A DNA stretch of 64,000 nucleotides from Escherichia phage AnnaHegner_Bas87. Positions within the stretch are counted from its first letter, which is position 1, and every line of letters starts with the position of its first letter. The notes beneath the pieces were generated by a model. That model was not told the origin of the DNA. It saw nothing but the letters and a program-made list of their open reading frames with translations, and ran no database searches. The DNA is taken from sequence record PQ850594.1. One strand, given 5' to 3'. This document shows positions 1 through 64,000 of this stretch, piece by piece. The position numbers and the translations under genes were made by a program.

Positions 1-50
1 AATAAGTAATGAAACTACTATATCCAAAAGGAAAATGAAAGGAGAAGAAA

Positions 51-269
51 ATGAAAATGATGAAACAGGTAACTTATGGTCTAGCTTGCTTAGGGACAGG
101 TTTTGTGATTTCCACAGCAGTACCTGTAAATGCAGTAGGCTCTCATTCTATTATAGAAGCTCCTGTAGAGAAGCTTAGTTCTCAATGTAAACAAAGGACC
201 ATTCAAAATAATTTGGTTGTTATTTGCCCAGACGCTCAATCTTCAGCTCTGAGAAAAATTCTTCCTTAA
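51..269 (+). CDS. small exported or membrane protein, possible lysis accessory
   Basis: GGAG RBS 5 nt upstream; N-terminal MKMMKQ + hydrophobic stretch + VNA-like cleavage site; sits immediately upstream of endolysin. Confidence 0.3.
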   Translation: MKMMKQVTYGLACLGTGFVISTAVPVNAVGSHSIIEAPVEKLSSQCKQRTIQNNLVVICPDAQSSALRKILP

Positions 270-302
270 TTGACCTAAAATAACAACAAAAGGAGGTCAA
301 AG

Positions 303-794
303 ATGGACGCTATCGCATTGCCGCCTGTACAGATGAGCCTAAGTCCGGCTGGTATGGAGTTTATCATGAAGCATGAAGGCATGAGAACTAAAGCCTATAA
401 AGACTCCGCTGGAATCTGGACTATATGTGTAGGGGCTACGCGCGATATGAATGGGTATCCAGTAAGACAAGGATTAACGTATTCTATAGAGGATTGTCTA
501 GCTCTGCTAGATAGAGACACACAAGACTCTGTTCGTGCTACTCAGAAAAACATAAGAGTTCCTATGCTAGCTCATGAATTTGATGCTGTCACTTCTTTCA
601 ACTTTAATGTTGGTGGTGGTGCTTTGTCAGCTTCAAAACTTAGGAAAGTGATCAACGGAGATGTGAAGGGTGATGTTTACTCAGAGTTCTTACGTTGGGA
701 TAAGATAACTGTTAAAGGTGTAAAGCAGCGGAGTCCGGGACTTCACAATCGCAGGGTTGCAGAAGCAAATCTATACACTACAGGAAAATATTAA
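303..794 (+). CDS. endolysin, T4-lysozyme-like (GH24) muramidase
   Basis: HEGMRTKAYKDSAGIWTICVGAT matches the catalytic E...D...T region of phage lysozymes; RBS AAGGAGG upstream. Confidence 0.85.
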   Translation: MDAIALPPVQMSLSPAGMEFIMKHEGMRTKAYKDSAGIWTICVGATRDMNGYPVRQGLTYSIEDCLALLDRDTQDSVRATQKNIRVPMLAHEFDAVTSFNFNVGGGALSASKLRKVINGDVKGDVYSEFLRWDKITVKGVKQRSPGLHNRRVAEANLYTTGKY

Positions 795-806
795 TGGAGG
801 TGCCTT

Positions 807-1610
807 TTGGCTATCGAAACAACTGCAGTAGTTACTACCGACTTAAACCCTCTGTACCCACGGGACAGGGATTATCTTTATGAAGGGGCTGCCCAGATAC
901 GACTGGTCAAACAAGTCTTAATTAACACTTTCCCTAACATCACAGAGCCGGTTCAACTTGATTCGGATTCTTTCAATATCCTAGCAAACAAGGTCTCTTT
1001 TACTGGAGACTCTATGGATGTTGGTGGTTTGATGATCAAAAACTTAACTCCGGGAACAGGAGACAAAGATGCTGTAACCAAGGGTCAGATGGAAGCTTTC
1101 ATGTTAAACTGGATGCAGAATAAACTCTATCGTATTGGAGCTTACTATATCACTGAAGAAGATATCAACCCCGGAGATTCTAGCTCTCTTGGCTTCGGTT
1201 CTTGGGCTAAAGTAACTGGTGTTGTTATGGGTACTGGTGTTGTTAACCCTGACGGTTCGGTTCCTAACGCCCAGCGTGTGGAATTCCAAGCAGGTGGCAC
1301 AGGAGGTCGAGTATTCAACACAATCCGTGCTGACAATATGCCTCTTACTACAATCAATGGTTCCAGTTTTCAAGTTAGTTCTTATTCTCACTCACATAAT
1401 ATCACGATGGGTCGTGGAGATGCTAGCGGTCACAACAGCAGTCCTAATTGGTACAGTCCGGGTGGTGGTTATACTCAGGTAACTGATACTAACACTCACT
1501 CTCACTCGATTACAGGTTCTGTTAGTTTTGGACGTGATGATGTATCGAGACAACCTATCAACACTTTGCCGCCTTTCAGAGCAGCGCATATCTGGAGACG
1601 TATTAGCTAA
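807..1610 (+). CDS. tail fibre / tail-associated structural protein
   Basis: Gly/Ser/Thr-rich with HSHS repeats, in structural block after endolysin; no enzymatic motif. Confidence 0.4.
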   Translation: MAIETTAVVTTDLNPLYPRDRDYLYEGAAQIRLVKQVLINTFPNITEPVQLDSDSFNILANKVSFTGDSMDVGGLMIKNLTPGTGDKDAVTKGQMEAFMLNWMQNKLYRIGAYYITEEDINPGDSSSLGFGSWAKVTGVVMGTGVVNPDGSVPNAQRVEFQAGGTGGRVFNTIRADNMPLTTINGSSFQVSSYSHSHNITMGRGDASGHNSSPNWYSPGGGYTQVTDTNTHSHSITGSVSFGRDDVSRQPINTLPPFRAAHIWRRIS

Positions 1611-1619
1611 GGAGGAACT

Positions 1620-4600
1620 ATGGCGCTTTATCCAATAAAATCTTTAGGGGCTGTAGGGGTTATTGCTGACCAAGCTCCGACTGATTTAGCACCTAATGCT
1701 TTCACTAATGCTATCAATGCCCGCTTTGTAGAGCAAAGAGTTTTTAAGACGGGGGGCAATGCCCCTCTTTCTTATGTAGAAGAAGATAAAGAGATTACAC
1801 CACTTTCTTTTATATCAATGCCTTTTGACTACTATAGTGCAGGTAATAGCTTTCTGATTGTTGGTACAGACAAAAAGCTATACAAGCTAACAGATGAAAG
1901 TTTGACAGATATTAGCCGAAAGGTTGCTACTGTCACAAAAAGAGCTTCCGCTTCTATTAAGATATATCCGGTTGTTTCTCAGATTGTTCCTAAAGAAACT
2001 TCTATTTCAATGAATTTCAATCAAACTAAAGCCTTGGAAGTTTCTATTCTTCCTGAAGATGCTAATAACACAGCTTTAGTTTGGGAGGTTAGTAATTCTT
2101 CTTATGGTAAAGTAGAAGCTGACACCGAGAACCCTAAAACTGCAACCTTGACGTCTTATGAAAAAGAAGGGAATTTAGTAGTTACTGTATCAACAGCTGA
2201 TAAATCTATTAGTGCTCAGATTGCAGTAAACATCATAGATGGTGATTCTGGTATCTTCTTAAGTCAGGATACAATAACTGTCCGCAAAGGTGGTAACACA
2301 ACGCTAACTGCTGTTACTGGAAAAACTCCTGTAACTTGGGTCTCTAGTAATGCTTCTGTTGTGTCTGTAACACCTAATGCTAATACACTGACAGCTACTT
2401 TGTCTGCTAATGGTGAGGGTACTGTAACAATAACTGCTGATAACGGAACTAAGAGTGCTTCTTGTCAAGTTACTGTTATACCTCAGATAGATAGTATCAC
2501 TCTGAGTCAGACAAGCGTTCAAATGAGCAGGGGTACTCAGTATGTTTTAACTGCTACGGTTAATCCTTCAGATGCTCCCAATAAAAGCATAACTTGGACT
2601 TCCTCTAATCCTACCATTGCCACAGTTTCTGGAAATAGTACAGAAGCGGTAATAACAGGGTTACTAGCTGGGTTTACTGAAATCACAGCTGTTACTCAAG
2701 AGGGTGATAGATCAGCAACCTGTACAGTGAGAGTTGATTTAGCTGGGAGAATGATGCGAACTTCTGCAATGGCTTTATCAGAACCTGTTGTAGATTCTAT
2801 ACAAGAAGAAGAAACCAATAATACTCCTATCGAATCAGAAGAGGTTTTATATTTTGTTAATGAGCCATCTGGAGTTGATACCTCAGGAATGTATGAAGGT
2901 AACAACTTCTATGATTACTCAAACGTCAACGATATGGAAGGTTTTGCACGAGCTGCACTCATGTCCAGCGATACTCCGTTGCAATCTTTATCACTAGATA
3001 TCATCGATGCCTCTCTTGATGTTGGGGAAGATATTGTAATCACAGCCAATGCTTTGCCTGAGGGAGAGTATTTCTATCAGTGGACAGTGGACAAAGCAGG
3101 ATATGTTTCAACCACATCTACTACCGGGAAATCTCTAAAACTGACAGCTATTCGTAAAGGTGAGATCAAAGTTACTTGTACTGCTAGTCAAATGACTCAG
3201 AAAGATTATGATGCTTTTGACGACTATCCTTGGTATCACACCATAATCTCTAACTGTGCAGTGGCTACCACTCACTATGAAACACCACAGGTCAAAGAAT
3301 TTGAATCTGAGTATTTCGTAGATCTTCCGGGATGGGGTGAGCAAACAGTCGTTGATAATGATGGCAACCCTTCTGTTAAGAAATTTAACTGGAAGTGTGA
3401 GCGTATTCGTGCATTCAACAACAGACTTTTTGCTCTGAATATGAGGGAATCTAATGCATCTGGTGTAACTACTCACTACCCTCTAAGACTTCGGTGGTCG
3501 AATTTCGCTAACGAAAACAAAGCTCCATCTCTTTGGGATGATTATGCTTATGATCGTTTAACAACTTCAGACCTATCAGCAAACATTGTTGGTCAAACTG
3601 AGGCTTTGGAAAATGGGTACGCTGGGTATATAGATTTAGCAGATTCTAACGGAAGCTTGATTGATGTACTTCCTCTGAAAGATTACCTTTTTGTTTACAC
3701 GGAGTTCGAAACCTACATTGGCTCTCCAACCAATAACACATATCAGCCCCTTATGTTTAAGAAGCTGTTTAATGACTCTGGCATACTTGCTCCTGAGTGT
3801 GCAGTTGAAGTCGAAGGTGGACACTTCGTAGTAACTCAAAATGATGTGATCTTACATAATGGTGCATCTAAAAAATCTATAGCATCTAACCGAGTCAAGA
3901 ATCTTCTCATTAATGAGATCTGTCTAGTAAACCCTCTAGCTACTAGAGTTCACCTACACCAAGACAAGAAAGAGGTTTGGGTTTTATATGTAGGTCCGGG
4001 AGAGCCTAAAGAGAGTTTTGCTTGTAATAAAGCCGCTGTTTGGAATTATGAGTTTGACACTTGGTCTTTCCGTACAATACCATATGCTCAGTGTATTGGG
4101 TTAGTCGATCCACCAGTTCTTGAGAGAGGTCCAATCTGGGCAGATTTTCAAGAGATCACTTGGGATGATCCCTCTATTAACCAATTAGTCTGGAGAAAGG
4201 ATGCTAATAACTTCCGTCAAAGGATTACAATAGTTGGCTCTTTCCTGAAGGGATTCTATCAAGTGGATGTTGGTGCTCTGGACTACATCTACGATAGAAC
4301 CAATGATAGGATTATAGAAAAACCTTTAGAAATGAGGCTAGAAAGAACTGGTATTGATTTTGATAATGTCACTAATGAGTGGAATCAAAAACATATTAAT
4401 AGATTTAGACCTCAAGTTACTGGTACAGGTACTTATACTTTTGAAGTCGGTGGAAGTCAATTCTCAAACGAGTATGGACACAATCACTCAACTAAAGAGT
4501 TTAGGGTAGGCTCAGATCGTCATGTATCCGTGAGACTGAACCATCCATACCTATTCTATAATGTTATAGATAATGATGTTAACAGTAATGCTTCTATGAA

Positions 4601-4640
4601 TGGTTTAACCATAGAGTTTAGTGTTGGCGGTCGAAGATAA
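1620..4640 (+). CDS. tail fibre or tailspike protein with bacterial Ig-like (Big_2-type) repeats
   Basis: 1006 aa; repeated ~80 aa Ig-like units (e.g. VTITADNGTKSASCQVTV, ITAVTQEGDRSATCTVRV); T7-like tail-fibre style N-terminus. Confidence 0.6.
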   Translation: MALYPIKSLGAVGVIADQAPTDLAPNAFTNAINARFVEQRVFKTGGNAPLSYVEEDKEITPLSFISMPFDYYSAGNSFLIVGTDKKLYKLTDESLTDISRKVATVTKRASASIKIYPVVSQIVPKETSISMNFNQTKALEVSILPEDANNTALVWEVSNSSYGKVEADTENPKTATLTSYEKEGNLVVTVSTADKSISAQIAVNIIDGDSGIFLSQDTITVRKGGNTTLTAVTGKTPVTWVSSNASVVSVTPNANTLTATLSANGEGTVTITADNGTKSASCQVTVIPQIDSITLSQTSVQMSRGTQYVLTATVNPSDAPNKSITWTSSNPTIATVSGNSTEAVITGLLAGFTEITAVTQEGDRSATCTVRVDLAGRMMRTSAMALSEPVVDSIQEEETNNTPIESEEVLYFVNEPSGVDTSGMYEGNNFYDYSNVNDMEGFARAALMSSDTPLQSLSLDIIDASLDVGEDIVITANALPEGEYFYQWTVDKAGYVSTTSTTGKSLKLTAIRKGEIKVTCTASQMTQKDYDAFDDYPWYHTIISNCAVATTHYETPQVKEFESEYFVDLPGWGEQTVVDNDGNPSVKKFNWKCERIRAFNNRLFALNMRESNASGVTTHYPLRLRWSNFANENKAPSLWDDYAYDRLTTSDLSANIVGQTEALENGYAGYIDLADSNGSLIDVLPLKDYLFVYTEFETYIGSPTNNTYQPLMFKKLFNDSGILAPECAVEVEGGHFVVTQNDVILHNGASKKSIASNRVKNLLINEICLVNPLATRVHLHQDKKEVWVLYVGPGEPKESFACNKAAVWNYEFDTWSFRTIPYAQCIGLVDPPVLERGPIWADFQEITWDDPSINQLVWRKDANNFRQRITIVGSFLKGFYQVDVGALDYIYDRTNDRIIEKPLEMRLERTGIDFDNVTNEWNQKHINRFRPQVTGTGTYTFEVGGSQFSNEYGHNHSTKEFRVGSDRHVSVRLNHPYLFYNVIDNDVNSNASMNGLTIEFSVGGRR

Positions 4641-4644
4641 CAAA

Positions 4645-4673
4645 TAGGGGCTTCGGCCCCTTTTATTGTTTTT
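4645..4673 (+). terminator. rho-independent terminator
   Basis: GGGGC-TTCG-GCCCC hairpin followed by TTTTATTGTTTTT directly after stop codon. Confidence 0.75.
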
Positions 4674-4687
4674 AATTGGAGGTACTT

Positions 4688-5656
4688 ATGGGTGCTGGAG
4701 GTTTTCGAAAGAATACTGGTAGAAACAACACCACACTTCCGTACAATGTTGGTTTTCTAAACAATGTGCAGGATACAGAAACTTACAACGTTGCCGTCTA
4801 TGATGAACTACAAAAAGTTAGTACAGCAACTAATCAGATGTTTCAAGCTATTGATGAAATACATGAAGAAATTGATGTTAGGATTAAAGCTCTTAATGCA
4901 ATGAATCTTCAATTTGATGAACTTGAAAACAGAATTACTACAGAGATCGAAACAGCTATTGCTGATATTCAAACACAGATGGGCAATCTGTCCACTGAAG
5001 ATATTTGGGATAATTCAGTACAACCGCCAGTTAAGCTAGAAAGTTCTATGGCAGGGTTTAAAACTTCTATAGAAGGTAATGAGGTTAAGATACAATCTGT
5101 TGAGGGAATCGTAAACCAGCAGGGAGAGGAAATTGGCTTAGTTCAAACAGAGATCTCCAACATTAACAGCAGTCTATCTTCTTATATGAAGCTATCTGAC
5201 TACGAAGCTACGTGGGGAATTAACTCAAATGTCAACGGTAGGTATGCTGGTGTCAAACTAACTAACAACGGCACGAATAGTCAGTTCCAAGTTACAGCTG
5301 ATAAGTTTGTTGTAGGTGATGGTAACTCGGGTAATACACCTTTTGTATTTGAAGGAGGTCGAGCTAAGATAGAGTTTGCTGATATTAAGAACGTCAATAT
5401 CACAACTGCTCAAATTGCTAATGCTCGTATTCAGTTTGCTCAAATAGATAACGTGTGGATTACTGATGGTCAGATTGCCAATCTTACAGCTAACAAGATC
5501 ACTGCTGGCTCTATGAGTGGTTCAAACTGGAGACTTACTGTTGGTGGGGATTTTGTGATGGGTGGCACAGGTGGGGCACAGCTCTGGATGAATGGTAATA
5601 GAATTGATTTCTATGATGGGAGCGGTGCACTGAGAATCAGAATAGGGAGTTGGTAA
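4688..5656 (+). CDS. tail fibre-like structural protein
   Basis: start moved to ATG at 4688 (GGAGG RBS; track ORF begins at in-frame TTG 4676); coiled-coil N-half, Gly-rich C-half. Confidence 0.4.
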   Translation: MGAGGFRKNTGRNNTTLPYNVGFLNNVQDTETYNVAVYDELQKVSTATNQMFQAIDEIHEEIDVRIKALNAMNLQFDELENRITTEIETAIADIQTQMGNLSTEDIWDNSVQPPVKLESSMAGFKTSIEGNEVKIQSVEGIVNQQGEEIGLVQTEISNINSSLSSYMKLSDYEATWGINSNVNGRYAGVKLTNNGTNSQFQVTADKFVVGDGNSGNTPFVFEGGRAKIEFADIKNVNITTAQIANARIQFAQIDNVWITDGQIANLTANKITAGSMSGSNWRLTVGGDFVMGGTGGAQLWMNGNRIDFYDGSGALRIRIGSW

Positions 5657-5657
5657 T

Positions 5658-6689
5658 ATGGCTTATGGAATATGGTGTCAACCTGTAGGACCGGGACCAG
5701 CTTCCCCAGCTCCTCTCTTTATTGATAGCGGAAGCACTTTTCCTCAAATAAAAAATTCAATAAGTGGGAGTTTCAACTTTAACGGGGCTGGTAGATCTTT
5801 TCCTATTAGTGGGTGGGATGGGAGTGGTCAAATAGTGATTGTACCAACAGGCTCTCTTTGTTGGCAATGGGAGGTTCCTCCTAATTTAGTTCCTGATGTA
5901 TATTGTGTCAACAATATCTATGTAGAGAATAACACATCATTCAGGGTTACATTAAACCAAAACCCGGGAAGCAACCCTTTGTTTGACTGTGGTTTCAATG
6001 TATATCAAATCTACCCAAGAGCTGATAGGAACTATGGAATAACCTTCTCTAATACAGCTGATTATTTCTCTATCTCAGATGCTGGGATTGTGGGTCAATG
6101 CATCTGGGCTTGGCAAGGAACTATAAACAACGCTCTACAGATACCTGATATTGGTGGTTTCTATATGCCTAATGCTGTAGTTTTTGCTAACTGGTCTGAT
6201 GGTGGTGTTGGTTTATCTTATACATCAGGAGATAGGGTGATTCGAGTTTATCAAAACAGGTCTTATAACAATGGCAACACTAATGAAGGTGGTTCTGTGT
6301 TTGCTAGGGTTGCTGTATTTTGTAATGGTGCTGGGGTTCCTGAACACAACGGCGGTTTAAATATATACTCTCCCGGAACTACTCAGTGCGTATTCTCTAC
6401 TTATAGGTCTCCTTTTACAGTAGACACTTTCGTAGGCTCAGCAGGTGGAAATACTGGCTTAGCTTATCCTATGATTCCTCTGTCTTCTGGAGTTGGAGCT
6501 ATCAGAGGAAGTGGGAGTGGTTGGTATTATCAACAAATGCGTTCTCATACCATGTCAGGGTCTTCAATAGGAACTGGATATGGTAGATATATGTTCCAAT
6601 GGTCTAACAGTTATGACTTAGGTTCTAATGCTGCTGTTAATATCTCCATCCCTGTAATCAACGCTGCTAAGATTTTTGCAGGTTTATGA
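5658..6689 (+). CDS. tail fibre / receptor-binding-like structural protein
   Basis: Gly/Asn-rich beta-type composition, structural block; no catalytic motif. Confidence 0.35.
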   Translation: MAYGIWCQPVGPGPASPAPLFIDSGSTFPQIKNSISGSFNFNGAGRSFPISGWDGSGQIVIVPTGSLCWQWEVPPNLVPDVYCVNNIYVENNTSFRVTLNQNPGSNPLFDCGFNVYQIYPRADRNYGITFSNTADYFSISDAGIVGQCIWAWQGTINNALQIPDIGGFYMPNAVVFANWSDGGVGLSYTSGDRVIRVYQNRSYNNGNTNEGGSVFARVAVFCNGAGVPEHNGGLNIYSPGTTQCVFSTYRSPFTVDTFVGSAGGNTGLAYPMIPLSSGVGAIRGSGSGWYYQQMRSHTMSGSSIGTGYGRYMFQWSNSYDLGSNAAVNISIPVINAAKIFAGL

Positions 6690-6701
6690 TAAGGAGTTTT
6701 T

Positions 6702-7499
6702 ATGACAAAAATAATGGGAGTGTCAGAGCTTGACCCTTTGGTCCAACAAGCTTCTAAGAAATATGGCATTCCTGCTGCTCTTATACATGCAGTGATTCAG
6801 AGAGAGTCTAATGGAAGACCTTCTGTTGAATCTGGTACAGGACCAGTAGGTTTAATGCAAATCAGTAAGGGGTTGGCTAAAGATTATGGATATAAACTTG
6901 AAGATAGGTTAGACCCTGCAAAGAATATTGACATGGGTGCTAGATATTTAAGAGATAACCTGAAAGCTTTTGATGGTGATGTGAGGAAGGCTTTGGTGGG
7001 GTATTCAGAAGGAACTGGTGGTGCTAAGCAAATGTTTGCTGGTAAGAGAGGGTTTACACCTCAAGCTTTAGATTCAATGAATAATAAGCTGTTCCTACCA
7101 TTCTTTGATAAGAACACAGCAGCGGCACAAGTGGCTAATCCTGTAGGTGCTTTGAAAGCAGTTCAGCCTGTGGACCAGTTTGATTCTAATACGCTGACTA
7201 GAGAAGGTGCTGCAAACGCTCCTACTCAAGCAGAGATAGCTGCAAGCAAGGCTGGAGCTTTAGGTGGTCGTCCTGTAGAGTTTTACTCTGATGAACAATC
7301 TACTGGGGAAAATCAAAAACCTCAACAGAACTTTGGAAATGCTGTATTGGCAGCTGCTTCTATGCTTGCAGGAAAACAGCCTAACTCTCAAACCGTACAG
7401 AGAGCACATGCCCCTACTCAAGCAGGTTCTCGATACAGTCCACAAACACAAGCCGTGCTGAGACGTTTGTCTAGCATAGGTACTGATATTTACAGATAA
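6702..7499 (+). CDS. virion-associated lytic transglycosylase (SLT domain)
   Basis: ESNGRPSVESGTGPVGLMQIS matches the SLT catalytic Glu and GLMQ motif. Confidence 0.7.
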   Translation: MTKIMGVSELDPLVQQASKKYGIPAALIHAVIQRESNGRPSVESGTGPVGLMQISKGLAKDYGYKLEDRLDPAKNIDMGARYLRDNLKAFDGDVRKALVGYSEGTGGAKQMFAGKRGFTPQALDSMNNKLFLPFFDKNTAAAQVANPVGALKAVQPVDQFDSNTLTREGAANAPTQAEIAASKAGALGGRPVEFYSDEQSTGENQKPQQNFGNAVLAAASMLAGKQPNSQTVQRAHAPTQAGSRYSPQTQAVLRRLSSIGTDIYR

Positions 7500-7508
7500 G
7501 GAGGACGT

Positions 7509-8561
7509 ATGTCTCTTTTCGGTTCTGCTCCTAAATCTAAGACTACGGTAGCTCCGTCTTCTCAGGTTGATGCTCTTCTGAAACAGATTGTAGCAAATGC
7601 TCAGGCTATGAATCAAAACGATCAAGGTTTTATTAATCGTAACATAGCAGGTTTTAATGAAAATCAAACAGCAGCTCTTTCTAATTTAGCAAATTCTAAC
7701 ACACTCAACCAACTCAGTAAGATGTACACCCCTAGAACTCAACAAGGGTTGGACCAGATGAATGAGTTGGCTCAGAAATATCAAAACCTAGTTAATAAAG
7801 GTGGTATCACTGCTCAGGATGTTAATAATTTTAGCTCTGGATTGAATAGCTCTGCTTTAGCTAAGTCTACAGGTAAAGCTGCTGCTAATGTATCTCTTGG
7901 TAATGGTTCTGATTCAGGTTCTCTTAGACGTGCTGCTGCTCAAGGTGCTGCTCTCTCTTCAGCGAATACAAACCTTTCTCGTTCTATTCAAGGTAAAAAC
8001 ATGGGTGTTAGCAATCTTATGAATAACAACTCCTATCAGCAAGGTTTGCTCAATGCTCAATCGGGTCTAGCAAATCAGAATCTGAATCTAGGAGCTGCTG
8101 GGGTACAAGCTGGTCAACAGGCAATACAGAATCAGCTCACTGCTGGGAATCTTCAACAACAGCAAGATCAACTCCAAGCTAACAACAATTGGGAGAATGC
8201 TATTGGCAATCAGCAGTATGGTTGGAATCAGCTTAACAACCAGCTTAATGTATTAAACTCAGTAAGCCCAATGGCTGGGTACACCATTACTAACAAAGGT
8301 GCTGCCCCTAATGTTTCACAACAAATCCTTGGTGCTGGGGTTACTGGTCTTGGTATTGCTGGACGTCTAGGTGCTTTTACCCCTAATCAGCAAACTACTA
8401 ATGCTTGGAACTCATACAATGCTTCTGGAGGTCAAGCTGGGATGGCTGGTCCTATGATTGGTGGCTCAAACCTGTCTCAACAGAATGGTCAGAGCAACTG
8501 GTTATCTACCGCAGGAAGTAATATCTTAGGTGGTGTTCTAGGAGCCTTTGGAGCAAATTAA
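7509..8561 (+). CDS. N/Q-rich internal virion protein
   Basis: low-complexity Asn/Gln/Gly-rich; N-terminus MSLFGSAPKSKTT paralogous to next gene. Confidence 0.4.
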   Translation: MSLFGSAPKSKTTVAPSSQVDALLKQIVANAQAMNQNDQGFINRNIAGFNENQTAALSNLANSNTLNQLSKMYTPRTQQGLDQMNELAQKYQNLVNKGGITAQDVNNFSSGLNSSALAKSTGKAAANVSLGNGSDSGSLRRAAAQGAALSSANTNLSRSIQGKNMGVSNLMNNNSYQQGLLNAQSGLANQNLNLGAAGVQAGQQAIQNQLTAGNLQQQQDQLQANNNWENAIGNQQYGWNQLNNQLNVLNSVSPMAGYTITNKGAAPNVSQQILGAGVTGLGIAGRLGAFTPNQQTTNAWNSYNASGGQAGMAGPMIGGSNLSQQNGQSNWLSTAGSNILGGVLGAFGAN

Positions 8562-8570
8562 GGAGGAGCT

Positions 8571-9539
8571 ATGGCTTTATTTGGTAGTGGGAGTAGCAAG
8601 ACTACTTCTAAAATGACAAGACCTGACTACATTCAGTCCTATATTGATCAGTTGGTCAATCAGGTTAATAACACTAGTTCAGGCGATTATGTGTATCGAG
8701 AAAATGTTGGACTTAATCAAAACCAGCAAGAAGCTCTGAACAATCTATCACAATCTGGTGCATTAGGTGCACTTTCTTCTCAGTATATGGATGCTGCTCA
8801 ATCTGGTTTAGGTTATCTAGATAATGCATACTCTGGATATAACAACCTGTCTAACTCTGGTCAAATCACTGGGGAACAGATTGGTGCTCTTGCAGGCCAG
8901 CTCTATGACGACGAGGCTGTGCAAGCAGCTATTGCAGCGAATAATGAACAAACCCAACAGAGTTTGGCTAGGAATGCACTTCCTCAAATCTCTCAGCAGT
9001 TTGCTGGTCAGCAAGGTTCTGGTGCACGTATGGCTAAATCTTTTGCTCAGGGTGATGCTCTGAACCAGATGCAGAACACAGCAACTAATATTACTAACAG
9101 TGCTTATGACTCCGCTCTAACTCAAGCACAGAACATTCTTTCTGGTAATAGACAAACACAAGCATCTGCTTTGGGTGGTTTATCTAACATTGGCTCCAAT
9201 CTTGCTAATCTAGGAAACCAAGCTGGTCAGTTATCACAACAGCAAATGATGAATCAGTGGAATGCAGGACTGCAACAGCAGCAACAACAGCAGTCTGATT
9301 TGAACAATGCTTATGAGAATGCTCAGAATGCCGCTAATTGGGGTTGGCAGGATATTAACAATCAACTAGGTGCTGCCGGGGTTCTTAATGGAGCTTTAGG
9401 GACAACCACAACTACTAAAACATCTGGTGGTAGTGGAGGCTTCCTAGGTGGTGCTGCTAGCGGTGCTGCTGCTGGCTCAGCTTTTGGCCCTTGGGGTGCT
9501 TTAGCTGGCGGTGTTATCGGTGGCTTAGCTAGCTCTTAA
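8571..9539 (+). CDS. N/Q-rich internal virion protein (paralog of 7509-8561)
   Basis: MALFGSGSSKTT N-terminus, QQQQQQ tract, Gly-rich C-terminus. Confidence 0.4.
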   Translation: MALFGSGSSKTTSKMTRPDYIQSYIDQLVNQVNNTSSGDYVYRENVGLNQNQQEALNNLSQSGALGALSSQYMDAAQSGLGYLDNAYSGYNNLSNSGQITGEQIGALAGQLYDDEAVQAAIAANNEQTQQSLARNALPQISQQFAGQQGSGARMAKSFAQGDALNQMQNTATNITNSAYDSALTQAQNILSGNRQTQASALGGLSNIGSNLANLGNQAGQLSQQQMMNQWNAGLQQQQQQQSDLNNAYENAQNAANWGWQDINNQLGAAGVLNGALGTTTTTKTSGGSGGFLGGAASGAAAGSAFGPWGALAGGVIGGLASS

Positions 9540-9553
9540 TTAGGAGAATAATT

Positions 9554-11221
9554 ATGCAACAAACTTCTTATGCGTATCTTCGCAGTCAAGACCCAAGAAA
9601 TCAGATTTATGGTGTTAAACAAGGGGCCGCTTCGGCCTCTCCATACATGGCAAGACCTGCTTATCCAGCTGCTGATGTTTCTATGTATAACCGGAGACCT
9701 CCTGCCTCTCCTGTAGGTTTATCCTCTCTTGTTGCTACTACTCAAGAAGACCAAGAAGCTATGTTAAATCCGGGATTTAGGCAGCGCCTTATGGAAGCAG
9801 AGAATCAAGGGACTCCTACAAGCCTTCAGGGTATTGATATTGGCGAACCAGCTCCTGCTATGAATAACCCAGATCTATCCTCTGATGAGGGTCTACAAGC
9901 TGCTGGGTTGATGCCTAGTGACCCACTTCCTGTTACTCCTCCTCGTAAACCTCTGGAAGAAACAGATAAAGAGTTCTCTCCAGTTCAGGTGGAACAGGCT
10001 CAGAATGTTATTAACACTTTAGCTAATAGTAATCCAGCTCCTGAAGGTATGGCTGGTGCAACTCGTGCTAAAGACCAAGAACGTATTAATAATGATATTA
10101 TGGAAGTAGCTAAAGCTAAAGATCCAGCACAAGCTTGGAATGAGCTTCAGAAGCAACCGTTCTACCAGAAGTCTAGTTTCTATACTGGCTTAATGGGTGT
10201 TGGTCTTTCTATCATGTCAGGTAAATCCCCTATTGAAGCTTTCCAGATTGGTTCTGGCTTAGCTGCTCAGGATGAAACTAAACAACAACTAGAAGCCAAC
10301 CGTGATGCTCTGTTAGAACAAGGCTATTCTCAAGATTCAGTTGCTGCTGCAATTGCTTCGGGAGATCCCTCCCTTCTCAAAATGCGTCAGATTAGTCCTC
10401 AGGAGAAGATGGCTCTTGCTGCTCAGGATGAAGAACGTGCTAATCGTGAGTGGGATAGACGTCAACAGATTCAAGAGAATTCGATGCGGGAACGTGCTGC
10501 TGAAACTCGTCGTGCTGCTGAAGAACGTGCTAATGCTCAGTTCGAGAAACAGAAAGAACTTATTGGATATCGTGATCAAGTTAAAGCAGAGCGTGCAGAG
10601 AAGGCTGCTCAGAGCTTTACTTTCAACCCTAAAGAAGTTCGTCTGGCTCAGAACACAGCAGAAGGTACAGTTGCTAAGCAGTGGGCAGAGAAAGCAGGTC
10701 TGTTCAACCAGTCTCATAAGGACTTGGATTTAGCAGACAAAGCTGTTAAGGATAAGGATTACCAAACTGCTCGTTCTGCTTACATGCAGGCTATTATGAA
10801 CTCCGCAAGGGCAGAAATTGGTGCTAACCGTTCTCTCCAAGCTGATGACTTGGCTCACTTTGCAGAAGACCCGTCAATCTTCGTTAAGGTTGGTAATACT
10901 TGGTCCCTTAAAGCAGGCTATCGTCCTTCTGATGCTGCTCTGTCATATGCTCGTAAGCAGGCAACTGTTGGTGCTACTTCCGCTGAGAAAGGTGTGAAGG
11001 ATGCTAAGAAAGCAACAATTGAGGCATATATCGGTTCTGGTATGGATAAGAAAAGAGCTACAGCTCTTGTCAACCGTGCTATCCCATCTGCTGGTTTCTA
11101 TGACCCATTCGGTACGTTTGAGAGTGAAGCTGAAGCAGCTGTTGGTGGAGATACTACAAATCCTCGCTTAACAGGTGCTCTTTCTTCTTCAGCGGCAGAT
11201 ACGAGTTGGATGTTCCAGTAA
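9554..11221 (+). CDS. internal virion protein
   Basis: 555 aa, charged coiled-coil middle, structural-block position. Confidence 0.35.
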   Translation: MQQTSYAYLRSQDPRNQIYGVKQGAASASPYMARPAYPAADVSMYNRRPPASPVGLSSLVATTQEDQEAMLNPGFRQRLMEAENQGTPTSLQGIDIGEPAPAMNNPDLSSDEGLQAAGLMPSDPLPVTPPRKPLEETDKEFSPVQVEQAQNVINTLANSNPAPEGMAGATRAKDQERINNDIMEVAKAKDPAQAWNELQKQPFYQKSSFYTGLMGVGLSIMSGKSPIEAFQIGSGLAAQDETKQQLEANRDALLEQGYSQDSVAAAIASGDPSLLKMRQISPQEKMALAAQDEERANREWDRRQQIQENSMRERAAETRRAAEERANAQFEKQKELIGYRDQVKAERAEKAAQSFTFNPKEVRLAQNTAEGTVAKQWAEKAGLFNQSHKDLDLADKAVKDKDYQTARSAYMQAIMNSARAEIGANRSLQADDLAHFAEDPSIFVKVGNTWSLKAGYRPSDAALSYARKQATVGATSAEKGVKDAKKATIEAYIGSGMDKKRATALVNRAIPSAGFYDPFGTFESEAEAAVGGDTTNPRLTGALSSSAADTSWMFQ

Positions 11222-11246
11222 TCTAAGACCTAAGTCCTATCTCTTA

Positions 11247-11255
11247 TAATGTATA
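11247..11255 (+). promoter_or_regulatory. TAATGTATA phage-sigma promoter-like element
   Basis: exact TAATGTATA about 37 nt upstream of the 11292 start codon, followed by AAGGAGA RBS. Confidence 0.5.
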
Positions 11256-11291
11256 TAGGAGGTAGGACATTTTTATTTATAAGGAGACGTT

Positions 11292-14200
11292 ATGGCTAAT
11301 TTAAAATCGTGGGAAGAAGCTTCCAAAGCTCCTGCGTATCTGAATGCCTCTCCAGAGCAACAGGCTCAAATGAGAGAACAATACAAGGCAGCAGGGGGCA
11401 CTATTCCTGAGACTCAACCACAAGAGCAACCACAACAAGAAGAACGAGGTGTTATTGGGGAGTTTGCTCAAGGTGTGTCTAACGCTCTTCAATCAGGTGG
11501 TGCTAACATTGCAGCTAGTGCTGCTAAAGGTTTAGGTGGGCTGGTAGAGATTGGTGAAAACCTAACTGGTTCGGAAACAAGCTATGGTAAGCGCATTCAA
11601 GAGAACTCTAAGCAATTGCTGGAAGAACGCTTATCTAAGATAGAAGATGGTTTTGGTAAAACAGCTGGTCAGTATGCTGGTGTTGCTGCTGATATTGGTT
11701 TGACAGTTGCAAACCCTGCTGTTGCTGCTGCTGTTATCGCAGCTCGTGAAACAGGTCGTGCTTATGCTGATCAAACTCCTAAAGAAGATGAAGATAAGTC
11801 AATCTTAGATGCTGCTCTTGTTGGTGGTGCTAACTACGCTGCTCAGAAGATACTTCCGGGCATGACTGGTACAGCTTCTACTACTCTAGGTCGTGTAGGA
11901 CAAAGCGTAGCCTCTAACGCGGTTGCTGGTGCTAAGGGTGGTGCTATTGTTGGTGCTGCTGAAGCTCAGAACAAATATGGAGATGATACTACTCTAGCTA
12001 ATGTCTTAGAAGGGGCTATTGAAGAAGGTGCACTCGGTGCCGCTTATGGTGGGGCGATTGGTGGGGTTCATGGGTTAATAAGTCGTCCTAGTCCTCAAGT
12101 GTTTGATCGTACTCCTGAGCATGTTAAGACTGACATTGCTGCTGAAGATGAGGCTATTCGTAAAGCTGCTAACGCTGATGAACTTCGTGAAGCCTATGCT
12201 AAAGCTGAGAATGCTAATGCTGCCTCTGCTTTAAACCTTCTGGATGAAAATGGTTTCCGAATCACAGATGCAGTTGCTATGGACTCTCCTGCTGTTCAAC
12301 GTATATTAAATACAGATCAAAATCGTGCAGAGAAGGCTGCTACGGTTCAGAAAGATAGTTCTAACGTTCCCGGTCTTAATCCTTTAGCTTCTCCTAAGAA
12401 GACTCAAGGTAAAGCTTTTGCGGACAACGAGTACAACCAGAAACAAGCTGTGGCAATGAAAGATGCAATGGCTGACTACACTAAAGATAACACCAAAGCC
12501 CTTACTGATGTTCTAGACAACCTAGACCGAGAGTTAGTAGCTCTGAGAGCAAGTGGTGATTTTACTGGTAGTGCTATTGACATTAAAAACCGTACTCAAG
12601 CTGATCGTGATTTTATTGATGCTTATAAAACTTTTTACAGTGAAGCTAATCGTTTCAAAGCTCGTGATGGTGAAGACCTAAACAACTTCATTGATAAAGC
12701 TACTCAGTTGCAGAAGCTCTCTGAAAATGTTTCTCCAGAAATGAAGAAGGCCATTGGTGGATTAAAGAAACTAAAAGGTATGCCTGAAGGTTTTAACCCT
12801 ATCCAAGATGCTTTCACTCTGAATAATACAGCTAAGTTCATGAGTAACCAAGACCGTGGTTGGACCTCTCTGACTGATGACGGTTTTCGTGAAGCTCCGG
12901 CTCCTGTGTTAGTTAAGAATCCTCTCGGTGCAGCCAAGTATGTACTTAACCGCTTTACTTCCGATCGTGCTCGTGCTCAACGTGAGAAGCAACAGTCAGC
13001 TAATAGTGAAGCTATCCGCTCTTTGGCTAGGGCTGATTTAGAAGTACAACGAGCTAGAACTCAGGCTGAAGAAGCAAGAGCAAAAATGGAAGAAGAACCA
13101 ACTACAGAAGATATCAAATTCCGTACTCAAAATGATGCACCTTCCGAACCGGTTCGTGAGGAGCCTTCTGCTACTACTGTGACGGAAGAAATTCCTTCCT
13201 CTCCAGCTCCAGCTGAAACACCTCTTACTGCGAGGGATTTGGTTGCTCAAAGACGTGCTCTCCAACAAGCAGAGCTTAGACGTCAAGAAGCTGAAGCTGC
13301 TCAGGCTCAAGAAAGTGCTACATCAGAACCTGAACCACAGCAAGAAGCTCTTACAGCTAGAGAATTAGTAGCTCAGCGTAGGGCTGTAGCAGAGGCTAAG
13401 AAACGTCAAGAGGCAGAGGAAGCAGAACGTGCTAAAGAAGCTCCTGAGGAGGCCGTAGAAGAGCCTAAAGAGAAACCTGAGCCATTACCTGCTCGTGCTC
13501 CTAAAGCTCCTGAGAAGGCTCCTGAGCCTGTTAAACCATCACTCGGTGTAGAGCGTCTGGCTTCTATGTCAACTGCTGCCCGTCAGGCAACAAAAGATCG
13601 TGCTGACCGATTTGCTCGTTCTTTGTATTCGGCTGCTGCTAAAGCTAAAGCTACTGCGGAAAACTTCCTTTCTTATAAAGGAGACCCTAAAGAGCTTATG
13701 CGTCGTATCCGTCAGGAAGACCAAGCAAACAACACACAGCGTCATGAAGAGATGGCTAGAAACCAACTAGCTTCACAGCAAGGCATTGCTTCTGCTAAAT
13801 CTCAACATGTTCGTGCTTCTTTTGCTGATTGGGTGAAAGAACGTGGGTTGCCTTCTGATATTGCTACTAAGGCTTTACGGGCTGAAGAGAAAGGTTTAGG
13901 TGGGAACGTCACAAGTCTAGATTCACTGAAGCGAAGAGCTGAGCGTTTATATCAGAAACAAAGAGATGATGAGTTTGACCGTCTCTATAGAGAGGCTCTG
14001 GAAGAGAATAAAGCTTTTGATAAGAGAGATGCTCCTAAACTGGTAGACCAGAAGAAAGAGCTTCAGGATGAAATTGGTGCGTTGCTTGATGCTGAACCGT
14101 TACGTCCTGCTCAGAAAGATGCTATGCGTAGGATTATGGAAGACTTCGTGGAGAGCAAGTTTAAATCTTCAGAGAAAGCTGGAAGGGTTGAGGCTTTGGA

Positions 14201-15737
14201 AGTTGGTCAGATGAAGGATGTGTGGGATGGGTTTATTAATACCTATAACCGAGAAGTTAACATGTTCAACAAGGCTAACAAGAATTCTCAATACGAAGCA
14301 GCAGCTAAACACTTGCAAGCACGTCAAGAACGTCTTGAGACGCTCCGTAACAGAGCTAAGGCTCGCAGTGATGCTAAGGCAGCCATGGAGGCTGAGAAGC
14401 AGTCCTTGGAGGCTATAGCGGCTCAGAAATCAGAGATAGAGAAGATGTTCAAAGAATTGCCTGAAAGTGTCAGAGAGGCTCAGGAAGGGCGTACTTTGAA
14501 ACAGCTTGCTGCTCACCATGATAAGAACTCTCCAGTACCACCGGAGCGTTTCCGTAGTATTATTGAACGTATCCACAACGCTGAGAGTGATTACCTCGAT
14601 CGCAAACGTCGTTTGACCGAAGCAGAGGAAGATGCTCGTGAAGCTAAGTGGAACAGGATGTATGAACAGGCTGAGGAAATGAACCGTAGGTTTGATATCG
14701 ATGCTAGAGTGAAGAGAGATAAAGCTCTAAAGGAAGCTCAAGAACGAGAGAATGACTTAATGGCAGTTCAACGTCAGCGTGATGACATTCATAAGCGTTT
14801 AGTCAATACTCTGGAAGAGAAGGGAGTTTCTAGGGAAGATGCTGAAGCGTATGCTGGGTCTTACATGGATAATCGGTATGCTTTGTTAGAGAAACCAATG
14901 ACTCCAGTGGAACACCAGAATGCTCGTGCTCGTATTGAATCTGACGTAGAGAAGTTTGTTAAGAAATACGAAACAGCTACTCCAATCGAAAGAGAGATCG
15001 CTAAAGCAACTGGTGATGTAGATGGGAAACCTTCTGACTTAGATGCAGAAACATTAAAAGCTATCGAAGATGCTCGTAAAGTTGATTCCGATTTTAAGAA
15101 ACTCTTAGATGAAGAGAAGGAAATGGAGAAGATTCGTTCAGCTCTACCTGAAGATGAAAGATCTCAGGCGAACTCTGATATTCTGGAAAGTATCAAGAAA
15201 CAGGAAGATGATTTTGCTAGCAAAGCAGAGAAAGCTTTTATTGAAGGGAAGGATTTGCAGGAGTTAGCGAGTGTTGCAGAAGTTCTAGATAGGGTTCATG
15301 GTGCAGACAAGGCTGGTAACAACCGTCGATTTGTACGTGCTCTACAGACTGCTGCCGAGAACAAGAAACGTTATGGGGATAATCCAGTGGCTTGGTTTAG
15401 TGCTGATGATTACTCTGCTATTGCGAAACTTGGTGCTGCTTCGGCAGGTGGTAACAAATCTCGAGCACTTGAGAAAATCTTTGGTTCTACAGCAGAACAA
15501 GCTAAAGGGAAACTTTTAGGGCGGGATGATGTAGCTAAGATTAGGCGTGTGATTGAAGCGAATCCTAATGTTAAGATTCCTTCTTACAAGACAACTACTC
15601 GACAAGAGTACATGCAGTTCTTGGAGAAGTATAATGACGAGGGAGAGTTGAAAGTCAAACGTGGTTCTCTGTCTGACAAGTTGGAGAGAGGTAAGCGTCA
15701 AGCCAAACTCCGTGTTAGAGTTCGAGCTAAAGAGTAA
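11292..15737 (+). CDS. giant internal virion / ejection protein
   Basis: 1481 aa; Ala/Gly-rich N-terminus, long Glu/Lys/Arg coiled coil, internal ~30 aa direct repeat (LTAR-D/E-LVAQRRA). Confidence 0.45.
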   Translation: MANLKSWEEASKAPAYLNASPEQQAQMREQYKAAGGTIPETQPQEQPQQEERGVIGEFAQGVSNALQSGGANIAASAAKGLGGLVEIGENLTGSETSYGKRIQENSKQLLEERLSKIEDGFGKTAGQYAGVAADIGLTVANPAVAAAVIAARETGRAYADQTPKEDEDKSILDAALVGGANYAAQKILPGMTGTASTTLGRVGQSVASNAVAGAKGGAIVGAAEAQNKYGDDTTLANVLEGAIEEGALGAAYGGAIGGVHGLISRPSPQVFDRTPEHVKTDIAAEDEAIRKAANADELREAYAKAENANAASALNLLDENGFRITDAVAMDSPAVQRILNTDQNRAEKAATVQKDSSNVPGLNPLASPKKTQGKAFADNEYNQKQAVAMKDAMADYTKDNTKALTDVLDNLDRELVALRASGDFTGSAIDIKNRTQADRDFIDAYKTFYSEANRFKARDGEDLNNFIDKATQLQKLSENVSPEMKKAIGGLKKLKGMPEGFNPIQDAFTLNNTAKFMSNQDRGWTSLTDDGFREAPAPVLVKNPLGAAKYVLNRFTSDRARAQREKQQSANSEAIRSLARADLEVQRARTQAEEARAKMEEEPTTEDIKFRTQNDAPSEPVREEPSATTVTEEIPSSPAPAETPLTARDLVAQRRALQQAELRRQEAEAAQAQESATSEPEPQQEALTARELVAQRRAVAEAKKRQEAEEAERAKEAPEEAVEEPKEKPEPLPARAPKAPEKAPEPVKPSLGVERLASMSTAARQATKDRADRFARSLYSAAAKAKATAENFLSYKGDPKELMRRIRQEDQANNTQRHEEMARNQLASQQGIASAKSQHVRASFADWVKERGLPSDIATKALRAEEKGLGGNVTSLDSLKRRAERLYQKQRDDEFDRLYREALEENKAFDKRDAPKLVDQKKELQDEIGALLDAEPLRPAQKDAMRRIMEDFVESKFKSSEKAGRVEALEVGQMKDVWDGFINTYNREVNMFNKANKNSQYEAAAKHLQARQERLETLRNRAKARSDAKAAMEAEKQSLEAIAAQKSEIEKMFKELPESVREAQEGRTLKQLAAHHDKNSPVPPERFRSIIERIHNAESDYLDRKRRLTEAEEDAREAKWNRMYEQAEEMNRRFDIDARVKRDKALKEAQERENDLMAVQRQRDDIHKRLVNTLEEKGVSREDAEAYAGSYMDNRYALLEKPMTPVEHQNARARIESDVEKFVKKYETATPIEREIAKATGDVDGKPSDLDAETLKAIEDARKVDSDFKKLLDEEKEMEKIRSALPEDERSQANSDILESIKKQEDDFASKAEKAFIEGKDLQELASVAEVLDRVHGADKAGNNRRFVRALQTAAENKKRYGDNPVAWFSADDYSAIAKLGAASAGGNKSRALEKIFGSTAEQAKGKLLGRDDVAKIRRVIEANPNVKIPSYKTTTRQEYMQFLEKYNDEGELKVKRGSLSDKLERGKRQAKLRVRVRAKE

Positions 15738-15790
15738 ACAAAAAAAGCCCCCAACCTGTAAAAAGGAAGGGGGCTTCTTTATTTCTAGAT
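15738..15790. terminator. bidirectional terminator between convergent blocks
   Basis: AGCCCCC...GGGGGCT hairpin with A-run on the left and T-rich on the right. Confidence 0.6.
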
Positions 15791-15842
15791 GTTAGAATCC
15801 ATCGAATTCATCACACATCCCAATTTTCTTCTTCGAAGTCAA

Positions 15843-16109
15843 TCATAAGACCTCCCAATCATCTGCAAATAAATCACCCTGAGATGGAACCCATCCGGGT
15901 TGCATAATACCCTGAGCATTCTTTAAGTCTAAATGAGGGGCGATAGTGAATCGACCTGTGATGCCAGCTTTTTCATAATCAGAACCCGGTCGAGCTTCTT
16001 CTACTTCATATCCACCTGCTTTGATGACGAACTGATTTGCACCATTCCAACCAGAACGAGCAATCTTCTTACCTTCTTTTACTTTAATAAGTGCTGAACT
16101 AAAATCCAT
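15843..16109 (-). CDS. DUF2829-family protein, Tad2-like anti-defence candidate
   Basis: MDFSSALIKVKEGKKIARSGWNG ... PGWVPSQGDLFADDWEVL matches my recollection of the DUF2829 signature. Confidence 0.55.
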   Translation of the reverse strand: MDFSSALIKVKEGKKIARSGWNGANQFVIKAGGYEVEEARPGSDYEKAGITGRFTIAPHLDLKNAQGIMQPGWVPSQGDLFADDWEVL

Positions 16110-16117
16110 TTGTTCTC

Positions 16118-16420
16118 CTAGATTAAATCATAATACTTAATAATATCGGAGAGCTTAAACTCTCGAATGTCATTCTTGTCGTTGTCCCAAGCGGTCATTA
16201 TCCAACAAGGTTTGCCCCCATTATGATAGCGGGAAGAAGCAACTGAGGTTCGTAAAGGAATAACGGAGCGGTCTGCAACTTCACCTCTCCAATTACGATA
16301 GCTAAAGCGAAGAACTTGTTTCGTAGATACTTGATCATGTGTGTTTTCCTTGTTCATAGATTCAAAGACTTCTCTTTCTTCAGGAGTCTCTAGATTTTTT
16401 AAATTCACGTCTTGCATCAT
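16118..16420 (-). CDS. hypothetical protein
   Basis: AAGGAAG RBS before ATGATG start; no recognisable motif. Confidence 0.4.
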   Translation of the reverse strand: MMQDVNLKNLETPEEREVFESMNKENTHDQVSTKQVLRFSYRNWRGEVADRSVIPLRTSVASSRYHNGGKPCWIMTAWDNDKNDIREFKLSDIIKYYDLI

Positions 16421-16784
16421 TCTCTTCCTTAGTTTTTATCTTATGGCAAGGCTCTTTGCATAAGACTTGAAAACCATCTTTCTCAACTAAAGCCCTCTCG
16501 ATGATTTCATCCCAAGTAGCTTCATGGTCCACTGGAACAATAGGCTCTACATGGTCTACTGCTACGTCTTTAAGAGGAGAATCATTACCACACATGGCGC
16601 ATTTGTAATGCATTGCCAGTTTGCCAGTTTTAGGGTTGATTTTACGTTCTGTCTGAGCCTCTTTGAGAGAATCAAACATAGGTTTCCATTTCCTAGTCAG
16701 AGAACGAATCCCTGACTTAATGAAGGAGTTATAACGTGCTTCAGTCCACTGACCAGAGCATCTTGTCTTCTCAGCTTTCGCCAT
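16380..16784 (-). CDS. HNH endonuclease
   Basis: CAMCG...VAVDHVEPIVPVDHE...LCKEPCHKIK, HNH with Cys pairs. Confidence 0.6.
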   Translation of the reverse strand: MAKAEKTRCSGQWTEARYNSFIKSGIRSLTRKWKPMFDSLKEAQTERKINPKTGKLAMHYKCAMCGNDSPLKDVAVDHVEPIVPVDHEATWDEIIERALVEKDGFQVLCKEPCHKIKTKEENDARREFKKSRDS

Positions 16785-16962
16785 AACCTACATCCATATC
16801 AGCGTCTTCCCAAATGCGTTTATTGACTCGGTGTGATTCTTTATCAGCACGAGGGATACGACCTGTGCGACGATCAAATGCTTGGTGCTTAATCTTTTGA
16901 TCTTTACGAGATTCACGAGTAGAGAAGTTTTCATCATACGAACGATAGTCAAATTTACCCAT
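16771..16962 (-). CDS. hypothetical small basic protein
   Basis: ORF only. Confidence 0.3.
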   Translation of the reverse strand: MGKFDYRSYDENFSTRESRKDQKIKHQAFDRRTGRIPRADKESHRVNKRIWEDADMDVGYGES

Positions 16963-16972
16963 TATAATATCC

Positions 16973-17818
16973 TTATTCCCAAGTTTTATCTAACCATGAC
17001 CAATCAAAGAGGTCACCTTCAGCTTGTCCAACGAAGAGCAATCGAGCGTTTTCTAACATCTTATCTTCTGCTTCTTCCTCGAACCTCTTATAGTATTCCA
17101 TTCGTATAATATGATAAAGAGTCCACTTATCGAATACCTTCTCAATAAGTTTGATTGCAGCCTTGCTACCAATGCCTTTACGACGCATTACTAGATTGCC
17201 ACCCCACATCATTTCAACCTTCTCACCACATCCGGGAATGTTATCTGTGCTATCCCCGATCAGCATCTGGTAGAAGAAGTTCTGCCATGCTACTTCCTCT
17301 GGTACATAGTGGGGAGGTACTTCTTTCTGTCTCTCCCCGCAAGCCCAACGGTAATGCCATCCGGGGGTGATTAACAAATCTTTATCACGGGTGCAAATGA
17401 TAGTGTTCTTATCACGTCTCTGTCTTTCAGCTAAGGCATCATCTGCCTCTCTCCCAAAAACTTCAACGAATTCATAATTCTCTTTAATGTAATCACTGAC
17501 ATTTTGCCAGTGGTGAGGTCTTTCTCCCGGTGGTCGATTAGCTTTATAACCTTGCTGCTTAGCAATATCAAACCGAAAATTACCACCTTCGCTGAAGTAA
17601 AAGATTGTTTTCTCGCAACCAGACCTTGCAATGATTACATCTATTTTATGTTGAAGTCGTTCAATCAAGAATCCATAATCAACTGGAACACGACCTGTGT
17701 CTAGAAAAGGATGCTCTTGTGTAAGAGCACCGACTTCATATCGCAGAACATCTGCATCCACAATTGCTACTTCAGGATAGATTACATCAGACATAGAGAC
17801 CTCTCCGTGTCCCTTCAA
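16973..17818 (-). CDS. 5'-3' exonuclease / flap endonuclease (T7 gp6-like)
   Basis: IVDADVL, READDALA, GDSTDNIPG and GIGSKAA motifs of the FEN/5'-nuclease family. Confidence 0.8.
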   Translation of the reverse strand: MKGHGEVSMSDVIYPEVAIVDADVLRYEVGALTQEHPFLDTGRVPVDYGFLIERLQHKIDVIIARSGCEKTIFYFSEGGNFRFDIAKQQGYKANRPPGERPHHWQNVSDYIKENYEFVEVFGREADDALAERQRRDKNTIICTRDKDLLITPGWHYRWACGERQKEVPPHYVPEEVAWQNFFYQMLIGDSTDNIPGCGEKVEMMWGGNLVMRRKGIGSKAAIKLIEKVFDKWTLYHIIRMEYYKRFEEEAEDKMLENARLLFVGQAEGDLFDWSWLDKTWE

Positions 17819-18383
17819 TAATCCACTCTAAATCCTCAACTGCCTCTTCTACAGAACGGTCATTAAAGAGGAGGTAGGTTGGTAGGTTTGTTCCTTCAAT
17901 ATAAGAACGGGAGTCTCCTTCAAAGGAGCAGCCATCGCGGAGAATCTGAACTACTCGAACATGGAAGTGTTTCTCTAGTTCTTCAACTTCTGCTTTAAAT
18001 CCACCATCAGAGAAGACGATAACATCATTCTGTGATGGGATACGTTGTTGAATACTGCTAACAGCAAGTTTACCCATGCAGGTCTCACCAAACATAGGCT
18101 TCAGGTAATTCTCGCTAGTTGCAATCATCAAGTCTCGAACTGACTTACCGTCCCATTCAGGACGGCTATGTTCTTTCCACTCACGGTCGTTGTACAGCTC
18201 CATGAACTCGTAAAGAGGTAGACCTAATGCAGCAGCAGCCACTCGATACATAGGCTCCTTAAAAGCCTTTACATGCGGCCTAAACTCGGTGTTACCAAGT
18301 GTTTTCTCTAACCAAGAATTAGCGATTGTATCTTTACCACAACCCGGTGGTCCATTCAGAATTACTACTAATGGTTTACTCAT
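17787..18383 (-). CDS. P-loop kinase, putative dNMP kinase
   Basis: Walker A GPPGCGKDT at N-terminus; size consistent with phage dNMP kinases. Confidence 0.5.
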   Translation of the reverse strand: MSKPLVVILNGPPGCGKDTIANSWLEKTLGNTEFRPHVKAFKEPMYRVAAAALGLPLYEFMELYNDREWKEHSRPEWDGKSVRDLMIATSENYLKPMFGETCMGKLAVSSIQQRIPSQNDVIVFSDGGFKAEVEELEKHFHVRVVQILRDGCSFEGDSRSYIEGTNLPTYLLFNDRSVEEAVEDLEWIIEGTRRGLYV

Positions 18384-19033
18384 TATTGAATCATCCCTTG
18401 AAGATCTTCTTTATCAAAGTGCTTCTCTACTACCGCTTCATACAGATCACGATTCTCTGAATAACGACGATAGAAGGTTCCGTGTGAAATTCCCAACTCT
18501 TGCTGGATGTGATCATGTGGGATGCCGAGAAAGAGCATTGAGAACATGCTTGCCATCTTACGGTTTTCCATAATGTCACTCAGGTCTTGGAAGAAGAAAA
18601 AGATTCTAGATTCCAAGAACGGGTCTCCAGTAGAATCATGCTTATCCATCGCAATCTCTAAAGGACTTTCCCATGAATTCATCTCAGGAGGTCTAAACAT
18701 ATCAGCCTCTGGAATAGAGTAGATACGTCGGTCTCCAACTGTCTGACGATTAGAACGAATCGACCAGATGATATTCTTGACACGATAAGTCATGTGCTCA
18801 ATATCTTTTTCATCAGTGAGCAGAAGTTCTTCTTGCTTTGCAAATACAAAACGCCAAGCGTTCAGTAACACTTCCTGAGCAACATCCTCTGCCTCGTGAT
18901 AATCTTTAATGTCATACATAAAATACTTATGCACAACTTTCCAGTTCTCTCGATAAAATTCATCGAAGGTTGGATAATATTTAATAGGAATGCCATGAAT
19001 ACGATAGCGTGTGGGTGTTGTCTTCTTCTTCAT
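18383..19033 (-). CDS. phage-encoded sigma-70-family sigma factor
   Basis: region 2-like [15 protein letters not shown] and C-terminal region 4-like HTH; ATGA overlap with downstream gene. Confidence 0.7.
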
Positions 19034-19057
19034 AAGTCGTCCTTAACTTACTTTATA

Positions 19058-19282
19058 TTAAACTACACAGAACAAATATATTGCTGTGTCAGGACAAGGG
19101 ATGTGATCACTAGGTTGCCTAATTCTATCCCATTCATCATCTTCTGCTATATAATAAGCCCAATAAGACTCACCATCGTTGATGAAGAATTTGAATGTTC
19201 GTCCCCAAATCTGATTATTATGTTCCCATACTGCATGAAATTGAGTAACACCTTCTGGTATTGTAAGTTCCGCTCTGATCAT
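19058..19282 (-). CDS. hypothetical protein
   Basis: ORF only. Confidence 0.35.
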   Translation of the reverse strand: MIRAELTIPEGVTQFHAVWEHNNQIWGRTFKFFINDGESYWAYYIAEDDEWDRIRQPSDHIPCPDTAIYLFCVV

Positions 19283-19578
19283 TGTATTCCTCTCTCCTTG
19301 AGAGCTTTAAGTAAACCATTATGGTTAGCAGCACAGGTTGTATAATTATCCTGATACCACTCAAGTGTTGTTGCAAATGCCACTCCCTGTGCACTCTGAA
19401 GTAAAGGGAGGTCTACATCACATTCAGCTTTTAGGTTTGTTGGTAAGGGCATTAGCTGCCTGCTGTTGTCGCTCATTGAACAAGCCATCAAACTAGAAGC
19501 GAGCAAAATCACCAAACAACTCTTTTGCTTTTTCTTTGTAAGCATTTTCTGCACCTTCTTGAGTGCTATGATAACCAA
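19279..19578 (-). CDS. o-spanin (outer-membrane lipoprotein, Rz1-like)
   Basis: signal peptide KKKQKSCLVILLASSLMAC with lipobox Cys, Pro-rich periplasmic part; true start probably internal Met. Confidence 0.5.
   Translation of the reverse strand: MVIIALKKVQKMLTKKKQKSCLVILLASSLMACSMSDNSRQLMPLPTNLKAECDVDLPLLQSAQGVAFATTLEWYQDNYTTCAANHNGLLKALKERGIQ
19448..19486 (-). repeat. duplicated spanin-junction segment, copy 2
   Basis: encodes GLFNERQQQAANAL in the HNH frame after its stop; near-synonymous copy of the i-spanin 3' end. Confidence 0.7.
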
Positions 19579-19843
19579 GCCAAATTACTTTGTTTTGATA
19601 TCCGATACGAGCACTCCATTTATTAATATCTGACCTGTATCCTACACCTTTTATTCCAGTTAAAGAGTTCTTTTGAACTATTTTATTGGCATTGTTGAGG
19701 ACAGGTGTTGCTTTTCTTAGATTGCTCCAAGAGTTATTAGACTTATCTAAATCTTTATGGTCTATTTGGAAATCGGGAATTTCTCCAGTTTTTATATACC
19801 AAGCAACTCGGTGAGCTTTGTATGTCTTTCTCTGAAAATTCAA
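19493..19843 (-). CDS. HNH homing endonuclease (HNH_3-type with AP2-like DNA-binding domain)
   Basis: HRVAW...IDHKDLDKSNN...NLR and AP2-like KWSARIGY...LGYH..EGAENAY; homologous N-terminal region extends upstream of the track start. Confidence 0.7.
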   Translation of the reverse strand: MNFQRKTYKAHRVAWYIKTGEIPDFQIDHKDLDKSNNSWSNLRKATPVLNNANKIVQKNSLTGIKGVGYRSDINKWSARIGYQNKVIWLGYHSTQEGAENAYKEKAKELFGDFARF

Positions 19844-19974
19844 TGTTACATAACCAGCTTTTGTTTTACACCCTGCAACCTTTCCTGCGAGTCTTGAGTT
19901 CCACTGAGCGCTCTTATCTTTAGAATGTTTCCAGTACAGAAGACCGGAAGCCTCGTCATAAGACAGATATTTAA

Positions 19975-20316
19975 TTAATTCTTTAATTTCAGTGCCTCCG
20001 CTGCTTGTTGTTGTCGTTCATTGAAAAGTCCTACATACTCATCGCTAGCACACACATTGTAAAAAACTGGCTTAGTCTTTTCATAATGCATCTCTTTGTA
20101 AATAGTTTCCGTGTTCTTCTTCCAGTTTGATAAACCAGTTAGAACTTTCTGAGCCACTTCATCAGCAGCCCTAGCCCTCTCAATCTCTATCTCGTGCTGC
20201 TTCTTCTCTTGGTCAAGAGTGTTGCTATCATTTCGATATTGCTCAAACTTCATTCCACCAAAGAAAATAAGAGCTGTGAAAATAAGAAAGCCTATATTGT
20301 TTTGAAGCTTTTCCAT
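19975..20316 (-). CDS. i-spanin (Rz-like)
   Basis: start moved to ATG 20316 (GGAG RBS; track start is GTG 20340 inside terminator hairpin); N-terminal TM, coiled coil. Confidence 0.5.
   Translation of the reverse strand: MEKLQNNIGFLIFTALIFFGGMKFEQYRNDSNTLDQEKKQHEIEIERARAADEVAQKVLTGLSNWKKNTETIYKEMHYEKTKPVFYNVCASDEYVGLFNERQQQAAEALKLKN
19996..20031 (-). repeat. duplicated spanin-junction segment, copy 1
   Basis: encodes GLFNERQQQAAEAL as the true i-spanin C-terminus. Confidence 0.7.
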
Positions 20317-20329
20317 TTTAACTCCAACG

Positions 20330-20351
20330 AAAAAAGCCACCCAAAGGTGGC
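20330..20351 (-). terminator. rho-independent terminator (minus strand)
   Basis: GCCACC-CAAA-GGTGGC hairpin followed on the minus strand by a T-run. Confidence 0.6.
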
Positions 20352-20374
20352 TAAGCTATTACAAGGAGAGATTC

Positions 20375-21115
20375 TTAGAATGGAGAGTCATCCTCTTCAA
20401 AGGTTGATTGCGGCTCTTCATTAATGGTAGGGATGCTTGGAGTAGCATCTTTCTGTTCAGTGTCAGAAGCTTTAGTAACTTCACGACCAGCCAGAGGGAT
20501 ATTCTTAGCATCGTTAGCTTGAGTCAAGAGGCTACGTTGGAATGGGAAGATTGCTTGATAAGCAGCTAAGTTAGCGTCAGTCTCAGCATACGGTTCGAAG
20601 AAGATCAACTCACTACGAGGAGCACCTACCGCGTCACGATATTTAGTCGGGATTGGAGTGATGCTTTTAATGGAGTTTTTCTTCTCACCAGCTTTGTTTA
20701 CATAGGAATTAACCAGAATGTTAACAGGCTGACCTAACAGCATATCTTTAAACCAACCCAAATCACCTTTCAGTGCTTGAACACTTGGGTCGATCATTTT
20801 AATCAGATTTAGAATACCAGAGTTCTTAGCTCGTGGATTTACATCGAAAGATTTAAACTGGCAAGCAGGACGAGGGTCCAGAGGTTTGCCTTCATTATCA
20901 GTCCCTGTTGCATCTACGCCAATCAGCTCAAAAGCTAAGTCCATACGGAAAGCTGGATTCTTAGGAGTAACTGCTTTGGTTTTAGGGTCAATCCAAGGGT
21001 CACGATTGTGAACACCCAAACCTACAACACGAACAATACGTGCTTCGTACTCACCATCAGGGATTACATCGTAGTTGGATTTACGGGATACAGACAGTTC
21101 AGGGATCATAGACAT
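20375..21115 (-). CDS. putative single-stranded DNA-binding protein
   Basis: acidic C-terminal tail ending EEDDSPF resembles SSB/gp2.5 tails; adjacent to replication genes; weak inference. Confidence 0.4.
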   Translation of the reverse strand: MSMIPELSVSRKSNYDVIPDGEYEARIVRVVGLGVHNRDPWIDPKTKAVTPKNPAFRMDLAFELIGVDATGTDNEGKPLDPRPACQFKSFDVNPRAKNSGILNLIKMIDPSVQALKGDLGWFKDMLLGQPVNILVNSYVNKAGEKKNSIKSITPIPTKYRDAVGAPRSELIFFEPYAETDANLAAYQAIFPFQRSLLTQANDAKNIPLAGREVTKASDTEQKDATPSIPTINEEPQSTFEEDDSPF

Positions 21116-21174
21116 ATTAATATTTCCTTATATAGATTTAAGATTGTTGCTCTCTTTGAGCGGTTTGTATACTA

Positions 21175-21183
21175 TATACATTA
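21175..21183 (-). promoter_or_regulatory. TAATGTATA promoter-like element (minus strand)
   Basis: exact motif about 60 nt upstream of the 21115 start. Confidence 0.5.
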
Positions 21184-21245
21184 CACTTATACAGATAAGG
21201 TTCTATTATACTATAACCTTTTTGGTAGTAGATAATGACAAGTAG

Positions 21246-21254
21246 TAATGTATA
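21246..21254 (+). promoter_or_regulatory. TAATGTATA promoter-like element (plus strand)
   Basis: exact motif on the plus strand back-to-back with the minus-strand copy, facing a ~190 nt ORF-free segment. Confidence 0.35.
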
Positions 21255-21448
21255 TATGGTATAGCTAGTAAAGCTATTGCAGGCTTGTATATTGGGCAAT
21301 CATTGTAACCCTTGCAAGTACCGAAGGGCAGGAGACACCTGCGAGATAAAAATAGAGAATTAAGGAAATCCTTGATTTAGGTTGAGGACTCCTAGGACTT
21401 TGATTCTCTATTAAAATCAAAAGAAAACTTAACTTAAAACAATAACTT

Positions 21449-22087
21449 CTACCATTCTAAAAGACCTTTAAAACTAGTTTGTTCTACTGTTCTCTGATAA
21501 GGTAAGTTAGATTCTGCTTGTTTGCTTAACATCTCTTGTACTTTATCAGTAATTGGATAATCTTTTTGTAATAAAGAAGCTATCCACTCTTTCCTACTTT
21601 CCAGTTCTTTTCTAATCTCTTGCAGAGACACAGCTTTGTAATCAATTTGTTCCATAGAGGTACAAAAATATCTCCAATCTTTGATAGTAGAGTTATGAGT
21701 ATGAGCATAGATATTATACTTTCCTCTCATTTCATCAGAGTGAATAGGAATATGAGTTACCCAAAATTCTTTGTATTTATAATCACCACTGATGTGTCTA
21801 AAGACTTTCATCATATCAGGGAGAAGTTCTAATCTGTCATGATTTCCTAAGACAAGATGTTTCTCTCCCTTTACTTCAGCGATAATATCAAGTGCATATT
21901 TCTCAAACACCCAATCACCTGTAAAGAAAGTTTTATCACGTTTAGTAACATGGTCGAACGCTGCTAAGATAGCTTTGTCATGTTCTTCAATACTACTAAA
22001 CTTCTTTCTAAAATTACAGATGTTACGATGGCCTAGGTGACCATCACCTGCAAAATAAACTTCAGCCATTCTCGTATGTGTCCTCAT
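21449..22087 (-). CDS. calcineurin-like metallophosphoesterase
   Basis: GDGHLGH, GNHD and HTHN metal-binding motifs. Confidence 0.65.
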   Translation of the reverse strand: MRTHTRMAEVYFAGDGHLGHRNICNFRKKFSSIEEHDKAILAAFDHVTKRDKTFFTGDWVFEKYALDIIAEVKGEKHLVLGNHDRLELLPDMMKVFRHISGDYKYKEFWVTHIPIHSDEMRGKYNIYAHTHNSTIKDWRYFCTSMEQIDYKAVSLQEIRKELESRKEWIASLLQKDYPITDKVQEMLSKQAESNLPYQRTVEQTSFKGLLEW

Positions 22088-22247
22088 AATATGAGTAGTT
22101 GAAGGATTCAGCTTTCGTTTCAGCCTCCTCCATATCGTCTGTTTCCAGAATCACTTTCCAGCCAGAACCTTCAGGATACTCAGCCCCTTCGTCTAGCCAG
22201 ACTTTATACCGTTTAGATAGTGCAACCATCGCAGATATAATCTCCAC
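22062..22247 (-). CDS. small acidic protein (paralog of 22797-22976)
   Basis: shares Y-K/S-VW...GW.VIL.TDD.EEAE...NYS.YYE pattern with the downstream paralog. Confidence 0.4.
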   Translation of the reverse strand: MEIISAMVALSKRYKVWLDEGAEYPEGSGWKVILETDDMEEAETKAESFNYSYYEDTYENG

Positions 22248-22416
22248 TCAAGGATTCTTGTAAGAGACGAGATTGCTCATCGGCATACAAAGCATCAATT
22301 TCTTCCTTGAGCTTTGCAAGCTCTACAAAGTTGATAAGTTGCCCATAATCTGTCGCATCTGTGATAAATTGAAACAAACCTGTCGCATCATTTTTAATAA
22401 TATATTCATTAGACAT
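22213..22416 (-). CDS. hypothetical small protein
   Basis: ORF only. Confidence 0.35.
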   Translation of the reverse strand: MSNEYIIKNDATGLFQFITDATDYGQLINFVELAKLKEEIDALYADEQSRLLQESLSGDYICDGCTI

Positions 22417-22640
22417 TATAGCAACTCCCTTTGTTTACTGTTGATAACAGTCATCGCTGTTACTGGGTTGTTTGTTCCAAGATATTCTAGAACAGAGACA
22501 CCCTTAGTCGGTTTATCAGCCTCTATGTAATTCTTAACCTTGCCACCAAGAACCGCTAGAGAAGCCTGAGCTTCTGCTTCATCAGTATGAACTCGGTCAA
22601 CTGTTTTCTTTCCAATCGTGTAAGTGTGAACGTAAATCAT
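22416..22640 (-). CDS. hypothetical small protein
   Basis: ORF only. Confidence 0.35.
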   Translation of the reverse strand: MIYVHTYTIGKKTVDRVHTDEAEAQASLAVLGGKVKNYIEADKPTKGVSVLEYLGTNNPVTAMTVINSKQRELL

Positions 22641-22843
22641 TTAACTTCCTCAATATTGACTAATTCAAAACTTCCTATTTCTTCAAGTTTGATAATCTCT
22701 TTAACCTTCTCAACAGCTTTAATAGGGTTTTCTTCTTCTACAACTTTACACCCTGACACTTCAAGACTTCCTGTTCCACGAAGGTATAAATTTAACTTAT
22801 AAACTACTTTGTAGTATTTCATCGTGCTCCCAATTTCTTTCAT
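22637..22843 (-). CDS. hypothetical small protein
   Basis: ORF only. Confidence 0.35.
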   Translation of the reverse strand: MKEIGSTMKYYKVVYKLNLYLRGTGSLEVSGCKVVEEENPIKAVEKVKEIIKLEEIGSFELVNIEEVK

Positions 22844-22976
22844 AATATCCAGAGTTGTAGTTTAGGGCGCATTTCTCGGCCTCTTCTATGTCGTCTGTGT
22901 TTAGGATATTAACCCAACCACCAACTTCATCAAAACCCTCTTCTTCTTCATTAAACCATACGCTGTATTTCTTCAT
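22797..22976 (-). CDS. small acidic protein (paralog of 22062-22247)
   Basis: start moved to internal Met (MKKYSVW) giving ATGA overlap with the upstream small ORF. Confidence 0.4.
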   Translation of the reverse strand: MKKYSVWFNEEEEGFDEVGGWVNILNTDDIEEAEKCALNYNSGYYERNWEHDEILQSSL

Positions 22977-23152
22977 CTTGATAAGACTCTCCCCCAATCC
23001 TTGATGTAACAGCGACCGTCAACCCACTTGGTCTCTGATTTAAACTCTTTTGAGATTCGAGTCTCGCAATCTTCTTTACTGTAATCTCCAAGAGCATCCA
23101 TCGCCCAAAGAAACAGAGCAATTACAATAGACCAGATTAGAAACTTCTTCAT
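22973..23152 (-). CDS. small secreted protein (sub-60 aa, not in ORF track)
   Basis: ATG overlapping the stop of the HAD gene; MKKFLIWSIVIALFLWAMDALG signal-like N-terminus; 59 aa. Confidence 0.35.
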   Translation of the reverse strand: MKKFLIWSIVIALFLWAMDALGDYSKEDCETRISKEFKSETKWVDGRCYIKDWGRVLSR

Positions 23153-23541
23153 CGTATCACCAGAGGCTCTTCAGAGTATACAGGAGAGGCTATTTCTACC
23201 GGAGGTGCTGCTCTAAGGTCATTAAGCCTTACGCCCTTCAGCATACCATCTAGGTGGTCCATTTTAGGGATACCTACAGGGAAGTCATCAATCCAAACAT
23301 CCACAAAGAAACCCAAGCTCTGAGTGACGGAATCCTTCTGAACACCGTTGCAAAAGATAACAGGAATATCTAGACTTGCTGCATCTGCTAGAAGCTCCTC
23401 ATTTGAATACCCATTGGGTTGAGCAAAACGATAGGTGACAATACGTACGTCATGTCCACGAGATTTCATAAGACCTACAATGTGGGTCCACATCTCTTTG
23501 TCCACTGTAAAAGTATCATCATAATCTAAACCAATATTCAT
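23149..23541 (-). CDS. HAD-superfamily phosphatase-like protein
   Basis: N-terminal GLDYDDT (DxDxT) and later VWIDD acidic motif. Confidence 0.5.
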   Translation of the reverse strand: MNIGLDYDDTFTVDKEMWTHIVGLMKSRGHDVRIVTYRFAQPNGYSNEELLADAASLDIPVIFCNGVQKDSVTQSLGFFVDVWIDDFPVGIPKMDHLDGMLKGVRLNDLRAAPPVEIASPVYSEEPLVIR

Positions 23542-23556
23542 ATTAGCCTCTTAGAC

Positions 23557-23580
23557 AAGAAAAGCCACCCGAAGGTAGCT
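23557..23580 (-). terminator. rho-independent terminator (minus strand)
   Basis: AGCTACC-TTCG-GGTGGCT hairpin with G-U wobble on the minus strand, then TTTTCTT. Confidence 0.55.
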
Positions 23581-23822
23581 TATTTATTCTGTGTTTCCAG
23601 TTCGCTGATACGAACTTTCAAACCATTGATTTCAGCCTGAGCGGCTTCTAGCTTAATTAGAGCTTCTTCAGCGTCAGCTTCTGTTTGAAGAACCGCAGTA
23701 GTTAGTTCATACAAAGCCTGACGTAGTGAATCTTTGCCCATAGAATGAATCTGTGCAACAAAGAATTGCTTACCTTCAGTTGTTTCTAGAGTCTCTTTCA
23801 ATTCTTTAGATGTTAAAGTCAT
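23580..23822 (-). CDS. small coiled-coil protein
   Basis: AAGGGAG RBS; heptad-like Ala/Glu/Leu composition. Confidence 0.4.
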   Translation of the reverse strand: MTLTSKELKETLETTEGKQFFVAQIHSMGKDSLRQALYELTTAVLQTEADAEEALIKLEAAQAEINGLKVRISELETQNK

Positions 23823-23824
23823 TA

Positions 23825-23992
23825 TTACTCCCTTTCATAAATTTTGAGAACTGTACCACCATCTGCTTTAATCTGAGCAGCGACTTCATCGCGTTCTTCA
23901 TCAGAATAAACCAGTTGGTTGTGAAATTTTCCTGTAGCATCTTGGAAATATACATTCCATTTTGGAGCAGGTTTACGAATCAAATCCATCAT
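23825..23992 (-). CDS. hypothetical small protein (sub-60 aa, not in ORF track)
   Basis: GAGGAG RBS then ATGATG; 55 aa ORF ending 3 nt before the next start. Confidence 0.35.
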   Translation of the reverse strand: MMDLIRKPAPKWNVYFQDATGKFHNQLVYSDEERDEVAAQIKADGGTVLKIYERE

Positions 23993-24180
23993 TGATCTTT
24001 CTCCTCTCGTTCAACCCATGTACGGAAAAGCTCCCCATACACTTTGGCATCATCAAAACGTCCTTCTTCCTGTGCGAGTTTTTGTTGCTTCAAGCACCAT
24101 TCAGAACTTTTTACTTCTTCCACTTCCTTGTCTCCTTAAAAAGAACTAATCAATAAGACTAGTTCATTTCGTAATACGAT

Positions 24181-24372
24181 TCAGCTCTTCCACGGGAGGT
24201 TGATGGTTAAATTCTTAATGGAGAAATCTTTATCAGGAAACTCTTCCATTAACTCAGCCGCTTCTTGAATAGCTTTTCTTTCTGTGTTATAGATGCAGAA
24301 ATGTCCATTACAGCAAACAATTGCATCTTTTGCTCCCGTAATGGCCCATGTTTCATGTACATGTCTAGTCAT
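24181..24372 (-). CDS. hypothetical small Cys-containing protein
   Basis: ORF only; CCNGHFCIYN. Confidence 0.35.
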   Translation of the reverse strand: MTRHVHETWAITGAKDAIVCCNGHFCIYNTERKAIQEAAELMEEFPDKDFSIKNLTINLPWKS

Positions 24373-24389
24373 TATTCCTCCACTACAAA

Positions 24390-26237
24390 TTAGTGAGTGT
24401 GATTCCAGTTTAACCCAATCTTACAGTCAGATGCCAGAGGGCATTCCATTTTGAGATACTCACCTGCTTTACGAACACACTCTTCAGTGAGGGTACGAAG
24501 TTTGTTAACATCGTCACGATGTACAGTGAACTGGCCTTCATCATGCATGTCAATAACCTTCGCACAACGAACACCATCACGCTCAATCCATTTATTAAGG
24601 AATAGCATTGCATACTTCATAACAATCGCCCCAGCGCTCTGTAAGAGAGTATTTAAGGCTTTATGAACCATAACCTTTCCAGTTGCATCTCTTCTCATTG
24701 TAATACGACGTCCATCCACACCGTAGATGTATCCACTTTGTGCTTTCTCTGTCATACGTTCAATAAGAATTGCAATACAAGGATTCTCTGCTAAGAATCT
24801 TGCCCTCATGACAGCTCCTTCATCAGAGCCACCGCCTACGATGCTTCCTAACTTAGCGTCACCAGCTCCGTAGTTGAATGCGTAGATAAATGTTTTAGCA
24901 TTATCACGAGTAGGAAGGCCAGCAAGTTTTTGGTTATGTGAGTGAATATCTCCTTCTAAAAGAATATCTCTGTACATAACAGCAGAAGCTAGACCGCGTT
25001 CAGCTTCTCGTTTCTTAGCCGGGTTGTTTTCTCGCTCTGCTTCAGCGAGCATCTCACGACACTCTTTAATAAGGTAGTGAGCTAGCATCCTCAGCTCAAG
25101 ACCAGAGCCATCGTAACCTAAGAAGATTTCACGACCAGCAGGAACATAGAACTTATAGGCACCTACAGGTTTGTCTTTCTTGCCCGGTTTTCCCACTTCG
25201 TAGATAGTGTTAGTACCCTTTCGTACGTAACACCCATCAGGGATATGGTTGGTAATGGTGAAAGGATGGTTATGACTATCGTCTGAGGAATAGTCAGATT
25301 GAAAAAGACTGCGGCACTCGTGACCAAACAAACCGCGAGAAGGAATATTAACAACAATGCGATGTTTAAAACGAAATGTCGGAGTAGCGCAGCTATTAGC
25401 TTCGGCGGACAACTTACCATCTTTACGTTCCTTGTCGATAAGCCCGCTAATCAAACCTAGCCTGTGAGCCGCTACAACGCGTCTCTTAAGCAAACTTCCT
25501 ACACCCCCTAGCTCACCCCCAAGCCCTTCTTCAAGAGTCTCCTCAAGGTTTGTAGGGGCTGTAGGCCACTTGTTTGATGTAGCCAAAGCTTTTTTGATTT
25601 CATCAAAGGTTACAGGCTTCTTCCTATTAGGGTTAAGACCTAAACCGCTGACATAGGCTTTCATATAATTGACAGTGTGATAACGGAAGTGCTTATCCAA
25701 AAACCTTCGGATATCAGCATCTATCATCTCTGCTGTCTGTTTCTCTTTAGCGTTACCTCGAATCCAAGCAGAATACCATGCAGAGTATGTACCATACTTC
25801 TTCATAGCTTTACGAATTTCAAAAGTATTCCAAGGTTTCTTAGAATAATTCCACTCTGGAGGTATAAAACCTTCATCCATCAAGGCTTCTTTAATACGTG
25901 CATCTTTTGATGGGTCAAAATCTACATACTCAACGCAAGTAAACGCCCCACCGATATCTTCTCTTTTAAGACCAACCCTATCGCAATAGAGCTGAGGCCA
26001 CTTCTGTAAAGCACCTGACTTCTTAAAAGGCTTAGCATAAGTTGAACCATCCACCCGCATTTTAGGGAGGAGAGGAATCAGTTCTTTATCAATATTGACA
26101 ATAATCTCTTTGAGAAGGTGAACAAACCACCGAGCGTTTCTTCTGTTGAAGTTGACTCCATGCTTCGCTTGTTTTGAGATTATATCAGCGACTGTCATCT
26201 CCGTTATGAAAGGTAACTTATCAGGGTTATCCATCAC
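24390..26237 (-). CDS. DNA polymerase, family A, polymerase domain only (T7 gp5-like)
   Basis: DGSGLELRMLAHY (motif A), RDNAKTFIYAFNYGAG (motif B), VIDMHDEGQF (motif C); no exonuclease domain in this ORF. Confidence 0.85.
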   Translation of the reverse strand: MMDNPDKLPFITEMTVADIISKQAKHGVNFNRRNARWFVHLLKEIIVNIDKELIPLLPKMRVDGSTYAKPFKKSGALQKWPQLYCDRVGLKREDIGGAFTCVEYVDFDPSKDARIKEALMDEGFIPPEWNYSKKPWNTFEIRKAMKKYGTYSAWYSAWIRGNAKEKQTAEMIDADIRRFLDKHFRYHTVNYMKAYVSGLGLNPNRKKPVTFDEIKKALATSNKWPTAPTNLEETLEEGLGGELGGVGSLLKRRVVAAHRLGLISGLIDKERKDGKLSAEANSCATPTFRFKHRIVVNIPSRGLFGHECRSLFQSDYSSDDSHNHPFTITNHIPDGCYVRKGTNTIYEVGKPGKKDKPVGAYKFYVPAGREIFLGYDGSGLELRMLAHYLIKECREMLAEAERENNPAKKREAERGLASAVMYRDILLEGDIHSHNQKLAGLPTRDNAKTFIYAFNYGAGDAKLGSIVGGGSDEGAVMRARFLAENPCIAILIERMTEKAQSGYIYGVDGRRITMRRDATGKVMVHKALNTLLQSAGAIVMKYAMLFLNKWIERDGVRCAKVIDMHDEGQFTVHRDDVNKLRTLTEECVRKAGEYLKMECPLASDCKIGLNWNHTH

Positions 26238-26250
26238 CCACTCCTTATAG

Positions 26251-26604
26251 TTATTGGTATATTAAATCTGTGAATGCTTGGTTGTCTTCAACAATATCTA
26301 AAGCTTCATATGAATCAGCCAATTCATCCACATAAAAGACTGCTGGAATATCTTCTGCTCGTTGTCTACGAGCTTCTCTCCGTTCGTTGCTGTTTCTCTG
26401 AACCTGTGCAAGTTTCATACCCCACACCTGCTCATATAACTCTGGATACTTGTCACTAACCACTACATAGTTTCGAGCTGGTTGGTTTCTATTAATCTTC
26501 GCTGTCAACTCAATAAACTGGCGAAACTCTTGAATAGAGAGGTTGTCATGAATATTATCCCACTTGAGAACGCAGTGACGTTCTAGGCGTTGAGGTACTG
26601 GCAT
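26251..26604 (-). CDS. hypothetical protein
   Basis: ORF only. Confidence 0.4.
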   Translation of the reverse strand: MPVPQRLERHCVLKWDNIHDNLSIQEFRQFIELTAKINRNQPARNYVVVSDKYPELYEQVWGMKLAQVQRNSNERREARRQRAEDIPAVFYVDELADSYEALDIVEDNQAFTDLIYQ

Positions 26605-26607
26605 AAC

Positions 26608-26877
26608 TTACTCCACTGTAGGGAATGGTTTTAGGTTGTTCATGGCTGTACGAACATCAGCACAGACTTCAGGGTCACGATAAGAGAGGAATTTACCATC
26701 CTTACCACGAATCATTACATTAGTCCGTGCTGTTTTATTAGGCAATAAAGAAATCCCTCCAATCAGGTGATTGGTAGGGTGTTGTCCTTGATTAACCTTG
26801 TAGTCATGAGTCTGAGCGTCACCATTAAAGAGATGATCACGAATTTGGATTAAGCTGATCTTCATATTATGCACCAA
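26608..26877 (-). CDS. small protein, tandem paralog A
   Basis: shares KTARTNVMIRGKDGKF...NLKPFP with the adjacent gene. Confidence 0.4.
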   Translation of the reverse strand: MVHNMKISLIQIRDHLFNGDAQTHDYKVNQGQHPTNHLIGGISLLPNKTARTNVMIRGKDGKFLSYRDPEVCADVRTAMNNLKPFPTVE

Positions 26878-27118
26878 AGTTAGGGAAAGGTTTCAGATTT
26901 TCAATAGACTTAGCAATACGCTTAGGAACAATCTTATCACGGAAGGAGATGAACTTGCCATCAGGGCCACGAAGGGCTACATTAGTACGAGCTGTTGTTT
27001 TGTTAAACTGAATCATCTCAACAGAGCTTGTAACATTTTCTACAGGAAAAGTATAACTCTCAGTTGTGTTCAGAGAAGGAAGGAAATCAGTTACAGTGAT
27101 ATAAGTTACTTTAGACAT
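26867..27118 (-). CDS. small protein, tandem paralog B
   Basis: TTARTNVALRGPDGKF...NLKPFP. Confidence 0.4.
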   Translation of the reverse strand: MSKVTYITVTDFLPSLNTTESYTFPVENVTSSVEMIQFNKTTARTNVALRGPDGKFISFRDKIVPKRIAKSIENLKPFPNFGA

Positions 27119-27140
27119 ATTTATTACCTTAGGTTACATA

Positions 27141-27170
27141 AAAGAAAAGGCCACCCGAAATGGGTAGCCT
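27141..27170 (-). terminator. rho-independent terminator (minus strand)
   Basis: AGGCTACCC-loop-GGGTGGCCT hairpin (G-U wobble on minus strand) then TTTCTTTT. Confidence 0.55.
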
Positions 27171-27174
27171 TATA

Positions 27175-27492
27175 TTAACTTGAGCTTAAAGCTCCTTTTC
27201 GACCGCCTGCTGATTTTCCAGCACGATCTCCACTTTTGCCGCCGTTCGAGCGATTTCGAGAGACTGATTCAACACGTAAGTTACTTGACGCATTAGAACC
27301 TCCCGACTTGATTGATCGTTTGTGTCCAACATCTTTACCTCGGACAGCAGCTTTTCCATCGCGCTTTTCAACGATGCGACGTGCACGGTGGCGCTGAGCA
27401 TCTCCGCTCTTGCTACCAACGCCGGTCTCACCCCTTGCGATTGCAGTTCTTCGTTCTTGTGCATAATCACGTTTCGCCTTATCGGTCATCAC
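27175..27492 (-). CDS. basic Gly/Lys/Arg-rich protein, KGG-repeat-like
   Basis: strong TAAGGAG RBS and TAATGTATA motif upstream; preferred over overlapping alternative-frame ORF 27186-27470. Confidence 0.45.
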   Translation of the reverse strand: MMTDKAKRDYAQERRTAIARGETGVGSKSGDAQRHRARRIVEKRDGKAAVRGKDVGHKRSIKSGGSNASSNLRVESVSRNRSNGGKSGDRAGKSAGGRKGALSSS

Positions 27493-27524
27493 AACTCCTT
27501 AACATATCAGTGTACACTAAGGAG

Positions 27525-27533
27525 TATACATTA
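27525..27533 (-). promoter_or_regulatory. TAATGTATA promoter-like element (minus strand)
   Basis: exact motif in the 44 nt gap between the PhoH stop and the 27492 start. Confidence 0.5.
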
Positions 27534-27536
27534 TGT

Positions 27537-28274
27537 TTATGATTTTTCAGATTCCATTGCTTTAACAATAGCTTTACAGAAACCTGAACGAACAATATCG
27601 TCTGATTCACCATCTACTAGAGCGGCAAATTCAAATAACTGGTGACGGTAGATGAAATCAGTAGCCCAATCCAGACCACTCTCACCACGCATATCATGCT
27701 GATTAGTATCTCCCATGCAGAACATCTGAGAGGTTTCACCAAGACGTGTCATGATTGAATATGCTTCATCAGGAGTAGTATTCTGGAACTCATCAACAAT
27801 CACGATGGCGTCATTGAATGATCGACCACGCAGATATTCCAGAGGTACGAACTCAATGTTACCATTACCTACTTGACATTCGTAGAAACCTTTACCGTAG
27901 CGCTGAGTAATAACATCAACGATTGGCATCAGGTATGGTTCAAACTTCTCACGAAGCCCACCGGGAAGTAGTCCAAGACTGTTACCCATACCAACAGCAG
28001 GTCGGCTTAGGATAATCTTCTCAATCTTCCCACTCTTCAGAGCATCGATCACTGTAGAAGTGATTACGAATGTCTTACCACAGCCAGCAGGAGCATCTGT
28101 GAATACAACCTGTTTGGTTTTAATTGCATCAAGCAGCTCACTCTGGAATTGGTTCTGAGGTACTACCGGCTTAGCAAGAACTACTTCTTCAAATTCCCGC
28201 TTTCCTTTCTTGGTGACGAGAGCTTCACGACGTAATTCTCTCCGTGATGCTTTCCGAGATTCTCTACGACTCAT
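27537..28274 (-). CDS. phoH: PhoH-like ATPase
   Basis: Walker A APAGCGKTF and overall PhoH-like layout. Confidence 0.8.
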   Translation of the reverse strand: MSRRESRKASRRELRREALVTKKGKREFEEVVLAKPVVPQNQFQSELLDAIKTKQVVFTDAPAGCGKTFVITSTVIDALKSGKIEKIILSRPAVGMGNSLGLLPGGLREKFEPYLMPIVDVITQRYGKGFYECQVGNGNIEFVPLEYLRGRSFNDAIVIVDEFQNTTPDEAYSIMTRLGETSQMFCMGDTNQHDMRGESGLDWATDFIYRHQLFEFAALVDGESDDIVRSGFCKAIVKAMESEKS

Positions 28275-28452
28275 TTCCTACCTCCGTGTTCTTCATATAA
28301 GAAGCTACAGGATTTACACTCTGAGCAATGGATACCTATAACCTTAATTTCGACAAACTTCTTATTCTTCCCTTTAGTCGGGGAGCCTTTGGCAAGCTCC
28401 CGTATTACTTTCGAGTCCAAATGGAGAAGAGTTGATTCACATTTAAAACATT

Positions 28453-28773
28453 TCAGATTGATTTGTCCTTATGTAAACGGTATACTTCAGTAGCCATACA
28501 AGCTATACGCTCGTCATGAGGAAGATGCATACCAGTGGAGCCATTCCATCCATTGAACTCTGAATCGAAGAATCCAATAGGCTCAGGATACATCTCTTGC
28601 AAGGTGGTTAAGTCATCAGCCACTTGTTGCCACTTATCGTCAGACCAGATTGGGTCATCCAACCAATAATACAAATAGGAGTGGATAAGCATCTGTGTTC
28701 TGTGTCGTTTAATCACTTCAGCAGGACTGATTTCATTTCCGTTACCAGTCCTAAATGTATTATTGTTGATCAT
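28453..28773 (-). CDS. small protein resembling the N-terminal Ia domain of NAD-dependent DNA ligase
   Basis: IHSYLYYWLDDPIWSDDKWQQVADDL...YPE parallels the LigA H.YLY...D.PEI.D..YD..L pattern; no adenylation domain present. Confidence 0.35.
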   Translation of the reverse strand: MINNNTFRTGNGNEISPAEVIKRHRTQMLIHSYLYYWLDDPIWSDDKWQQVADDLTTLQEMYPEPIGFFDSEFNGWNGSTGMHLPHDERIACMATEVYRLHKDKSI

Positions 28774-29249
28774 TCCAAAACCCTTTCTTCTAAATCATAA
28801 AAGATTTGATTTGTCCCATTATTCTCAACAAGCACTGTTCCATTATCTAACAGGGTAGCAACTTGGGAATAAGGAATGTTCTTTAACATCAGAGAGTTGG
28901 TGGTTGGCTTCTTTTTGAAGTAAGCGACAGGCTCAACGTAGAAGGAAATCCCACGACTCCCTTTGATTGGAGTACTCGAAGACAATACCCAAATTGTTTC
29001 TGGATTGCCTACTCCTTTTTCAACACCGACCTCAACAAGAGAGTCAGCAGCGAAACCTACAGGACGCCTAGAAGAACCAAGCAACCGAATATATCCCGGT
29101 AGTTTTGACATATTAGACCAACTGCCAGTGTTTTCATTAAACATAGGTCGTGTATTTCCATATGCCCAAACCTGATTATCACAATCGCGGGCTATGTATT
29201 TGGTCCACTCAGGAACATCATATTCTCTTCCTTCAAAAATAGCTTTCAT
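28770..29249 (-). CDS. hypothetical protein
   Basis: ORF only. Confidence 0.4.
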   Translation of the reverse strand: MKAIFEGREYDVPEWTKYIARDCDNQVWAYGNTRPMFNENTGSWSNMSKLPGYIRLLGSSRRPVGFAADSLVEVGVEKGVGNPETIWVLSSSTPIKGSRGISFYVEPVAYFKKKPTTNSLMLKNIPYSQVATLLDNGTVLVENNGTNQIFYDLEERVLE

Positions 29250-29558
29250 TTAGATAACCTTGTGCTTGTAGGTGTTAGGTTTGTAGTAATGCAACCAGTT
29301 TATGTGTTGCTTCTGTTCAAGGTAGTGCCTGCAATCATGACAAAAAGCATGACCCAAACCTGTTTCCTCGTTCAGCTTGAAATTGATAAGAAGCTTCTTC
29401 TTTTGACAGAAGCTACATACTTTAGTGGGCTTCACGTAGTGCGTCCCATGAGATTGGGAAAAGTTTACGAAGCTCTTCATCAACAGTTGATGCGAATAAA
29501 CGCACTTCGTATTGAGCATGGTCTGACAGACGTTGACGACACAACTCTGACCAACCAA
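29250..29558 (-). CDS. Cys-rich putative zinc-binding protein
   Basis: CSFCQKKK...CHDCRH; start uncertain because it overlaps the ThyX-like 3' end. Confidence 0.3.
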   Translation of the reverse strand: MVGQSCVVNVCQTMLNTKCVYSHQLLMKSFVNFSQSHGTHYVKPTKVCSFCQKKKLLINFKLNEETGLGHAFCHDCRHYLEQKQHINWLHYYKPNTYKHKVI

Positions 29559-30072
29559 ATAAAGACCCTGTCCACACCCACTCAGTGATCATGCCCTGAG
29601 GCAATACGAATCGAGCTTGCTCTGGAGCGATAAACTTAATCAATTCATCATACGACTCAAGAGCTGTTTCGTATGCCCGATTAATCAGAACTAGTGCAGA
29701 GTTTTGTGCTCCTGTGGTGAGGAGATTCCCCGCACCTGCATGGAGGTCCGAAGGTCTTTCAAAAATCTCTTTAGGGATGAAGAGTTCAACTGCTCCATCT
29801 TTATACCGCCGGGACATTTCGTTCCATGAGAATCCAACTTGGTGTTTATTGAGTTGTCTAGCAATTGCAATGGGAGCCTTACACCGAAAGGTGATTTGAG
29901 GGTGTCGAAAAGGAGTCACATGACGTTCCCGAGCTAAGAATTTAATCAACCGCTCGTCACGTTCGTTCAGATCACCATCTCGTGTCACACCAAAGGAAAC
30001 CCTTGCTGCATTGACCACAGATTTGTCGGAACCCATGTGCTCTACCAGTGTTGCTTTTAAAAAATCAGACAT
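29422..30072 (-). CDS. thyX: ThyX-family (flavin-dependent thymidylate synthase-like) protein with divergent signature
   Basis: overall ThyX pattern but the canonical RHR-X7-8-S motif reads KHQVGFSWNEMSRRY. Confidence 0.55.
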   Translation of the reverse strand: MSDFLKATLVEHMGSDKSVVNAARVSFGVTRDGDLNERDERLIKFLARERHVTPFRHPQITFRCKAPIAIARQLNKHQVGFSWNEMSRRYKDGAVELFIPKEIFERPSDLHAGAGNLLTTGAQNSALVLINRAYETALESYDELIKFIAPEQARFVLPQGMITEWVWTGSLFGWSELCRQRLSDHAQYEVRLFASTVDEELRKLFPISWDALREAH

Positions 30073-30532
30073 ACTTCAACTTCTCCTTGTTGTAAACTTC
30101 TTCTGCCTCTTCGCAAGAAGCAAAAGTCCCTAAATGTATATTCTTACCTTTGACGCCAATGATGGCTCGGTATCTATCACCAGAAGTTGTCTTACGAAGA
30201 TACACACCCCTAGGAAGATTTCCTATCTTGCTATCAACATCATACTGCTTTCTGTTATGGCAGTTAGTGGATGGATTTACATCTCTTAGGTTATCAATCG
30301 AATCATTAAGTTTGTTCTGGTCGATGTGGTCAATTTCAAACTCAGGAAACTTTCCATGAACAAAGAACCAAGCAAGGCGACAAGCTCTGTAGCTTTTCCC
30401 TTCATACTCAATATAACGATAACCTAGAGAAGATACATATCCAGCTTGATTCCCTTTAACCCTTCGACCTTTTGTGTTCTTCCAGAAGAAGGCTCCAGTC
30501 TTAGGGTTATATTCCAAGTCATCTTGTATCAT
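30065..30532 (-). CDS. HNH homing endonuclease (HNH_3-type with AP2-like domain)
   Basis: YRACRLAW...IDHIDQNKLNDSIDNLR and AP2-like RYRAIIGVKGKNIHLGTF..EEAEEVY; stop overlaps the ThyX-like start. Confidence 0.7.
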   Translation of the reverse strand: MIQDDLEYNPKTGAFFWKNTKGRRVKGNQAGYVSSLGYRYIEYEGKSYRACRLAWFFVHGKFPEFEIDHIDQNKLNDSIDNLRDVNPSTNCHNRKQYDVDSKIGNLPRGVYLRKTTSGDRYRAIIGVKGKNIHLGTFASCEEAEEVYNKEKLKYV

Positions 30533-30539
30533 CTCTTCC

Positions 30540-30752
30540 TTAATAATAAACTTTTGGTACTACTACAATGAAACCCGCTGCTGTCATATATGCACGGTGG
30601 ATTGAAATCTTCGAATCACGACCCATCTTCTTGAGGGCACGTTTAGTGCATCGTGCAGTTTTACGAGTAGCACACGTGTTAACCCTTGGATACTCCATCT
30701 CTGGATATTCAGAAACAACAGCCCAAAAATACACATCTTTTCCTTGAGTCAT
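30540..30752 (-). CDS. small protein, KVYY family member 1
   Basis: W.VV...TR..AR..KRALK....ISI.....Y ending KVYY; four paralogs in the window. Confidence 0.4.
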   Translation of the reverse strand: MTQGKDVYFWAVVSEYPEMEYPRVNTCATRKTARCTKRALKKMGRDSKISIHRAYMTAAGFIVVVPKVYY

Positions 30753-30767
30753 AATAGCACCTATTCT

Positions 30768-30983
30768 TTAATAGTAAATCTTTTTATAAATCAGGTTGCT
30801 TCCACTTTCTGTTTCAATCCCTTTCTGGATTGTAATCTTAGAAGCACCGGTATTAGCAATTTTTAAAGCTCGTTTAAAGCGGCGAGCCTCTCTCCGTGTT
30901 GTGTATGAGGAGAAGCTAGGGATTGTACTATCAAAATTAAACCACTTAACTACCCAAAAAGTAATCCAAGGTTTCTTTTCCAT
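30768..30983 (-). CDS. small protein, KVYY family member 2
   Basis: TRREARRFKRALK...ITIQK ending KIYY. Confidence 0.4.
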   Translation of the reverse strand: MEKKPWITFWVVKWFNFDSTIPSFSSYTTRREARRFKRALKIANTGASKITIQKGIETESGSNLIYKKIYY

Positions 30984-30984
30984 A

Positions 30985-31260
30985 TTAAATACCTTTCAGA
31001 GCTGTATCTAAAAACGCACGGAGGTTTGATTCAGTTTGCATACCGGACAAGCTGTAGTGAGCACCACTGTTCATGTTAGGAACCACAAAGGCTGGGATAC
31101 TGCGAACACCATATTCAATGGCTCGCTCTCGACCATCACCTTCAGAGATATTTACTTCTTCAACTTCTACGTTGTAATCAGCTACAACTTTCTTAAACAC
31201 AGGAGCCATAGCTGCACATGGAGCACAGGAATTACTATAAAACTTAATTACTTTACTCAT
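30985..31260 (-). CDS. thioredoxin/glutaredoxin-fold protein
   Basis: CAPC active-site motif; start moved to internal Met (MSKVIKF) with AAGGAA RBS. Confidence 0.6.
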   Translation of the reverse strand: MSKVIKFYSNSCAPCAAMAPVFKKVVADYNVEVEEVNISEGDGRERAIEYGVRSIPAFVVPNMNSGAHYSLSGMQTESNLRAFLDTALKGI

Positions 31261-31450
31261 TTTATTCCTTGTTAATAAACAGATTGATATGACGCTGGGT
31301 AGCAGGAACAACAATAAAAGATTTATACTGACCTTTTGCTAAGTCATGAGCAATCTTCTTTGTCTGACCAAGACCCATCACACAGCCACTAACGATAATG
31401 GCATGTGCTTGTAATTCTTCAGGTAGGTTTAGTTTCACTCTTTGGATTCC

Positions 31451-31636
31451 TTATAGCATACAAAGAATAATAACAAGAGGTAGTGTTATAGCAAAATGTA
31501 CCAGAACAACACTACCTAGCTTGATAGCTTTAACATCCTCTTCTGCTGGGTTTTCTTTAATTGCTAAATTTCGAGCTTTATATATAACAGTACCAACTAT
31601 TAACGACCACACGGCCCACACAATCAGTGAAATCAT
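31451..31636 (-). CDS. small two-TM membrane protein (paralog pair)
   Basis: two hydrophobic helices around a KENP loop. Confidence 0.4.
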   Translation of the reverse strand: MISLIVWAVWSLIVGTVIYKARNLAIKENPAEEDVKAIKLGSVVLVHFAITLPLVIILCML

Positions 31637-31645
31637 ATCAAACCC

Positions 31646-31867
31646 TTATGCAGTCAACAGGTGGAGAAGGAAAGGAATGACAACAGAGAAAACTACCAGA
31701 GCAATGCTACCATGTTTAATAGGTTTGGCATCATTTGGATTTTCTTTAAGCATCTGCTTCTGAGCCAGATAAACGATACCACCAACAAGGATTGCCCATA
31801 CAGACCATACGATTGCTGAAAACATACTCATATCCTTATAAAGAAGTTCGCCCCACCTCTTGAACAA
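31646..31867 (-). CDS. small two-TM membrane protein (paralog pair)
   Basis: AIVWSVWAILVGGIVY...KENPND...ALVVFSVVIPFLL. Confidence 0.4.
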   Translation of the reverse strand: MFKRWGELLYKDMSMFSAIVWSVWAILVGGIVYLAQKQMLKENPNDAKPIKHGSIALVVFSVVIPFLLHLLTA

Positions 31868-31888
31868 AGAGACAGGGCGGAGGTTTGA

Positions 31889-32464
31889 TTAGTAAGACAC
31901 ATCACCACTGGAGTGGGACATGTTGCTCTTGACGAAGTAACAGAACTTGCCAAGACCTTCATTAATTTCTTGAAGCATACTCTGGTCCACTGGATAGGTG
32001 CACAAGTCTGAATCAAACTCATCCATCTTCTCAATGATACACATAAGAGTCATGCACATGTCGGAAAGCATACCGTCCATGTCGAGATCAGCGTTACCTT
32101 CTCGGAACCAAGCATGGCCTAAATAATTACTAGCAGTAGCATCCACTTTAACACAATGAAAGCGCATACGCTCTGCTATTCGGTCGCCTGCCTCACGAGC
32201 ATAATCTTCTAGTTCATCGAACATACCATGAACACCTTGGAAACCAGCTCCAGAGACGTTCCAGTGGTAGTTCTTTGCTTTGATGTGTAGAAGTTCAAGG
32301 TTAGCTTGCACACCACACAAGATGTGTTCTAAGCTGTTACCGCTAATCAGTTTATTCATTCCCTCAAGACGAGAGATAGAAGAGTCAGTAGTAGAGAATG
32401 GGTTGCTAGAACCCACTCGTGTTAGTTCTGGTAAGTCGAAGACATTATTATGCATTAGGTGCAT
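31889..32464 (-). CDS. Dps/ferritin-like protein
   Basis: YHWNVSGAGFQGVHGMFDELEDYAREAGDRIAERM matches the Dps ferroxidase-site signature. Confidence 0.6.
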   Translation of the reverse strand: MHLMHNNVFDLPELTRVGSSNPFSTTDSSISRLEGMNKLISGNSLEHILCGVQANLELLHIKAKNYHWNVSGAGFQGVHGMFDELEDYAREAGDRIAERMRFHCVKVDATASNYLGHAWFREGNADLDMDGMLSDMCMTLMCIIEKMDEFDSDLCTYPVDQSMLQEINEGLGKFCYFVKSNMSHSSGDVSY

Positions 32465-32795
32465 CCCCTTCTAAGTTAGTTGAATTAGCTACATTACGAG
32501 CAATGTTATCCATGACCTGCTGGGTAATAACAATGCAATTCTGTGGGTCTACAGACTTAGAACGCCCCATTTCAGGGTCATAAACCTTAACACGCTTGGC
32601 TGTTGAGCCAGTAACTTGCAACACTTTGAGAAGATAACCTTGGTTTCCAATAGACCATGCAACAACATCACGATTCTTGATATAACGACCAAGCATATCA
32701 CGATGATAGAACTGCTGCATAACTTTAGCTTTGCTAATCTCTTCAGATGGCGGGGCCACTTTACTCAAATCTAACATAACTCTCTCCTGTTTCAT
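32448..32795 (-). CDS. hypothetical protein
   Basis: AGGAGAG RBS; AAATGTATA promoter-like variant upstream. Confidence 0.4.
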   Translation of the reverse strand: MKQERVMLDLSKVAPPSEEISKAKVMQQFYHRDMLGRYIKNRDVVAWSIGNQGYLLKVLQVTGSTAKRVKVYDPEMGRSKSVDPQNCIVITQQVMDNIARNVANSTNLEGDAPNA

Positions 32796-32813
32796 ACAAT
32801 ATTCTTATACTGT

Positions 32814-32822
32814 ATATACATT
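32814..32822 (-). promoter_or_regulatory. promoter-like variant AAATGTATA (minus strand)
   Basis: one-mismatch variant of TAATGTATA about 20 nt upstream of the 32795 start. Confidence 0.3.
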
Positions 32823-32847
32823 TGAGAGTTATCATATCTACTACCAA

Positions 32848-33063
32848 CTAGTAATAAACCTTGCTGGATATGAATCCAGCACTGTTATGGATATTTTCAA
32901 TCCAACGATGAATCTCCACCTTTTCAGCGATTCCTAAAGCTTTTGTAGCTTTTATAGTTTTCTTAGCAAGACGAGCCTCTTGTCTTGTGTTGAATAATTG
33001 AATACAATCACCACCAAGAGCTTTGTTAGCCCATTTAGTACGAACTGCCCATAATTTATCCAT
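32848..33063 (-). CDS. small protein, KVYY family member 3
   Basis: NTRQEARLAKKTIK...VEIHR ending KVYY. Confidence 0.4.
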   Translation of the reverse strand: MDKLWAVRTKWANKALGGDCIQLFNTRQEARLAKKTIKATKALGIAEKVEIHRWIENIHNSAGFISSKVYY

Positions 33064-33275
33064 TAGTAATGTACCTTTCCGCTGATATAGAAACGACCTG
33101 ATTTAAAGTCTTGAGCTTTGTGGATAGTGATCTTATTAATTGTGCTTTCACAACTTAACAAGAACTTCTTATGAGCGCGAGCTTCTTGACGGGTATTCCT
33201 AATACCCATTGACTCTGTACCACTGCTCCAGTGAATACGAACTACCCAACGTCTTTTCATTGTTCCAAACTCCAT
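33063..33275 (-). CDS. small protein, KVYY family member 4
   Basis: NTRQEARAHKKFL...ITIHK ending KVHY. Confidence 0.4.
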   Translation of the reverse strand: MEFGTMKRRWVVRIHWSSGTESMGIRNTRQEARAHKKFLLSCESTINKITIHKAQDFKSGRFYISGKVHY

Positions 33276-33466
33276 TATCTGTCAACCAATTTAGGGACAA
33301 ACTGCATTACACAGACCTGACTACGAGGGAGATTTATTTCACAAGCGGCTCTTCTCGTCTCAATCTTAACGCTAGAATCTGGACCAACGTTAGATATAAA
33401 TACTCCCATAGCAAATGCCCCAACTACAAAACCAATAGCTAAGTAAGTAGCTTTTTCTTCTTTCAT
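33275..33466 (-). CDS. small membrane protein
   Basis: single hydrophobic helix LAIGFVVGAFAMGVFI. Confidence 0.35.
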   Translation of the reverse strand: MKEEKATYLAIGFVVGAFAMGVFISNVGPDSSVKIETRRAACEINLPRSQVCVMQFVPKLVDR

Positions 33467-33471
33467 CTTGG

Positions 33472-34005
33472 TTATACACCTTTAGATGCAACTACCCCAT
33501 TGCTGCCATTGTAACGACCCTTCACTGCATAGGAATCATCACCAGCGTGAGAGTGTTCAAACATAACCATCTGACCAACACGCATCCCAGCACGAACTCG
33601 TAAGCTGTGGTTGTGGGTAACGTTATGGAATTCAAAGGTCAGCTTACTGCTGTTAAACCCTGCATCAGCCCAACCAGCATGTAAGTGGTTCAAACCACAA
33701 CGAGCCATTGAGGAGCGAAGTACAAACAGACTTGAGATGTTATCTGGAAGGTTAAACTCTTCCATTGAGTGCGCTAAGAAGAATTGTCCCGGAGTGATGA
33801 CAATACCATCTTCAGGGATTTTCACCTCTTTCCACTTGAGGTTTTCTTTAGCATCAATGTCAACAATGCCGTCAGCCTGTTCTTCAACAAGGATAGTATC
33901 ACCAATACGGATATCCACACTAGCAGCGTTAACATATTTATGCTCCGCATCTAAAAAGCCATTATCAATAACACTGTGTAATTCTTGAGAACCTAAAAGA
34001 CTCAT
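33472..34005 (-). CDS. dcd: dCTP deaminase / dUTPase-superfamily enzyme
   Basis: HAGWADAGFNS...GMRVGQMV matches the dCTP deaminase G.iDpGf...pGmri.Q pattern. Confidence 0.65.
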   Translation of the reverse strand: MSLLGSQELHSVIDNGFLDAEHKYVNAASVDIRIGDTILVEEQADGIVDIDAKENLKWKEVKIPEDGIVITPGQFFLAHSMEEFNLPDNISSLFVLRSSMARCGLNHLHAGWADAGFNSSKLTFEFHNVTHNHSLRVRAGMRVGQMVMFEHSHAGDDSYAVKGRYNGSNGVVASKGV

Positions 34006-35450
34006 GAGTTTCTGTTTCCTTGTACAGATGATGCCAAATTGTTAATCATGTTACGAGCTGTTTCACGAGTCAGCGTAACACCTGCTAAGTTACTATCAAG
34101 TTCACCAACTAATTCACGAGCTGTTGCTCGGAGTTCTGCACCAAGTGTAGTGTTAGAATGAGCCAGACCATTACGACGACCGACAGGTCGAGGAGTATTG
34201 TTAGCATCATTAGCTAAAGATGCAAAACCAATACGAGCAGCTTCACGAGCGGCTATAGCTGCTACCCGATCTTCCGTAGGGGTTGGCAAATCACCAACTT
34301 CTACACGTTCTATATCACTAGAACGTAGACCCTGAACAACAGAGCTAACTGTTTCCCATGAACGACGGGAGCGCTGCAAATCACCCATAGATGGAGAAGA
34401 AGCAGGTCGAACAGTTACTCCACCTGTATCATGAGTGACGTGCCATGTACGAGTACCCATTCCAGAAGAACGGGCACTACCAAAACTACCAGTGAAAGTA
34501 TCACGAGGTGACTCTGTAGCAGGTGCTGCGAATCTTGTCTGTTGCCAAGAGTCACGTCTGTCAGTTCCCGGAGTCCAAGGCTGCGTAATTGCTTCAGCAC
34601 CTATAGTGGTTAATCCGCTAGACCATTCTGTCTGTAGATTAACTTCCTCGTCCAGATAACTACGACCCCTTTCCTGAGGAATGTTTAATATAGTTTCCAT
34701 CATCTTCAGGGTATAATGACGACGCTGATTCTGATATAAATTTACACCAGCCATAGGTCCAACTAAATCACTAATCAGGTGAACTTCTGGCTCACCGAAA
34801 GCTCCCATTGCAAGGTGCATGTATTCAGTAGAACTGCTATAAACTGCAACAGTTGCTTCAGGCCACTTCTTGTGAACATACTTCATTTCACGACTAGATA
34901 CCACAGGAATGTCACGAGTGTATGACATTGCAAACAAACCTTCGTTTGACACATACAGATTACCAAGAGTCATAAACCCTTGACAGATCATAGGAAAGCG
35001 ACGGCTTAAAGTATCCATATCCAAAGGTAGATTAATCATCATCTGGATTTTAACTTGATCAATCTCAATTTCCAGAATCTCTTGGAAAGTGAAAAGCGCT
35101 TCAGCATAGGTTGTCCCGTTAACAGGCTGAATTAGTCGAGATGTAACCTGAAGCCCCTTACTTTCTGTCCAAGATAAGAAGTTGTCAAGGAATAGTGCAG
35201 CATTACCTACGTTAGCAGGGCTGTTTTCTTGACGAGTGTTCCAACGAAGCCCTCCTTGAACTAGGAAGATATCAACATCATTCGGAGTTCTATTTTGAAA
35301 GAACGTATCACGGATAGCACCACCTGCAATAACAGGATAGATGCCATCAGGGACTACGTTATCTCTGATCAAATTACGAATCAGGTCAAGCCCTACACTG
35401 AGGGCTTCTCCTTCTTGAAGGTTCAATTCAGATAGTGGAATCTTAATCAT
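34002..35450 (-). CDS. Pol-beta-superfamily nucleotidyltransferase (CCA-adding/poly(A) polymerase-like head) with low-complexity C-terminal half
   Basis: PVIAGGAIRDTFF...PNDVDIFLV (GG.xRD plus DxD); C-terminal ~200 aa Ser/Arg/Thr/Gly-rich. Confidence 0.5.
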   Translation of the reverse strand: MIKIPLSELNLQEGEALSVGLDLIRNLIRDNVVPDGIYPVIAGGAIRDTFFQNRTPNDVDIFLVQGGLRWNTRQENSPANVGNAALFLDNFLSWTESKGLQVTSRLIQPVNGTTYAEALFTFQEILEIEIDQVKIQMMINLPLDMDTLSRRFPMICQGFMTLGNLYVSNEGLFAMSYTRDIPVVSSREMKYVHKKWPEATVAVYSSSTEYMHLAMGAFGEPEVHLISDLVGPMAGVNLYQNQRRHYTLKMMETILNIPQERGRSYLDEEVNLQTEWSSGLTTIGAEAITQPWTPGTDRRDSWQQTRFAAPATESPRDTFTGSFGSARSSGMGTRTWHVTHDTGGVTVRPASSPSMGDLQRSRRSWETVSSVVQGLRSSDIERVEVGDLPTPTEDRVAAIAAREAARIGFASLANDANNTPRPVGRRNGLAHSNTTLGAELRATARELVGELDSNLAGVTLTRETARNMINNLASSVQGNRNS

Positions 35451-35452
35451 TT

Positions 35453-36001
35453 CTACATTTTCCAGTTGAGAGATGGGGGATTCTTATAATCAAATCCAGC
35501 CATTTGGCAAAGACACATGTAAACCTTAACTGTCAAGTTAACGTCTTGTTCACAATACGTGAACATGTCTTCAGTGAAAGCATCCCATGCTTCTTCCTGT
35601 TCACCATAGTCACCCTTCAGCTCTCCCAGAAATTCGCCCCATTGCTTGAGGCCATGACCGCGAGGTCCGTGTCTAGGGTCGCCTTTGGGATATTCTGGAC
35701 TGTCACCAATACGGTCAGGCTTGAGGTATCGACTCAGGCACAGGGTATCAAAGACATTAAAACGAAAAGGTATCACATGAGAGTAGAATTTAAACAAAGC
35801 AGGAAGGTCAAAATCAATAATATTGTGACCTATTACTACATCAGCTTCTTTCAGTTTGTGTAGTGCTTCTTCAATTTGGTGAGGGCGATACCCCCACCGT
35901 TCTCCAGACAGTACATCAAATATCCATATACACCAGACATTCTGAATACCATCATAGAGGTTATCACCTTCAATATCAAACGCATACAGTTTCTTTACCA
36001 C
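35453..36001 (-). CDS. 3'-5' exonuclease, DnaQ-like (T7 gp5 N-terminal exonuclease homolog)
   Basis: FDIEGDN (Exo I), HNIIDFDLP (Exo II), YCEQDV (Exo III); collinear with the T7 DNA polymerase exonuclease domain. Confidence 0.75.
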
Positions 36002-37785
36002 GGACGTGCCTCCCCTTCTTGTGAAAGTAAGGAAGCTGCATCTTCTCCGTTGGTGACTGTAAACGGATTATCTTCATCAACTTCATGATCTTCTCGTTCC
36101 ACAAGACGACCTGTTTCGTTAATGTATTTGGTATAGCAAACCCCTGTCTGTCCATAGTTACGCTCTTTGAGCAGACGTATGATTGACAAGTTTTTACCTA
36201 ACCCATCCGCTTGTTTATTACGTTCGAAACCGATAATACATTGACACCAGCGCATTAATGAACGTGAGCCAGTAAACTGTACTTCTTTAACCTGACCACC
36301 TTCTTCGTGAGGGGCACCGCCCGCCGGAGCATTCAAGTGAGATAACACAAAAGCAGTGAAGTCTAATTCCTTACACATACCAGCAAGCTCTGAAGCAATC
36401 TTACTGATTTCTGTATTCACTTCGGATGGAGTTAAGTGAGATACCAATGCAGTGATGTTATCAAGAATGATAAATTTACACTGATTCTCAACTACCCAAA
36501 AGCGAATACACTGCTTAATGTCTTCCCATTCGTTCTGCCCAAAGTTGTCATACAAGAAAAACTTATCAGCGTATCGAAGTGCTTCATCTCGTAGCTGGCT
36601 TTCTTCGTACTCAACATCTGGTCGGTGGAAAGGTACAGATGCTGACTTACCTGCAATGTTCTTAACAGACATGCCTACCTTCTCTTCCAAGAAGAAGCCA
36701 CCACCATTAAAACCATGCTCAAGGCAAAGCCATGCTACCAGTTCGTGTGCGATTAAGGTTTTACCTGAACCAACACCACCGCCGATTGCAACCATCTCTC
36801 CCCAACGAATACCGAAAGTCATGTCGTTAAGAGTTTTCCACGGATAAGGGATACCCCACTCCGCTTTCTTCAGAGCATCTTCAAGGCAATCAAAAACTGT
36901 AACAGCGCCGGCAGGAGATTCCCGCTTAGCTGAATATTTCAGATTGTTGAAAAGCTCTTGACCTCTCCCTGCAAGTAACATGTCGTTTGCATCTTTGATT
37001 TCCTTTTCTTGTCCGTTATAAGTGAACGTACCTTTTGGAATTCTTGCAAACTTGACATGTGGGTACAGAGAACGACCTTTAGTCAATGCAATCTCTCCTG
37101 CATCATCATTGTCCATGCAGAGTACAATCTCCTCGAAACCATTAATAAAATCACGATTTCTTGACAACACAGAAGAGATTGAACCTGCACCGAACGGAAG
37201 AGAGACACAAGCAGGTTTGATATTAGTTGCGTTTGTGAACGCAGTAAGTACGTGGAATCCAGACATACAAGAGAGTGGGTCTTCGAAGATGAAGAGCTTC
37301 TTATTGTAAACATCGCCACGTTGTGCTTGAGCCATACCAAATAAGTCGGCTTCTTTCACATTACCTACATAATAGAACTTCTTGCTGTCTAGAAGTTTTA
37401 CTTCATATCCAACAATATTCCCATCACGTTCACGAGGGAAGAAGTAGCTGTCAGGAGTTTGACCATCTGTTTGGCTTAAACCGATACGGCATCCATAACG
37501 TTCAGATACAGCTTTAGGAATTAAGCGACGAGTCAACTCTCCCTGAGGAAGCTCTAAGCAATCGTCTAAGACTTCTCGGAGTTCTTCAGGGGACAGCTCT
37601 TTCTTTTCATTAGGAGTGGGCGTCGTTCCTTTCTCGAAGATTTCATACGCACCACATCTGTTACATGAACCCCACTCCTCACCGGACTCTTCATTTCGGA
37701 AGAGAATCATGTGATTGCGGGTCTTATCACGACCATGAGAGATACACTCTTTACAGCCTGTGTCTCCCAAAATGATCTTTGACAT
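35995..37785 (-). CDS. primase-helicase (T7 gp4-like)
   Basis: N-terminal zinc ribbon CKEC...CNRC, TOPRIM region, DnaB-type Walker [10 protein letters not shown]. Confidence 0.85.
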
Positions 37786-37820
37786 GCTCTATCCTCCTTG
37801 GAATTCCTTGAGCAATCTTC

Positions 37821-38027
37821 TTAATAAAACGATCGTATTTCTTCCCACACGTCATCTTGCAAGTTTCGGAAACCCTGCAAGGTTTGCTTTGTTCTGTGAA
37901 TAAATTCTTCAGAGTGCTTATCAGGTGTGAGCATACTGACAAACTTTTCATAGCGATTAATCTTCCACCGCATCTTTAAGTAGTCAGATTCAAGCTTTCT
38001 TAATTTCTGCCTGTCAGTTACTGTCAT
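37821..38027 (-). CDS. hypothetical small protein
   Basis: start moved to internal Met to limit overlap with the upstream gene. Confidence 0.3.
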   Translation of the reverse strand: MTVTDRQKLRKLESDYLKMRWKINRYEKFVSMLTPDKHSEEFIHRTKQTLQGFRNLQDDVWEEIRSFY

Positions 38028-38445
38028 CCTTCTCACCTGCCAGATATGCTGTCCAGTCACCCGATTCAACCAGAACATCTTGTTCTTCGTCGATGTGATA
38101 AATCCACGCTTCCACAGTTTCGCCGCTGTCCAATAATACTGGAATCAGCGTACGCTTATAAAAGGTGTATGGGTTATCATTGCCACGGTGACCTTCCAGA
38201 CCGTCATATGGGCCTTCCAGACCAGCTTGGGTTGTTTCAAAGACTTCTACACGAACAGGCTTACCATTGCTGTCATGCTCCAAAGATACACTTGGGAAGT
38301 ATGCTGTGCAATACTGATACAGGTTACAGTTGTTTACTGTCCACCCTTCACCAATAGACACACCACCTGCACGAGCATTGATAGCATGGTTGTGTTGACC
38401 TTTTCTCAAGCTTCCGTAAGTTGCAACTAGTACTTTATCAGACAT
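38014..38445 (-). CDS. gamma-glutamyl cyclotransferase-like (AIG2/GGCT fold) protein
   Basis: N-terminal VATYGSLRKGQHNH (YGSL motif). Confidence 0.55.
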   Translation of the reverse strand: MSDKVLVATYGSLRKGQHNHAINARAGGVSIGEGWTVNNCNLYQYCTAYFPSVSLEHDSNGKPVRVEVFETTQAGLEGPYDGLEGHRGNDNPYTFYKRTLIPVLLDSGETVEAWIYHIDEEQDVLVESGDWTAYLAGEKDDSN

Positions 38446-38511
38446 TATATTACCTTTTAGTGTTTCAGTTAAATTCGAACTAGCCTCCTCTTTCGAAGAG
38501 GCTAAAGCAAA

Positions 38512-38697
38512 TCATTCTACTTCGAAGTGTTTGATCACACCAGTCAACACATCAGATTGGAATGTACCCACTAGCTCTGTACCTCGGAAGAAGTTAACAC
38601 TTGTTCCAAGTGATTCAAAGCGATCTGCTTGAATGTCCAGAGATTGAATATTTCCTTCTGCTGACATTGTACGAAACATGATTGTGTATTTATTCAC
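38512..38697 (-). CDS. hypothetical small protein in ligase cluster
   Basis: 61 aa ending in Glu (KHFEVE). Confidence 0.35.
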   Translation of the reverse strand: MNKYTIMFRTMSAEGNIQSLDIQADRFESLGTSVNFFRGTELVGTFQSDVLTGVIKHFEVE

Positions 38698-38936
38698 AGA
38701 CTTGTTACTCCCTTATCTGCTTGTGCAATTGCGATGATACGCTCAGCACATTCCATTGAATATTTATCACCTCGTTTGAGGAAGGTGATGATTGCAGAGA
38801 ACTGATTACCAATCATTCTCTTATTTGTGATACCGAACTCTTCACAGAGTTGGTTGATAGCTTTACGAGAGCCTACAATCAGAGGCTCTTTTTCTTCGGT
38901 CATTCCACGGCTGATCAAATCTTCGATAGACAACAT
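38694..38936 (-). CDS. hypothetical small protein in ligase cluster
   Basis: ORF only. Confidence 0.35.
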   Translation of the reverse strand: MLSIEDLISRGMTEEKEPLIVGSRKAINQLCEEFGITNKRMIGNQFSAIITFLKRGDKYSMECAERIIAIAQADKGVTSL

Positions 38937-38962
38937 TACAAATTCCTTTTTGTTTAATTTAA

Positions 38963-40198
38963 TTACAGAGTTACTGCTACTTCGCTACCTTCAACATTGA
39001 CAGACTCTAACTTGCGAGGGTTATGAATCTGTACCGGATTAACCGGAACGTTCCAACCACTACGGTAGAAGTTACGACCATCACAGAACAAAATGACATT
39101 GGCAGACATTGCATTCGGTTGCAGGTTGTTATGGACATGACGGATATCTGCAATCCAATAACCACGAGACAAAGTGTAACCAGTAGGTGCATTACGAATA
39201 GTTTGAGTATTCATCTGACCTTCCAGTTGCATCTCTTCAGGAACTACATCTACCGAATCAACTGGCTGTGCTACCTGATCTTCCAGTGCAAAGTTTTCAT
39301 CATTAGCGCTTTCGCTGTCATCTACCAACTCACCGTCTCCATCTTCAATCGGAGTCTGGTAAACCACTTTATACTGAGGAGTATAGAGAGGGTTCTGAGC
39401 TTTAACAAACTCAAGGATGTTATGGCGGTAGGTATCCAGAGTTGTACCAGTCAGGCCCGGTGCTGTATTAACTTCCAGTACCCACGCTTCTTGACCTTTG
39501 GTGATAATATCAACTGCACCGAAATCCAGACCCATTGATTCAACAGCTTTCACCGCATTGATCAGAGAGGCGTCATTCGGAGCATCTGTGAAGGAGCTTG
39601 AGTAAACCCAGCCAGTGTGGTGATTACGAATATCTTCACGATAGTTAGGGTCTTCGCGATAACCATTGCGACGAATCTTCTTCTGAACATAGGTGATTAC
39701 ACCTTTGAACACATGGACACGCCACTCACGACGTGGGCCTTGAATGCCTTTAGTGTACAGTTCAGCTCGACCAAGACCATCACCCGGTTCTACAACAACA
39801 ATACCCGAACCAGAGTGACCAGTCAGCTCATGGCGCTCATACACAATATTACCAGTGTTTGACCACTCCTGAGCAGTCTCTTGAACATCTGTGTATTCCA
39901 CAGTTTTAACACCTGCTTGGTCCATCACACTGAAAGCACGACGTTTGTTCGCTGCCATATATAAGGCTGCGGTACGGTTAAGGACGGTTGCAGAACCAAA
40001 GAATGATTCAGGATAGCGACGGTTCCCGTAGTTAACAACCACATCACCTTCACGAGAACGCCAGCGGCTATTCTCTGAAAGAAGACCCATCACGTTAGCA
40101 TTGATGCGTTCATCACGGATAGTATCACTGATAGCAGATACTAGAGCGTTAACAGAATCAGACGGGCCATACGGAAGAACACGGATACGAGTAGTCAT
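38963..40198 (-). CDS. ATP-grasp ligase (RimK/glutathione-synthetase-like) with C-terminal extension
   Basis: EWRVHVFKG ... AWVLEVNTAPGLTG matches ATP-grasp nucleotide-binding strands. Confidence 0.65.
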   Translation of the reverse strand: MTTRIRVLPYGPSDSVNALVSAISDTIRDERINANVMGLLSENSRWRSREGDVVVNYGNRRYPESFFGSATVLNRTAALYMAANKRRAFSVMDQAGVKTVEYTDVQETAQEWSNTGNIVYERHELTGHSGSGIVVVEPGDGLGRAELYTKGIQGPRREWRVHVFKGVITYVQKKIRRNGYREDPNYREDIRNHHTGWVYSSSFTDAPNDASLINAVKAVESMGLDFGAVDIITKGQEAWVLEVNTAPGLTGTTLDTYRHNILEFVKAQNPLYTPQYKVVYQTPIEDGDGELVDDSESANDENFALEDQVAQPVDSVDVVPEEMQLEGQMNTQTIRNAPTGYTLSRGYWIADIRHVHNNLQPNAMSANVILFCDGRNFYRSGWNVPVNPVQIHNPRKLESVNVEGSEVAVTL

Positions 40199-40200
40199 TT

Positions 40201-40431
40201 TTAGATACCTTTTAGTTTAAGAATTTCGTTACGACAGGATTGAATTTTAGCTTCGATTGCCCAATACTCAGCGAACATTTCGTCTTCTTGGGCATCGCTT
40301 GGAGAGTCAATTAAGTTAAAAGCAAACGGATACAGCTTTCGCTGCTCCGTTACCAGTTGTTGAAGTCGGAGTTGTTGATACTCCAGCATTGTCAGGTGAG
40401 GCTTAGCTCCCTTGCTTGACATGAGGCTCAA
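40201..40431 (-). CDS. hypothetical small protein in ligase cluster
   Basis: ORF only. Confidence 0.35.
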   Translation of the reverse strand: MSLMSSKGAKPHLTMLEYQQLRLQQLVTEQRKLYPFAFNLIDSPSDAQEDEMFAEYWAIEAKIQSCRNEILKLKGI

Positions 40432-40636
40432 CTTTAATCCCCTTCATTTTAACATAGTCAGCCAACACGTTATTGATAACGGTTGGAAAAGGGATTTCTA
40501 CTGGAGAGTCAACCAGCTTCCCAATACCTTCTTGCATCCACTTCTGGATTGCTCGGAGGTTATCACATCCTGTGCTTGTCATCGGAATACGGCGGGTAGT
40601 TACCACGTTATCCAACATCAGTTTACGAACTTCCAT
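40403..40636 (-). CDS. hypothetical small protein in ligase cluster
   Basis: ORF only. Confidence 0.35.
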   Translation of the reverse strand: MEVRKLMLDNVVTTRRIPMTSTGCDNLRAIQKWMQEGIGKLVDSPVEIPFPTVINNVLADYVKMKGIKVEPHVKQGS

Positions 40637-40647
40637 AACTATACCTC

Positions 40648-42681
40648 TTAGTGTTTACCTTTACAGTAATCTGAATTACAGATCACCCTGTTTTCTTTGT
40701 TCAGTGAGCAAGTTTCTGCATCACGCCACGGAATTTGTTTATAACAGACTGCACAAAACCCAATTGAAGTCCAGAGGGCTTTTGTAAACTCAGCTGTTCG
40801 TTGTCCATCGTAACTGACAACTGTTTTTCGGAGAGAGGTTGACTTTTCTGGAAATGTCTCCGCTTTCTCAGCGGGTACCTCCTTTGGGGCATTCTTTGGA
40901 CCATAAACAGAGATGGCATAAGTATCACCACCACGTTTTTCCAAATACGAATTAGGAACATCTGCAAGTGTGATGTCCCCTGAACGTTTTGCTGAGCTGA
41001 CCATTACAATCATACGGCTAAGCATACGTTCATCAACACGAACAGCTACTTCAGGACGACGTGGGTTGGTTGTGTCTACTGCTTTAGTCCAAATATAACC
41101 TTCAGATAGAGTAACATTCTTTACTTTATCTTTGATTTCTTTGGAGCAGATATAACAAACGTCTTCACCACGAAGTTTACTCATTTCGTTGTCAAACTCG
41201 AAATCAGTCTTGACTTCACCACAGATAGCACATACACCCAAAGGCACATCTTCTTCCTCTTCAGAGGTTTTAGATAACGCTTCGAAGCATTCTGGATGCC
41301 AGTATGCCTGATAAGCAAACACAGCCTTACGAGCATCTTTCCAGTCAATGTGCTTATCACAACCACCACAGTCACCATGAGAGTGAGATTCCCAGAACTT
41401 ACGAGTGACTTCTACACCATTCTTAGTGATGAAGGAGTCCTCTGCATCAAAAGGGATATCATCATCAAAATCAGCAGTAGTGCTTTGAGGCTCCTTATCT
41501 GTAGCATCAACAAACAGCCCTGAAGTTAGTACGAGGCGAATCATACTGTCCACTTCGGAGATACAAGCGATTGTCCCGCGATATACTACCTTTGGGTTTT
41601 CAAGAGCCTTAAGATATTCATCTTTGGCTACGTTGTGAACATCCCCTTCGACATACTCTTGGGCTTTATCATCGTAGATGTAACCAACCATCTTACCACG
41701 ATCTGTGTTGTTATAAGCATGGAACTCGTGAGGAATAATATCCACACGACCATCACGACGATAAGGAAGACCACGATCGGCAGCCAGTTTGTTCTGGTCT
41801 TCAATCGCTTTACGACGACGAATGTCTCCGCTTGTCACGCCGGGCTTGTCGTCTTTGTTTCCGTAAATGTCGCTTGTGCTGCTGCTTGGTTTGTTTGTCT
41901 GTTGGTTCTGATAAAGAGAGGAGTTCGAGTAATAGCCGCCCCAGCGACTCGTTACCGTAAAAACCGGAAGCTTGTGCTCCACCTCTTGAACCAGAGTCAT
42001 ACGACTGTTAGACACATCAAAGATATACTCAGTTCCCACTTTACACTCGAAGTGGTCATTGATACGGTTCTTGTGGGATTTAGAACGCTCTAAAATCCAC
42101 ATAAGCATAGCTTCTTCAGAAGCCCCAAACCAATCCAAACCACAGCGGGCTAGGTGGAAAGGACGCTCATCATTACGGATAATGTGAAGCGTGTTGTCTT
42201 TAGCATCATGCCAAATCAAAGTGAATGCACCATCCAGTTTTTGGATAGTCTCTGCTGCTCCAATGGTGTTAATTGAGTGGCAGATGTTTTCACTATCAAC
42301 TTCGAAACGCTTACTGTCAGGAAGGAGATCTTGATCTAACAGGGTTCCATTATGAACCAGAGTAATATCCCCGTGAGTAAATGGGTGAGCATTTCGAGCA
42401 TTGACAGCCCCACGAGTGGCATGTCGGCTGTGACCAACAATCCACGAAGGAGGAACTACGTAGTTCGTAAGCCCTTTGGTAATATTTGTATATTCTGTCT
42501 GGAGCATAAAAGCATAAGAAGGAAGAGCTTCTTTATAAGAGAAGACTTGCTTTTCACCTTTACGCTGACCAAACACACCAGTTGAGTGCTGTCCACGGAA
42601 AACACCAGCATACAGAAGTTGGTTGAAAATGTCCAAATCTGCTGAGGTCATGTTGCCGCCAGCTAATACGATACCACAAAT
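40648..42681 (-). CDS. class II glutamine amidotransferase / Ntn-hydrolase-fold protein fused to Cys-rich C-terminal domain
   Basis: GATase-II signature (RGQHSTG, HSRHATRG, HNGTL); upstream in-frame ATT-TGT-GGT-ATC-GTA supplies the CGIV nucleophile, so start set to ATT 42679-42681 with AGGTGG RBS. Confidence 0.65.
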   Translation of the reverse strand: MCGIVLAGGNMTSADLDIFNQLLYAGVFRGQHSTGVFGQRKGEKQVFSYKEALPSYAFMLQTEYTNITKGLTNYVVPPSWIVGHSRHATRGAVNARNAHPFTHGDITLVHNGTLLDQDLLPDSKRFEVDSENICHSINTIGAAETIQKLDGAFTLIWHDAKDNTLHIIRNDERPFHLARCGLDWFGASEEAMLMWILERSKSHKNRINDHFECKVGTEYIFDVSNSRMTLVQEVEHKLPVFTVTSRWGGYYSNSSLYQNQQTNKPSSSTSDIYGNKDDKPGVTSGDIRRRKAIEDQNKLAADRGLPYRRDGRVDIIPHEFHAYNNTDRGKMVGYIYDDKAQEYVEGDVHNVAKDEYLKALENPKVVYRGTIACISEVDSMIRLVLTSGLFVDATDKEPQSTTADFDDDIPFDAEDSFITKNGVEVTRKFWESHSHGDCGGCDKHIDWKDARKAVFAYQAYWHPECFEALSKTSEEEEDVPLGVCAICGEVKTDFEFDNEMSKLRGEDVCYICSKEIKDKVKNVTLSEGYIWTKAVDTTNPRRPEVAVRVDERMLSRMIVMVSSAKRSGDITLADVPNSYLEKRGGDTYAISVYGPKNAPKEVPAEKAETFPEKSTSLRKTVVSYDGQRTAEFTKALWTSIGFCAVCYKQIPWRDAETCSLNKENRVICNSDYCKGKH

Positions 42682-42758
42682 TTTCTAATCCACCTGAAGG
42701 GTAAACCCTTTCATCTAATTAACCTTTAAATGCGCCCTGTATAAGAGCGCCCGTTGTG

Positions 42759-43859
42759 TTACAGTAGTCGTTCTAATTGCATTTCCAGATGGTCTGGAAT
42801 ATAACCAGTGACGTTATCATCACTGCTACCTGATTCACGCATCAATGCAAACATGTGACGAATTTCACGAACCGTTGCGATTCGAGTGCTTTCAATCTGA
42901 GGGGTGTAGTAGGTCATGATCTCTTCGTAGACACTGTTGGCATTACCGCGCACATATCCCAAGAAACCATAGAAGTCATTCATATCACGTAAGTTGATAA
43001 GGACTTCACCATCAGGGCCAGTCTGTTGCACACGAACACGACCAACCAAAGTCACAGATTGCTCACGACAGAAGAGAATATCACGAGCAAGACGATACCC
43101 TTCAGTGAGATCACTGTCTCTTGGAGTATAGTCTAGGGGTAGATGTTGAATCATAGGAGCGAAGCGCAGCTCATTCAACTTCTCAACATAAGCTTCATTG
43201 TCTAAATCTGCATATTCAACAGCCAGTTTCTTGAGAACCAAGAAGCGGTTGACCAGATTCAGAAGTTGGCTCTTTTTCCACTTCGGCTCTGAGATACGGA
43301 ACTCAACAGAACCAAATTGAGATAGAGGCAAAAGATTAAGGGAGGTATATTTATCCCAGCTATTAACAAGAGAGTGGAAGAAAGCTTCCCCGTCTCGGTT
43401 GAACGCTGACGAAGCATTCATAACTTGTGCTTGAACGACAGCAAAAGCTGGACAGAAGTTGCTACGATAGCGATGGTATCCAGAACATTTGAACATCATC
43501 TTTTCATAGAACGTCCATCCAAGAATAACTTTCTTAAGGATGTTACTATCAGCGTCACGCATATCCATATGAACATGAGTGGAGCAGCGCCAAGTTCCCT
43601 CGGCTCCAGAATCCTGTACTGCTTCACTCAGATTGTTAATAGCACGAAGTAATTCTTCACCGTTGTAAGGTCGTGCACATACTAATTCACAACCATCACG
43701 AAGAGAGCCATCTTCAGTACAAACCCACATATCAGCGTCAATGTCAGTTGTACCTTCGACTTCTAACTCAATACCAACACCACACTGAAAAGCAATACTT
43801 GGATGCGGTTCAGATAAGCGAGGGTTACGGTATCCAAAAACTTGTGCTACGGTTGTCAT
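42759..43859 (-). CDS. glutamine-synthetase-like amidoligase (GCS2/YbdK-like carboxylate-amine ligase)
   Basis: GVGIELEVEG N-terminal acidic strand and STHVHMD His motif. Confidence 0.55.
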   Translation of the reverse strand: MTTVAQVFGYRNPRLSEPHPSIAFQCGVGIELEVEGTTDIDADMWVCTEDGSLRDGCELVCARPYNGEELLRAINNLSEAVQDSGAEGTWRCSTHVHMDMRDADSNILKKVILGWTFYEKMMFKCSGYHRYRSNFCPAFAVVQAQVMNASSAFNRDGEAFFHSLVNSWDKYTSLNLLPLSQFGSVEFRISEPKWKKSQLLNLVNRFLVLKKLAVEYADLDNEAYVEKLNELRFAPMIQHLPLDYTPRDSDLTEGYRLARDILFCREQSVTLVGRVRVQQTGPDGEVLINLRDMNDFYGFLGYVRGNANSVYEEIMTYYTPQIESTRIATVREIRHMFALMRESGSSDDNVTGYIPDHLEMQLERLL

Positions 43860-44482
43860 AATGATTCCACCAACTCTACATTATATGATGACAGGTCTGA
43901 AGAAATATGCTTGAACTTCTCCAGAAGGTTTAAAGATTGACGACCATTGTCGCCATAACCAGCTTCAAGAAGCACGTTTCCAACGTAAGCCCCTTTGTAA
44001 TAAACTTTTCCATCGACAGGATTGATATAGATGAAACGAGTAACCAACCCTTCAAACTCTGGATTAAACAGGTTGTACACCAAATCACCCGGAATCGAAC
44101 GTCCGAGAGAAGGTGGAGTACCACGAAGTTTATTCCCCATCAAGCCTTTAGCTCGCTGACGAACAGGGTTGATATGGGTCCAGCTCACCATGTTATTACC
44201 ATGCTGAAGGTATCCTACATCTGGAGACTCCAGAATGAGGCTGTGATCAAACACTGGGATATTACTAACAATCTGACGTTCAAACTGACCTTCGGAGTTT
44301 TTAGTCCAGCGTTCCGCCTCAAACACTAAAGACATTTCAGCGTCGTGTGAGTAGTCGTCAATATCAAAGTTACCTTGCTGACGAACATCAAGCACATATA
44401 GAGGGAGGTTTTTACCATCAGGTGATCGCTGGGCAATCCATGTTCCACAATAATAGTGTTGAAAATCTCTTAACAAGCTCAC
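43856..44482 (-). CDS. hypothetical protein in ligase cluster
   Basis: ORF only; overlaps neighbours by 4 nt. Confidence 0.4.
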   Translation of the reverse strand: MSLLRDFQHYYCGTWIAQRSPDGKNLPLYVLDVRQQGNFDIDDYSHDAEMSLVFEAERWTKNSEGQFERQIVSNIPVFDHSLILESPDVGYLQHGNNMVSWTHINPVRQRAKGLMGNKLRGTPPSLGRSIPGDLVYNLFNPEFEGLVTRFIYINPVDGKVYYKGAYVGNVLLEAGYGDNGRQSLNLLEKFKHISSDLSSYNVELVESL

Positions 44483-44491
44483 AATATCACC

Positions 44492-45298
44492 TTATACAAT
44501 CTGGAGTTTAGAGGAGAATTTATCCGCTTCTTTAACATCGTTACTGTTGATGATGTTGTGAAGCTTTTCAATTGGAAGGCGAGAATGAAGTGACATCAAT
44601 ACTTCCATATCACAGCCTTGAACAACCTTATCAACTTGCTCATAAACAAACTTGCGGGTTGACTTCTCGCCAATCCAGAAGTTAGAAAGAGAACGATATT
44701 CAATACCGTAATCTTTGTAGCGAATGGCAGAAGCCTTTCCGTATAACTCTTTACGACGAGTGTCTTTATCCATGATCACAGCTGGCAAGGACAGGAAGTA
44801 ATCACACAACACACCCAACATCATTTGAGTCTGACGACTAATTTCCAGCGTACCAGTGACGCCAAGGTGAACATGACCGCCAGCAGTACGCAGACCTTTG
44901 TCTGTCGCTACTGGAGATGGGTTTTTCTGACCAGTGAAGGCGTTGAAATCAGGAGTACAACCAAATACAAAAGCTGACGGGTGGAATGATTCAAGCTCTT
45001 CTGAAGTGAACACATGAGAGCTAATCCCAAGCGCTGCTTCCAGACCACGATCATTCAGGATTTTGTTAGTCAGATCAATACCACGCTGAATATTATCATC
45101 AAACGCTTCAAATCCTTTCTGTGGGTTAATATCGAATTCAGCCAGAACGTTGTCTTCTTGAAGACGAACATCAGGGGCCAGATCAATTTTGTTGTCTTTA
45201 GAGCAGCCCAGCTTACCAGCCACAGAGGTGATAATACCAGAAGCAGTACGAACAAACATTTCAGGGTCAGAACCAATAAGGAAAGCACGCTTAGTCAT
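44492..45298 (-). CDS. second amidoligase-like protein (weak)
   Basis: start moved to internal Met (MTKRAFLIGSDPEMF); GSDPEMF acidic strand and GGHVHLGV motif. Confidence 0.4.
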   Translation of the reverse strand: MTKRAFLIGSDPEMFVRTASGIITSVAGKLGCSKDNKIDLAPDVRLQEDNVLAEFDINPQKGFEAFDDNIQRGIDLTNKILNDRGLEAALGISSHVFTSEELESFHPSAFVFGCTPDFNAFTGQKNPSPVATDKGLRTAGGHVHLGVTGTLEISRQTQMMLGVLCDYFLSLPAVIMDKDTRRKELYGKASAIRYKDYGIEYRSLSNFWIGEKSTRKFVYEQVDKVVQGCDMEVLMSLHSRLPIEKLHNIINSNDVKEADKFSSKLQIV

Positions 45299-46241
45299 TG
45301 TAATACTCCACGAGTTCATCAAAAAGGGAAACAACACGAGCACCAGCTTCTTCTGGTGTCATTGAGGAAGGTACTGCTTGCATCAGTCGTTCGATAAAAC
45401 TGCGAACAGTGATTCTGTCCATACGCTGATCTAATACTTCTCGCTTGTGACCTGCACAAGTTGACCAGAGACGCAACCACTCACTCATACTTTCATAATG
45501 GTCAGGGTCTTGGTCACGACGGCGTGCCATACGACGGAGAACTCCATCATTATGGTTTCGTACATAACCATCTCGGTTATCATCAACACCGAACACATTC
45601 TGAACCCATACGTTTTCAGAAAATTCATCAGTGGTGCAAATTAGTGGCAGAAATGCAATTGCACTCATGTCACCATCAAAATAAGTCGCTGCTGACTCAT
45701 CGGTTGAGTCTACGTCATTACTATAACACCAGCGACCAAAGAAGTTACGACTTAAACCAGCTAAGCGTAGAGCTAAACCGATTCGTTGTCGCTTAAGCAA
45801 CTCTTCCTTGTCTTGTACGCCTTCCTGAAGGAACTCCATTCCATTAAAATCACCATCCAAATAACTACGGATGGTCATTAGTCCAGTAAACACCTTGTCT
45901 GCTGGATGGTTTCGAAGGTTCACGGCAATGGAGTTCACCGAAGTGACAGAGAACATATCTTTATAGCAAGACATTGAGTTAAAAATGTCTGTTGCTTCAA
46001 CTAAAGCTCTTTCGATATCTTTAGCCGGCACGCCATAAAAATTGTGAGGCCAGAAGTTAATAACTTCAATTTCTGAAGTTCTGTCACGAAGGCTTGTTCG
46101 GTTACGACTTTCACCGTTAATGTCTGTAACAGAATACATGTGCATACAGTTAAAAGTACCAAAGCAAGCTCTTCCTTTGAACACTGACTCACCGAAATCC
46201 TCTGCCGGTGTTACCGGAGCAATCGATGCGGAGATTGACAT
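45291..46241 (-). CDS. hypothetical protein in ligase cluster
   Basis: ORF only. Confidence 0.4.
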   Translation of the reverse strand: MSISASIAPVTPAEDFGESVFKGRACFGTFNCMHMYSVTDINGESRNRTSLRDRTSEIEVINFWPHNFYGVPAKDIERALVEATDIFNSMSCYKDMFSVTSVNSIAVNLRNHPADKVFTGLMTIRSYLDGDFNGMEFLQEGVQDKEELLKRQRIGLALRLAGLSRNFFGRWCYSNDVDSTDESAATYFDGDMSAIAFLPLICTTDEFSENVWVQNVFGVDDNRDGYVRNHNDGVLRRMARRRDQDPDHYESMSEWLRLWSTCAGHKREVLDQRMDRITVRSFIERLMQAVPSSMTPEEAGARVVSLFDELVEYYND

Positions 46242-46249
46242 ATTCGCCT

Positions 46250-47467
46250 CTATTTATTAAAGAATAATTTTTCCATAATGGTTTCCCACTCTTCTGAGGG
46301 GAGGGTTGAGAACCCGTTTCCGTGAAGCCTGTTTGTCATGCAACTAATAATATTGTACATGTTGTAGCTTCGGGTGGATTCTGTTCCATTGTTCCAGTTA
46401 TAACCGAAAACAATTTTATCGAAGGAGGTTTTATCCGTAGTTACTTCTCGGATGAACTCAACCAAGAGCGATTTCTCTGTGATGACCGCACGTTCACCAT
46501 CTGGCAGATTACAATACTGAGGAAGAAGGATTGGTAAGAACATCGAATTGTTCACTCGACAATCGCGCACACCTTCACTGCGATAGATTAGGCTTGAGAA
46601 GTCTTCATCACGCAGGTGTCCTTCACCTTCAGTGTATTCACACTGTCGCCATTTGGTCTGGCGAGGTTTAACCATTGTACTACCAACGCCTACTGTATAC
46701 AGAGACGCTTGGAAGATACATGAATCGTAATCATTCCCTGTTAAAGCAACTTGCTCATTGCCGAACACATCCACTGAAGAGTTGATCAGTCGGCTGAATG
46801 CAAGAGAGGCTAAAGGGGACCAACCTTTCTTATACATCTTGTTCAACATTTCATACACAGCAGATTTTTCATCATCTGTATAGAATGTACGATTCAGCAT
46901 CAGATAGAACAGAGCGCGATCAGCAGGACAACCATCAGTACAAACACCCATGAATCCTACTTCATGCCATACCAGACATGAGTCAGAATCCTTATCCATG
47001 AATGCTTCAAAGGCTTCCATTACAGCCCTGTCAGTAACATCAGGACGGTTGTTTTCTTCTGCCCATGTTTCTACATGAGAAGGAGGACGAGGGTCTCCAT
47101 TCTCCACCCCTTCGCGGAAATATTGAGTGGTAATAGGCTTTTTATCACCATAACGTTTTACACCATAAGCGGGAAGGTGTGTACCAGAGTTCCAGATGTA
47201 CTTAATTTCGGACATAGGCATCATGTTTTCAAGAACGTTCTCTTCAGCAGTGCCTTGACGAACCATCATATTTTCACTCCACACCTTAATGCGGATATTC
47301 CAGCCGTAGTTGCTGTCATACGTGTTATAATAATCAGGATCACCATCTTCATCTTCATCATAATCACCACCCTGATAGTAACCTGCTTTCAGGAAACCAT
47401 AACAAGGAGGCCAGATGGTTACAACATCATCTGATTCTTTCCAGCTTTGAAGTGTTACAGGGAACAT
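46250..47467 (-). CDS. hypothetical protein in ligase cluster
   Basis: 405 aa ORF, acidic N-terminal patch; no motif recognised. Confidence 0.4.
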   Translation of the reverse strand: MFPVTLQSWKESDDVVTIWPPCYGFLKAGYYQGGDYDEDEDGDPDYYNTYDSNYGWNIRIKVWSENMMVRQGTAEENVLENMMPMSEIKYIWNSGTHLPAYGVKRYGDKKPITTQYFREGVENGDPRPPSHVETWAEENNRPDVTDRAVMEAFEAFMDKDSDSCLVWHEVGFMGVCTDGCPADRALFYLMLNRTFYTDDEKSAVYEMLNKMYKKGWSPLASLAFSRLINSSVDVFGNEQVALTGNDYDSCIFQASLYTVGVGSTMVKPRQTKWRQCEYTEGEGHLRDEDFSSLIYRSEGVRDCRVNNSMFLPILLPQYCNLPDGERAVITEKSLLVEFIREVTTDKTSFDKIVFGYNWNNGTESTRSYNMYNIISCMTNRLHGNGFSTLPSEEWETIMEKLFFNK

Positions 47468-47478
47468 CTTTTACCTCT

Positions 47479-47841
47479 TTACTCTGCTACCAAAAGGCTC
47501 AGAGATTTGCGAATGTAGTCAATACTACGGAAGTTTCGATAGTTCTCTTGGAAGCGCATTTTTTCAAACTCTGCTTCCTGAAGCTCTACCTCTGCTGCTT
47601 TATATCCTGATAAAGCTAAACTTACCACATCCTGAGGTAAGGTATTACGACGGCGAATAAGATATTTATTCGCTTTTAGTTTACCTTGTGCACGAGCCAT
47701 TTTGGCCTTTGCCGCCTTGATACCATGAGAAATCCAAAGCAGTTGCTGTTTCAGATCTTCCTCATCCATACCACCTAAATCATTTGCTACTTTATGAAGC
47801 GTAGACAGGTTCACATGGCCTTTAATGGGGCGTAGGTTCAT
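47479..47841 (-). CDS. hypothetical protein
   Basis: ORF only. Confidence 0.4.
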   Translation of the reverse strand: MNLRPIKGHVNLSTLHKVANDLGGMDEEDLKQQLLWISHGIKAAKAKMARAQGKLKANKYLIRRRNTLPQDVVSLALSGYKAAEVELQEAEFEKMRFQENYRNFRSIDYIRKSLSLLVAE

Positions 47842-48208
47842 AACTTCTCCTGTTTGTCACATTGATTGGTTAGCCAGTTGTAAGACCCTCTGTTATTCTT
47901 GCTTAACTCGCAAGATGCAAAAGAGTACATCCTGACAAACCCCACAGTGGCTAAGCAAATAAAGATTGCTGCCAATAAGAATTTAGCTTTCAACTTATTA
48001 TCCATACAACCTCTTCTTTGAACTTAAAAAAGGACTCTCATAAGAGAGCCAAGCTTTAAGGCCAATTAAATAGATATCACCCAATATCTGTGGATAACCT
48101 GCTCTTAAAATATTCTATCCGACGGATGTTCGAGGATTATTCCTCTCCCTAGCATCGGCCCCATACGGGAAAGATTAAATTAAGATTAGGTTAGTTGAGC
48201 CAGAATAG

Positions 48209-48243
48209 CTCACATAGCCCTCTGATACTCACGAGGGCTATAG
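48209..48243 (-). repeat. conserved hairpin element, copy A
   Basis: CTCACATAGCCCTC-loop-GAGGGCTATA, 9 bp stem, immediately 3' of gene 48247-48498. Confidence 0.6.
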
Positions 48244-48246
48244 ATG

Positions 48247-48498
48247 TTACTCTGTATCTCCGTCGAAGCGGAGGATTGCTGTCGGAACAGGAATAACTGC
48301 CATGTCAATCTCTAAACGGAAGAGATGACCTGTGCTCAACTGAACTGCTGTTACCGGCTTAGCGATACCAGCAACAGAGGCAGAAGGGATTCGGATAAAG
48401 AATTCCCCCGGATATTCAACCGAACGAAACACATCTCCCGGTGTCATATCTTTTACTTGAACAGTAGGCTCAGGAGGTGTTTTATTGGAAATTTGCAT
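48247..48498 (-). CDS. small protein, PGDVFR family
   Basis: PGDVFR...G.LFRLE...VIPVP shared with 53775-54005. Confidence 0.45.
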   Translation of the reverse strand: MQISNKTPPEPTVQVKDMTPGDVFRSVEYPGEFFIRIPSASVAGIAKPVTAVQLSTGHLFRLEIDMAVIPVPTAILRFDGDTE

Positions 48499-48731
48499 TA
48501 CAAACCTTTCTTAGCACGATCTTTGGCAGTCTTGCCAGTGCGAATACGGTGGGAAACATTAACCAGTTCGCCGCCTTCGACGATGGTTACGCTTTTATTT
48601 TTCGCAATATCGAATACAGTCTTCTCTGTACCGCCCAGACGAATCTGTTTAGGTTCGCTGTGGGTCTGAGTTGATTTAGACTGGAACTGGAACGGCTGAC
48701 GGATGGCATCAATTGCGCTAACTTTAGACAT
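48498..48731 (-). CDS. hypothetical small protein
   Basis: ORF only. Confidence 0.35.
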   Translation of the reverse strand: MSKVSAIDAIRQPFQFQSKSTQTHSEPKQIRLGGTEKTVFDIAKNKSVTIVEGGELVNVSHRIRTGKTAKDRAKKGL

Positions 48732-48758
48732 GCTTTATTACCTTACATTAAAGAGAGA

Positions 48759-49187
48759 TTAAACAACAAATTGGAACGCTTCGTATCCAAACTTGTATGA
48801 GAAGTCATGCTTGAATTTCACTACACGACCACGATCACGGAAAGATTTCAGACGACTAATAAAGCCAGCCATCGGCTCAGGGTCAATAGGGCTACGAATC
48901 TTCATAGCTACAGAGTGCAGCTTGAAGCGTTTACCAGTGCTACAGGCCATCATCACATACTCCATACGAGTAGTCCAGATGTTGAGCACCATGCTTGTTT
49001 TCTCCGCTGACCAACCAGTCTTGCGGGCGATTTCTTTATGGACATTAAGCTCCAAAGGAAGAGGGAATTGCTTGTTGAATGAAGCCGGATATAGCTTGAC
49101 CAGAAGGTCAATGTTTTCTTTATACGTTAAGTAAGCCAATTTCTTGCTTACGTTAGGGAATTTCCCAGACATTTTTTGAAGCTCCAA
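48759..49187 (-). CDS. ProQ/FinO-domain-like RNA-binding protein
   Basis: KKLAYLTYKE...YPASF...PLPLELNVHKEIA...WTTRMEYV...GKRFKL parallels the ProQ N-terminal domain. Confidence 0.45.
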   Translation of the reverse strand: MELQKMSGKFPNVSKKLAYLTYKENIDLLVKLYPASFNKQFPLPLELNVHKEIARKTGWSAEKTSMVLNIWTTRMEYVMMACSTGKRFKLHSVAMKIRSPIDPEPMAGFISRLKSFRDRGRVVKFKHDFSYKFGYEAFQFVV

Positions 49188-49371
49188 AACAGCGCCGAAA
49201 AGAGAGGCGTCATAGTAGCTAAAGGGAGGAGAGAAGAGGGATTATTTACTTACCTTTTTCTGTCCATTGATATACCAGATAACTGAACCGTCAGGCTGTC
49301 GTTGACCGAAGCCTTTCAAGTTAACCATTTCTTCTTCAGAGTAGGCACGTTTTCTCACTGAGTTTCTCCTG

Positions 49372-49629
49372 TCAATAGAAGGTGTGTGTAGAGTCATCGT
49401 TCATACATAACCAAACGAAGAAGACAATCACACAGAAAGCAATAACACCGAGAACTGCAAGGATTATAGTGTTAGCTAATGTGGTATCTAACACGCTTTG
49501 CAGGTACATAAAGAATTGTACGATACCACATAACCCTAGCACGACCCCAACGACAATGAGGAGCCAATATGTGCAGAGAAGGACTGCATCTAATAGTGAT
49601 ACATACTTTGGATGATCTTTATGTCTCAC
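49372..49629 (-). CDS. small multi-pass membrane protein
   Basis: three hydrophobic segments. Confidence 0.4.
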   Translation of the reverse strand: MRHKDHPKYVSLLDAVLLCTYWLLIVVGVVLGLCGIVQFFMYLQSVLDTTLANTIILAVLGVIAFCVIVFFVWLCMNDDSTHTFY

Positions 49630-49885
49630 TGATCTTTTCCACTAAATCCAGAGTTGCTGATTCAAATACAACACCAACTACCATATTAGGTGCCATATTA
49701 CGAACGTATCCGCTCTGCATAGACACGGCCCGAGAGTATTCAGAACCGTTAGAACTTTTGTTTACCTTCATGTAAAGGGTTTGCTCTTTATCTTCTTTCA
49801 GAGTAAAGAAAGAGCCGGGAAGAAGCCTCTGAACAGTCAGAGGGATATCTGCAACATGAGTCTTATTGATAGTAAGAACTGTCAT
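49619..49885 (-). CDS. small protein, PGDVFR-family-like
   Basis: LLPGSFFTLKEDKEQTLYMKV resembles the family N-terminus. Confidence 0.35.
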   Translation of the reverse strand: MTVLTINKTHVADIPLTVQRLLPGSFFTLKEDKEQTLYMKVNKSSNGSEYSRAVSMQSGYVRNMAPNMVVGVVFESATLDLVEKISET

Positions 49886-49888
49886 TGC

Positions 49889-50143
49889 TTATTCCTTAAT
49901 AGTTGCTTCAGCTTTAATAGGAATAACAGCAACATCTTTACGAGGTGCGGTCGCTCGACCTGTGTTAAGGCAGGCTACAAGTCTGTGCTCATCCGCACCT
50001 TTAATACACAGTCGAGTTGAGAACTCGGTAGATAGTAAGATGTACAAATCGTCATCTTCACTGTTAGGATACATGAAGCAATCCCCAAGACGCAGAGCGC
50101 TGAGTGGTATTGCGTTCTTACTGGCTGGTTTATTAACTTTCAT
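49889..50143 (-). CDS. small protein, PGDVFR-family-like
   Basis: LRLGDCFMY...VAVIPIKAEA. Confidence 0.35.
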   Translation of the reverse strand: MKVNKPASKNAIPLSALRLGDCFMYPNSEDDDLYILLSTEFSTRLCIKGADEHRLVACLNTGRATAPRKDVAVIPIKAEATIKE

Positions 50144-50419
50144 TTTACCACCTTTAGTTATGGACCAATTTATGAGAGAACTCTCGGAAGAATGCTTTCA
50201 TAAATAGGGGGAGGGGACGAATCCTCCCATATCCTATTAATTAATGTTGCATGTAAGACCTAACAATCCGATGCTGTAGTGGATAGCGTAAAACGCTTAC
50301 CGGCATTAAACCCAGCCCATGAGGGGCTTATGTGATTAAAATGCTCAACATTGAGCGGTTAGTTGATAGGAGATCTGAAGTCCTATCTCAAAGGACTCTC
50401 GTAAGAATCCTTCACGATA

Positions 50420-50674
50420 TCACTTAGTAAGAAAGATTATCAACTTATCCGCTACCCAGCCTATTAACATAAGGACAGGTAAGAAGAAGATAAAGATCAG
50501 CATAAAAGGCCAGAAGAATATCACCGTCCAAATAGAAAGTATATCAGGCTGACCACTCCATGAGCAGTGGAAGAAGTTGTAGAGTGTATTGGTTTTGAAA
50601 CACCATTTAACTGCGATGGCTGCTAACCACCAACCAATAACATAAATCAGGAGGACATACGCTGCTGTAACCAT
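50420..50674 (-). CDS. small membrane protein
   Basis: two or three hydrophobic helices, Trp-rich. Confidence 0.4.
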   Translation of the reverse strand: MVTAAYVLLIYVIGWWLAAIAVKWCFKTNTLYNFFHCSWSGQPDILSIWTVIFFWPFMLIFIFFLPVLMLIGWVADKLIIFLTK

Positions 50675-50901
50675 TCACCGTTCCATTGATAGTTTCGAGT
50701 GACCACGTTTCCGTGGATAAGGAAGTGCTGTCGGCGAAGGATATCTTTAACGTTGTAATAAGCAGCGTTTCCAAGATGACCTTCTTTGATAAGCCAACGC
50801 AGATTACGAATATCAACCAACAACAGTTTTACTTGCTGTTGGCATGAAGTCTTAGCTGCTGTTTCAAGCAACGCTTTCGTATCAGAATAATGACCAGACA
50901 T
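50647..50901 (-). CDS. hypothetical protein
   Basis: ORF only. Confidence 0.35.
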   Translation of the reverse strand: MSGHYSDTKALLETAAKTSCQQQVKLLLVDIRNLRWLIKEGHLGNAAYYNVKDILRRQHFLIHGNVVTRNYQWNGEWLQQRMSS

Positions 50902-50902
50902 A

Positions 50903-51229
50903 TCACCACTCCTTACCCTTTGTTGTTACAGAGCCACTACACTGTACACCACGGGAGATAAAGTCATAACGCGACCAATCACCTTGTGTCTCCATATCAC
51001 GCCCTGCATAAGCCTTCTCATCAACAGCACCGCCGTTGGAACAAGAAGCACCAGCATAACGCATATCAATTTCACCACTAGGAATCTTCTCCCCGCTGTG
51101 CCAACGGGAAACACAGACACCTTCTACCGATAATGCACACCATCCATCAGGACGATGCTGTACGCAGCCTGTAAGAGCTACACAGGCGATAAAGATACAG
51201 GTTAAGGTAATTACACCACCCCAGCTCAT
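50903..51229 (-). CDS. Cys-rich lipoprotein, superinfection-exclusion candidate
   Basis: signal peptide with lipobox LTGC; mature part has 6 additional Cys. Confidence 0.45.
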   Translation of the reverse strand: MSWGGVITLTCIFIACVALTGCVQHRPDGWCALSVEGVCVSRWHSGEKIPSGEIDMRYAGASCSNGGAVDEKAYAGRDMETQGDWSRYDFISRGVQCSGSVTTKGKEW

Positions 51230-51366
51230 GATCCCTCCTGAAGCGCCTTACGGCGGCTATCTCGCCAAGCCATCCATAGGTAGGTTTTGAGTTCTTCTCT
51301 CTCTTCTTCGCTGAATAAAGGAGAAGTAAAGATATCATCAAACCACTCATTAAACTCAGGGGTCAT
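51226..51366 (-). CDS. hypothetical small acidic protein (sub-60 aa, not in ORF track)
   Basis: AGGAGG RBS then ATG right after the tRNA; 46 aa; stop overlaps the lipoprotein start (ATGA). Confidence 0.35.
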   Translation of the reverse strand: MTPEFNEWFDDIFTSPLFSEEEREELKTYLWMAWRDSRRKALQEGS

Positions 51367-51384
51367 ATACCCTCCTACGTTGAT

Positions 51385-51460
51385 TGGTGCACCCTACAGG
51401 ATTCGAACCTGTAACCAACGACTTAGAAGGTCGCTGCTCTATCCATTGAGCTAAGGGTGC
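51385..51460 (-). tRNA. tRNA-Arg (anticodon UCU), with encoded CCA
   Basis: cloverleaf folded by hand: 7 bp acceptor stem GCACCCT/AGGGTGC, D-arm GCTC/GAGC, anticodon loop CUUCUAA, T-arm ACAGG-TTCGAAT-CCTGT. Confidence 0.85.
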
Positions 51461-51469
51461 TGGATTTGT

Positions 51470-51679
51470 TTAACTAAAAATACGCAAGGCCACATCGTGA
51501 CCAATATGACCGGGAACTTTATGCTGCTCTATTTTCAGACAGCGCTTACAGATACGAGATACACGAGACTCTTTTCTCTCAACTGGAGTGTCTTTAGCAT
51601 GAGTGATTTGAAGGTTTTCAGTGATCACCCACTCATGTTTACATTCAGAATCTTCGGGCTTTTTCTTACGAAAGAACAT
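51470..51679 (-). CDS. small zinc-ribbon protein, HEW/CxxC family
   Basis: start moved to internal Met (MFFRKKK) with AAGAGGTG RBS; CKHEW...CKRC. Confidence 0.4.
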   Translation of the reverse strand: MFFRKKKPEDSECKHEWVITENLQITHAKDTPVERKESRVSRICKRCLKIEQHKVPGHIGHDVALRIFS

Positions 51680-51687
51680 AACACCTC

Positions 51688-51852
51688 TTAGATCAGATCT
51701 GTTTTCTTGTGCAGACCACACACTTTACAGCGAGAGTAGATACGCAACCCTTGTCGCTCTCTGTCAGTAAGTTTATTTGTGATCGTCAGTTCATAAGTAG
51801 AAAGATCTTCCCACTCATGGAAATGAAATAGACGTTTGAACCATTTGATCAT
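51688..51852 (-). CDS. small zinc-ribbon protein, HEW/CxxC family (not in ORF track)
   Basis: MIKWFKRLFHFHEW...CKVCG, 54 aa. Confidence 0.4.
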   Translation of the reverse strand: MIKWFKRLFHFHEWEDLSTYELTITNKLTDRERQGLRIYSRCKVCGLHKKTDLI

Positions 51853-51861
51853 AATGATTCC

Positions 51862-52023
51862 TTAGATTACATCACGATGACTAACATCACCACACACCTT
51901 ACACTGAATAACGTAACGTGTGCCCTTGTCATTGTTCCCATCTGAATCCGTATAGACCAGAGGACGGGTGTTAATAATCTTCCAATCATGACAATGGAAG
52001 ACACGCTTTAGCCACTTAATCAT
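51862..52023 (-). CDS. small zinc-ribbon protein, HEW/CxxC family
   Basis: start moved to internal Met (MIKWLKRVFHCHDW...CKVCG). Confidence 0.4.
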   Translation of the reverse strand: MIKWLKRVFHCHDWKIINTRPLVYTDSDGNNDKGTRYVIQCKVCGDVSHRDVI

Positions 52024-52024
52024 A

Positions 52025-52282
52025 TTAAGCACACGCCGGTAATTCAATTAACTGAGGAGTACGACAAGGGCCATCCTCATACACACCTACCAGTGTTGGC
52101 ATGTAAGGCCCAGCGCACTGGTATTCATCGAACAGTTCATTGTAAGTAGGCTTCCACTTCCAAGCCCACACATAACCCATTCGATCAATGGCAATGTAAC
52201 GAGTGTTCAGAGGAACCTGCATCATCACATCACCAACTGCTATTACTTTCGTAATAACTGCTGCTCGGAAGTTTGTCTTCAT
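52025..52282 (-). CDS. hypothetical protein
   Basis: ORF only. Confidence 0.35.
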   Translation of the reverse strand: MKTNFRAAVITKVIAVGDVMMQVPLNTRYIAIDRMGYVWAWKWKPTYNELFDEYQCAGPYMPTLVGVYEDGPCRTPQLIELPACA

Positions 52283-52587
52283 GACTTTGCAGCCTCCATC
52301 ATTTTATTCATTTTAGCCACACCTTTACAGATAAGAGGCATCAATTCATCAGCCAGTTCAGTGGATAAAAGTTCAAGTCCACCTGACTTAATACCATTCA
52401 CTGCATTCTCAACGTCATCCGACAACAACATCATTGTTAACCATGGGGATTTTATTCCCACAGTAAAGCCCGGTTCGTACCGTGAGTGACTATAGGTGAA
52501 ATCTAAATGGGTCACACCGGGCATTTTAGACATTTGAGCACGGATGACTACCTTAGGATTGCAGCGAGTTGAAGATGAAATTGTCAT
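52279..52587 (-). CDS. hypothetical protein
   Basis: ORF only. Confidence 0.35.
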   Translation of the reverse strand: MTISSSTRCNPKVVIRAQMSKMPGVTHLDFTYSHSRYEPGFTVGIKSPWLTMMLLSDDVENAVNGIKSGGLELLSTELADELMPLICKGVAKMNKMMEAAKS

Positions 52588-52835
52588 GGCTTTTTAATCT
52601 CAATCTGAACGTTGACGACGAATACAGTATGGTTTGCACTGTACACTGAAGTGCCTATGATTGGCTTATCATCACTGAGGATTTCAACAGCGTGCTCAAG
52701 GTTAATCTTCAGATGAAGACGCCCTGATTCCATGAAGAAATCACCAGCACGTATCTCACCGAACTTAGCTGGCACACCGATAGAGGGTATCAGTATGTCA
52801 GTGCGACCTTTACGGTCAAATAAACGATTGAACAT
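52584..52835 (-). CDS. hypothetical protein
   Basis: ORF only. Confidence 0.35.
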   Translation of the reverse strand: MFNRLFDRKGRTDILIPSIGVPAKFGEIRAGDFFMESGRLHLKINLEHAVEILSDDKPIIGTSVYSANHTVFVVNVQIEIKKP

Positions 52836-52844
52836 ATCAACCCC

Positions 52845-53054
52845 TTATGTAATATCAACCTCAAACCAACAGGTAAGAGCTTTTTCATTGTTGCGTTTTG
52901 GCTCAAAGGATTTAACAACCGATAATACTCGGCGCTGTTCCCCATCAAACCAGATAGTTTCATCTTTTTCAGGGAGTAGGTTGTGTGCAGCACAAACGAT
53001 TTCACCTAGCACAACCTGTCTGCCATCTTGCTTACGAACTAAACGAATGTTCAT
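52845..53054 (-). CDS. hypothetical small protein
   Basis: start moved to internal Met (MNIRLVRKQ) with AGAGAGG RBS. Confidence 0.35.
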   Translation of the reverse strand: MNIRLVRKQDGRQVVLGEIVCAAHNLLPEKDETIWFDGEQRRVLSVVKSFEPKRNNEKALTCWFEVDIT

Positions 53055-53099
53055 AACAACCTCTCTTGTTAGTTTAAGTAAGAGTTGTCCCTTAATTAA

Positions 53100-53130
53100 A
53101 ACAACAAAGGCCACCCCTAAGGGCAGCCTC
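53100..53130 (-). terminator. rho-independent terminator (minus strand)
   Basis: GGCTGCCC-TTAG-GGGTGGCC hairpin (two G-U wobbles on minus strand) then TTTGTTGT. Confidence 0.5.
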
Positions 53131-53134
53131 TTAT

Positions 53135-53338
53135 TTAAGCGCAAGCACTACGCAGTTTGTTATTCAAGAAGCGATCTTCTGCATTATACAGGAATGCATA
53201 GAACAACTCTTTTGCTACATCCCGATCGCAATTGAGACATTTAGAGATCTGTAACAACAAACCATCACGACTATTAGGATGGTCAATTATCGCAAGACGA
53301 ATAATCTCACGAATACCAATGTCATGCTCAGCCGCCAT
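53135..53338 (-). CDS. hypothetical small protein
   Basis: start moved to internal Met (MAAEHD) overlapping an upstream 46-codon ORF. Confidence 0.35.
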   Translation of the reverse strand: MAAEHDIGIREIIRLAIIDHPNSRDGLLLQISKCLNCDRDVAKELFYAFLYNAEDRFLNNKLRSACA

Positions 53339-53728
53339 AGAACCAATCACCCTGACGTTTACGGATGTTAGTTGTCAGACGAAGCATGGCAGACTCAATC
53401 TTCAGAGCACCATTTGCCACTGCTTCCATACGCTCAGGACGGTTCATACGCTTGGTTGACTTCTTCATAACGTTCTCTCTTTGTTAGTGGAGGCAGTATT
53501 GCCAGTTAATATAAAGGGAAGCCCTACACGTTAAGGCTTCCGCTTGTACAAACTGTCGAGAACTTTCTACCCCTAGATTGTTCTCTATCCCAAACCGATA
53601 CATACCCCTACATATCGGAAAGCTGTTCGAAAATTAACAGGTTTTAGTCTATCACCGGATGTTTGAGACAAGTCTCGCCCTAGCGGTGAGCCATATGGCG
53701 TTGAGATTATAGTTAATTGAGGAACATC

Positions 53729-53763
53729 CTCACATAGCCCTCTGATAAACACAAGGGCTATAA
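53729..53763 (-). repeat. conserved hairpin element, copy B
   Basis: CTCACATAGCCCTC-loop-AAGGGCTATA immediately 3' of gene 53775-54005. Confidence 0.6.
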
Positions 53764-53774
53764 GTCGATGTTAC

Positions 53775-54005
53775 TTAACCATTGATATGAGTTACTTGAA
53801 CATCAGGTACAGGGATGACTTCATGGTCTTCCTGTAATTGGAACAGTGTCCCCTGACTAAGACCAACCACACGACGCATATCGTTAAGGCTAGTGTCTGT
53901 CTTTAGGTAGACATTTTCAGAGTTAGTTGGTAAACGGAACACATCTCCCGGACGTAACTCACTGAGCTTTTTAGTAACAACTACAGAGAAGAGATTAATT
54001 TTCAT
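53775..54005 (-). CDS. small protein, PGDVFR family
   Basis: LRPGDVFRL...GTLFQLQEDHEVIPVP. Confidence 0.45.
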   Translation of the reverse strand: MKINLFSVVVTKKLSELRPGDVFRLPTNSENVYLKTDTSLNDMRRVVGLSQGTLFQLQEDHEVIPVPDVQVTHING

Positions 54006-54178
54006 TTGATTAACACCAAATCAGTACGACGTTCGAAGGAAGGAGAAGATTCACCATTCCACTGAACAAGATAACAGAGAACACCATCAATCGTTGTTCT
54101 CCGACGAATAACACCTGTTTGAGTACCGCCAACAAGGCGAACAGTGTTACCAGTGGTAAACTTAACCTTTGAGCGCAT
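54002..54178 (-). CDS. hypothetical small basic protein
   Basis: start moved to internal Met; overlaps the 3' end of the upstream gene. Confidence 0.3.
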   Translation of the reverse strand: MRSKVKFTTGNTVRLVGGTQTGVIRRRTTIDGVLCYLVQWNGESSPSFERRTDLVLIK

Positions 54179-54467
54179 CCTCTGTTTCCTCATTCTGGCG
54201 TTTAATTTCTTCAGTGAGTTGCTTGTTGAGATCTTGAATACGTTTAATCTCCCAACCCAAAGAAGCCAAACGATCATTACGTGCTTCAATTTGCTCCTGC
54301 ATCTTGAGCAGTTTGGAACGAACATCAGCATTAAAGACTTCCTCTTGCTCAAGAAGGAACTCATAACGACGCTTCCAGCTTGCTGACTTATTACTTAACG
54401 CAATAAATCCTAGAACAGAAATCGTTACGGTGAGTACGAGAAGGAATCTATAAACCTCTAAAGTCAT
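54162..54467 (-). CDS. membrane-anchored coiled-coil protein
   Basis: N-terminal TM (FLLVLTVTISVLGFIAL) then heptad-rich Glu/Lys/Leu/Gln segment. Confidence 0.45.
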   Translation of the reverse strand: MTLEVYRFLLVLTVTISVLGFIALSNKSASWKRRYEFLLEQEEVFNADVRSKLLKMQEQIEARNDRLASLGWEIKRIQDLNKQLTEEIKRQNEETEDALKG

Positions 54468-54668
54468 ATCTTTATCCTCTTAAAGTAAGATATTATAAGA
54501 AATGTTATTTAGAATTTATTATTTCTAAACTTAATTTCTATCAATAATTTTCAGAGGTCTATATACAGTCATTACCTCTGGTCCCAAATCACTTCCACTT
54601 TTTGCAGAGAAAATCATAAGTGTGTGATTTATAAGGAAATTTAGTTTGTCAATCTTGGCACCTATGAA

Positions 54669-55055
54669 TCAATCACGGGCACTATTATTGAACACTAAAT
54701 CACCACAATACATTGGATTGGTATACCACTTTGGCACCCCTTCGCTCTTACTCTGAAAGTATGTACCGCTGTATAAAGGCACATAACCTCTCTTCAGTGC
54801 ACGTCTTGCAAGCCCCTCGCTCTCTCTGATTGACTTCTTTATCAGAGGATTATCATCACGAATCAGCTTTACATAACGTTTAAAAGGTTTCTCCTTCTTT
54901 AATAGGACGGGTATCCACTCGAACTGGTTTCGTTGATTTATAACCTGCTCGGCAGTCAGTTTTCGTTGTGACATTCTGTTTATTACGGTATCCGCAACTA
55001 ATGCTTTACATGCGGTTGGCTGGTTCCCTGCCTCATAATAAATAGTCAATGTCAA
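54669..55055 (-). CDS. SleB/CwlJ-like cell-wall hydrolase domain protein
   Basis: IYYEAGNQPTACKALVADTVINR...QFEW and later ARRALKRGYVPLY..TYF parallel the Hydrolase_2 pattern. Confidence 0.5.
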   Translation of the reverse strand: MTLTIYYEAGNQPTACKALVADTVINRMSQRKLTAEQVINQRNQFEWIPVLLKKEKPFKRYVKLIRDDNPLIKKSIRESEGLARRALKRGYVPLYSGTYFQSKSEGVPKWYTNPMYCGDLVFNNSARD

Positions 55056-55107
55056 AAGTAGCTGGGCCGTTGTTATCAGAACTTACTACCCCCTTGTTTT
55101 ACGGGCA

Positions 55108-55134
55108 TAAAAAAGCCCCATCCGAAGACGGGGC
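55108..55134 (-). terminator. rho-independent terminator (minus strand)
   Basis: GCCCCG-loop-TGGGGC hairpin followed on minus strand by TTTTTTAT. Confidence 0.5.
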
Positions 55135-55373
55135 GACCTGAAAGAGTGAACATGACCTCACTCATTTAAGAATCCTCGTAAAGACTCTTAAAAAAGAGGC
55201 CTCGTTAAAGGCCCGGTCAAATGACCATCCAATAGGGATTGAACCATGCCAATGATTCACAAAGGGAGTTCCCTTTAGGCATCACTAGCTACGCAAAAAG
55301 CCGCACAAAGGCGGCAGACAAAAAGACGCTCAAGAAGAGCGTCATAGTAGTTGACCACTGGTACAGAAGGGGC

Positions 55374-55817
55374 TTACTTAACTCTTGCTGTTTTGATTGG
55401 GTCAATATATTTTTCAACTCCCCATTTATGTTTACTATCAGCGTAGAAAACATCTGGTGCACATTGGCTAGTAGTAGGAAATGCTTTCGGTGGCTTAGTG
55501 CTACCTTTATTCTTCTGCTTACCTTTAGTGCGACCATTACAGAAGATTTCTAAACGTTTCTCTTCTTCTGTTTTCGCTGCACCGTTGGTTAACAAGGAAC
55601 GCTTATGATCAGCAAGAAGAAGCGCATCAGCACGGTGAACACGACGACCTAACACCTTCGCTACGGTAGAAGGTTTATGTTCTTGAGCGGCTTGTTTGAT
55701 AGCTCTTCGTTTAAGGCTACGTTTGCTAATATGGTTAACAGCGGCTGGCTTTTCTTTTTCCAGCTCACTCATAGAGAACACTCGTCCGCCTTTCATGCTG
55801 ATTTTAGATTTAGCCAT
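55374..55817 (-). CDS. hypothetical basic protein
   Basis: Lys/Arg-rich 147 aa ORF. Confidence 0.4.
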   Translation of the reverse strand: MAKSKISMKGGRVFSMSELEKEKPAAVNHISKRSLKRRAIKQAAQEHKPSTVAKVLGRRVHRADALLLADHKRSLLTNGAAKTEEEKRLEIFCNGRTKGKQKNKGSTKPPKAFPTTSQCAPDVFYADSKHKWGVEKYIDPIKTARVK

Positions 55818-55887
55818 TTCTTTATTCCTTTCGCTGATAAATTATATCGTGCAAGCCTTACCATACAGCAAGGCTTAACCAAATAAC

Positions 55888-56097
55888 TTAATCAATTAAA
55901 CTAAATGACTTCCAACTACGTGTAATTGCTACTTTTTCGCCATCAAAGAGAACACTTACAGAGATCAGTTTACCGCGACAACTGGATACCGTGGTAATAC
56001 GTCCGGTTAATGCCTTACCTTTATTCAGGTAGTGATAGCGGACACGACGTCCTAACAAACGAGTAGCTTTCTTCTCTAACGTGCTTAAGCTGGTCAT
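55888..56097 (-). CDS. hypothetical small protein
   Basis: ORF only. Confidence 0.35.
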   Translation of the reverse strand: MTSLSTLEKKATRLLGRRVRYHYLNKGKALTGRITTVSSCRGKLISVSVLFDGEKVAITRSWKSFSLID

Positions 56098-56318
56098 TAA
56101 ATAGCCCCTTTATATTGGAGTGATCTTACACGACGATACATAACAGTTGATGCACTAATCGCCGCTTGTTTTCTTTCGTGCTCATGCTGATTCTTTTTAA
56201 TCTTATCCATCTCGGCATCGTTACGACGACGCTGTAGTATTCTGCTACATTTGCGATGGTTGTTATTAGCACGTGCTTTCTTACAGATAGGGCACAAATG
56301 GGATTGAGTTAAGATCAT
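56097..56318 (-). CDS. hypothetical small Cys-containing basic protein
   Basis: CPICKKARANNNHRKC. Confidence 0.35.
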   Translation of the reverse strand: MILTQSHLCPICKKARANNNHRKCSRILQRRRNDAEMDKIKKNQHEHERKQAAISASTVMYRRVRSLQYKGAI

Positions 56319-56539
56319 TTGCGTAACCCCAGCTTACGAAGGAATCGGCCTAGCTTAGTTTCCTGCGTGATAGTGTAAGTAACAGAGTTTTCAATCAAGG
56401 CTTGTTCTTGAATCGGTGACGGATACCACTCGCCAGTAAGAACGCATTTGCATTCGATTCCGTATTTATCGGTTTTACGATAGGTCATGTTGTTGAGAAT
56501 GTTACGATACATCTTAACTTCTGTTTTCAGTTTTGGCAT
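56315..56539 (-). CDS. hypothetical small protein
   Basis: ORF only. Confidence 0.35.
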   Translation of the reverse strand: MPKLKTEVKMYRNILNNMTYRKTDKYGIECKCVLTGEWYPSPIQEQALIENSVTYTITQETKLGRFLRKLGLRK

Positions 56540-56593
56540 GGTGTTTATCTCTTTTTAGTTTCTTTGATTAGCACACTGAATCAATGCACTAGT

Positions 56594-56627
56594 AAAAGAA
56601 AAAGGCGCTACCCTTTCGAATAGCGCC
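56594..56627 (-). terminator. rho-independent terminator (minus strand)
   Basis: GGCGCTA-10 nt loop-TAGCGCC hairpin followed on minus strand by a T/C-rich run. Confidence 0.55.
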
Positions 56628-56646
56628 CCATGTGTTTTATTGTTGG

Positions 56647-57558
56647 TTATGCTGCCAGTTGACGCGCTGCCATAATCTCAGCGGCCTTGCGCAATACTTC
56701 TTCCTCTTCCTGCGCAGCTTTCTCGTTAGCTTTAACAGTCGAGGCGTTTGAGATACGACCGCGAAGGTTAGATAATTTCTCAGTCATTTCGTTGATCGCC
56801 TTTTCCATTTCATCAGCGTATGAGTCCAGAGATTCAAGCTCTTTAGTCGAGGCATTAATCAGGTAGTCATCGCTGATAGAAACAGTTGAAGCGGTTACTT
56901 TCTTAAGGAGTGAATCGAAAGTTTTCTTAACTTTGCCTACTTCTTCACTCAATGCGATAGTATTGTCAGAAGATGCGCCGTTGCGTTCATCTGCCAGTAG
57001 TGCCGCTTCAATACGGATTGCAGCCAGACGGTCAACCAGTGCATAAATATCCTGATTAAAGTTTTCGTTAACCTTCTGGTTGATCTGGTTTGCTACCGGA
57101 ACGTTGTCGTTGCAACCTTTGTAGAATGCTGGGTTATCAACCTGCACGTCTTCACCTTTAGCAAAGCGTTCAAAGGAATTAGACCAGCGGGCGCGGTTTT
57201 GTTCCATTTTGGCCTTAACTTGTTCCGGTTTAGCATCCTCTTTCGCTTTCGCTTCACCTTCCAGATTAATCCATTTCTTTTTACCGTTCGCCCCGTCGCT
57301 GTTGTACTTGATCGGGGTTAAGAAAGAGATGGCAACCGCAATCACGTCTAAGTCACGATAACGCTCAGTTAACAAGAAATCAACCGCCGCCTGCAATACA
57401 TCCAGTTTCTTACCGTTGGTGCGGAAGTGCTGCAAATGGCCTAACAGGAAGTTAGAAACATCTTGTTTGATTGCCGCGTTGTTGCTACGAATGTTGTTAG
57501 CCAGTGCATTAAAGCCGGATTCGTTAACCAGATTAAAAACTTTAGCCATGATATTCAC
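56647..57558 (-). CDS. hypothetical protein, first long ORF after the ORF-free leader
   Basis: 303 aa; Ala/Lys/Glu-rich helical composition. Confidence 0.45.
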   Translation of the reverse strand: MNIMAKVFNLVNESGFNALANNIRSNNAAIKQDVSNFLLGHLQHFRTNGKKLDVLQAAVDFLLTERYRDLDVIAVAISFLTPIKYNSDGANGKKKWINLEGEAKAKEDAKPEQVKAKMEQNRARWSNSFERFAKGEDVQVDNPAFYKGCNDNVPVANQINQKVNENFNQDIYALVDRLAAIRIEAALLADERNGASSDNTIALSEEVGKVKKTFDSLLKKVTASTVSISDDYLINASTKELESLDSYADEMEKAINEMTEKLSNLRGRISNASTVKANEKAAQEEEEVLRKAAEIMAARQLAA

Positions 57559-57616
57559 CTTTCAATTGTAAGGGCACTATGCCCCGCTCTCTATGAGCTT
57601 TTTAAGTCACTATTGA

Positions 57617-57656
57617 CTTATCAATAATCACTCAATATCAAGTAATTATTGATAAG
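57617..57656. promoter_or_regulatory. perfect 12 bp inverted repeat, operator-like
   Basis: CTTATCAATAAT-16 nt-ATTATTGATAAG about 60-100 nt upstream of the 57558 start. Confidence 0.4.
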
Positions 57657-58468
57657 CGAGGCGGTCTTATCAGGAGTTAACCTTGCCGCCTCCTTATCCG
57701 TGATGTTTCATCTGGTATCTTTAATTAGTCGCTATAAATAAAGCCGACCTGATAGCGATGATCAATCATCACAATAAGGCAGTGCGTCCGACTCTATTTA
57801 ATTACTTTATCGTAACCGTCGGCAATATCGTCTACTTTGCTTTCGCTCCCGCCTATCCTTTTGTACTAACTCTCAATCGCTAACCATCGCCCACTACGGG
57901 AGGTTATTGCGAAAGAGTCATTAGCCGTCTAATACATTGACGTTTTATATCTTTCAGCAGGTTTACTACATAAACTGATTATGTACGCCATCAATAGTGG
58001 CCTCAAATCATTCACATCGTAAACGTTCACACTAAACCTTTTTGTTAAATAGCAATTTGCCACTTTTTAACCATTCACCGCCGCCCCCAATTGGGCGTTA
58101 ATTCGTCGGATTTGCCTACCCTGATAAACTTCTTTCACTGTAGCACCTTGTTAGCGATGGCCGCCGCTACCCTTTAACCGTGGGCGATTAGTTTAGGCCG
58201 TTGCGTGTACTCAATGAATCCGTTTTATCAGTGGTGACGTTTCCAGTTAAGGGATTGTAAAAACTGTTTACCCTGATAATTTAGGGAGTCTTACGCCGTT
58301 TTATCTGGTATGTTTTCCGATGGTTATTATCATCCAACATATTCAACCGATATAGGAGAATGTTTAAATTGTTAAAGAGCGGTAAATCTATCAGTGTGCT
58401 TTCTCACACTATGCAACTGTTAGCCGTTGTTACGCTTTTCTTAAGCGGTGAATTGCTTAAGTGTGCTC

Positions 58469-58497
58469 ATTATGAATCATGCTGTTTTAGCTGTCAA
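58469..58497 (-). promoter_or_regulatory. sigma-70-like promoter (TTGACA-17 bp-CATAAT), leftward
   Basis: on minus strand TTGACA at 58492-58497 and CATAAT at 58469-58474; part of a 38 bp repeat. Confidence 0.45.
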
Positions 58498-58955
58498 CCG
58501 CTTTTTTAATCTTTTTCGTCGTTCCCGCTGTTGGGAAGATATATCAACCAGCTTTGTTTGATTGAAGATTAAGCGGTAAGGCTTAACTTATGATTCATAT
58601 TTTTAAAGAGCGGTGAAGCATTTACAGCTTAACACATCGTGTTAGCTTGTCAACTCTTTTTATCATCTTCTTTTATTCTATTCCCTTATCTCGCTTGAAT
58701 CTTTGCGAAAGGGCAAGATGATAAGTCTGATTTGTCTTTTAGGAATCTAGTGCGCTTTCAAGCATCGACCATTTGAAAGTATCGAACAAATGAGGCTTAT
58801 TTTGTTGCTCATCGTCCGCCTGTTTCACGTATGAATCAGGAATCAATTCTAGTGGTCAACTAAGCGCCTTATAGTAATGACGTCGCCGCCACCTGTAAGA
58901 CAAATCATATTTTTAAAGAGCGGGGATATTTTAAGTCATCGCTGACTGAGTGCTT

Positions 58956-58984
58956 ATTATGAATCAGGCTGTTTTCGGTGTCAA
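58956..58984 (-). promoter_or_regulatory. sigma-70-like promoter (TTGACA-17 bp-CATAAT), leftward, repeat copy 2
   Basis: same arrangement and about 85 percent identical 38 bp block. Confidence 0.45.
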
Positions 58985-59161
58985 TACTATTTTTAAAGTA
59001 TTTTCACTTTCTAGCCTGATTTTTAAAGAGCGTAGCACTTTCATTGTGCGTCTTACTGTCGGTATTCCTACCGCTCCCCGTTGAAGCCTTTTACCGTGAT
59101 GCTAATCACCTATCGAGGAGTTTTTACTACTTGTTGTTACTTACTGCTTACTACGGGATTC

Positions 59162-59189
59162 ATATTACTATACAGGAAAACCCTGTCAA
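59162..59189 (-). promoter_or_regulatory. weaker sigma-70-like promoter within 85 bp duplicated element, copy A
   Basis: TTGACA on minus strand at 59184-59189 with TAATAT-like -10. Confidence 0.3.
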
Positions 59190-59393
59190 TACCCTTTTTT
59201 CAAATTATTTTATATCTCACTGTTTTATAAAGGAATTTATTTTAGGGAGGATAGGAACTACAAAGAAATCAGGAGGTAAAGGAACGTGCACGCGTGATAC
59301 ATCACAAGAAATGGCTTGTAAAGCAATAATAAGCGTCCTGTAACGCATCACAACGAGCTAAAAGGGAGTAAGGCATACAATCACCTTAGAAAT

Positions 59394-59417
59394 GAAAAAA
59401 GCGCCTCAAAAGGGCGC
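59394..59417 (-). terminator. rho-independent terminator (minus strand)
   Basis: GCGCC-loop-GGCGC hairpin followed on minus strand by TTTTTT; directly after stop of 59439-59765. Confidence 0.6.
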
Positions 59418-59438
59418 TTAGAGAGTCTTACGGATTGG

Positions 59439-59765
59439 TTACGGATTGGTGCAAGTGCCGTTACCGGATGATATTTCGTTCATCGACTCATCGAACAACG
59501 TCATTCTAGACCGCATCATGTGATCTATAGTGATTTGCTTTCCGGTAATTTCGTTAACAAGCATCGCATACTTGCCATCAACGACACGATGATCATAGTC
59601 ATTCAGGTCAATCAATACTACCTTGCTAGACTTCTTGCCAGTGTCGTAGTTTTCCATAAGATAGGTGCATTGCAGACCATCTAAACTGGCCTCGTTGAAT
59701 ACGGCAGCATGTGACACGGAAGAAACGGCGAACAAGGCAGCAAATACAGCAAATTTAATTTTCAT
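59439..59765 (-). CDS. small secreted periplasmic protein
   Basis: start moved to internal Met: MKIKFAVFAALFAVSSVSHA signal peptide. Confidence 0.45.
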   Translation of the reverse strand: MKIKFAVFAALFAVSSVSHAAVFNEASLDGLQCTYLMENYDTGKKSSKVVLIDLNDYDHRVVDGKYAMLVNEITGKQITIDHMMRSRMTLFDESMNEISSGNGTCTNP

Positions 59766-59857
59766 GATCCAACCCTTAAGCGGAACGTGCAACAAAGAAA
59801 AACAAGTCATAGATAAATGCTATGATACAGAGAACTAACAGACAATGCAAAAAATAC

Positions 59858-60133
59858 TTATGTAACATTACTCACCACTTTATCTAGATGATCATCGAAC
59901 GTTTCACAAATGGATTGCACTTCGTCAATATCTAATAGCAGACCGTGACGGGCAAAGAATTGAGCTAACTCAAGATAATCCGCACCAATAAGCATGACAC
60001 CATTGAAAGGGGCGATCTTAACATCTTGAGATGTTACCAATAATAAATTACCAATATCAGCAATAGCGTCATAATTCAGTGTAACGCCTACGCCGTAATT
60101 ATGTGTTTCAATAATGGCGATAGTTTCCATCAT
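59858..60133 (-). CDS. hypothetical protein
   Basis: ORF only. Confidence 0.35.
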   Translation of the reverse strand: MMETIAIIETHNYGVGVTLNYDAIADIGNLLLVTSQDVKIAPFNGVMLIGADYLELAQFFARHGLLLDIDEVQSICETFDDHLDKVVSNVT

Positions 60134-60396
60134 TAGTTATCCTCGATAGTCAATAACTCTTCCAGCGATAAGCCAGATTTAACCAGCAAATCACGATACT
60201 CGTTAGCATCCATCGGATCAAGGCCGGACAACTGAGCGATAGTCATGCGTGCACGTAATGAAGATAAAGACACTAGCGCACGGATAGGGATCAGTACAAG
60301 CCCATATTTACCGCTGATAACTAAATCACCATGCTGGATGCACATGTAGGCGTTTATCACGGTTGCAAATGATTCGTTCATTGAATAGCCTCGCAA
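60133..60396 (-). CDS. hypothetical protein
   Basis: ORF only. Confidence 0.35.
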   Translation of the reverse strand: MRGYSMNESFATVINAYMCIQHGDLVISGKYGLVLIPIRALVSLSSLRARMTIAQLSGLDPMDANEYRDLLVKSGLSLEELLTIEDN

Positions 60397-61238
60397 TTAG
60401 CAAAGTTAATAAAGGTTGTATAAACTGCTACACCGTCATTGTAAGCAGTGGTAGCGAGTACAGTTTCACTCACATCACCATAACTAACGAGATTAGTTAC
60501 AAACTGTAATTTCTCTTTCTCAACCTTCTGGTAAAGAGAATACGTCACCATATCACGATCACTATCAGCACGTTTCAATTTAATAACTGATTGAATGCCT
60601 GATTTCTCGTCCAACGGGGTAAGAGTGACACGAACATCTTTTACGGTTACAGAGTTAAAATGCACCTTCCAGAATGAATCATTACCATCACTGCCAACGT
60701 CACGGCAGACCATATCAGGAGCATTCTTAAACGTGCTAACAAAGGATTGCAGACCAGTAGAAAGAGAGTCTTTTGCCTGAACATTGGTAGCGATAGCACT
60801 AACACCGATAGCTGCAACCAGTGCATAAGAAGCCAGATTAACAGACTTCATAATCTTATTTGCAATAGAAGGCTTGCTATCTTTCTTCTTGTTCTGAATA
60901 GCTTCAACCATAGCAGACAAGCGGGCTAATACTGCGTTAACATCGCGGCAAGATTCAGGCCAATCCTTTTGAGTCCAACTATCTAAATTAGCCTGAATGT
61001 AACAGTTGATAGCATCTTGCATATCGGTAAAACCATTCTCTTTCATCGACTCTTTATCTTCACACTGTAAGGCGTTCGCGGTGGAATCAATGATAAGGCA
61101 AGCCAGAATGACAGAGTTTTTGAAGCTGGTACGAGCTTGCTGATTATCCATCCATTGAGAAGGCACACCAACGGAAAGACCTAACGAAGAAAGTACATCA
61201 TTTGCTTGATTCAAGTATTTAATTGCTAACTTTGACAT
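60378..61238 (-). CDS. membrane protein with central signal-anchor-like helix
   Basis: 286 aa; central MKSVNLASYALVAAIGVSAIATNVQA segment between two soluble domains. Confidence 0.4.
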   Translation of the reverse strand: MSKLAIKYLNQANDVLSSLGLSVGVPSQWMDNQQARTSFKNSVILACLIIDSTANALQCEDKESMKENGFTDMQDAINCYIQANLDSWTQKDWPESCRDVNAVLARLSAMVEAIQNKKKDSKPSIANKIMKSVNLASYALVAAIGVSAIATNVQAKDSLSTGLQSFVSTFKNAPDMVCRDVGSDGNDSFWKVHFNSVTVKDVRVTLTPLDEKSGIQSVIKLKRADSDRDMVTYSLYQKVEKEKLQFVTNLVSYGDVSETVLATTAYNDGVAVYTTFINFANCEAIQ

Positions 61239-61283
61239 TTCATTAATCCTTTCGGTTGATGTGAACTACAAACTACGATTGCA

Positions 61284-61311
61284 ACTATATATTAAAGGAA
61301 AAACCTGTCAA
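61284..61311 (-). promoter_or_regulatory. sigma-70-like promoter (TTGACA-16 bp-TATAGT), leftward, within 85 bp element copy B
   Basis: about 45 nt upstream of the 61238 start. Confidence 0.45.
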
Positions 61312-61424
61312 CTACTTATTTTCAAACTATTTCATAACTCACTGAATATAAAAGGAATTTAATTTACTAAACTTTCTTGTTCAGAGGAATGACTAACTAA
61401 AAGAATGTTACTTTATAACACTTA

Positions 61425-61975
61425 TAGAACGGGTAGCAGACCAACGGGATAGATAGATGGGTAAGACGTGCCGCATAGGTTAGCCAATGGGTAAGAAGCC
61501 TAACGAGGAAGGGGAAACGGGTGGGATATAATGTAAGTTAGTTACAGGTAACAGGTCAGACCATGCGGTAATAAATTACCAGTCAAAAATCTACTCATCA
61601 AAAGAAAAAAGAAACGCTGAAAAAGAAAAGAATAAAAGAAAGAATAAAAATAATAACTAAAGTAAACAACTACCAGTCTAAACATACATACATCAATAAT
61701 CCACTCATGAATAATCACATAAGTTATTACATTCAAACTATGGGGGATGGTCATCAATGGTATAGTTGCATAGTGTTACTAGTAGTTATCATAGGTTATC
61801 ATTAGCCTGATCATAGTCACTATTATAGCCCCTTAACAGAGGCTAGCCTTTCATCCTTCCTTAACATGAGTAAGAGAAATACGGGTAGGAAATCACTGGT
61901 TAGATATACATGGGTAAATAATGCATGTGTAATATCAATGGGTAGGGTATTTATGGGTAGGGATACCACTGGTAG
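61425..61975. repeat. iteron-like array 1 of (A/C)(T/C)GGGTA-type motifs
   Basis: at least 8 dispersed copies (e.g. GATGGGTAAG, AATGGGTAAG, CATGGGTAAA, AATGGGTAGGG, TATGGGTAGGG) in ORF-free DNA, separated by a purine-rich A tract. Confidence 0.6.
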
Positions 61976-62184
61976 CAGGTAGGCTAGGGCTTAGAGCTTA
62001 AAGGCTGATTGATTTCCTAAAGGCAATTGCATTGGTAATAACCCTTTTTTAAATGAGGACTCCCCCTTTTTAGGAAACGCGCTCGGAGAGGCTAGGTCCA
62101 TCCGGTCAAATTGAAATTTTAAACTCTTATATATAACTATATGCCCCAACGTTAGTTGTGGATTTAAGAATAAGGAACTATTTT

Positions 62185-62349
62185 ATGTGGAATATTAAGT
62201 TACTAATTAAGCAATTCAAATGTCAACACGAATACTACCCGATACGAATATCGAGAGGTGATGAACGGTTACACGCTTATTACAAGAGTACTTGGAGATG
62301 CGCAGACTGTGGTAAGGTTAGGAATAGTAAATGGGTGGATAGGCCTTAA
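62185..62349 (+). CDS. small zinc-ribbon protein, HEW/CxxC-family-like
   Basis: start moved to ATG 62185 with AAGGAA RBS (track start is GTG 62158); FKCQHEY...WRCADCGK. Confidence 0.4.
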   Translation: MWNIKLLIKQFKCQHEYYPIRISRGDERLHAYYKSTWRCADCGKVRNSKWVDRP

Positions 62350-62460
62350 TGGGTATGCCTTAATGTGGGGTAGCCTTTATGGAGTCCCTTTACTTCAGCG
62401 TACATGGGTTAGTACATGGGTGGGCCTTTAGATGAGTACGCCTTTATGGGTTGATCACTC
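62325..62460. repeat. iteron-like array 2 of ATGGGT(A/G/T) motifs
   Basis: 6 further copies, the first inside the 3' end of ORF 62185-62349. Confidence 0.55.
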
Positions 62461-62484
62461 TCTTATATCAGAGGAGATATAAAA

Positions 62485-62751
62485 ATGATTCTAGACTTTT
62501 TATCAGAGTTGATTCCTTACTTCCGCACTGAAAAATGTGCATTTAAAGTTGAAGAAGTTGGGGACACTGAAGTAATAACTTGTTTGGGTAGATTAGTAGA
62601 CCTAGACGATGATGAAGATTTTGATGTTACAATAGACCTGAGTTCATTGGGCTGGTTGTACATGAGATTTTGCATAACCTACAAACCTGAGACTTATAAA
62701 GACTATCGTTATAGTGATAACACTGACACTGAAGGAGAGAATGATGAATAA
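62485..62751 (+). CDS. small acidic protein
   Basis: GGAG RBS; Asp/Glu-rich, acidic C-terminus. Confidence 0.4.
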   Translation: MILDFLSELIPYFRTEKCAFKVEEVGDTEVITCLGRLVDLDDDEDFDVTIDLSSLGWLYMRFCITYKPETYKDYRYSDNTDTEGENDE

Positions 62752-63397
62752 TATGACAGGAACTAATACACTGAATGCAATCTATGAGAACATGGGATGT
62801 AAAGGCGAGGTTGTTTATAATGGTGGTCTCCGTCCTTTATCAGAGGACACTTTCTATCTGAATCGTGTTCATGAAACTACTGGAGGTAAATCCCGAGTTG
62901 AGATGGTAAAACAACTGGCTCATGGTTCTGTGTATGGTTATGCTCCTTCAACCCGTGAATTATGGGAAGGTTTGATTTCTCATACAGAAGCTAAGGATGT
63001 GAAAGATTATTTCACTGTAGCGAAAGAGGTTAAACGTAAACTTCCTTCCAGTTTAGAAGTTGTTCCGTATGTATCCGACAAACATGCACACCTACCGGAC
63101 TATGCCCGTGAGATGATTGAGATGATAGAAGAGGCTGAGTATGAAGCTCTGAATAACTATCTCAACTCGAAAGATCAATGGTCACGTAATGTAGTAATTG
63201 ATGAAGAAGGTAATGAAGTTGTAACGTGGGTGCATGTTAGTGAACAAGCTCTGGACCCCGAGCTTGAAGAATACAAAAAATTTTTGGCGTCCTCTTCTTT
63301 TGATGTAGAGAATGACAAATCTGTTCCAGTTAGCTGGGAAGGTGAAACTGTAGCTCTCCAGACTTTGTTCAACCTACACGTAGGTGATGTAGACTAA
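62744..63397 (+). CDS. hypothetical protein
   Basis: start moved to ATG with AAGGAG RBS at 6 nt spacing; overlaps upstream stop. Confidence 0.4.
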   Translation: MNNMTGTNTLNAIYENMGCKGEVVYNGGLRPLSEDTFYLNRVHETTGGKSRVEMVKQLAHGSVYGYAPSTRELWEGLISHTEAKDVKDYFTVAKEVKRKLPSSLEVVPYVSDKHAHLPDYAREMIEMIEEAEYEALNNYLNSKDQWSRNVVIDEEGNEVVTWVHVSEQALDPELEEYKKFLASSSFDVENDKSVPVSWEGETVALQTLFNLHVGDVD

Positions 63398-63408
63398 TAA
63401 AAGGTGTT

Positions 63409-63433
63409 GCCTCCTCTCGTGGGAGGCTTTTTG
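63409..63433 (+). terminator. rho-independent terminator
   Basis: GCCTCC-7 nt loop-GGAGGC followed by TTTTTGTT. Confidence 0.6.
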
Positions 63434-63462
63434 TTATAACGATAATGTAGAAGGAGTATAAG

Positions 63463-63933
63463 ATGTTTGGAGAAAAAGGAGAACTCACGCCTGCACAGGT
63501 AGCTGAGATTACAGGAAGACTGCCCGGAGTAACGGAAGAACTTGAATCCAAGGGCATGGAACCAAGCACAGGGAAGTTCACTAAAGGTAATAAATTTGGA
63601 CGTCCCAAAGGTAGTAGAGGTAAATTGACACAGCTCATGCTCGATCGTGTTGCTGCTAGTCATCTGTCTCCCGATGAAGTGTTGATTCAGATTTATGAAG
63701 ATCCAAGTATTCCACCCGATCTTAGATTCAAGGCTGCAAGTAAAGTCGCTGATCTGGTATATCCTAAGGCAGCTTCTGTTGAGGTTAAGATTGAGGAAGA
63801 GAATGTAATCAATGAAGAATCACTGAACGCACAGATTCGAGACTTCTTGACTGGTGCACTGAAAGTGGATGTGCTACCTCCAGAGGACTCTGAGGACGCT
63901 GAAAAGGAGGAGGAGGAAGCGGACGAGAGTTAA
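63463..63933 (+). CDS. putative DNA-binding protein, possible small terminase subunit
   Basis: GGAG RBS; basic KGNKFGRPKGSRGK patch and acidic C-terminal tail; position ahead of the missing packaging genes; weak. Confidence 0.3.
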   Translation: MFGEKGELTPAQVAEITGRLPGVTEELESKGMEPSTGKFTKGNKFGRPKGSRGKLTQLMLDRVAASHLSPDEVLIQIYEDPSIPPDLRFKAASKVADLVYPKAASVEVKIEEENVINEESLNAQIRDFLTGALKVDVLPPEDSEDAEKEEEEADES

Positions 63934-64000
63934 TAGGAATAAAGGGGGAGGGTTCTTTTCGCGAGGGATCTCTCCCTTTCTTATTTTATTGGAGGAATAT

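Follow-up and report, generated by a model that had tools for sequence, protein, structure and literature searches.

Escherichia phage AnnaHegner_Bas87 (PQ850594.1) carries an ORF that resembles the flavin-dependent thymidylate synthases (ThyX) and lacks both arginines of the RHR signature of that family. An HNH endonuclease gene directly adjoins it. We asked whether the product of this ORF is still a working thymidylate synthase, what has become of the residues that hold its flavin, and whether the neighbouring gene is mobile. The analysis covers 64,000 nucleotides of the record, referred to here as the window, which correspond to a Suseptimavirus-like coliphage with a G+C content of 41.9% (Table 1). 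Judged from sequence comparisons, the ORF probably encodes a thymidylate synthase that is active, has a remodelled flavin pocket and belongs to a large virus-borne branch of the family, and its neighbour is a mobile HNH gene.

Table 1. Positions of the thyX gene, its motifs and associated genes in the window
Feature	Position	Strand	Basis
thyX, 216-aa flavin-dependent thymidylate synthase homologue, viral (K/R)-H-x...S-R-R-Y subfamily	29422..30072	-	Thy1, TIGR02170, AF2/Foldseek
Variant motif K76-H77-Q78-VGFSWNEM-S87-R88-R89-Y90, in place of RHR-X7-S-x-R-Y	29803..29847	-	Alignment to 1KQ4 and 6J61
H51-V-T-P-F-R56-H57, counterpart of Tm H53-E-T-P-F-E58-H59; His kept, Glu replaced by Arg	29902..29922	-	Alignment
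First 228 nt of thyX, linked (co-converted) tract moving with the HNH gene	29845..30072	-	Identity pattern
Free-standing HNH homing endonuclease gene, 155 aa	30065..30532	-	HNH_3 E 5.4e-10, phrog_99 E 1.3e-51
dCTP deaminase, likely upstream step supplying deoxyuridine nucleotides	33472..34005	-	Pfam DCD E 1.6e-34; TIGR02274 107.1 vs cut-off 92.8

The ORF encodes a ThyX family member

A preliminary description of this DNA had assigned the ORF to ThyX from its sequence pattern, and both profile searches and structure prediction bear this assignment out. Residues 8-206 match the Pfam Thy1 profile (PF02511) from end to end (profile positions 1-190/191), with an E value of 1.5e-43 and 149.3 bits against a cut-off of 24.8. 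The NCBIfam equivalog model for thyX, TIGR02170, gives a score of 123.9, its cut-off being 87.9. In the AF2 model, computed as a monomer without ligand, the 216-aa protein is predicted to adopt the ThyX fold (pLDDT 92.1, pTM 0.87), and the top Foldseek matches of this model are all T. maritima ThyX, with TM scores of 0.80-0.85 and E values of about 1e-17.

The flavin pocket is altered and the dUMP and folate sites are retained

Residues were paired through a HMMER alignment to T. maritima (Tm) ThyX 1KQ4, in which the native numbering is the chain numbering minus 12. Query residues K76, H77, Q78, S87, R88 and R89 pair with Tm R78, H79, R80, S88, G89 and R90, respectively. The protein therefore departs from the RHR-X7-8-S signature: of the four fixed residues only the His and the Ser remain, both Arg having been substituted. 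The spacer between KHQ and the Ser is 8 residues long (VGFSWNEM), the canonical length being 7. We looked for a second RHR across the whole 216-aa protein and found none. Alignment to ThyX structures thus upholds the substitutions that had been noted at this locus, KHQ-VGFSWNEM-S and the upstream HVTPFRH.

The residues that bind dUMP are all kept, with Tm R74, Q75, E86, S88, R90, R147 and R174 corresponding to query R72, Q73, E85, S87, R89, R154 and R181. Likewise, Tm H53 and E144, which reportedly lie at the folate site, are kept as H51 and E151 in the folate/NADPH site. The contacts to the flavin phosphates and ribityl chain depart from the canonical ones. Here the query has K76, H77, Q78, T53 and F172 at the positions of Tm R78, H79, R80, T55 and R165, so that two of the three flavin-phosphate arginines (Tm R80 and R165) are gone. 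Two further residues that are invariant or dominant in canonical enzymes have changed, E58 to R56 and N163 to S170, and the N-terminal strand (Tm residues 6-11) is missing from the query alignment.

The two signature arginines had been described as substrate-contacting. Their replacement holds, but the role ascribed to them holds for the first one at most: the RHR arginines mainly contact the FAD phosphates, ribityl chain and isoalloxazine (PMC6514825). Together with Mtb R190 or Hp R165, the RHR residues hold the FAD phosphates and the ribityl chain, and Mtb R95, H96, R97, S71 and R190 are the equivalents of Tm R78, H79, R80, T55 and R165 (PMC6514825). In the PolB structure, the ribose O3' of dUMP is touched only by the first RHR Arg, and the dUMP phosphate is contacted by position 89 and its neighbours (PMC5003785). 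The one signature arginine that reaches the substrate is thus the one that is conservatively replaced by Lys in the phage protein.

A large viral branch of ThyX shares the variant motif

We next compared the motif across the family. Of the 120 closest homologues in the database, which extend down to 53% identity, 119 have KHQ...SRRY, and the remaining one (P0107) was not caught by the search pattern. We also drew 150 more distant representatives from 50%-identity clusters, and all 122 pattern-matched sequences among them carry (K/R)-H-x, nearly all with SRRY. Their first triplet is most often KHQ (61 sequences), followed by KHK (18), RHT (10), KHT (8) and RHQ (7), and is never RHR. In the canonical set, RHR is found in 120/120 sequences and S[GQAL]RY in 118/120.

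A position-by-position comparison of 94 variant with 118 canonical sequences separates what the two groups share from what differs. In Tm numbering, S30, H53, R74, Q75, E86, S88, R90, Y91, E144, R147, R174, Q180 and E182 are conserved in both sets. The positions changed in the variant set are E58, R78 (Lys in 88%), R80, G89 (Arg in 97%), R143 (Pro), N163 (Ser in 94%) and R165; E58 is present in 100% of the canonical set and is A, R or S in the variant set. Within the subfamily, the dUMP-binding positions are conserved at 86-100%, H53 at 97% and E144 at 100%, and the K/H/S/R/R/Y residues of the motif at 88-98% among the more distant relatives.

The motif type occurs in Roseobacter SIO1, Bacillus, Streptomyces, Vibrio and Yersinia phages and on a giant-virus-like contig. 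Both of the long contigs that we inspected are viral, namely the giant-virus-like contig of 559 kb (P0138) and a phage contig of 127 kb (P0249), and a contig scan queried with a single ThyX protein returned one 526-bp contig only. The thyX alleles of close relatives show purifying selection, with 44 synonymous versus 12 non-synonymous changes in codons 1-76 and 25 versus 2 in codons 77-217. Together, the conservation in 119/120 homologues and the 25:2 synonymous excess indicate that the substitutions do not reflect chance or decay. Some relatives contain inteins, of the HNH type exactly inside the motif, at KHQSGF^SWNE, and of the LAGLIDADG type at H-x^TPF. The persistence of inteins at the motif suggests that the spliced host protein is needed. 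Another relative (P0232) has ThyX fused to a dNMP kinase.

The thyX genes of close relatives are annotated 'thymidylate synthase', and this annotation is reasonable, since the seemingly broken signature is the normal one of a big viral ThyX branch. No (K/R)Hx...SRRY member is among the structures in the PDB, and our literature search found no published assay of one. Searches of the literature on phiEco32/Kuravirus ThyX, on ThyX-like enzymes in DNA modification and for Tm residue-contact lists returned nothing specific. The ThyX of L5-type mycobacteriophages has been assayed; we considered it as a member of the variant subfamily and rejected it, because its motif is the canonical RHR...SQRY. 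Dictyostelium Thy1 was likewise rejected as a characterised or cellular member, because it clusters with alphaproteobacterial enzymes (PMC9931769). A motif filter built on RHR-X7-S, as used in PMC2826268, is on the verge of missing the whole branch, given that 2 of its 4 fixed positions and the spacer length differ.

The protein is probably an active enzyme acting on dUMP

The reading that we favour is that the phage enzyme carries out the reaction dUMP + CH2-THF + NADPH -> dTMP with a flavin-phosphate pocket that would have been rebuilt. In the branch, Lys (or Arg) takes the place of the first signature Arg, and the second has become a free position (Q, K, T, V and others). Tm R165, the partner Arg from the neighbouring subunit, is lost along with E58 and N163, and a near-invariant new Arg stands beside the active-site Ser (S-R-R-Y). 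The RHR residues were reportedly scored as essential in M. tuberculosis ThyX. Given the pocket residues lost relative to canonical ThyX, the flavin phosphates must be held differently, and the new Arg (R88), possibly with R63, may have taken over their binding. This compensation is suggested by covariation between two clades, which shared ancestry may also explain. How flavin is held in the variant branch is relevant to studies of ThyX inhibitors and cofactors.

The residues for uracil, phosphate, folate and catalysis show no change, so the same chemistry on dUMP is expected. The purifying selection, the motif inteins of relatives, the ThyX-dNMP kinase fusion and the dCTP deaminase encoded nearby also point to an active enzyme with a remodelled pocket. 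A dNMP kinase is annotated in Bas88. The dCTP deaminase, ThyX and the dNMP kinase annotated in relatives could together convert deoxycytidine nucleotides into dTTP for a genome of 42% G+C.

The preliminary description had offered two other readings of the substituted arginines, an inactive protein and a different substrate. The first of these would make the ORF a relic of ThyX, catalytically dead, or a regulatory or structural pseudoenzyme that has lost its signature arginines, which would account for the failure of the literal RHR signature and the loss of E58, R165 and N163. We consider it very improbable, because the altered motif is conserved throughout a large viral subfamily, in close and more distant homologues alike, and the gene is under strong purifying selection. 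The dUMP, folate and catalytic residues are all retained, inteins persist within the motif in relatives, and the AF2 model is confident and ThyX-like, all of which speaks against a dead enzyme. The second reading envisaged a different pyrimidine substrate, for example in a pyrimidine-modifying activity. Every dUMP-holding residue is intact, which argues against this proposal, and nothing at the locus supports another product. Two specific substrates, UMP and dCMP, would fit the argument from the substituted arginines, and PolB, the ThyX homologue of polyoxin biosynthesis, methylates UMP as well as dUMP (PMC5003785). Such a switch of substrate seems as remote as a dead enzyme. Tm R90 and R174, the arginines reading O2 and O4 of uracil, are invariant and would fit cytosine poorly, and the query matches T. 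maritima and T. thermophilus ThyX with E values of 1e-26 to 1e-28 as against 3e-18 for PolB (4P5A). The surroundings also concern deoxynucleotides, with a dCTP deaminase here and a dNMP kinase and a ThyX-dNMP kinase fusion in relatives. A PolB-like UMP methylase was rejected, because T. maritima ThyX is a far closer match than 4P5A to the query and also to the variant ThyX of a Streptomyces phage.

A subtler alternative keeps dUMP as the substrate. The enzyme might act through a flavin-bound methylene but release, in place of dTMP, a product such as 5-hydroxymethyl-dUMP from a hydrated exocyclic methylene intermediate, and so feed a thymidine modification behind the restriction resistance of the Gordonclarkvirinae. 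Acid-quenched ThyX reactions are said to give 5-hydroxymethyl-dUMP, which makes such chemistry plausible, and the flavin pocket of the variant branch is systematically unlike that of characterised enzymes. The resistance of these phages to restriction-modification (RM) systems lacks an explanation, and a modification pathway close to the replication genes has been suspected by the BASEL authors (PMC11990801). Sites for EcoRI, EcoRV, EcoKI and EcoP1I are present in the window, RM target sites are not depleted in it, and a gene for a 482-aa 'nucleotidyltransferase' lies nearby with an amidoligase / ATP-grasp / GATase / GGCT cluster. Some form of DNA modification is thus possible in these phages. 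The 482-aa protein had no sequence match in Pfam, NCBIfam or the PDB and therefore gives no handle on the pathway. The published 5-hydroxycytosine and thymidine-hypermodification enzymes were set aside as precedents because they are homologues of ThyA, not ThyX, and the published suggestion of dU-DNA in Gordonclarkvirinae fits uneasily with an apparently intact thyX.

We nevertheless regard a product other than dTMP as unlikely. Very diverse phages and the giant-virus-like contig share this type of motif, which makes a function peculiar to a single phage group unlikely, and both the uracil and the folate site are lined by canonical residues throughout. The 42 kb of Bas88 that we examined have no annotated 5-hmdU kinase or aGPT-Pplase-type gene, and the termini of phiEco32 were mapped by restriction profiling (PMC9965538), which means that the DNA of relatives is cut by at least some enzymes. 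Slightly less probable again is a version in which the variant subfamily would have a fundamentally distinct mode of flavin binding, with FMN for instance or loose FAD anchored by the new Arg, and in Gordonclarkvirinae would make a non-dTMP product (such as 5-hydroxymethyl-dUMP) that supplies a restriction-blocking DNA modification. Since our searches found neither a structure nor an assay of any member of the branch and the phage group is restriction-resistant, different chemistry keeps a small chance beside the dTMP-forming enzyme that we favour.

The adjoining HNH gene is a mobile element

The HNH_3 domain of the neighbouring gene product spans residues 50-89, with the sequence EIDHID...N...N..HN, and no AP2-type DNA-binding domain was detected in this protein, even at E values up to 5. 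The HNH stop codon had been described as overlapping the thyX start, and this is what we find: the TGA lies inside ATGTCTGA, and the two ORFs share 8 nt (30065-30072). The thyX ribosome-binding site (AAGGAG) is contained within the 3' end of the HNH gene.

Comparison with related genomes shows that the gene has an exact insertion point, between TAAGGAAGA and the thyX ATG. At this site the gene is present in the window, in EK010 and ECBP2 (95.5% aa identity) and in Ptacy1532 (69%). It is absent from 101114UKE3 and Bas88, and Bas86 carries a different HNH gene there (38% identity). Nucleotides 1-228 of thyX are 100% identical among the compared genomes with the HNH gene (the window, EK010 and ECBP2) and 68% identical to those without it (101114UKE3 and Bas88). 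From nucleotide 229 to 651, the identity to all of the genomes compared is 92-94%. The presence/absence polymorphism and the linked thyX tract identify the HNH gene as a real mobile element, and they give substance to the likeness to homing endonucleases that had been drawn earlier. The gene has inserted exactly between thyX and the next gene upstream, and the first ~228 nt of thyX would spread along with it. Its cut probably falls within or close to the strongly conserved stretch coding for the ThyX motif, at a site predicted in or around nt ~229-350 of thyX. The HNH/thyX mosaic offers a clean natural case of a homing endonuclease dragging along part of a neighbouring gene.

Comparison with known systems

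The closest structural counterparts of the phage protein are the canonical ThyX enzymes of T. maritima (TM0449; 1KQ4, 1O26) and T. thermophilus (6J61), which have the same fold (TM 0.83) and 32-34% identity to it. All three share H53, R74, Q75, E86, S88, R90, Y91, E144, R147 and R174 (Tm numbering). They differ in the signature, which changes from RHR-X7-SGRY to KHQ-X8-SRRY, in E58, R80, N163 and R165, none of which is kept in the query, and in the replacement of R143 by Pro. PBCV-1 A674R (2CFA), a characterised viral ThyX, is also a virus-encoded protein of this family, but it is only a distant match to the query (E 1.5e-8) and does not validate the variant subfamily. PolB of Streptomyces cacaoi (4P5A), a UMP/dUMP C5-methylase, is homologous to ThyX, binds FAD and holds its nucleotide with the same set of arginines (PMC5003785). 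It is unlike the query in its weaker match (E 3e-18), its extra loops 1 and 2, and its place in antibiotic biosynthesis as opposed to a phage deoxynucleotide context.

T-even phages have free-standing homing endonucleases (Seg and Mob), as well as I-TevI in the td intron. With these and with the HNH inteins of phage ThyX proteins, the gene described here has in common that an endonuclease gene lies beside or within a thymidylate synthase gene. As with the T-even homing endonucleases, its occurrence among close relatives is sporadic and its flank is co-inherited. Unlike the T-even systems, it is of the HNH_3 type, intergenic and free-standing, with neither intron nor intein, and it lies beside thyX and not thyA/td.

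A conserved alternative ThyX signature

The window derives from a coliphage of the Gordonclarkvirinae, and its ~3-kb region at thyX and the HNH gene is 91–95% identical to Suseptimavirus phages ECBP2, EK010, E20-1 and 101114UKE3 (UKE3); ThyX and HNH endonuclease annotations are already present in close relatives. In addition to its Pfam match, the thyX product matches PHROG 85 "thymidylate synthase" and scores 123.9 bits against NCBIfam TIGR02170 (equivalog cut-off, 87.9). An AlphaFold2 model made with 58 aligned sequences has a pLDDT of 92.1 and superimposes on T. maritima ThyX structures with TM scores of 0.80–0.85. By profile, fold and substrate site, the protein is a flavin-dependent thymidylate synthase of predicted activity. 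The literal RHR signature fails, and several canonical flavin contacts are missing, in the query and in its entire viral subfamily. We consider the joint reading, thymidylate synthase plus homing endonuclease, to be probable.

Features in and around the thyX locus
Feature	Position	Strand	Description
thyX	29422..30072	-	216 aa; Pfam Thy1 E 1.5e-43 across entire profile
HNH gene	30065..30532	-	155-aa HNH_3 endonuclease
Small Cys-rich ORF	29250-29432	-	~60 aa; directly downstream of thyX, overlaps thyX 3' end
Nlig-Ia stand-alone protein	28453-28773	-	106 aa; Nlig-Ia E 1e-33
Three paralogous ORFs	30540-30752, 30768-30983, 32848-33063	all -	~70 aa; W..V...TR.EAR..K.ALK...KI.I, K(V/I)YY ends
482-aa protein	34002-35450	-	between dCTP deaminase and DNA polymerase exonuclease subunit; PHROG 12715 "nucleotidyltransferase" only
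GGACT/gamma-glutamyl cyclotransferase-like protein, ATP-grasp (RimK-like) ligase, class-II glutamine amidotransferase cluster	38014-38445, 38963-40198, 40648-42651	all -	

The preliminary description had reported substitutions in the RHR motif and in an upstream H.S..EH motif, and HMMER alignments to the T. maritima (1KQ4) and T. thermophilus (6J61) enzymes bear this out. K76-H77-Q78-X8-S87-R88-R89-Y90 pairs with canonical R78-H79-R80-X7-S88-G89-R90-Y91, and H51-V-T-P-F-R56-H57 with canonical H53-E-T-P-F-E58-H59; no RHR occurs elsewhere in the 216 residues. In a search of 5.8 billion proteins, 119 of the closest 120, down to 53% identity, carry RQL.KHQ.GF.WNE.SRRY, and only homologue P0107 was unmatched by the search pattern. 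More distant relatives were the best 150 matches at 40–60% identity from an HMMER search run exhaustively over 1.84 billion cluster representatives. The first triplet could be read by pattern in 122 of these, as KHQ (61), KHK (18), RHT (10), KHT (8), RHQ (7) or other variants and never as RHR, and nearly all 122 carry S-R-R-Y. Among individual phage examples, SIO1 ThyX reads KHK...SRRY, K-Y-x...SRRY is the reading in Bacillus PK-1 and Streptomyces Anedea, and RHR...S[GQ]RY is found in ThyX of Bxz1-type and L5-type mycobacteriophages, a cyanophage, HVTV-1 and a Gordonia phage. A canonical profile built from T. maritima, T. thermophilus, mycobacteriophage, cyanophage, halovirus, Gordonia-phage and Rhodobacter-phage sequences returned RHR in all of its best 120 matches and S[G/Q/A/L]RY in 118. 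Across these alignments, the substitutions are a trait of the family and not decay. Recognizing the apparent defect as a conserved alternative signature, (K/R)-H-x-x-G-X5-6-S-R-R-Y, is a modest novelty.

All inspected contexts of variant ThyX are viral, comprising phages and one giant-virus-like 559-kb contig. Among 185,579 bacterial and archaeal species, with one genome each, the close family appeared on only one 526-bp contig. On the 559-kb contig (GCA_013572995.1), from a eukaryote assembly, RHT...SRRY lies in a giant-virus-like region, beside ankyrin, DUF5760, glycosyltransferase-25 and thymidine kinase genes. A large 127-kb phage contig (ENA ERZ28763718) has RHQ...SRRY and also a PTPS/QueD-like gene. 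Our searches found neither a solved structure nor a published assay of a variant-branch ThyX.

The flavin-phosphate pocket

Residues were compared in an alignment of the query, T. maritima ThyX (the source of the Tm numbering used here), 94 variant sequences and 118 canonical ones. Both sets keep S30, H53, P56, F57, R74, Q75, E86, S88, R90 and Y91, together with E144, R147, R174, Q180 and E182, which covers all residues that hold dUMP by its phosphate, ribose or uracil, as well as the folate/NADPH-site His and Glu. Position 58, a fully conserved Glu in the canonical set, is variable (A/R/S) in the variant set. Variant proteins also replace R78 (K 88%, R 11%), G89 (R in 97%), R143 (P in 90%) and N163 (S in 94%), and are variable at R80 (Q/K/T and others) and R165 (Y/A/L).

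In other ThyX enzymes, RHR and a Ser/Arg pair from the neighboring subunit (S71 and R190 in Mtb; S50 and R165 in Hp) hydrogen-bond FAD at its AMP phosphate, ribityl chain and FMN phosphate, the first RHR Arg being in contact with the isoalloxazine as well (PMC6514825). In Mtb, R190 precedes catalytic R199 by nine residues, exactly the spacing between Tm R165 and R174. In the PolB structure, the first signature Arg contacts the nucleotide ribose O3', and the S-x-R triplet, position 89 included, contacts the nucleotide phosphate (PMC5003785). Both RHR arginines are indeed replaced, but their earlier designation as substrate-contacting was imprecise: it holds only for the first, here conservatively replaced by Lys. 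R80 and R165, which are also lost, are flavin-phosphate ligands in canonical enzymes, and the variant branch has a new Arg at position 89, next to the phosphates. We read this pattern as a flavin-phosphate pocket that has been rebuilt, the chemistry on dUMP staying the same. The new Arg may compensate for those lost, in a correlation between two clades that could be shared ancestry. Such a remodeled pocket, like the signature itself, would be modestly new.

A predicted role in deoxynucleotide metabolism

In support of a functional protein, HNH-linked and HNH-free thyX alleles differ by 44 synonymous versus 12 non-synonymous changes in codons 1-76, and by 25 versus 2 in codons 77-217. Several intein-bearing or fusion relatives were identified (P0121, P0134, P0211, P0266, P0221, P0257, P0258 and P0232). 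HNH-type inteins lie exactly within the motif (…KHQSGF^SWNE…, …KHKVGF^CENE…; consensus (K/R)Hx..G(F/T)^(S/C).NE) and LAGLIDADG inteins within H-x^T-P-F; because an intein persists at the motif, the host protein is probably spliced and needed. P0232 is a natural ThyX-dNMP kinase fusion, which suggests that the ThyX product is a dNMP bound for phosphorylation. A dCTP deaminase encoded in the window scores above its equivalog cut-off, and a dNMP kinase is annotated in the relative Bas88. A route from dCTP through a dU nucleotide and dTMP to dTTP would fit an A+T-rich genome (window G+C, 41.9%) replicating in E. coli.

The BASEL study speculated that dU-DNA is made, on the basis of dCTP deaminase and the adjacent nucleotidyltransferase, with thyX unmentioned (PMC11990801). 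An apparently intact thymidylate synthase argues against this. The restriction resistance of this phage group is not explained by site avoidance, because EcoRI, EcoRV, EcoKI and EcoP1I sites are present; only EcoRI is somewhat low (11 versus 22 expected from a first-order Markov model), the others being near expectation. By the same model, CCWGG (Dcm/EcoRII) is wholly missing from the window (1-64000; ~81 expected), GGATCC occurs 0 times versus 9.7, CTGCAG 1 versus 16.8 and GATC 129 versus 247, so that avoidance is selective and does not cover the restriction systems of the BASEL study. That variant ThyX makes a product other than dTMP seems improbable, because the motif type spans very diverse viruses, the uracil-reading residues are all canonical, and the examined part of Bas88 has no annotated genes for downstream hypermodification.

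Neighboring genes

The 482-aa protein has no match in Pfam, NCBIfam or PDB sequences, and its gene is one of two flagged by the BASEL authors for a possible DNA-modification function (PMC11990801). The ATP-grasp/amidotransferase cluster, beside replication genes, looks like a peptide or amide-bond-forming pathway; its Bas88 annotation continues with "amidoligase enzyme" and "COOH.NH2 ligase". The three ~70-aa paralogues have no Pfam match, and upstream of thyX one copy is present in UKE3 and Bas88 and two in the window and EK010. The 106-aa protein, called "DNA ligase" in relatives, is only the NAD+-binding Ia domain of NAD-dependent DNA ligase, lacking adenylation and OB domains. Matches of the Cys-rich ORF to zinc-ribbon and Lar-like (restriction alleviation) families are weak and in every case fall short of the Pfam cut-off.

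HNH mobility and the thyX mosaic

The HNH stop codon lies inside ATGTCTGA, an 8-nt overlap with the thyX start. In a locus alignment of seven phages, the insertion is precise, with the small upstream gene's stop region (TAAGGAAGA) on one side and the ATG of thyX on the other. EK010 and ECBP2 have the window's HNH gene (95.5% amino acid identity), Kuravirus Ptacy1532 has a copy at 69%, and Bas86 carries a different HNH (38%) at the same site. UKE3 and Bas88 lack the gene, leaving 14 nt between the upstream stop and the thyX start. EK010 also has a second, unrelated HNH gene (ORF66, 1279-1773 of the EK010 locus; 25.6% identity to the thyX-linked one), two genes from PhoH and missing in UKE3 and the window (~27120-27540), a further homing-endonuclease presence/absence polymorphism within the same module.

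Nucleotides 1-228 of thyX are 100% identical among the three HNH-containing genomes compared and only 68% identical to HNH-free genomes, and nucleotides 229-651 are 92–94% identical to all genomes compared. Identity is 100% in all five genomes at nucleotides 251-300 and 98–100% through nucleotide 350. The breakpoint falls at the codons for H77-Q-V-G-F-S-W-N, the site of the HNH inteins in relatives. From this pattern we predict cleavage within or close to the DNA that encodes the motif, ~230–350 bp from the HNH gene. The HNH protein family is very common in phages; 2,859 phage records gave tblastn matches to the protein. Judged from these alignments, the HNH gene is a mobile element, and the mosaic at thyX, a clear if modest part of what is new, has the pattern expected of intronless homing, in which the DNA separating the endonuclease gene from the cut site would be co-converted.

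Follow-up and report, generated by a model that had tools for sequence, protein, structure and literature searches.

Lytic phages have tandem arrays of paralogous early or middle genes, for example the early-gene families of T4 and T5 or anti-defence accessory regions, whose proteins are small, lineage-restricted and multi-copy and whose genes lie in mosaic hotspots between conserved genes. The family considered here resembles these arrays in all four respects, and differs from them in that its paralogs are old, positionally orthologous, uniformly basic and marked by a single invariant motif, one of them (D, below) being near-core. The family itself is already collected as PHROG 4939, whose members are annotated as hypothetical in phiEco32 (gp69, gp70 and gp71), ECBP2 (ECBP2_0060, ECBP2_0067 and ECBP2_0068) and KBNP1711 (gp064 and gp071-073), and no paper describing it or its paralogy was found in the literature.

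The window, i.e., the whole stretch of 64,000 nucleotides analysed from Escherichia phage AnnaHegner_Bas87 (PQ850594.1), belongs to a phiEco32-like coliphage of the Gordonclarkvirinae, with ECBP2 as the closest relative. Four members of the family are found in it, and the features to which the text refers are as follows.

30065-30532, minus strand: HNH homing-type endonuclease (Pfam HNH_3, E 5e-10; phrog_99, E 1e-51)
30540-30752, minus strand: paralog A, open reading frame of 70 aa (phrog_4939, E 2.4e-12)
30768-30983, minus strand: paralog B, open reading frame of 71 aa (phrog_4939, E 6e-22)
32815-32822, minus strand: predicted promoter core AATGTATA, matching the central part of the gp36-sigma consensus of phiEco32
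32848-33063, minus strand: paralog C, open reading frame of 71 aa (phrog_4939, E 2.6e-22)
33063-33260, minus strand: paralog D, 65 aa, or 70 aa from an in-frame upstream ATG at 33275 (phrog_4939, E 3.5e-26)
32848-33471: recombination-swapped cassette, from the dcd stop to the C stop, containing paralogs D and C and the membrane ORF (identity profile against 4E8)
33275-33466: membrane ORF of 63 aa (phrog_7508)

A looser likeness is found in small beta-beta(-beta)-alpha modules such as DUF2188 (PF09954), which has no known function, the HicB N-terminal domain and YegP/DUF1508, all with a "W-x-V ... T/S-x-x-E-A" pattern. The modules are alike in size, in a strand hairpin followed by a helix with the T/S-x-x-E-A N-cap, and in a later "I-H" strand. 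Membership in these families was rejected, as no Pfam entry, DUF2188, HicB_N and DUF1508 included, was matched at E<=10 by A-D or by 23 diverse members (hmmscan), and the common pattern may be just a common helix N-cap. Searches of the PDB by sequence returned nothing significant, no fold match rose above noise (best Foldseek E against the PDB, 0.27), and no recognisable fold or motif was found among the known nucleic-acid-binding folds (OB, RRM, KH, HU/IHF, Sso7d, winged helix and others). Generic two-layer alpha/beta folds (ferredoxin-like half, palm-like, PsaD-like) align at 4-19% identity with no catalytic or binding residues in common, and their scores, which are at the level of any small beta-alpha-beta-beta unit, are no evidence of homology.

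Homology and arrangement of the four paralogs

The first-pass annotation of this DNA had recognized a four-member paralog family, arranged as two tandem pairs, and had named similarity of composition alone as the explanation that would undo it. In Smith-Waterman alignments all pairs scored 50-90, against 22-24 +/- 4 for shuffled sequences (z 6.6-14.7), and the observed score was reached by none of the 500 composition-preserving shuffles made for each pair. In composition-adjusted BLASTP even the least similar pair, A-D, matched at E 2e-4, and C-D at 6e-10, and all four proteins matched phrog_4939 from profile positions 1-4 to position 67 of 67. Similarity through composition alone is thus ruled out by the shuffles and BLASTP, and A-D are confirmed as true homologs that form one paralog family. 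No further copies were detected in the window when its six frames were scanned with an HMM.

Both pairs are correctly described as tandem. A lies downstream of B, across a gap of 15 nt, and the stop codon of D overlaps the start codon of C (TAATG), with GGAAAGGT preceding the C start within the coding end of D; B starts 1 nt past the thioredoxin stop. The positions first given for the four genes hold, except that the start codon of D is most likely the second ATG, at 33260 (MKRRW..., 65 aa), and not the one at 33275, given a GGAG about 9 nt upstream of the former and the annotation of the same start in ECBP2. Constraint, ribosome-binding sites and coupled starts show A-D to be real, expressed-looking coding genes.

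The neighbouring genes encode Dcd, a nucleotidyltransferase, a Dps-like protein, thioredoxin, ThyX, a primase/helicase and DNA polymerase. A suspected identity of the nucleotidyltransferase with the anti-Gabija protein Gad2 was rejected, as it came from a weak precomputed Pfam tag on one homolog, which was reproduced neither there nor for the window protein. The promoter core AATGTATA, found 26 nt past the C stop and ahead of the gp68-like gene, corresponds to the phiEco32 gp36-sigma consensus tAATGTAtA (PMC8948821), and a promoter is annotated at the equivalent place in 4E8. Matches to this core number eight in the window, against 2.8 expected, four of them on the minus strand between 21175 and 32822, with none further upstream. 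Given its position, this putative promoter would divide an upstream transcription unit with C and D from the unit that holds B and A.

In the window, A is not directly beside thyX because the HNH gene is inserted between the two. This gene is absent from 4E8 and from the metagenome contigs L013-L016, in which A abuts thyX. Acquisition of A together with the endonuclease is ruled out, given that the order B-A-thyX is found without the HNH gene in four metagenome contigs, the four places displayed among the eight contigs on which A occurs.

Distribution, orthogroups and cassette exchange

The family was shown to be confined to the phiEco32-like podoviruses, i.e., the Gordonclarkvirinae, extending to the Grimontviridae. 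Orthologs of D are present in 98 of 98 Gordonclarkvirinae records and in no other group among 50,697 phage records, and a distant member occurs in two Salmonella-phage records, one of them classified in the Grimontviridae. A search of 1.84 billion representative proteins returned 22 clusters, one of them spurious, and all the true matches are stand-alone, single-domain proteins of 65-78 aa, so that no domain fusions were found in these clusters; the spurious match, a protein of 296 aa (P0021), is a low-complexity repeat artefact.

The copies occupy two fixed sites in the nucleotide-metabolism and replication block, one an array directly after dcd and the other one or two copies before thyX, and A-D lie in these same syntenic slots (annotated relatives, HMM mapping). 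The comparison of copy number proposed in the first-pass annotation showed that relatives differ, with 2+1, 2+2, 3+0 or 3+1 copies (dcd array plus thyX-proximal) and a total of 2-4 per genome. The full dcd-proximal array consists of the gp71, gp70 and gp69 types, and in the window it comprises D and C, the thyX-proximal copies being B and A. Of the 98 related records, 40 have a detectable thyX-proximal copy, 18 of them with the B allele at >=88%. A copy lies immediately upstream of thyX (gap of about 15 nt) in KBNP1711, 4E8, L006, L013-L016 and the distant contig L010. The same position is found in Salmonella phage PKM.Hi.22.6, despite the rearrangement of the remaining block; phiEco32 and EP335 have thyX without an adjacent family copy.

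In the tree, D falls in the gp70 (position-2) orthogroup, with its signature C-terminus SGRxYISGKVHY, C in the gp69 (position-3) orthogroup, and B in the thyX-proximal one, while A clusters with the thyX-proximal clade as a second, rare copy, found among database phages only in TH42 (93%). The tree thus separates four ancient orthogroups, each specific to a gene position, which are older than the genera of the subfamily, are conserved throughout it and extend to Salmonella phages of the Grimontviridae.

The array after dcd is a recombination-swapped cassette, and this region is a mosaic hotspot between conserved flanks. Nucleotide identity to 4E8 is 88-100% up to 32837, falls to 25-67% over 32838-33467, and returns to 78-85% from 33468. 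An exchange breakpoint lies even between D and C, as EK010 and Bas88 match at 97% in D and at about 70% in C, and the alleles of D are bimodal, with at least 95% or less than 60% identity and none between. Bas88, a close relative that infects K-12 and belongs to the BASEL collection, is 96-100% identical in D and 96% in B. The 63-aa membrane ORF fills the slot of the third copy (gp71 type) found in most relatives.

Two further claims stand in part. The repeated duplication first proposed is upheld insofar as the paralogs are genuine and vary in copy number, but not as recent or repeated amplification, since protein identity among the paralogs is only 28-38%, residual DNA similarity is limited to 17-34 nt, and the orthogroups are ancient. 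Similarly, the proteins do diverge much faster than the enzymes encoded beside them (identity to the phiEco32 counterparts is 42-48% for C and D, against 93% for Dcd, 92% for the gp68-like protein and 84% for Dps) and their cassette is swapped, but the dN/dS of close orthologs (0.08-0.37 overall and for B; 0.10-0.12 for A) indicates purifying selection, with synonymous changes dominant in A and D and no gene-level sign of positive selection. Neither high paralog identity or DNA repeats nor a raised dN/dS, as expected of a recently amplified or arms-race family, was found in A-D.

Conserved residues, predicted fold and function

The motif first reported, W.V...TR.EAR..K...I.IH/Q with a C-terminal K-V/I-x-Y, is seen in the four-way alignment, in which W10, V12, T29, R30, A33, R34, K37, K48, I51, K67 and Y70 are invariant (A numbering). 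Over 23-28 sequences the W, T, R, A, R and K remain invariant and the terminal Y nearly so, with the K-V/I-x-Y tail conserved and Tyr as the last residue in about 90% of the members; P0013 and the second copy in L017 end in R instead. Conservation of the C-terminal K-V as a by-product of the ribosome-binding site of the next gene was considered and rejected, because this overlap holds for D and fails for A, B and C, and the K-V is therefore conserved at the protein level.

Structure prediction, another of the analyses first suggested, gave independent AF2 models of D (pLDDT 78) and C (pLDDT 84.9) that agree on a beta-beta-alpha-beta-beta topology, with the Trp on beta1 and T-R-x-x-A-R-x-x-K at the start of the single helix. 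The K-V/I-x-Y tail is the least confidently modelled part, and packs back onto the domain in the better model (C). Helical periodicity, as read from the alignment and the AF2 helix limits, would bury the hydrophobic positions 27, 30 and 34 and leave R24, R28 and K31-32 as an adjacent exposed stripe. Instead of a ligand site, the invariant Arg residues might make an internal structural clasp together with the C-terminal Tyr.

A tentative reading, to which we assign a probability of about 0.35, is that A-D are small nucleic-acid-binding proteins. Their ligand would be a polyanion, in all likelihood nucleic acid (RNA, or DNA of the phage or the host), contacted via the conserved Arg/Arg/Lys stripe aided by conserved aromatic residues, while the targets or partners would differ between paralogs through the variable beta-hairpin and loops that set the orthogroups apart. 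Paralogs from the translationally coupled neighbouring genes could form hetero-oligomers, and the proteins would act from early or middle infection, beside the replication and dNTP-supply genes. One shared ligand class is suggested by the invariance of the charged motif in all the paralogs while the rest of the sequence falls to about 30% identity. All of the 23 diverse members have a pI of 9.7-10.8 and a net charge of +6 to +10, and A-D rank within the top 15 of about 105 window ORFs in charge density (median small ORF, net +2). Several unrelated window ORFs match them in basicity, however, and small phage proteins are often basic, which counts against reading charge as binding. The searches by sequence and fold, which matched no known DNA- or RNA-binding family, also speak against this reading. 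In the SU10 proteome the family homologs are not among the 34 detected proteins, which include the neighbours gp65, gp67 and gp68, and this absence is weak evidence, given that small Lys/Arg-rich proteins yield few tryptic peptides.

On the other hand, the paralogs may be inhibitors for host takeover or anti-defence, each blocking a host protein (such as a nuclease, a component of a restriction or abortive-infection system, or another acidic surface) in an arms race, a possibility nearly as likely as nucleic-acid binding. The swapped dcd-proximal cassette, the bimodal D alleles and the breakpoints between D and C are in keeping with this, as are the varying copy number, the rare extra copy A, and the small, lineage-restricted, orphan character of the proteins. 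The Gordonclarkvirinae, in addition, are reported to be remarkably resistant to restriction-modification and to most tested defence systems, without a known mechanism (PMC11990801). The paralogs, however, are ancient and remain orthologous by position from genus to genus, with no recent expansion and a short-term dN/dS of only 0.08-0.37, and the D-type genes, which are found in every related genome, look like core genes and not like accessory ones. The charged motif is identical in all the paralogs and in both phage families, which is unexpected of proteins with differing targets, and uniform positive charge with an invariant basic motif is a poor fit to a set of diversifying inhibitors. As for the role first proposed, nothing found here links A-D to a known host-interaction or anti-defence protein, and the shared basic motif fits a common ligand class.

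It is unlikely that A-D serve the dTTP-supply enzymes as accessory or regulatory subunits, binding or regulating ThyX and Dcd or their mRNAs. A copy adjoins thyX upstream in the relatives listed above, including PKM.Hi.22.6, and the array always lies directly after dcd, but this adjacency may be plain inherited synteny in a compact operon. Moreover, thyX has no neighbouring copy in phiEco32 and EP335, an HNH gene can intervene, the thyX-proximal copy is detectable in only 40 of the 98 records, and no ThyX or Dcd enzyme is known to need such a subunit.

Returning to nucleic-acid binding, a long shot would be that the family is an unrecognised class of basic DNA-coating or DNA-end-binding proteins, whose two to four paralogs, as hetero-oligomers, would protect phage DNA during replication against the nucleases of the host and so explain the resistance to restriction-modification and most other tested defences reported for the Gordonclarkvirinae of the BASEL collection.

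Finally, it is highly improbable that A-D are substrates or carriers of the phage peptide-ligase set (an ATP-grasp RimK-like protein, a COOH-NH2 ligase, an amidoligase, a glutamine amidotransferase and a gamma-glutamyl cyclotransferase), with the C-terminal Tyr as a site of amino-acid addition, by analogy with RimK on S6 and tubulin-tyrosine ligase: Tyr ends about 90% of the members, the tail is kept though least confidently modelled, and all the relatives examined have the ligase genes within the same strand block, with an ATP-grasp gene also in the Salmonella phage, but both gene sets are lineage-wide, which makes their co-occurrence uninformative and the case circumstantial, some members (P0013 and the second L017 copy) end in R, and the tail packs back onto the domain in the better model.

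Place of the family in phiEco32-like phages

The family is a well-supported orphan, not a new kind of system. Few other near-core gene sets of the phiEco32-like phages lack a functional hint in this way. Abundant and broad in host range, these phages are considered for therapy, and they reportedly resist restriction and most of the tested defences. If either nucleic-acid binding or the blocking of a host factor were true, three or four genes in each member of the group would gain a function, with a possible bearing on that resistance.

A paralog family and its position in the phage genome

The small genes A, B, C and D (65-71 aa) had been described in the first-pass annotation as a four-member family arranged in two tandem pairs, and the ORF map bears out all four ORFs at the positions assigned to them. 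They lie in a block (29000-35000) that matches 98 phage records. All belong to Gordonclarkvirinae (phiEco32-like C3 podoviruses) of Escherichia or Shigella, and the best match, ECBP2 (Suseptimavirus), is 94% identical in nucleotide sequence across 96% of the query. Every gene of the block is carried on the minus strand.

Features of the block, in order of transcription
upstream end, minus: primase/helicase, then exonuclease
34002-35450, minus: nucleotidyltransferase (482 aa, phrog_12715), adjoining dcd
33472-34005, minus: dCTP deaminase (dcd)
33275-33466, minus: membrane ORF (63 aa, phrog_7508)
33063-33260, minus: D
32848-33063, minus: C
32815-32822, minus: gp36-type promoter site
32448-32795, minus: gp68-like gene
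31889-32455, minus: Dps/ferritin-like gene
31646-31825 and 31451-31636, minus: two small membrane ORFs
between these and thioredoxin, minus: orf58
30985-31260, minus: thioredoxin
30768-30983, minus: B
30540-30752, minus: A
30065-30532, minus: HNH endonuclease
29422-30072, minus: ThyX

In the four-way alignment, 11 positions are invariant, including W, T-R-x-x-A-R-x-x-K, K-I and the C-terminal K-x-x-Y. The pairwise local scores lie 6.6-14.7 SD above composition-preserving shuffles (500 shuffles), BLASTP with compositional adjustment gives E values from 2e-4 (weakest pair) to 6e-10 (C-D), the phrog_4939 profile is matched end to end by all four proteins, and a scan of the window with the family HMM yields these four copies and no others, so that the family is confirmed and a similarity of composition only can be set aside. 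The start of D is probably at 33260, giving 65 aa: a GGAG is suitably spaced from it, and ECBP2 is annotated with the same start.

The genes of this family are already known: about 98 genomes list them as hypothetical proteins, and PHROG 4939 groups them. What the window adds is one more member set in an uncommon 2+2 arrangement, also present in TH42 and several metagenome contigs. No paper on the family, or on the paralogy within it, turned up in the literature search. Among 5.8 billion proteins, a word-indexed search returned 11 clusters; HMMER, run exhaustively on 1.84 billion representatives, gave only 22, of which 21 are stand-alone proteins of 65-78 aa, the remaining one being a repeat artefact rather than a member. 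Divergent members on metagenome contigs occupy the same place, with dcd on one side and the gp68-like/Dps genes on the other. The most distant member directly precedes thyX in a Salmonella phage assigned to Grimontviridae, a phage with a second family copy elsewhere. This is thus an orphan family, confined to the phiEco32/7-11-like lineage. None of 23 members has a Pfam match at E<=10, and the PDB yielded no sequence match.

Copy number, divergence and recombination

HMM mapping of the relatives, split into copies after dcd and copies before thyX, gives three and none in phiEco32 (gp71, gp70, gp69) and EP335, three and one in KBNP1711 and 4E8, two and one in ECBP2, and two and two in the window. 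In a neighbour-joining tree of 38 members, the clades track gene position and not phage: gp71 (position 1), gp70 (position 2, with D), gp69 (position 3, with C) and the thyX-proximal copies (B and A), each with its own signature, such as SGRxYISGKVHY in the D type. The D type occurs in all 98 related database records, the gp71 type in 65, the C type in 43 (divergence limits its detection) and a thyX-proximal copy in 40, 18 with the B allele and 22 with an allele less than 40% identical. A occurs in a single record (TH42) and on 8 metagenome contigs, the four places shown having the order B-A-thyX without the HNH gene. Given that the DNA similarity left between paralogs spans only 17-34 nt, the duplications are ancient, with the copies retained as distinct genes; together with the position-specific clades, this does not sustain the view of a recent, repeated amplification.

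The proposal of rapid evolution holds in part. Over long range, C and D (42% and 48% identical to phiEco32) have diverged far faster than their neighbours (Dcd 93%, gp68-like 92%, Dps 84%, Trx 80%, ThyX 79%), but close orthologs are under purifying selection, with dN/dS of 0.10-0.12 for A, 0.08-0.37 for B and 0.09 for D (neighbouring genes, 0.01-0.09).

Against 4E8, which has a three-copy array in place of the membrane ORF, D and C, nucleotide identity is 88-100% on the gp68 side and 78-85% on the dcd side, and drops to 25-67% exactly from the dcd stop to the C stop. The D alleles fall into two sets (20 records at >=95%, 78 below 60%, none in between), and EK010 and Bas88 have a D of 97% but a C of about 70%. 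Given this, the post-dcd array is a mosaic recombination hotspot that reshuffles divergent alleles, in some cases one gene at a time.

Transcription and neighbouring genes

The gp36-sigma promoter consensus of phiEco32 is tAATGTAtA (PMC8948821), and its core, AATGTATA, has 8 exact matches in the window vs 2.8 expected by shuffling: 5997, 11248, 21247 and 30133 on the plus strand, and 21175, 23949, 27525 and 32815 on the minus strand. The minus-strand sites are confined to the 21-33 kb of the minus-strand gene block, with none further upstream; the one at 30133 on the plus strand lies antisense within the HNH gene and is probably due to chance. As the site at 32815-32822 lies 26 nt past the C stop, D and C close one transcription unit, and the next one contains B and A. 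The SU10 study places CDS 69-125, where the orthologs of D and C would fall, in the early class and 25-68 in the middle class (PMC4281155), whereas the YF01 study assigns the whole replication block to the middle class (PMC9965538), so that D and C may be either early or middle genes. A terminator-like hairpin at 32862-32881 (minus; 8-bp stem, 4-nt loop, then AGGTTTATTA) sits in the last codons of C, just before the promoter site, and may be fortuitous, since the scan for such hairpins found no more sites than in shuffled sequence.

The 63-aa ORF, hydrophobic in its N-terminal segment, fills the post-dcd slot held by a gp71-type copy in most relatives, and KBNP1711 has both. The two small membrane ORFs, predicted to encode membrane proteins of 59-61 aa, are tandem paralogs as well: each matches phrog_9296 (E 2e-30 and 4e-32), and relatives have one or two of them, at 31-100% identity. 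The nucleotidyltransferase is hypervariable, 29-42% identical to those of phiEco32, KBNP1711 and metagenome relatives, the adjoining dcd being 88-94% identical; a Gad2 identity, from a weak precomputed Pfam tag on one homolog, was not reproduced, this homolog giving only a sub-threshold match to the PolyA_pol head domain. The BASEL study speculated that the nucleotidyltransferase and dcd may underlie a DNA modification (PMC11990801).

The HNH endonuclease, free-standing (Pfam HNH_3, phrog_99) and located between A and thyX, shares 8 nt with the start of thyX. ECBP2 and EP335 (72% identity) have it too, and at this site it is missing in 4E8 and the metagenome contigs L013-L016, so that the thioredoxin-thyX gap looks like an insertion hotspot. 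A putative 102-aa Cys/His-rich ORF (29250-29558, minus) overlaps the thyX 3' end by ~137 nt in a different frame, and is an annotated CDS in 4E8 (g061c), unannotated in ECBP2.

Predicted structure and possible roles

All 23 diverse members are basic (pI 9.7-10.8, net charge +6 to +10), and by positive charge the family proteins come within the first 15 of about 105 window ORFs. AlphaFold2 predicts a beta1-beta2-helix-beta3-beta4 topology for both D (pLDDT 78) and C (pLDDT 85, pTM 0.69), with the C-terminal tail modelled least confidently. The residues that do not vary across 23-28 sequences are the beta1 Trp, T-R-x-x-A-R where the helix begins, a Lys (+3) and the Tyr at the C-terminus. The periodicity of the helix, as read from the alignment, would turn the Ala and two hydrophobic residues towards the sheet and leave Arg/Arg/Lys as an exposed stripe beside them.

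The high positive charge and the one charged motif kept in every paralog and in both phage families point to a shared ligand class. The invariant basic stripe may thus bind a polyanion, most likely nucleic acid, while the variable hairpin and loops would confer paralog-specific roles, and translationally coupled neighbours could possibly form hetero-oligomers, a tentative reading with a probability of about 0.35. The embedding of the genes in the replication/dNTP block counts for nucleic acid, and the main weakness is that homology and fold offer no support for this binding.

An anti-defence or host-inhibitor function, as the first-pass annotation proposed, is almost as probable: the mosaic hotspot would suit it, as would the report of an unexplained ability of Gordonclarkvirinae to withstand restriction and other defences (PMC11990801), but the paralogs are old, positionally orthologous and near-core, with low dN/dS. 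A role tied to Dcd or ThyX, whose adjacency to the family survives rearrangement, is improbable, and it is very improbable indeed that the proteins serve as substrates of the phage ATP-grasp/amidoligase set by way of their conserved C-terminal Tyr. The family itself is a solid finding, and of these roles polyanion binding is the preferred one.

Follow-up and report, generated by a model that had tools for sequence, protein, structure and literature searches.

The gene described here, from Escherichia phage AnnaHegner_Bas87 (sequence record PQ850594.1), is an open reading frame at 34002..35450 on the minus strand that runs from an ATG start to a TGA stop and encodes a nucleotidyltransferase (NTase) of 482 aa; the earlier note had placed it exactly. 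The window, meaning the whole 64-kb stretch of DNA that was analyzed, comes from a Gordonclarkvirinae (phiEco32-like) coliphage and shares 99.4% identity with the BASEL phage Bas86. The product matches phrog_12715 over its full length (E=6e-169) and already carries the annotation "nucleotidyltransferase" from this family; the annotation is not new, and the gene is ordinary as such. Its orthologs include Bas86_0066, phiEco32 gp73, and SU10 CDS74, and members of the family range from 274 to 490 aa in length.

A conserved block of genes surrounds the NTase. It begins with a T7 gp4-like primase-helicase (35995..37785, minus strand), followed by the 3'-5' exonuclease subunit of a split family A DNA polymerase (35453..36001, minus strand), the upstream neighbor, whose stop is followed 2 nt later by the NTase ATG. 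Downstream, the ATG of a dCTP deaminase gene (33472..34005, minus strand) overlaps the NTase stop (ATGA), ThyX is encoded at 29422-30072, and a dNMP kinase gene is also present in the window. Even relatives of only 22-33% identity retain the order primase-helicase, polymerase exonuclease, NTase, dCTP deaminase, Dps, thioredoxin, ThyX. The exonuclease subunit and the NTase stand side by side in distant relatives too, and in L004 and L006 the two genes overlap by 4 nt. The Bas87 NTase is a core gene of the DNA-replication block in phiEco32-type E. coli phages. Elsewhere in the window, a single tRNA gene, tRNA-Arg(TCT), lies at 51385..51460 on the minus strand, and its sequence includes the CCA. 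It is the phage tRNA that the earlier note had mentioned, and we treat it as context only.

Residues 1-215 (34806..35450, minus strand) form a class II type NTase head together with the first helix that follows it, as delimited by structure, hhalign, conservation, and dN/dS. Within the head, motif A (residues 43-60; 35271..35324, minus strand) consists of GGAIRD at 43-48 and DVD at 58-60, which by alignment with the GGAVRD..DvD of CCA enzymes in the PDB correspond to the glycine-rich NTP-binding turn and the two metal-binding aspartates. When conservation was scored across 28 representatives of the family, G43, G44, R47, D48, D58, and D60 were invariant (28/28), as were Q136, P153, Y191, and K195, while positions 96, 124, and 188 were acidic in all of them; E124, which is D or E in 28/28, is a candidate third carboxylate. 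A degenerate motif B (F152-P153..C156) is followed by the helix after the head, which reads R187-E188..Y191..K194-K195. The dN/dS is 0.02-0.12 across residues 1-215 and 0.02 in residues 1-70, and the head is acidic (pI 4.9).

Fold search and structure prediction, the latter proposed as a check in the earlier note, agree with its description of a CCA-adding-enzyme-like head bearing GG.xRD and DxD motifs: the 42 best Foldseek matches in the PDB are all class II CCA- or A-adding enzymes, with E down to 1e-5. The head is of the Pol-beta type and belongs to the CCA-adding/poly(A) polymerase family, with GG..RD, DxD, and the acidic position 124 intact. The enzyme part is longer than the approximately 120 aa given in the note, since a core model built on a deeper alignment is confident from residue 1 to about 280 (mean pLDDT 87.3, pTM 0.85). 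The additional portion is a family-specific helical subdomain, residues 216-285 (34596..34805, minus strand), recognized by alignment, structure model, and dN/dS (0.12), modeled at pLDDT 84-94 with the deep alignment, and terminating in conserved F/L-x-(I/L)-P and [NQ]-[WYF]-[ST]-x-G-[LR] motifs (W276, L280). The shortest members of the family stop about 10 aa past this subdomain.

Given such a head, it seems reasonable to ask whether the enzyme repairs tRNA 3' ends, rebuilding damaged CCA ends on host tRNAs or on the phage's own tRNA-Arg during infection, with the Arg-rich tail standing in for the missing body and tail domains in binding the tRNA. The best structural matches are indeed CCA-adding enzymes. 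With class II tRNA NTases and bacterial poly(A) polymerase I (PolyA_pol; e.g., PDB 1MIV, 3H37, 4WBY, 1OU5, 3AQL), the Bas87 NTase has in common the Pol-beta-type head, a typical motif A (GGxxRD-x9-DxD), and a post-head helix that aligns where the neck begins. A tRNA gene is present in the phage, and databases label relatives "tRNA nucleotidyltransferase" or "class II CCA-adding enzyme domain." Furthermore, tRNA-targeting defenses are known, including in the OLD nuclease family, of which the Gabija protein GajA is a member, and a CCA-like repair enzyme could therefore serve as counter-defense.

The remainder of the protein departs from these enzymes. The body and tail domains are absent, as is most of the neck, parts that in CCA enzymes bind the acceptor/T arm of the tRNA, and only 137-168 residues align with CCA enzymes; the Bas87 NTase has in addition the 216-285 subdomain and a tail of about 200 aa that is predicted to be disordered. 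Where CCA enzymes have motif B, the RRD-F/L-T-I-N that senses the ribose of the incoming NTP, the family has R-R-F152-P153-M-I-C156, with Pro replacing Asp in 28/28 representatives, a mapping that runs through remote profile alignments via the small phage NTases and Gad2, which retain DFT[IV][CN]. At motif D (EDxxR, whose Asp and Arg template CTP and ATP), the family shows R-[D/E]-x-x-Y-x-x-K-K (187-195). One alignment register keeps the acid and places an invariant Tyr at the Arg, and the other keeps neither residue. The templating Arg is tentatively judged lost under both plausible registers of these remote alignments.

Searches with sequence models point the same way. Pfam returned 0 matches for the Bas87 NTase at E<=1, PolyA_pol (PF01743) included, and its orthologs score 13.5-21.5 bits against PF01743, for which the gathering score is 23 bits. 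NCBIfam gave noise only, with no CCA or PcnB model matched, and phmmer against the PDB gave a single spurious match. When the family was compared by hhalign with single E. coli Cca or PcnB sequences, motif A alone or nothing meaningful aligned, and an HMM of the small phage NTases likewise aligned with motif A of E. coli Cca and PcnB and no more; human TRNT1 was the sole long hhalign alignment among the single CCA and PAP sequences compared. Judged by its sequence, the Bas87 NTase is not a canonical CCA-adding enzyme, the motif A head being the only one of the defining features that was recognized. In addition, the head is acidic, the CCA of the phage tRNA is part of its gene, a Cca enzyme is present in E. 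coli itself, and relatives of the NTase occur in small T7-like phages, many of which have no tRNA genes. Repair of tRNA ends, the role that the earlier note put first, is thus an unlikely one for this protein, and its fallback, nucleotidylation of some other target, agrees better with what was observed.

The tail, residues 286-482, is rich in Arg (12%), Ala, Thr, and Ser (11% each), and Gly (9%); S+T+G+R+A+N make up 59% of it vs 36% of the head. This bias and the pLDDT of the full-length AF2 model, which is below 50 here, bear out the expectation of a biased C terminus of about 200 aa that is probably disordered, a prediction drawn from a shallow alignment in which residues 237-285 likewise seemed disordered before the alignment was deepened. 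The term "low-complexity" used in the earlier note holds insofar as composition is biased, but we found no tandem repeats, and entropy in 15-residue windows is 2.97 bits in the tail vs 3.19 in the head. A tandem-repeat architecture was ruled out on the basis of the empty repeat search.

Comparison of seven Suseptimavirus orthologs reveals in-frame indels in the tail and a dN/dS of 0.34 vs 0.09 in the head, from which we infer that the tail is translated and under relaxed purifying selection. We also considered and rejected a mis-called or frameshifted reading frame, against which stand the intact frame and in-frame indels in seven phages, a dN/dS below 1, and stops in every alternative frame (10 and 25 in the other sense frames, at least 3 in each antisense frame). 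Moreover, the SU10 ortholog, listed at its full-length mass of 50.9 kDa, was identified by mass spectrometry from one peptide (PMC4281155).

The tail is not uniform, as a hypervariable stretch (residues 286-345; dN/dS 0.45, 19 gap columns) is set against well-conserved last 42 residues. Residues 286-440 (34131..34595, minus strand) form an Arg/Ser/Thr/Gly/Ala-rich linker, predicted to be disordered from pLDDT below 50, composition, in-frame indels, and dN/dS of 0.30-0.45; it holds a short conserved aromatic motif, F320-x-x-S-F-G, of which F..[FLW]G recurs in other genera. The C-terminal module, residues 441-482 (34005..34130, minus strand), is almost identical and gap-free among the seven orthologs (dN/dS 0.16) and, by alignment and model, is predicted with low confidence to be helical, with helices at 435-455 and 462-477. 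A search of the PDB and of a large database, the latter filled by near-identical orthologs, gave no homologs of the tail beyond orthologs, and inspection by eye found neither a clamp-binding QL[SD]LF nor an SSB-tip DDIPF motif in it. A strongly cationic RNA-binding arm was ruled out by a net charge of only +2.

The character of the tail bears on a second alternative, that of an RNA 3'-tailing enzyme resembling a poly(A) or poly(N) polymerase, which would tag transcripts of the host or the phage to be degraded or stabilized. PAP I depends on a C-terminal region that is basic and has little structure, and over-expression of a related NTase is toxic, both of which would suit such an activity. However, the tail of the Bas87 NTase is weakly basic (net +2), PAP I scores scarcely exceed those of CCA enzymes, the losses in the neck and in motifs B and D apply equally here, and the gene is found with DNA-replication genes, not with those for transcription. 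We find this alternative very improbable.

The closest relatives of the family lie among phage proteins. In hhalign, the family core matches 30 small phage NTases at 99.6% (E=1.2e-23, 154 columns) over Bas87 residues 22-203, the Bas87 NTase itself matches phrog_1614 at E=5.7e-6, and its fold matches in BFVD are small NTases of Autographiviridae, e.g., those of LKD16, LIMEzero, PP2, and phiAS7 (E 1e-9 to 1e-4). These small enzymes (170-250 aa; phrog_1614, phrog_4400, and phrog_10174), from Autographiviridae and other phages, are variously annotated as "nucleotidyltransferase," "tRNA nucleotidyltransferase," "PolyA polymerase head domain protein," or "Gad2 family." They are homologous to the Bas87 NTase over the head and first helix, and, where described, they belong to T7-like replication modules, just as the Bas87 gene lies in a replication block. 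The Bas87 family differs in being longer, with the 216-285 subdomain and a variable tail, in having Pro for the motif B Asp, and in its own invariant Y115, Q136, Y191, and K195.

Gad2 (PF26128; SPbetaL7 ORF_159 and a Brevibacillus laterosporus homolog), a phage-encoded predicted NTase that is required for escape from Gabija, has the same type of head. The small phage NTases reach 36-68 bits on a Gad2 HMM on which the Bas87 NTase scores 5 bits; this HMM was built from Firmicutes Gad2 only and misses the family directly, which is why intermediates were needed for the link. Direct hhalign comparison of the family with Gad2 gave E=1.1e-4 at 56% probability over 111 columns, covering Gad2 residues 15-129 only, and phrog_1614 connects phrog_12715 with phrog_18122, which contains Gad2. 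Precomputed PF26128 matches exist for the Kuravirus ortholog P0023 (weak), for P0034 (weak), and for P0036, with none for the Bas87-type NTase itself, and a tblastn search of phages with P0036 gave one irrelevant match. Profile comparisons thus place the Bas87 NTase family within a clade of small, head-only phage NTases that is frequently met in the replication modules of podophages and that includes the Gad2 head, and the link to Gad2 is transitive and, for the Bas87 NTase itself, weak (5 bits, no precomputed Pfam match).

Local motifs common to Gad2 and the Bas87 NTase are AGGAI.., NDVDI(F/Y)F, (I/L)Q(M/L)(M/I), and F(P/D)..C.G. The two differ in that Gad2 has GGxITS in place of GGAxRD, retains the motif B Asp (FDFT), and has a folded C-terminal domain of about 200 aa (about residues 200-400) that is absent from the Bas87 NTase. 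Their genomic settings also differ, Gad2 residing in a variable anti-defense locus of temperate Bacillus phages and the Bas87 NTase being a syntenic core gene of lytic coliphages. Because anti-defense genes are usually accessory and variable, this core position speaks for a housekeeping function in the nucleic-acid metabolism of the phage rather than for anti-defense.

More distantly, the superfamily fold and DxD catalysis are common to the Bas87 NTase and to MenT/AbiEii, MNT, and CD-NTase/OAS proteins, some of which target proteins or the acceptor ends of tRNAs. A CD-NTase or MNT identity was ruled out, as the structural scores of these families lie clearly below those of class II tRNA NTases and no family model matched (PADLOC gave 0 matches, and neither Pfam nor PADLOC matched MNT, AbiEii, or CD-NTase). 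The same results weigh on the broader notion that the enzyme nucleotidylylates a protein or makes a small nucleotide product, whether by MNT/GlnE-like AMPylation or as a signaling or decoy nucleotide, with the Ser/Thr/Tyr-rich tail perhaps acting as a self-substrate or docking element. An acidic head is atypical for nucleic-acid binders, and the SPbetaL7 Gad2 gene is toxic upon expression in bacteria, both of which speak for this notion; the acceptor for all characterized members of the closest branch, on the other hand, is an RNA 3'-OH. We see only a slender chance that a protein or small molecule is the target.

A further alternative draws on the gene neighborhood. The BASEL paper describes Gordonclarkvirinae as strongly resistant to restriction-modification with no known modification pathway, and its authors speculate on the dCTP deaminase and NTase as a pair behind this resistance; the assays described in its text do not include Gabija (PMC11990801). 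Sites for EcoRI, EcoRV, and EcoKI occur in the 64-kb window, and the resistance is therefore not due to site avoidance. An NTase located within a replication and nucleotide-metabolism block could accordingly be imagined to nucleotidylate DNA or a modification intermediate, as part of a covalent DNA-modification or anti-restriction system. Yet ordinary dTTP supply fully accounts for the combination of dCTP deaminase, ThyX, and dNMP kinase, and no genes of the hydroxymethylase or DNA-kinase type were seen. No DNA hypermodification pathway is known to use a class II NTase head, and we hold little belief in this alternative. The presence of ThyX and dNMP kinase also ruled out the dCTP deaminase as a sign of dU-containing DNA.

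The reading that we favor, tentatively and with somewhat less than even confidence, is that the Bas87 NTase is an active, non-CCA "minimal class II" phage enzyme that functions in replication or counter-defense and uses its tail as a tether. D58, D60, and E124 would hold two metal ions, and a nucleoside monophosphate would be moved from an NTP or dNTP to a hydroxyl acceptor, for which the 3'-OH at the end of a nucleic acid is the likeliest candidate by analogy with every characterized member of this branch of the fold. Selection of sugar and base would be unlike that of CCA enzymes because motif B has Pro for Asp and motif D appears to lack the templating Arg. Binding to nucleic acid is not obvious, given an acidic head and a tail of so small a net charge. 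The Arg- and aromatic-containing tail of about 200 aa, with its conserved C-terminal helices, may serve as a flexible tether that brings the acidic catalytic core to a partner, either nucleic acid or a replisome or host protein. The role would be to shield or support replication of the phage DNA in the face of host interference, through Gad2-like counter-defense or modification of ends rather than the rebuilding of tRNA ends.

A more specific proposal, which we offer as a long shot, is that the NTase is the catalytic center of a protection mechanism of Gordonclarkvirinae not previously described. In one version it would be a terminal transferase tethered to the replisome, with the ends of phage DNA or a defense or repair protein as the target of nucleotidylation. 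If true, this would make linear replicating genomes invisible to end-sensing systems such as Gabija and RecBCD, and perhaps to restriction enzymes, and would show how Gad2-type enzymes work.

Small phage NTases are widespread and routinely mislabeled "tRNA nucleotidyltransferase." Gad2, which blocks Gabija, is the sole relative for which there are functional tests. The Bas87-type NTase is a core, well-expressed gene of common, little-studied E. coli phages that are now part of the BASEL collection (Bas86-93), and it offers an E. coli phage representative of this group with a clear active site, clean genetics, and a distinctive tail predicted to be disordered. It would make directly testable both the targets of small phage NTases and the workings of Gad2-type counter-defense.

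The 482-aa nucleotidyltransferase (NTase) gene is read from an ATG start at 34002-35450 on the minus strand, exactly where the earlier note had placed it. The window shares 99.4% identity with Escherichia phage OliverMaurmann_Bas86 and 90-94% with Suseptimavirus phages, ECBP2, SU7, IME267, and EK010 among them; all of these are phiEco32-like prolate podophages of the subfamily Gordonclarkvirinae. Because the gene is Bas86_0066, annotated 'nucleotidyltransferase', with an end-to-end match to phrog_12715 (E=6e-169), the basic annotation in that note was already public, and the 'nucleotidyltransferase' or 'CCA-like' label pre-exists in GenBank, RefSeq, PHROGs, and two papers. Orthologs include phiEco32 gp73 (437 aa) and an EP335 protein (426 aa). 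For phage vB-EcoP-XT32 (match H57), the annotation divides the ortholog into P0024 and P0035; the latter starts with the FP..C motif and runs at its end into hydrophobic sequence read through the tail out of frame, which suggests a frameshift or sequencing error in its record.

Within the replication and nucleotide block, the NTase gene counts as core. It sits in a tightly packed minus-strand operon ordered primase-helicase (35995-37785), 3'-5' exonuclease subunit of a split family A polymerase (35453-36001), NTase, and dCTP deaminase (33472-34005), with its ATG 2 nt from the exonuclease stop and its own stop overlapping the deaminase ATG. This order, followed by a Dps/ferritin-like protein (31889-32464, minus strand), thioredoxin, and the flavin-dependent thymidylate synthase ThyX (29422-30072, minus strand), is kept in metagenomic relatives whose NTases are 22-33% identical, the sole interruptions being homing HNH genes. 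Such endonuclease genes occur in three relatives' loci (L004, 9036-9524; L005, 3390-3878; L018, 1680-2015); one insertion separates the NTase gene from that of dCTP deaminase, and another splits the primase-helicase gene. The 615-aa polymerase subunit (PF00476; 24390-26237, minus strand) is encoded ~9 kb from the exonuclease subunit. A phiEco32-type amidoligase cluster (38963-45343, minus strand) adjoins the replication block in distant relatives too, and includes a RimK-like ATP-grasp protein (38963-40198), a class II glutamine amidotransferase (40648-42651), an Amidoligase_2 protein (42759-43859), and a COOH-NH2 ligase (44492-45343). To the cluster is added, in Bas86, a gamma-glutamyl cyclotransferase gene adjoining that of the primase-helicase.

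When 1.84 billion representative proteins were searched exhaustively with the family profile, 24 clusters passed E<=1e-30 and 30 passed E<=1e-10; in each the domain is N-terminal, and total lengths span 274-482 aa. The GG.xRD and DxD motifs described earlier are present as GGAIRD (residues 43-48) and DVD (58-60). Across 28 representatives, G43, G44, R47, D48, D58, D60, F62, Y115, I125, Q136, P153, Y191, and K195 are invariant, and positions 96, 124, and 188 carry Asp or Glu without exception. E124, on a predicted beta-strand beside the DxD strand, is a candidate third catalytic carboxylate. Residues 1-70 have a dN/dS of 0.02, and the enzyme looks active. With the 28-sequence alignment, residues 1 to ~280 gave a confident fold (mean pLDDT 87.3, pTM 0.85); with a first, shallower alignment, residues 237-285 had seemed disordered. 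In the PDB, the 42 top-ranked Foldseek matches consisted entirely of class II enzymes that add CCA, CC, or A (E from 1e-5). The modelled head is specifically of the class II tRNA-NTase/PAP type, and the head assignment in the earlier note holds.

The protein does not look like a canonical CCA-adding enzyme. It shares with those enzymes the head and one following helix, nothing further, and lacks their tRNA-gripping body and tail. It matched neither Pfam PolyA_pol at E<=1 (orthologs fell under the gathering score) nor the NCBIfam CCA/PcnB models. RNA tailing, the addition of nucleotides to RNA ends, we regard as improbable. Motif B, D-F-T-[IV]-[CN] in small phage NTases and Gad2 as in RRDFTIN of PcnB, aligns in the window family with R-F152-P153-M-I-C156, placing an invariant Pro at the Asp position. 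The motif D segment, R187-[D/E]188-x-x-Y191-x-x-K194-K195, can be read in two registers: one retains the acid and puts the invariant Tyr in place of the templating Arg, and the other retains neither residue. In both, the Arg that reads C and A would tentatively be lost, a mapping that depends on remote alignment; the motif B and D equivalences are derived from alignments. The head is acidic (pI 4.9, net charge -7). The phage does encode its own tRNA, as had been noted: its sole tRNA gene, tRNA-Arg(TCT) (51385-51460, minus strand), reads the rare AGA codon. The CCA end is written into that gene, and the host possesses Cca, so that with the missing body and tail, the altered motifs, and the acidic head, repair of this or other tRNA 3' ends is an unlikely role.

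Weaker matches of the family profile (E 4e-8 to 1e-3, computed against the whole library) were numerous proteins of 170-250 aa, head-only small phage NTases. An alignment of 30 of them matched the family core over window residues 22-203 (hhalign 99.6%, E=1.2e-23) and the human CCA enzyme across head, motif B, and motif D (E=1.3e-5). BFVD fold matches were of the same kind, from Autographiviridae and other phages (LKD16, LIMEzero, PP2, Ninurta, phiAS7, Lullwater, ICP1 ORF223), and published work places small NTase genes within T7-like replication modules. Gad2, the second Gabija anti-defence protein (PF26128), is a predicted NTase that SPbetaL7 needs for escape from Gabija. Our Gad2 sequences came from the supplement of the Gad2 paper and a database search; P0204 is the SPbetaL7 protein across the supplement-quoted stretch, except for one residue. 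Precomputed PF26128 annotation is present on protein P0036 with no flag of weakness, is weak on the Kuravirus ortholog P0023 and on P0034, and is absent from the window type. Because several intermediate small NTases score 36-68 bits on the Gad2 HMM (the window protein, 5 bits), Gad2 (phrog_18122) and the window protein (phrog_12715) each match phrog_1614, and the family core aligns with Gad2 over 111 head columns (E=1.1e-4, probability 56%), sequence comparison indicates a real kinship at clade level, reached transitively. The window family is a sister group of Gad2 proper, not a member, and lacks Gad2's C-terminal domain.

Residues 286-482 contain 12% Arg, 11% each of Ala, Thr, and Ser, and 9% Gly (S+T+G+R+A+N, 59% versus 36% in the head), with pLDDT <50 in the full-length AlphaFold2 model. 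Because tandem repeats are absent from the tail and its local sequence entropy is slightly lower than the head's (2.97 versus 3.19 bits), we prefer 'compositionally biased, probably disordered' to the earlier 'low-complexity', retaining the bias and disorder; a shallow alignment could partly underlie the apparent disorder. Across genera, tails align at short motifs alone and range from 0 to ~200 aa. Among seven Suseptimavirus phages, constraint is graded: dN/dS is 0.45 with 19 gap columns at residues 286-345, ~0.3 at 346-440, and 0.16 at 441-482, which has predicted helices and no gaps. No break in the reading frame occurs in any of the seven; stops in the tail number 10 and 25 in the two alternative sense frames and 3 to 15 in the antisense frames. 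Net charge is +2, with Arg the sole base, and aromatics are scattered along the tail, whose F-x-x-[AS]-[FLW]-G motif is found again in other genera. The last residue is F, W, or Y in 10 of 28 family members (alignment A5; P0027-P0055), as in ..SDISF, ..TTWDW, ..RRFNF, and ..GGWTF (binomial p=1.4e-4 against a 9.4% background, for non-independent sequences), a pattern reminiscent of the aromatic docking tips at the C-termini of replication proteins. The window protein has the non-aromatic end ..GNRNS. The tail may be a flexible tether carrying short docking motifs.

The 64-kb window contains no CCWGG (Dcm/EcoRII) site against ~70 expected from base composition, 129 GATC against 287 expected, and no SacI, SalI, or BamHI site. 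Gordonclarkvirinae are reported in the BASEL paper to be strongly resistant to restriction-modification (PMC11990801); EcoRI (11), EcoRV (18), and EcoKI (8) sites are present, so avoidance of these does not account for the resistance. DNA modification or anti-restriction, after the authors of that paper, has in our estimate a slim chance of being the NTase's role. The dCTP deaminase can be accounted for without it, given the presence of ThyX and a dNMP kinase, and ThyX with the deaminase argues for ordinary dTTP supply, against dU-containing DNA. Equally little weight falls on nucleotidylylation of a protein or small molecule.

Beyond the public label, what is new is that the NTase fails the tests for a CCA enzyme, that it stands beside Gad2 and the small podophage NTases, and that its parts can be told apart as a core of 280 aa, a variable linker, and a C-terminal module that is conserved. 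We count as established an intact head of class II type, the clade shared with small phage NTases and Gad2, and the status of core gene in the replication block. The model we favor, with confidence somewhat short of even, is that the enzyme would use two metals to move a nucleotidyl group from an NTP or dNTP onto a hydroxyl acceptor, most probably the 3' end of a nucleic acid, with sugar and base selection unlike that of CCA enzymes. Recruited by its tail, it may protect or help phage replication, through Gad2-like counter-defence or end modification.
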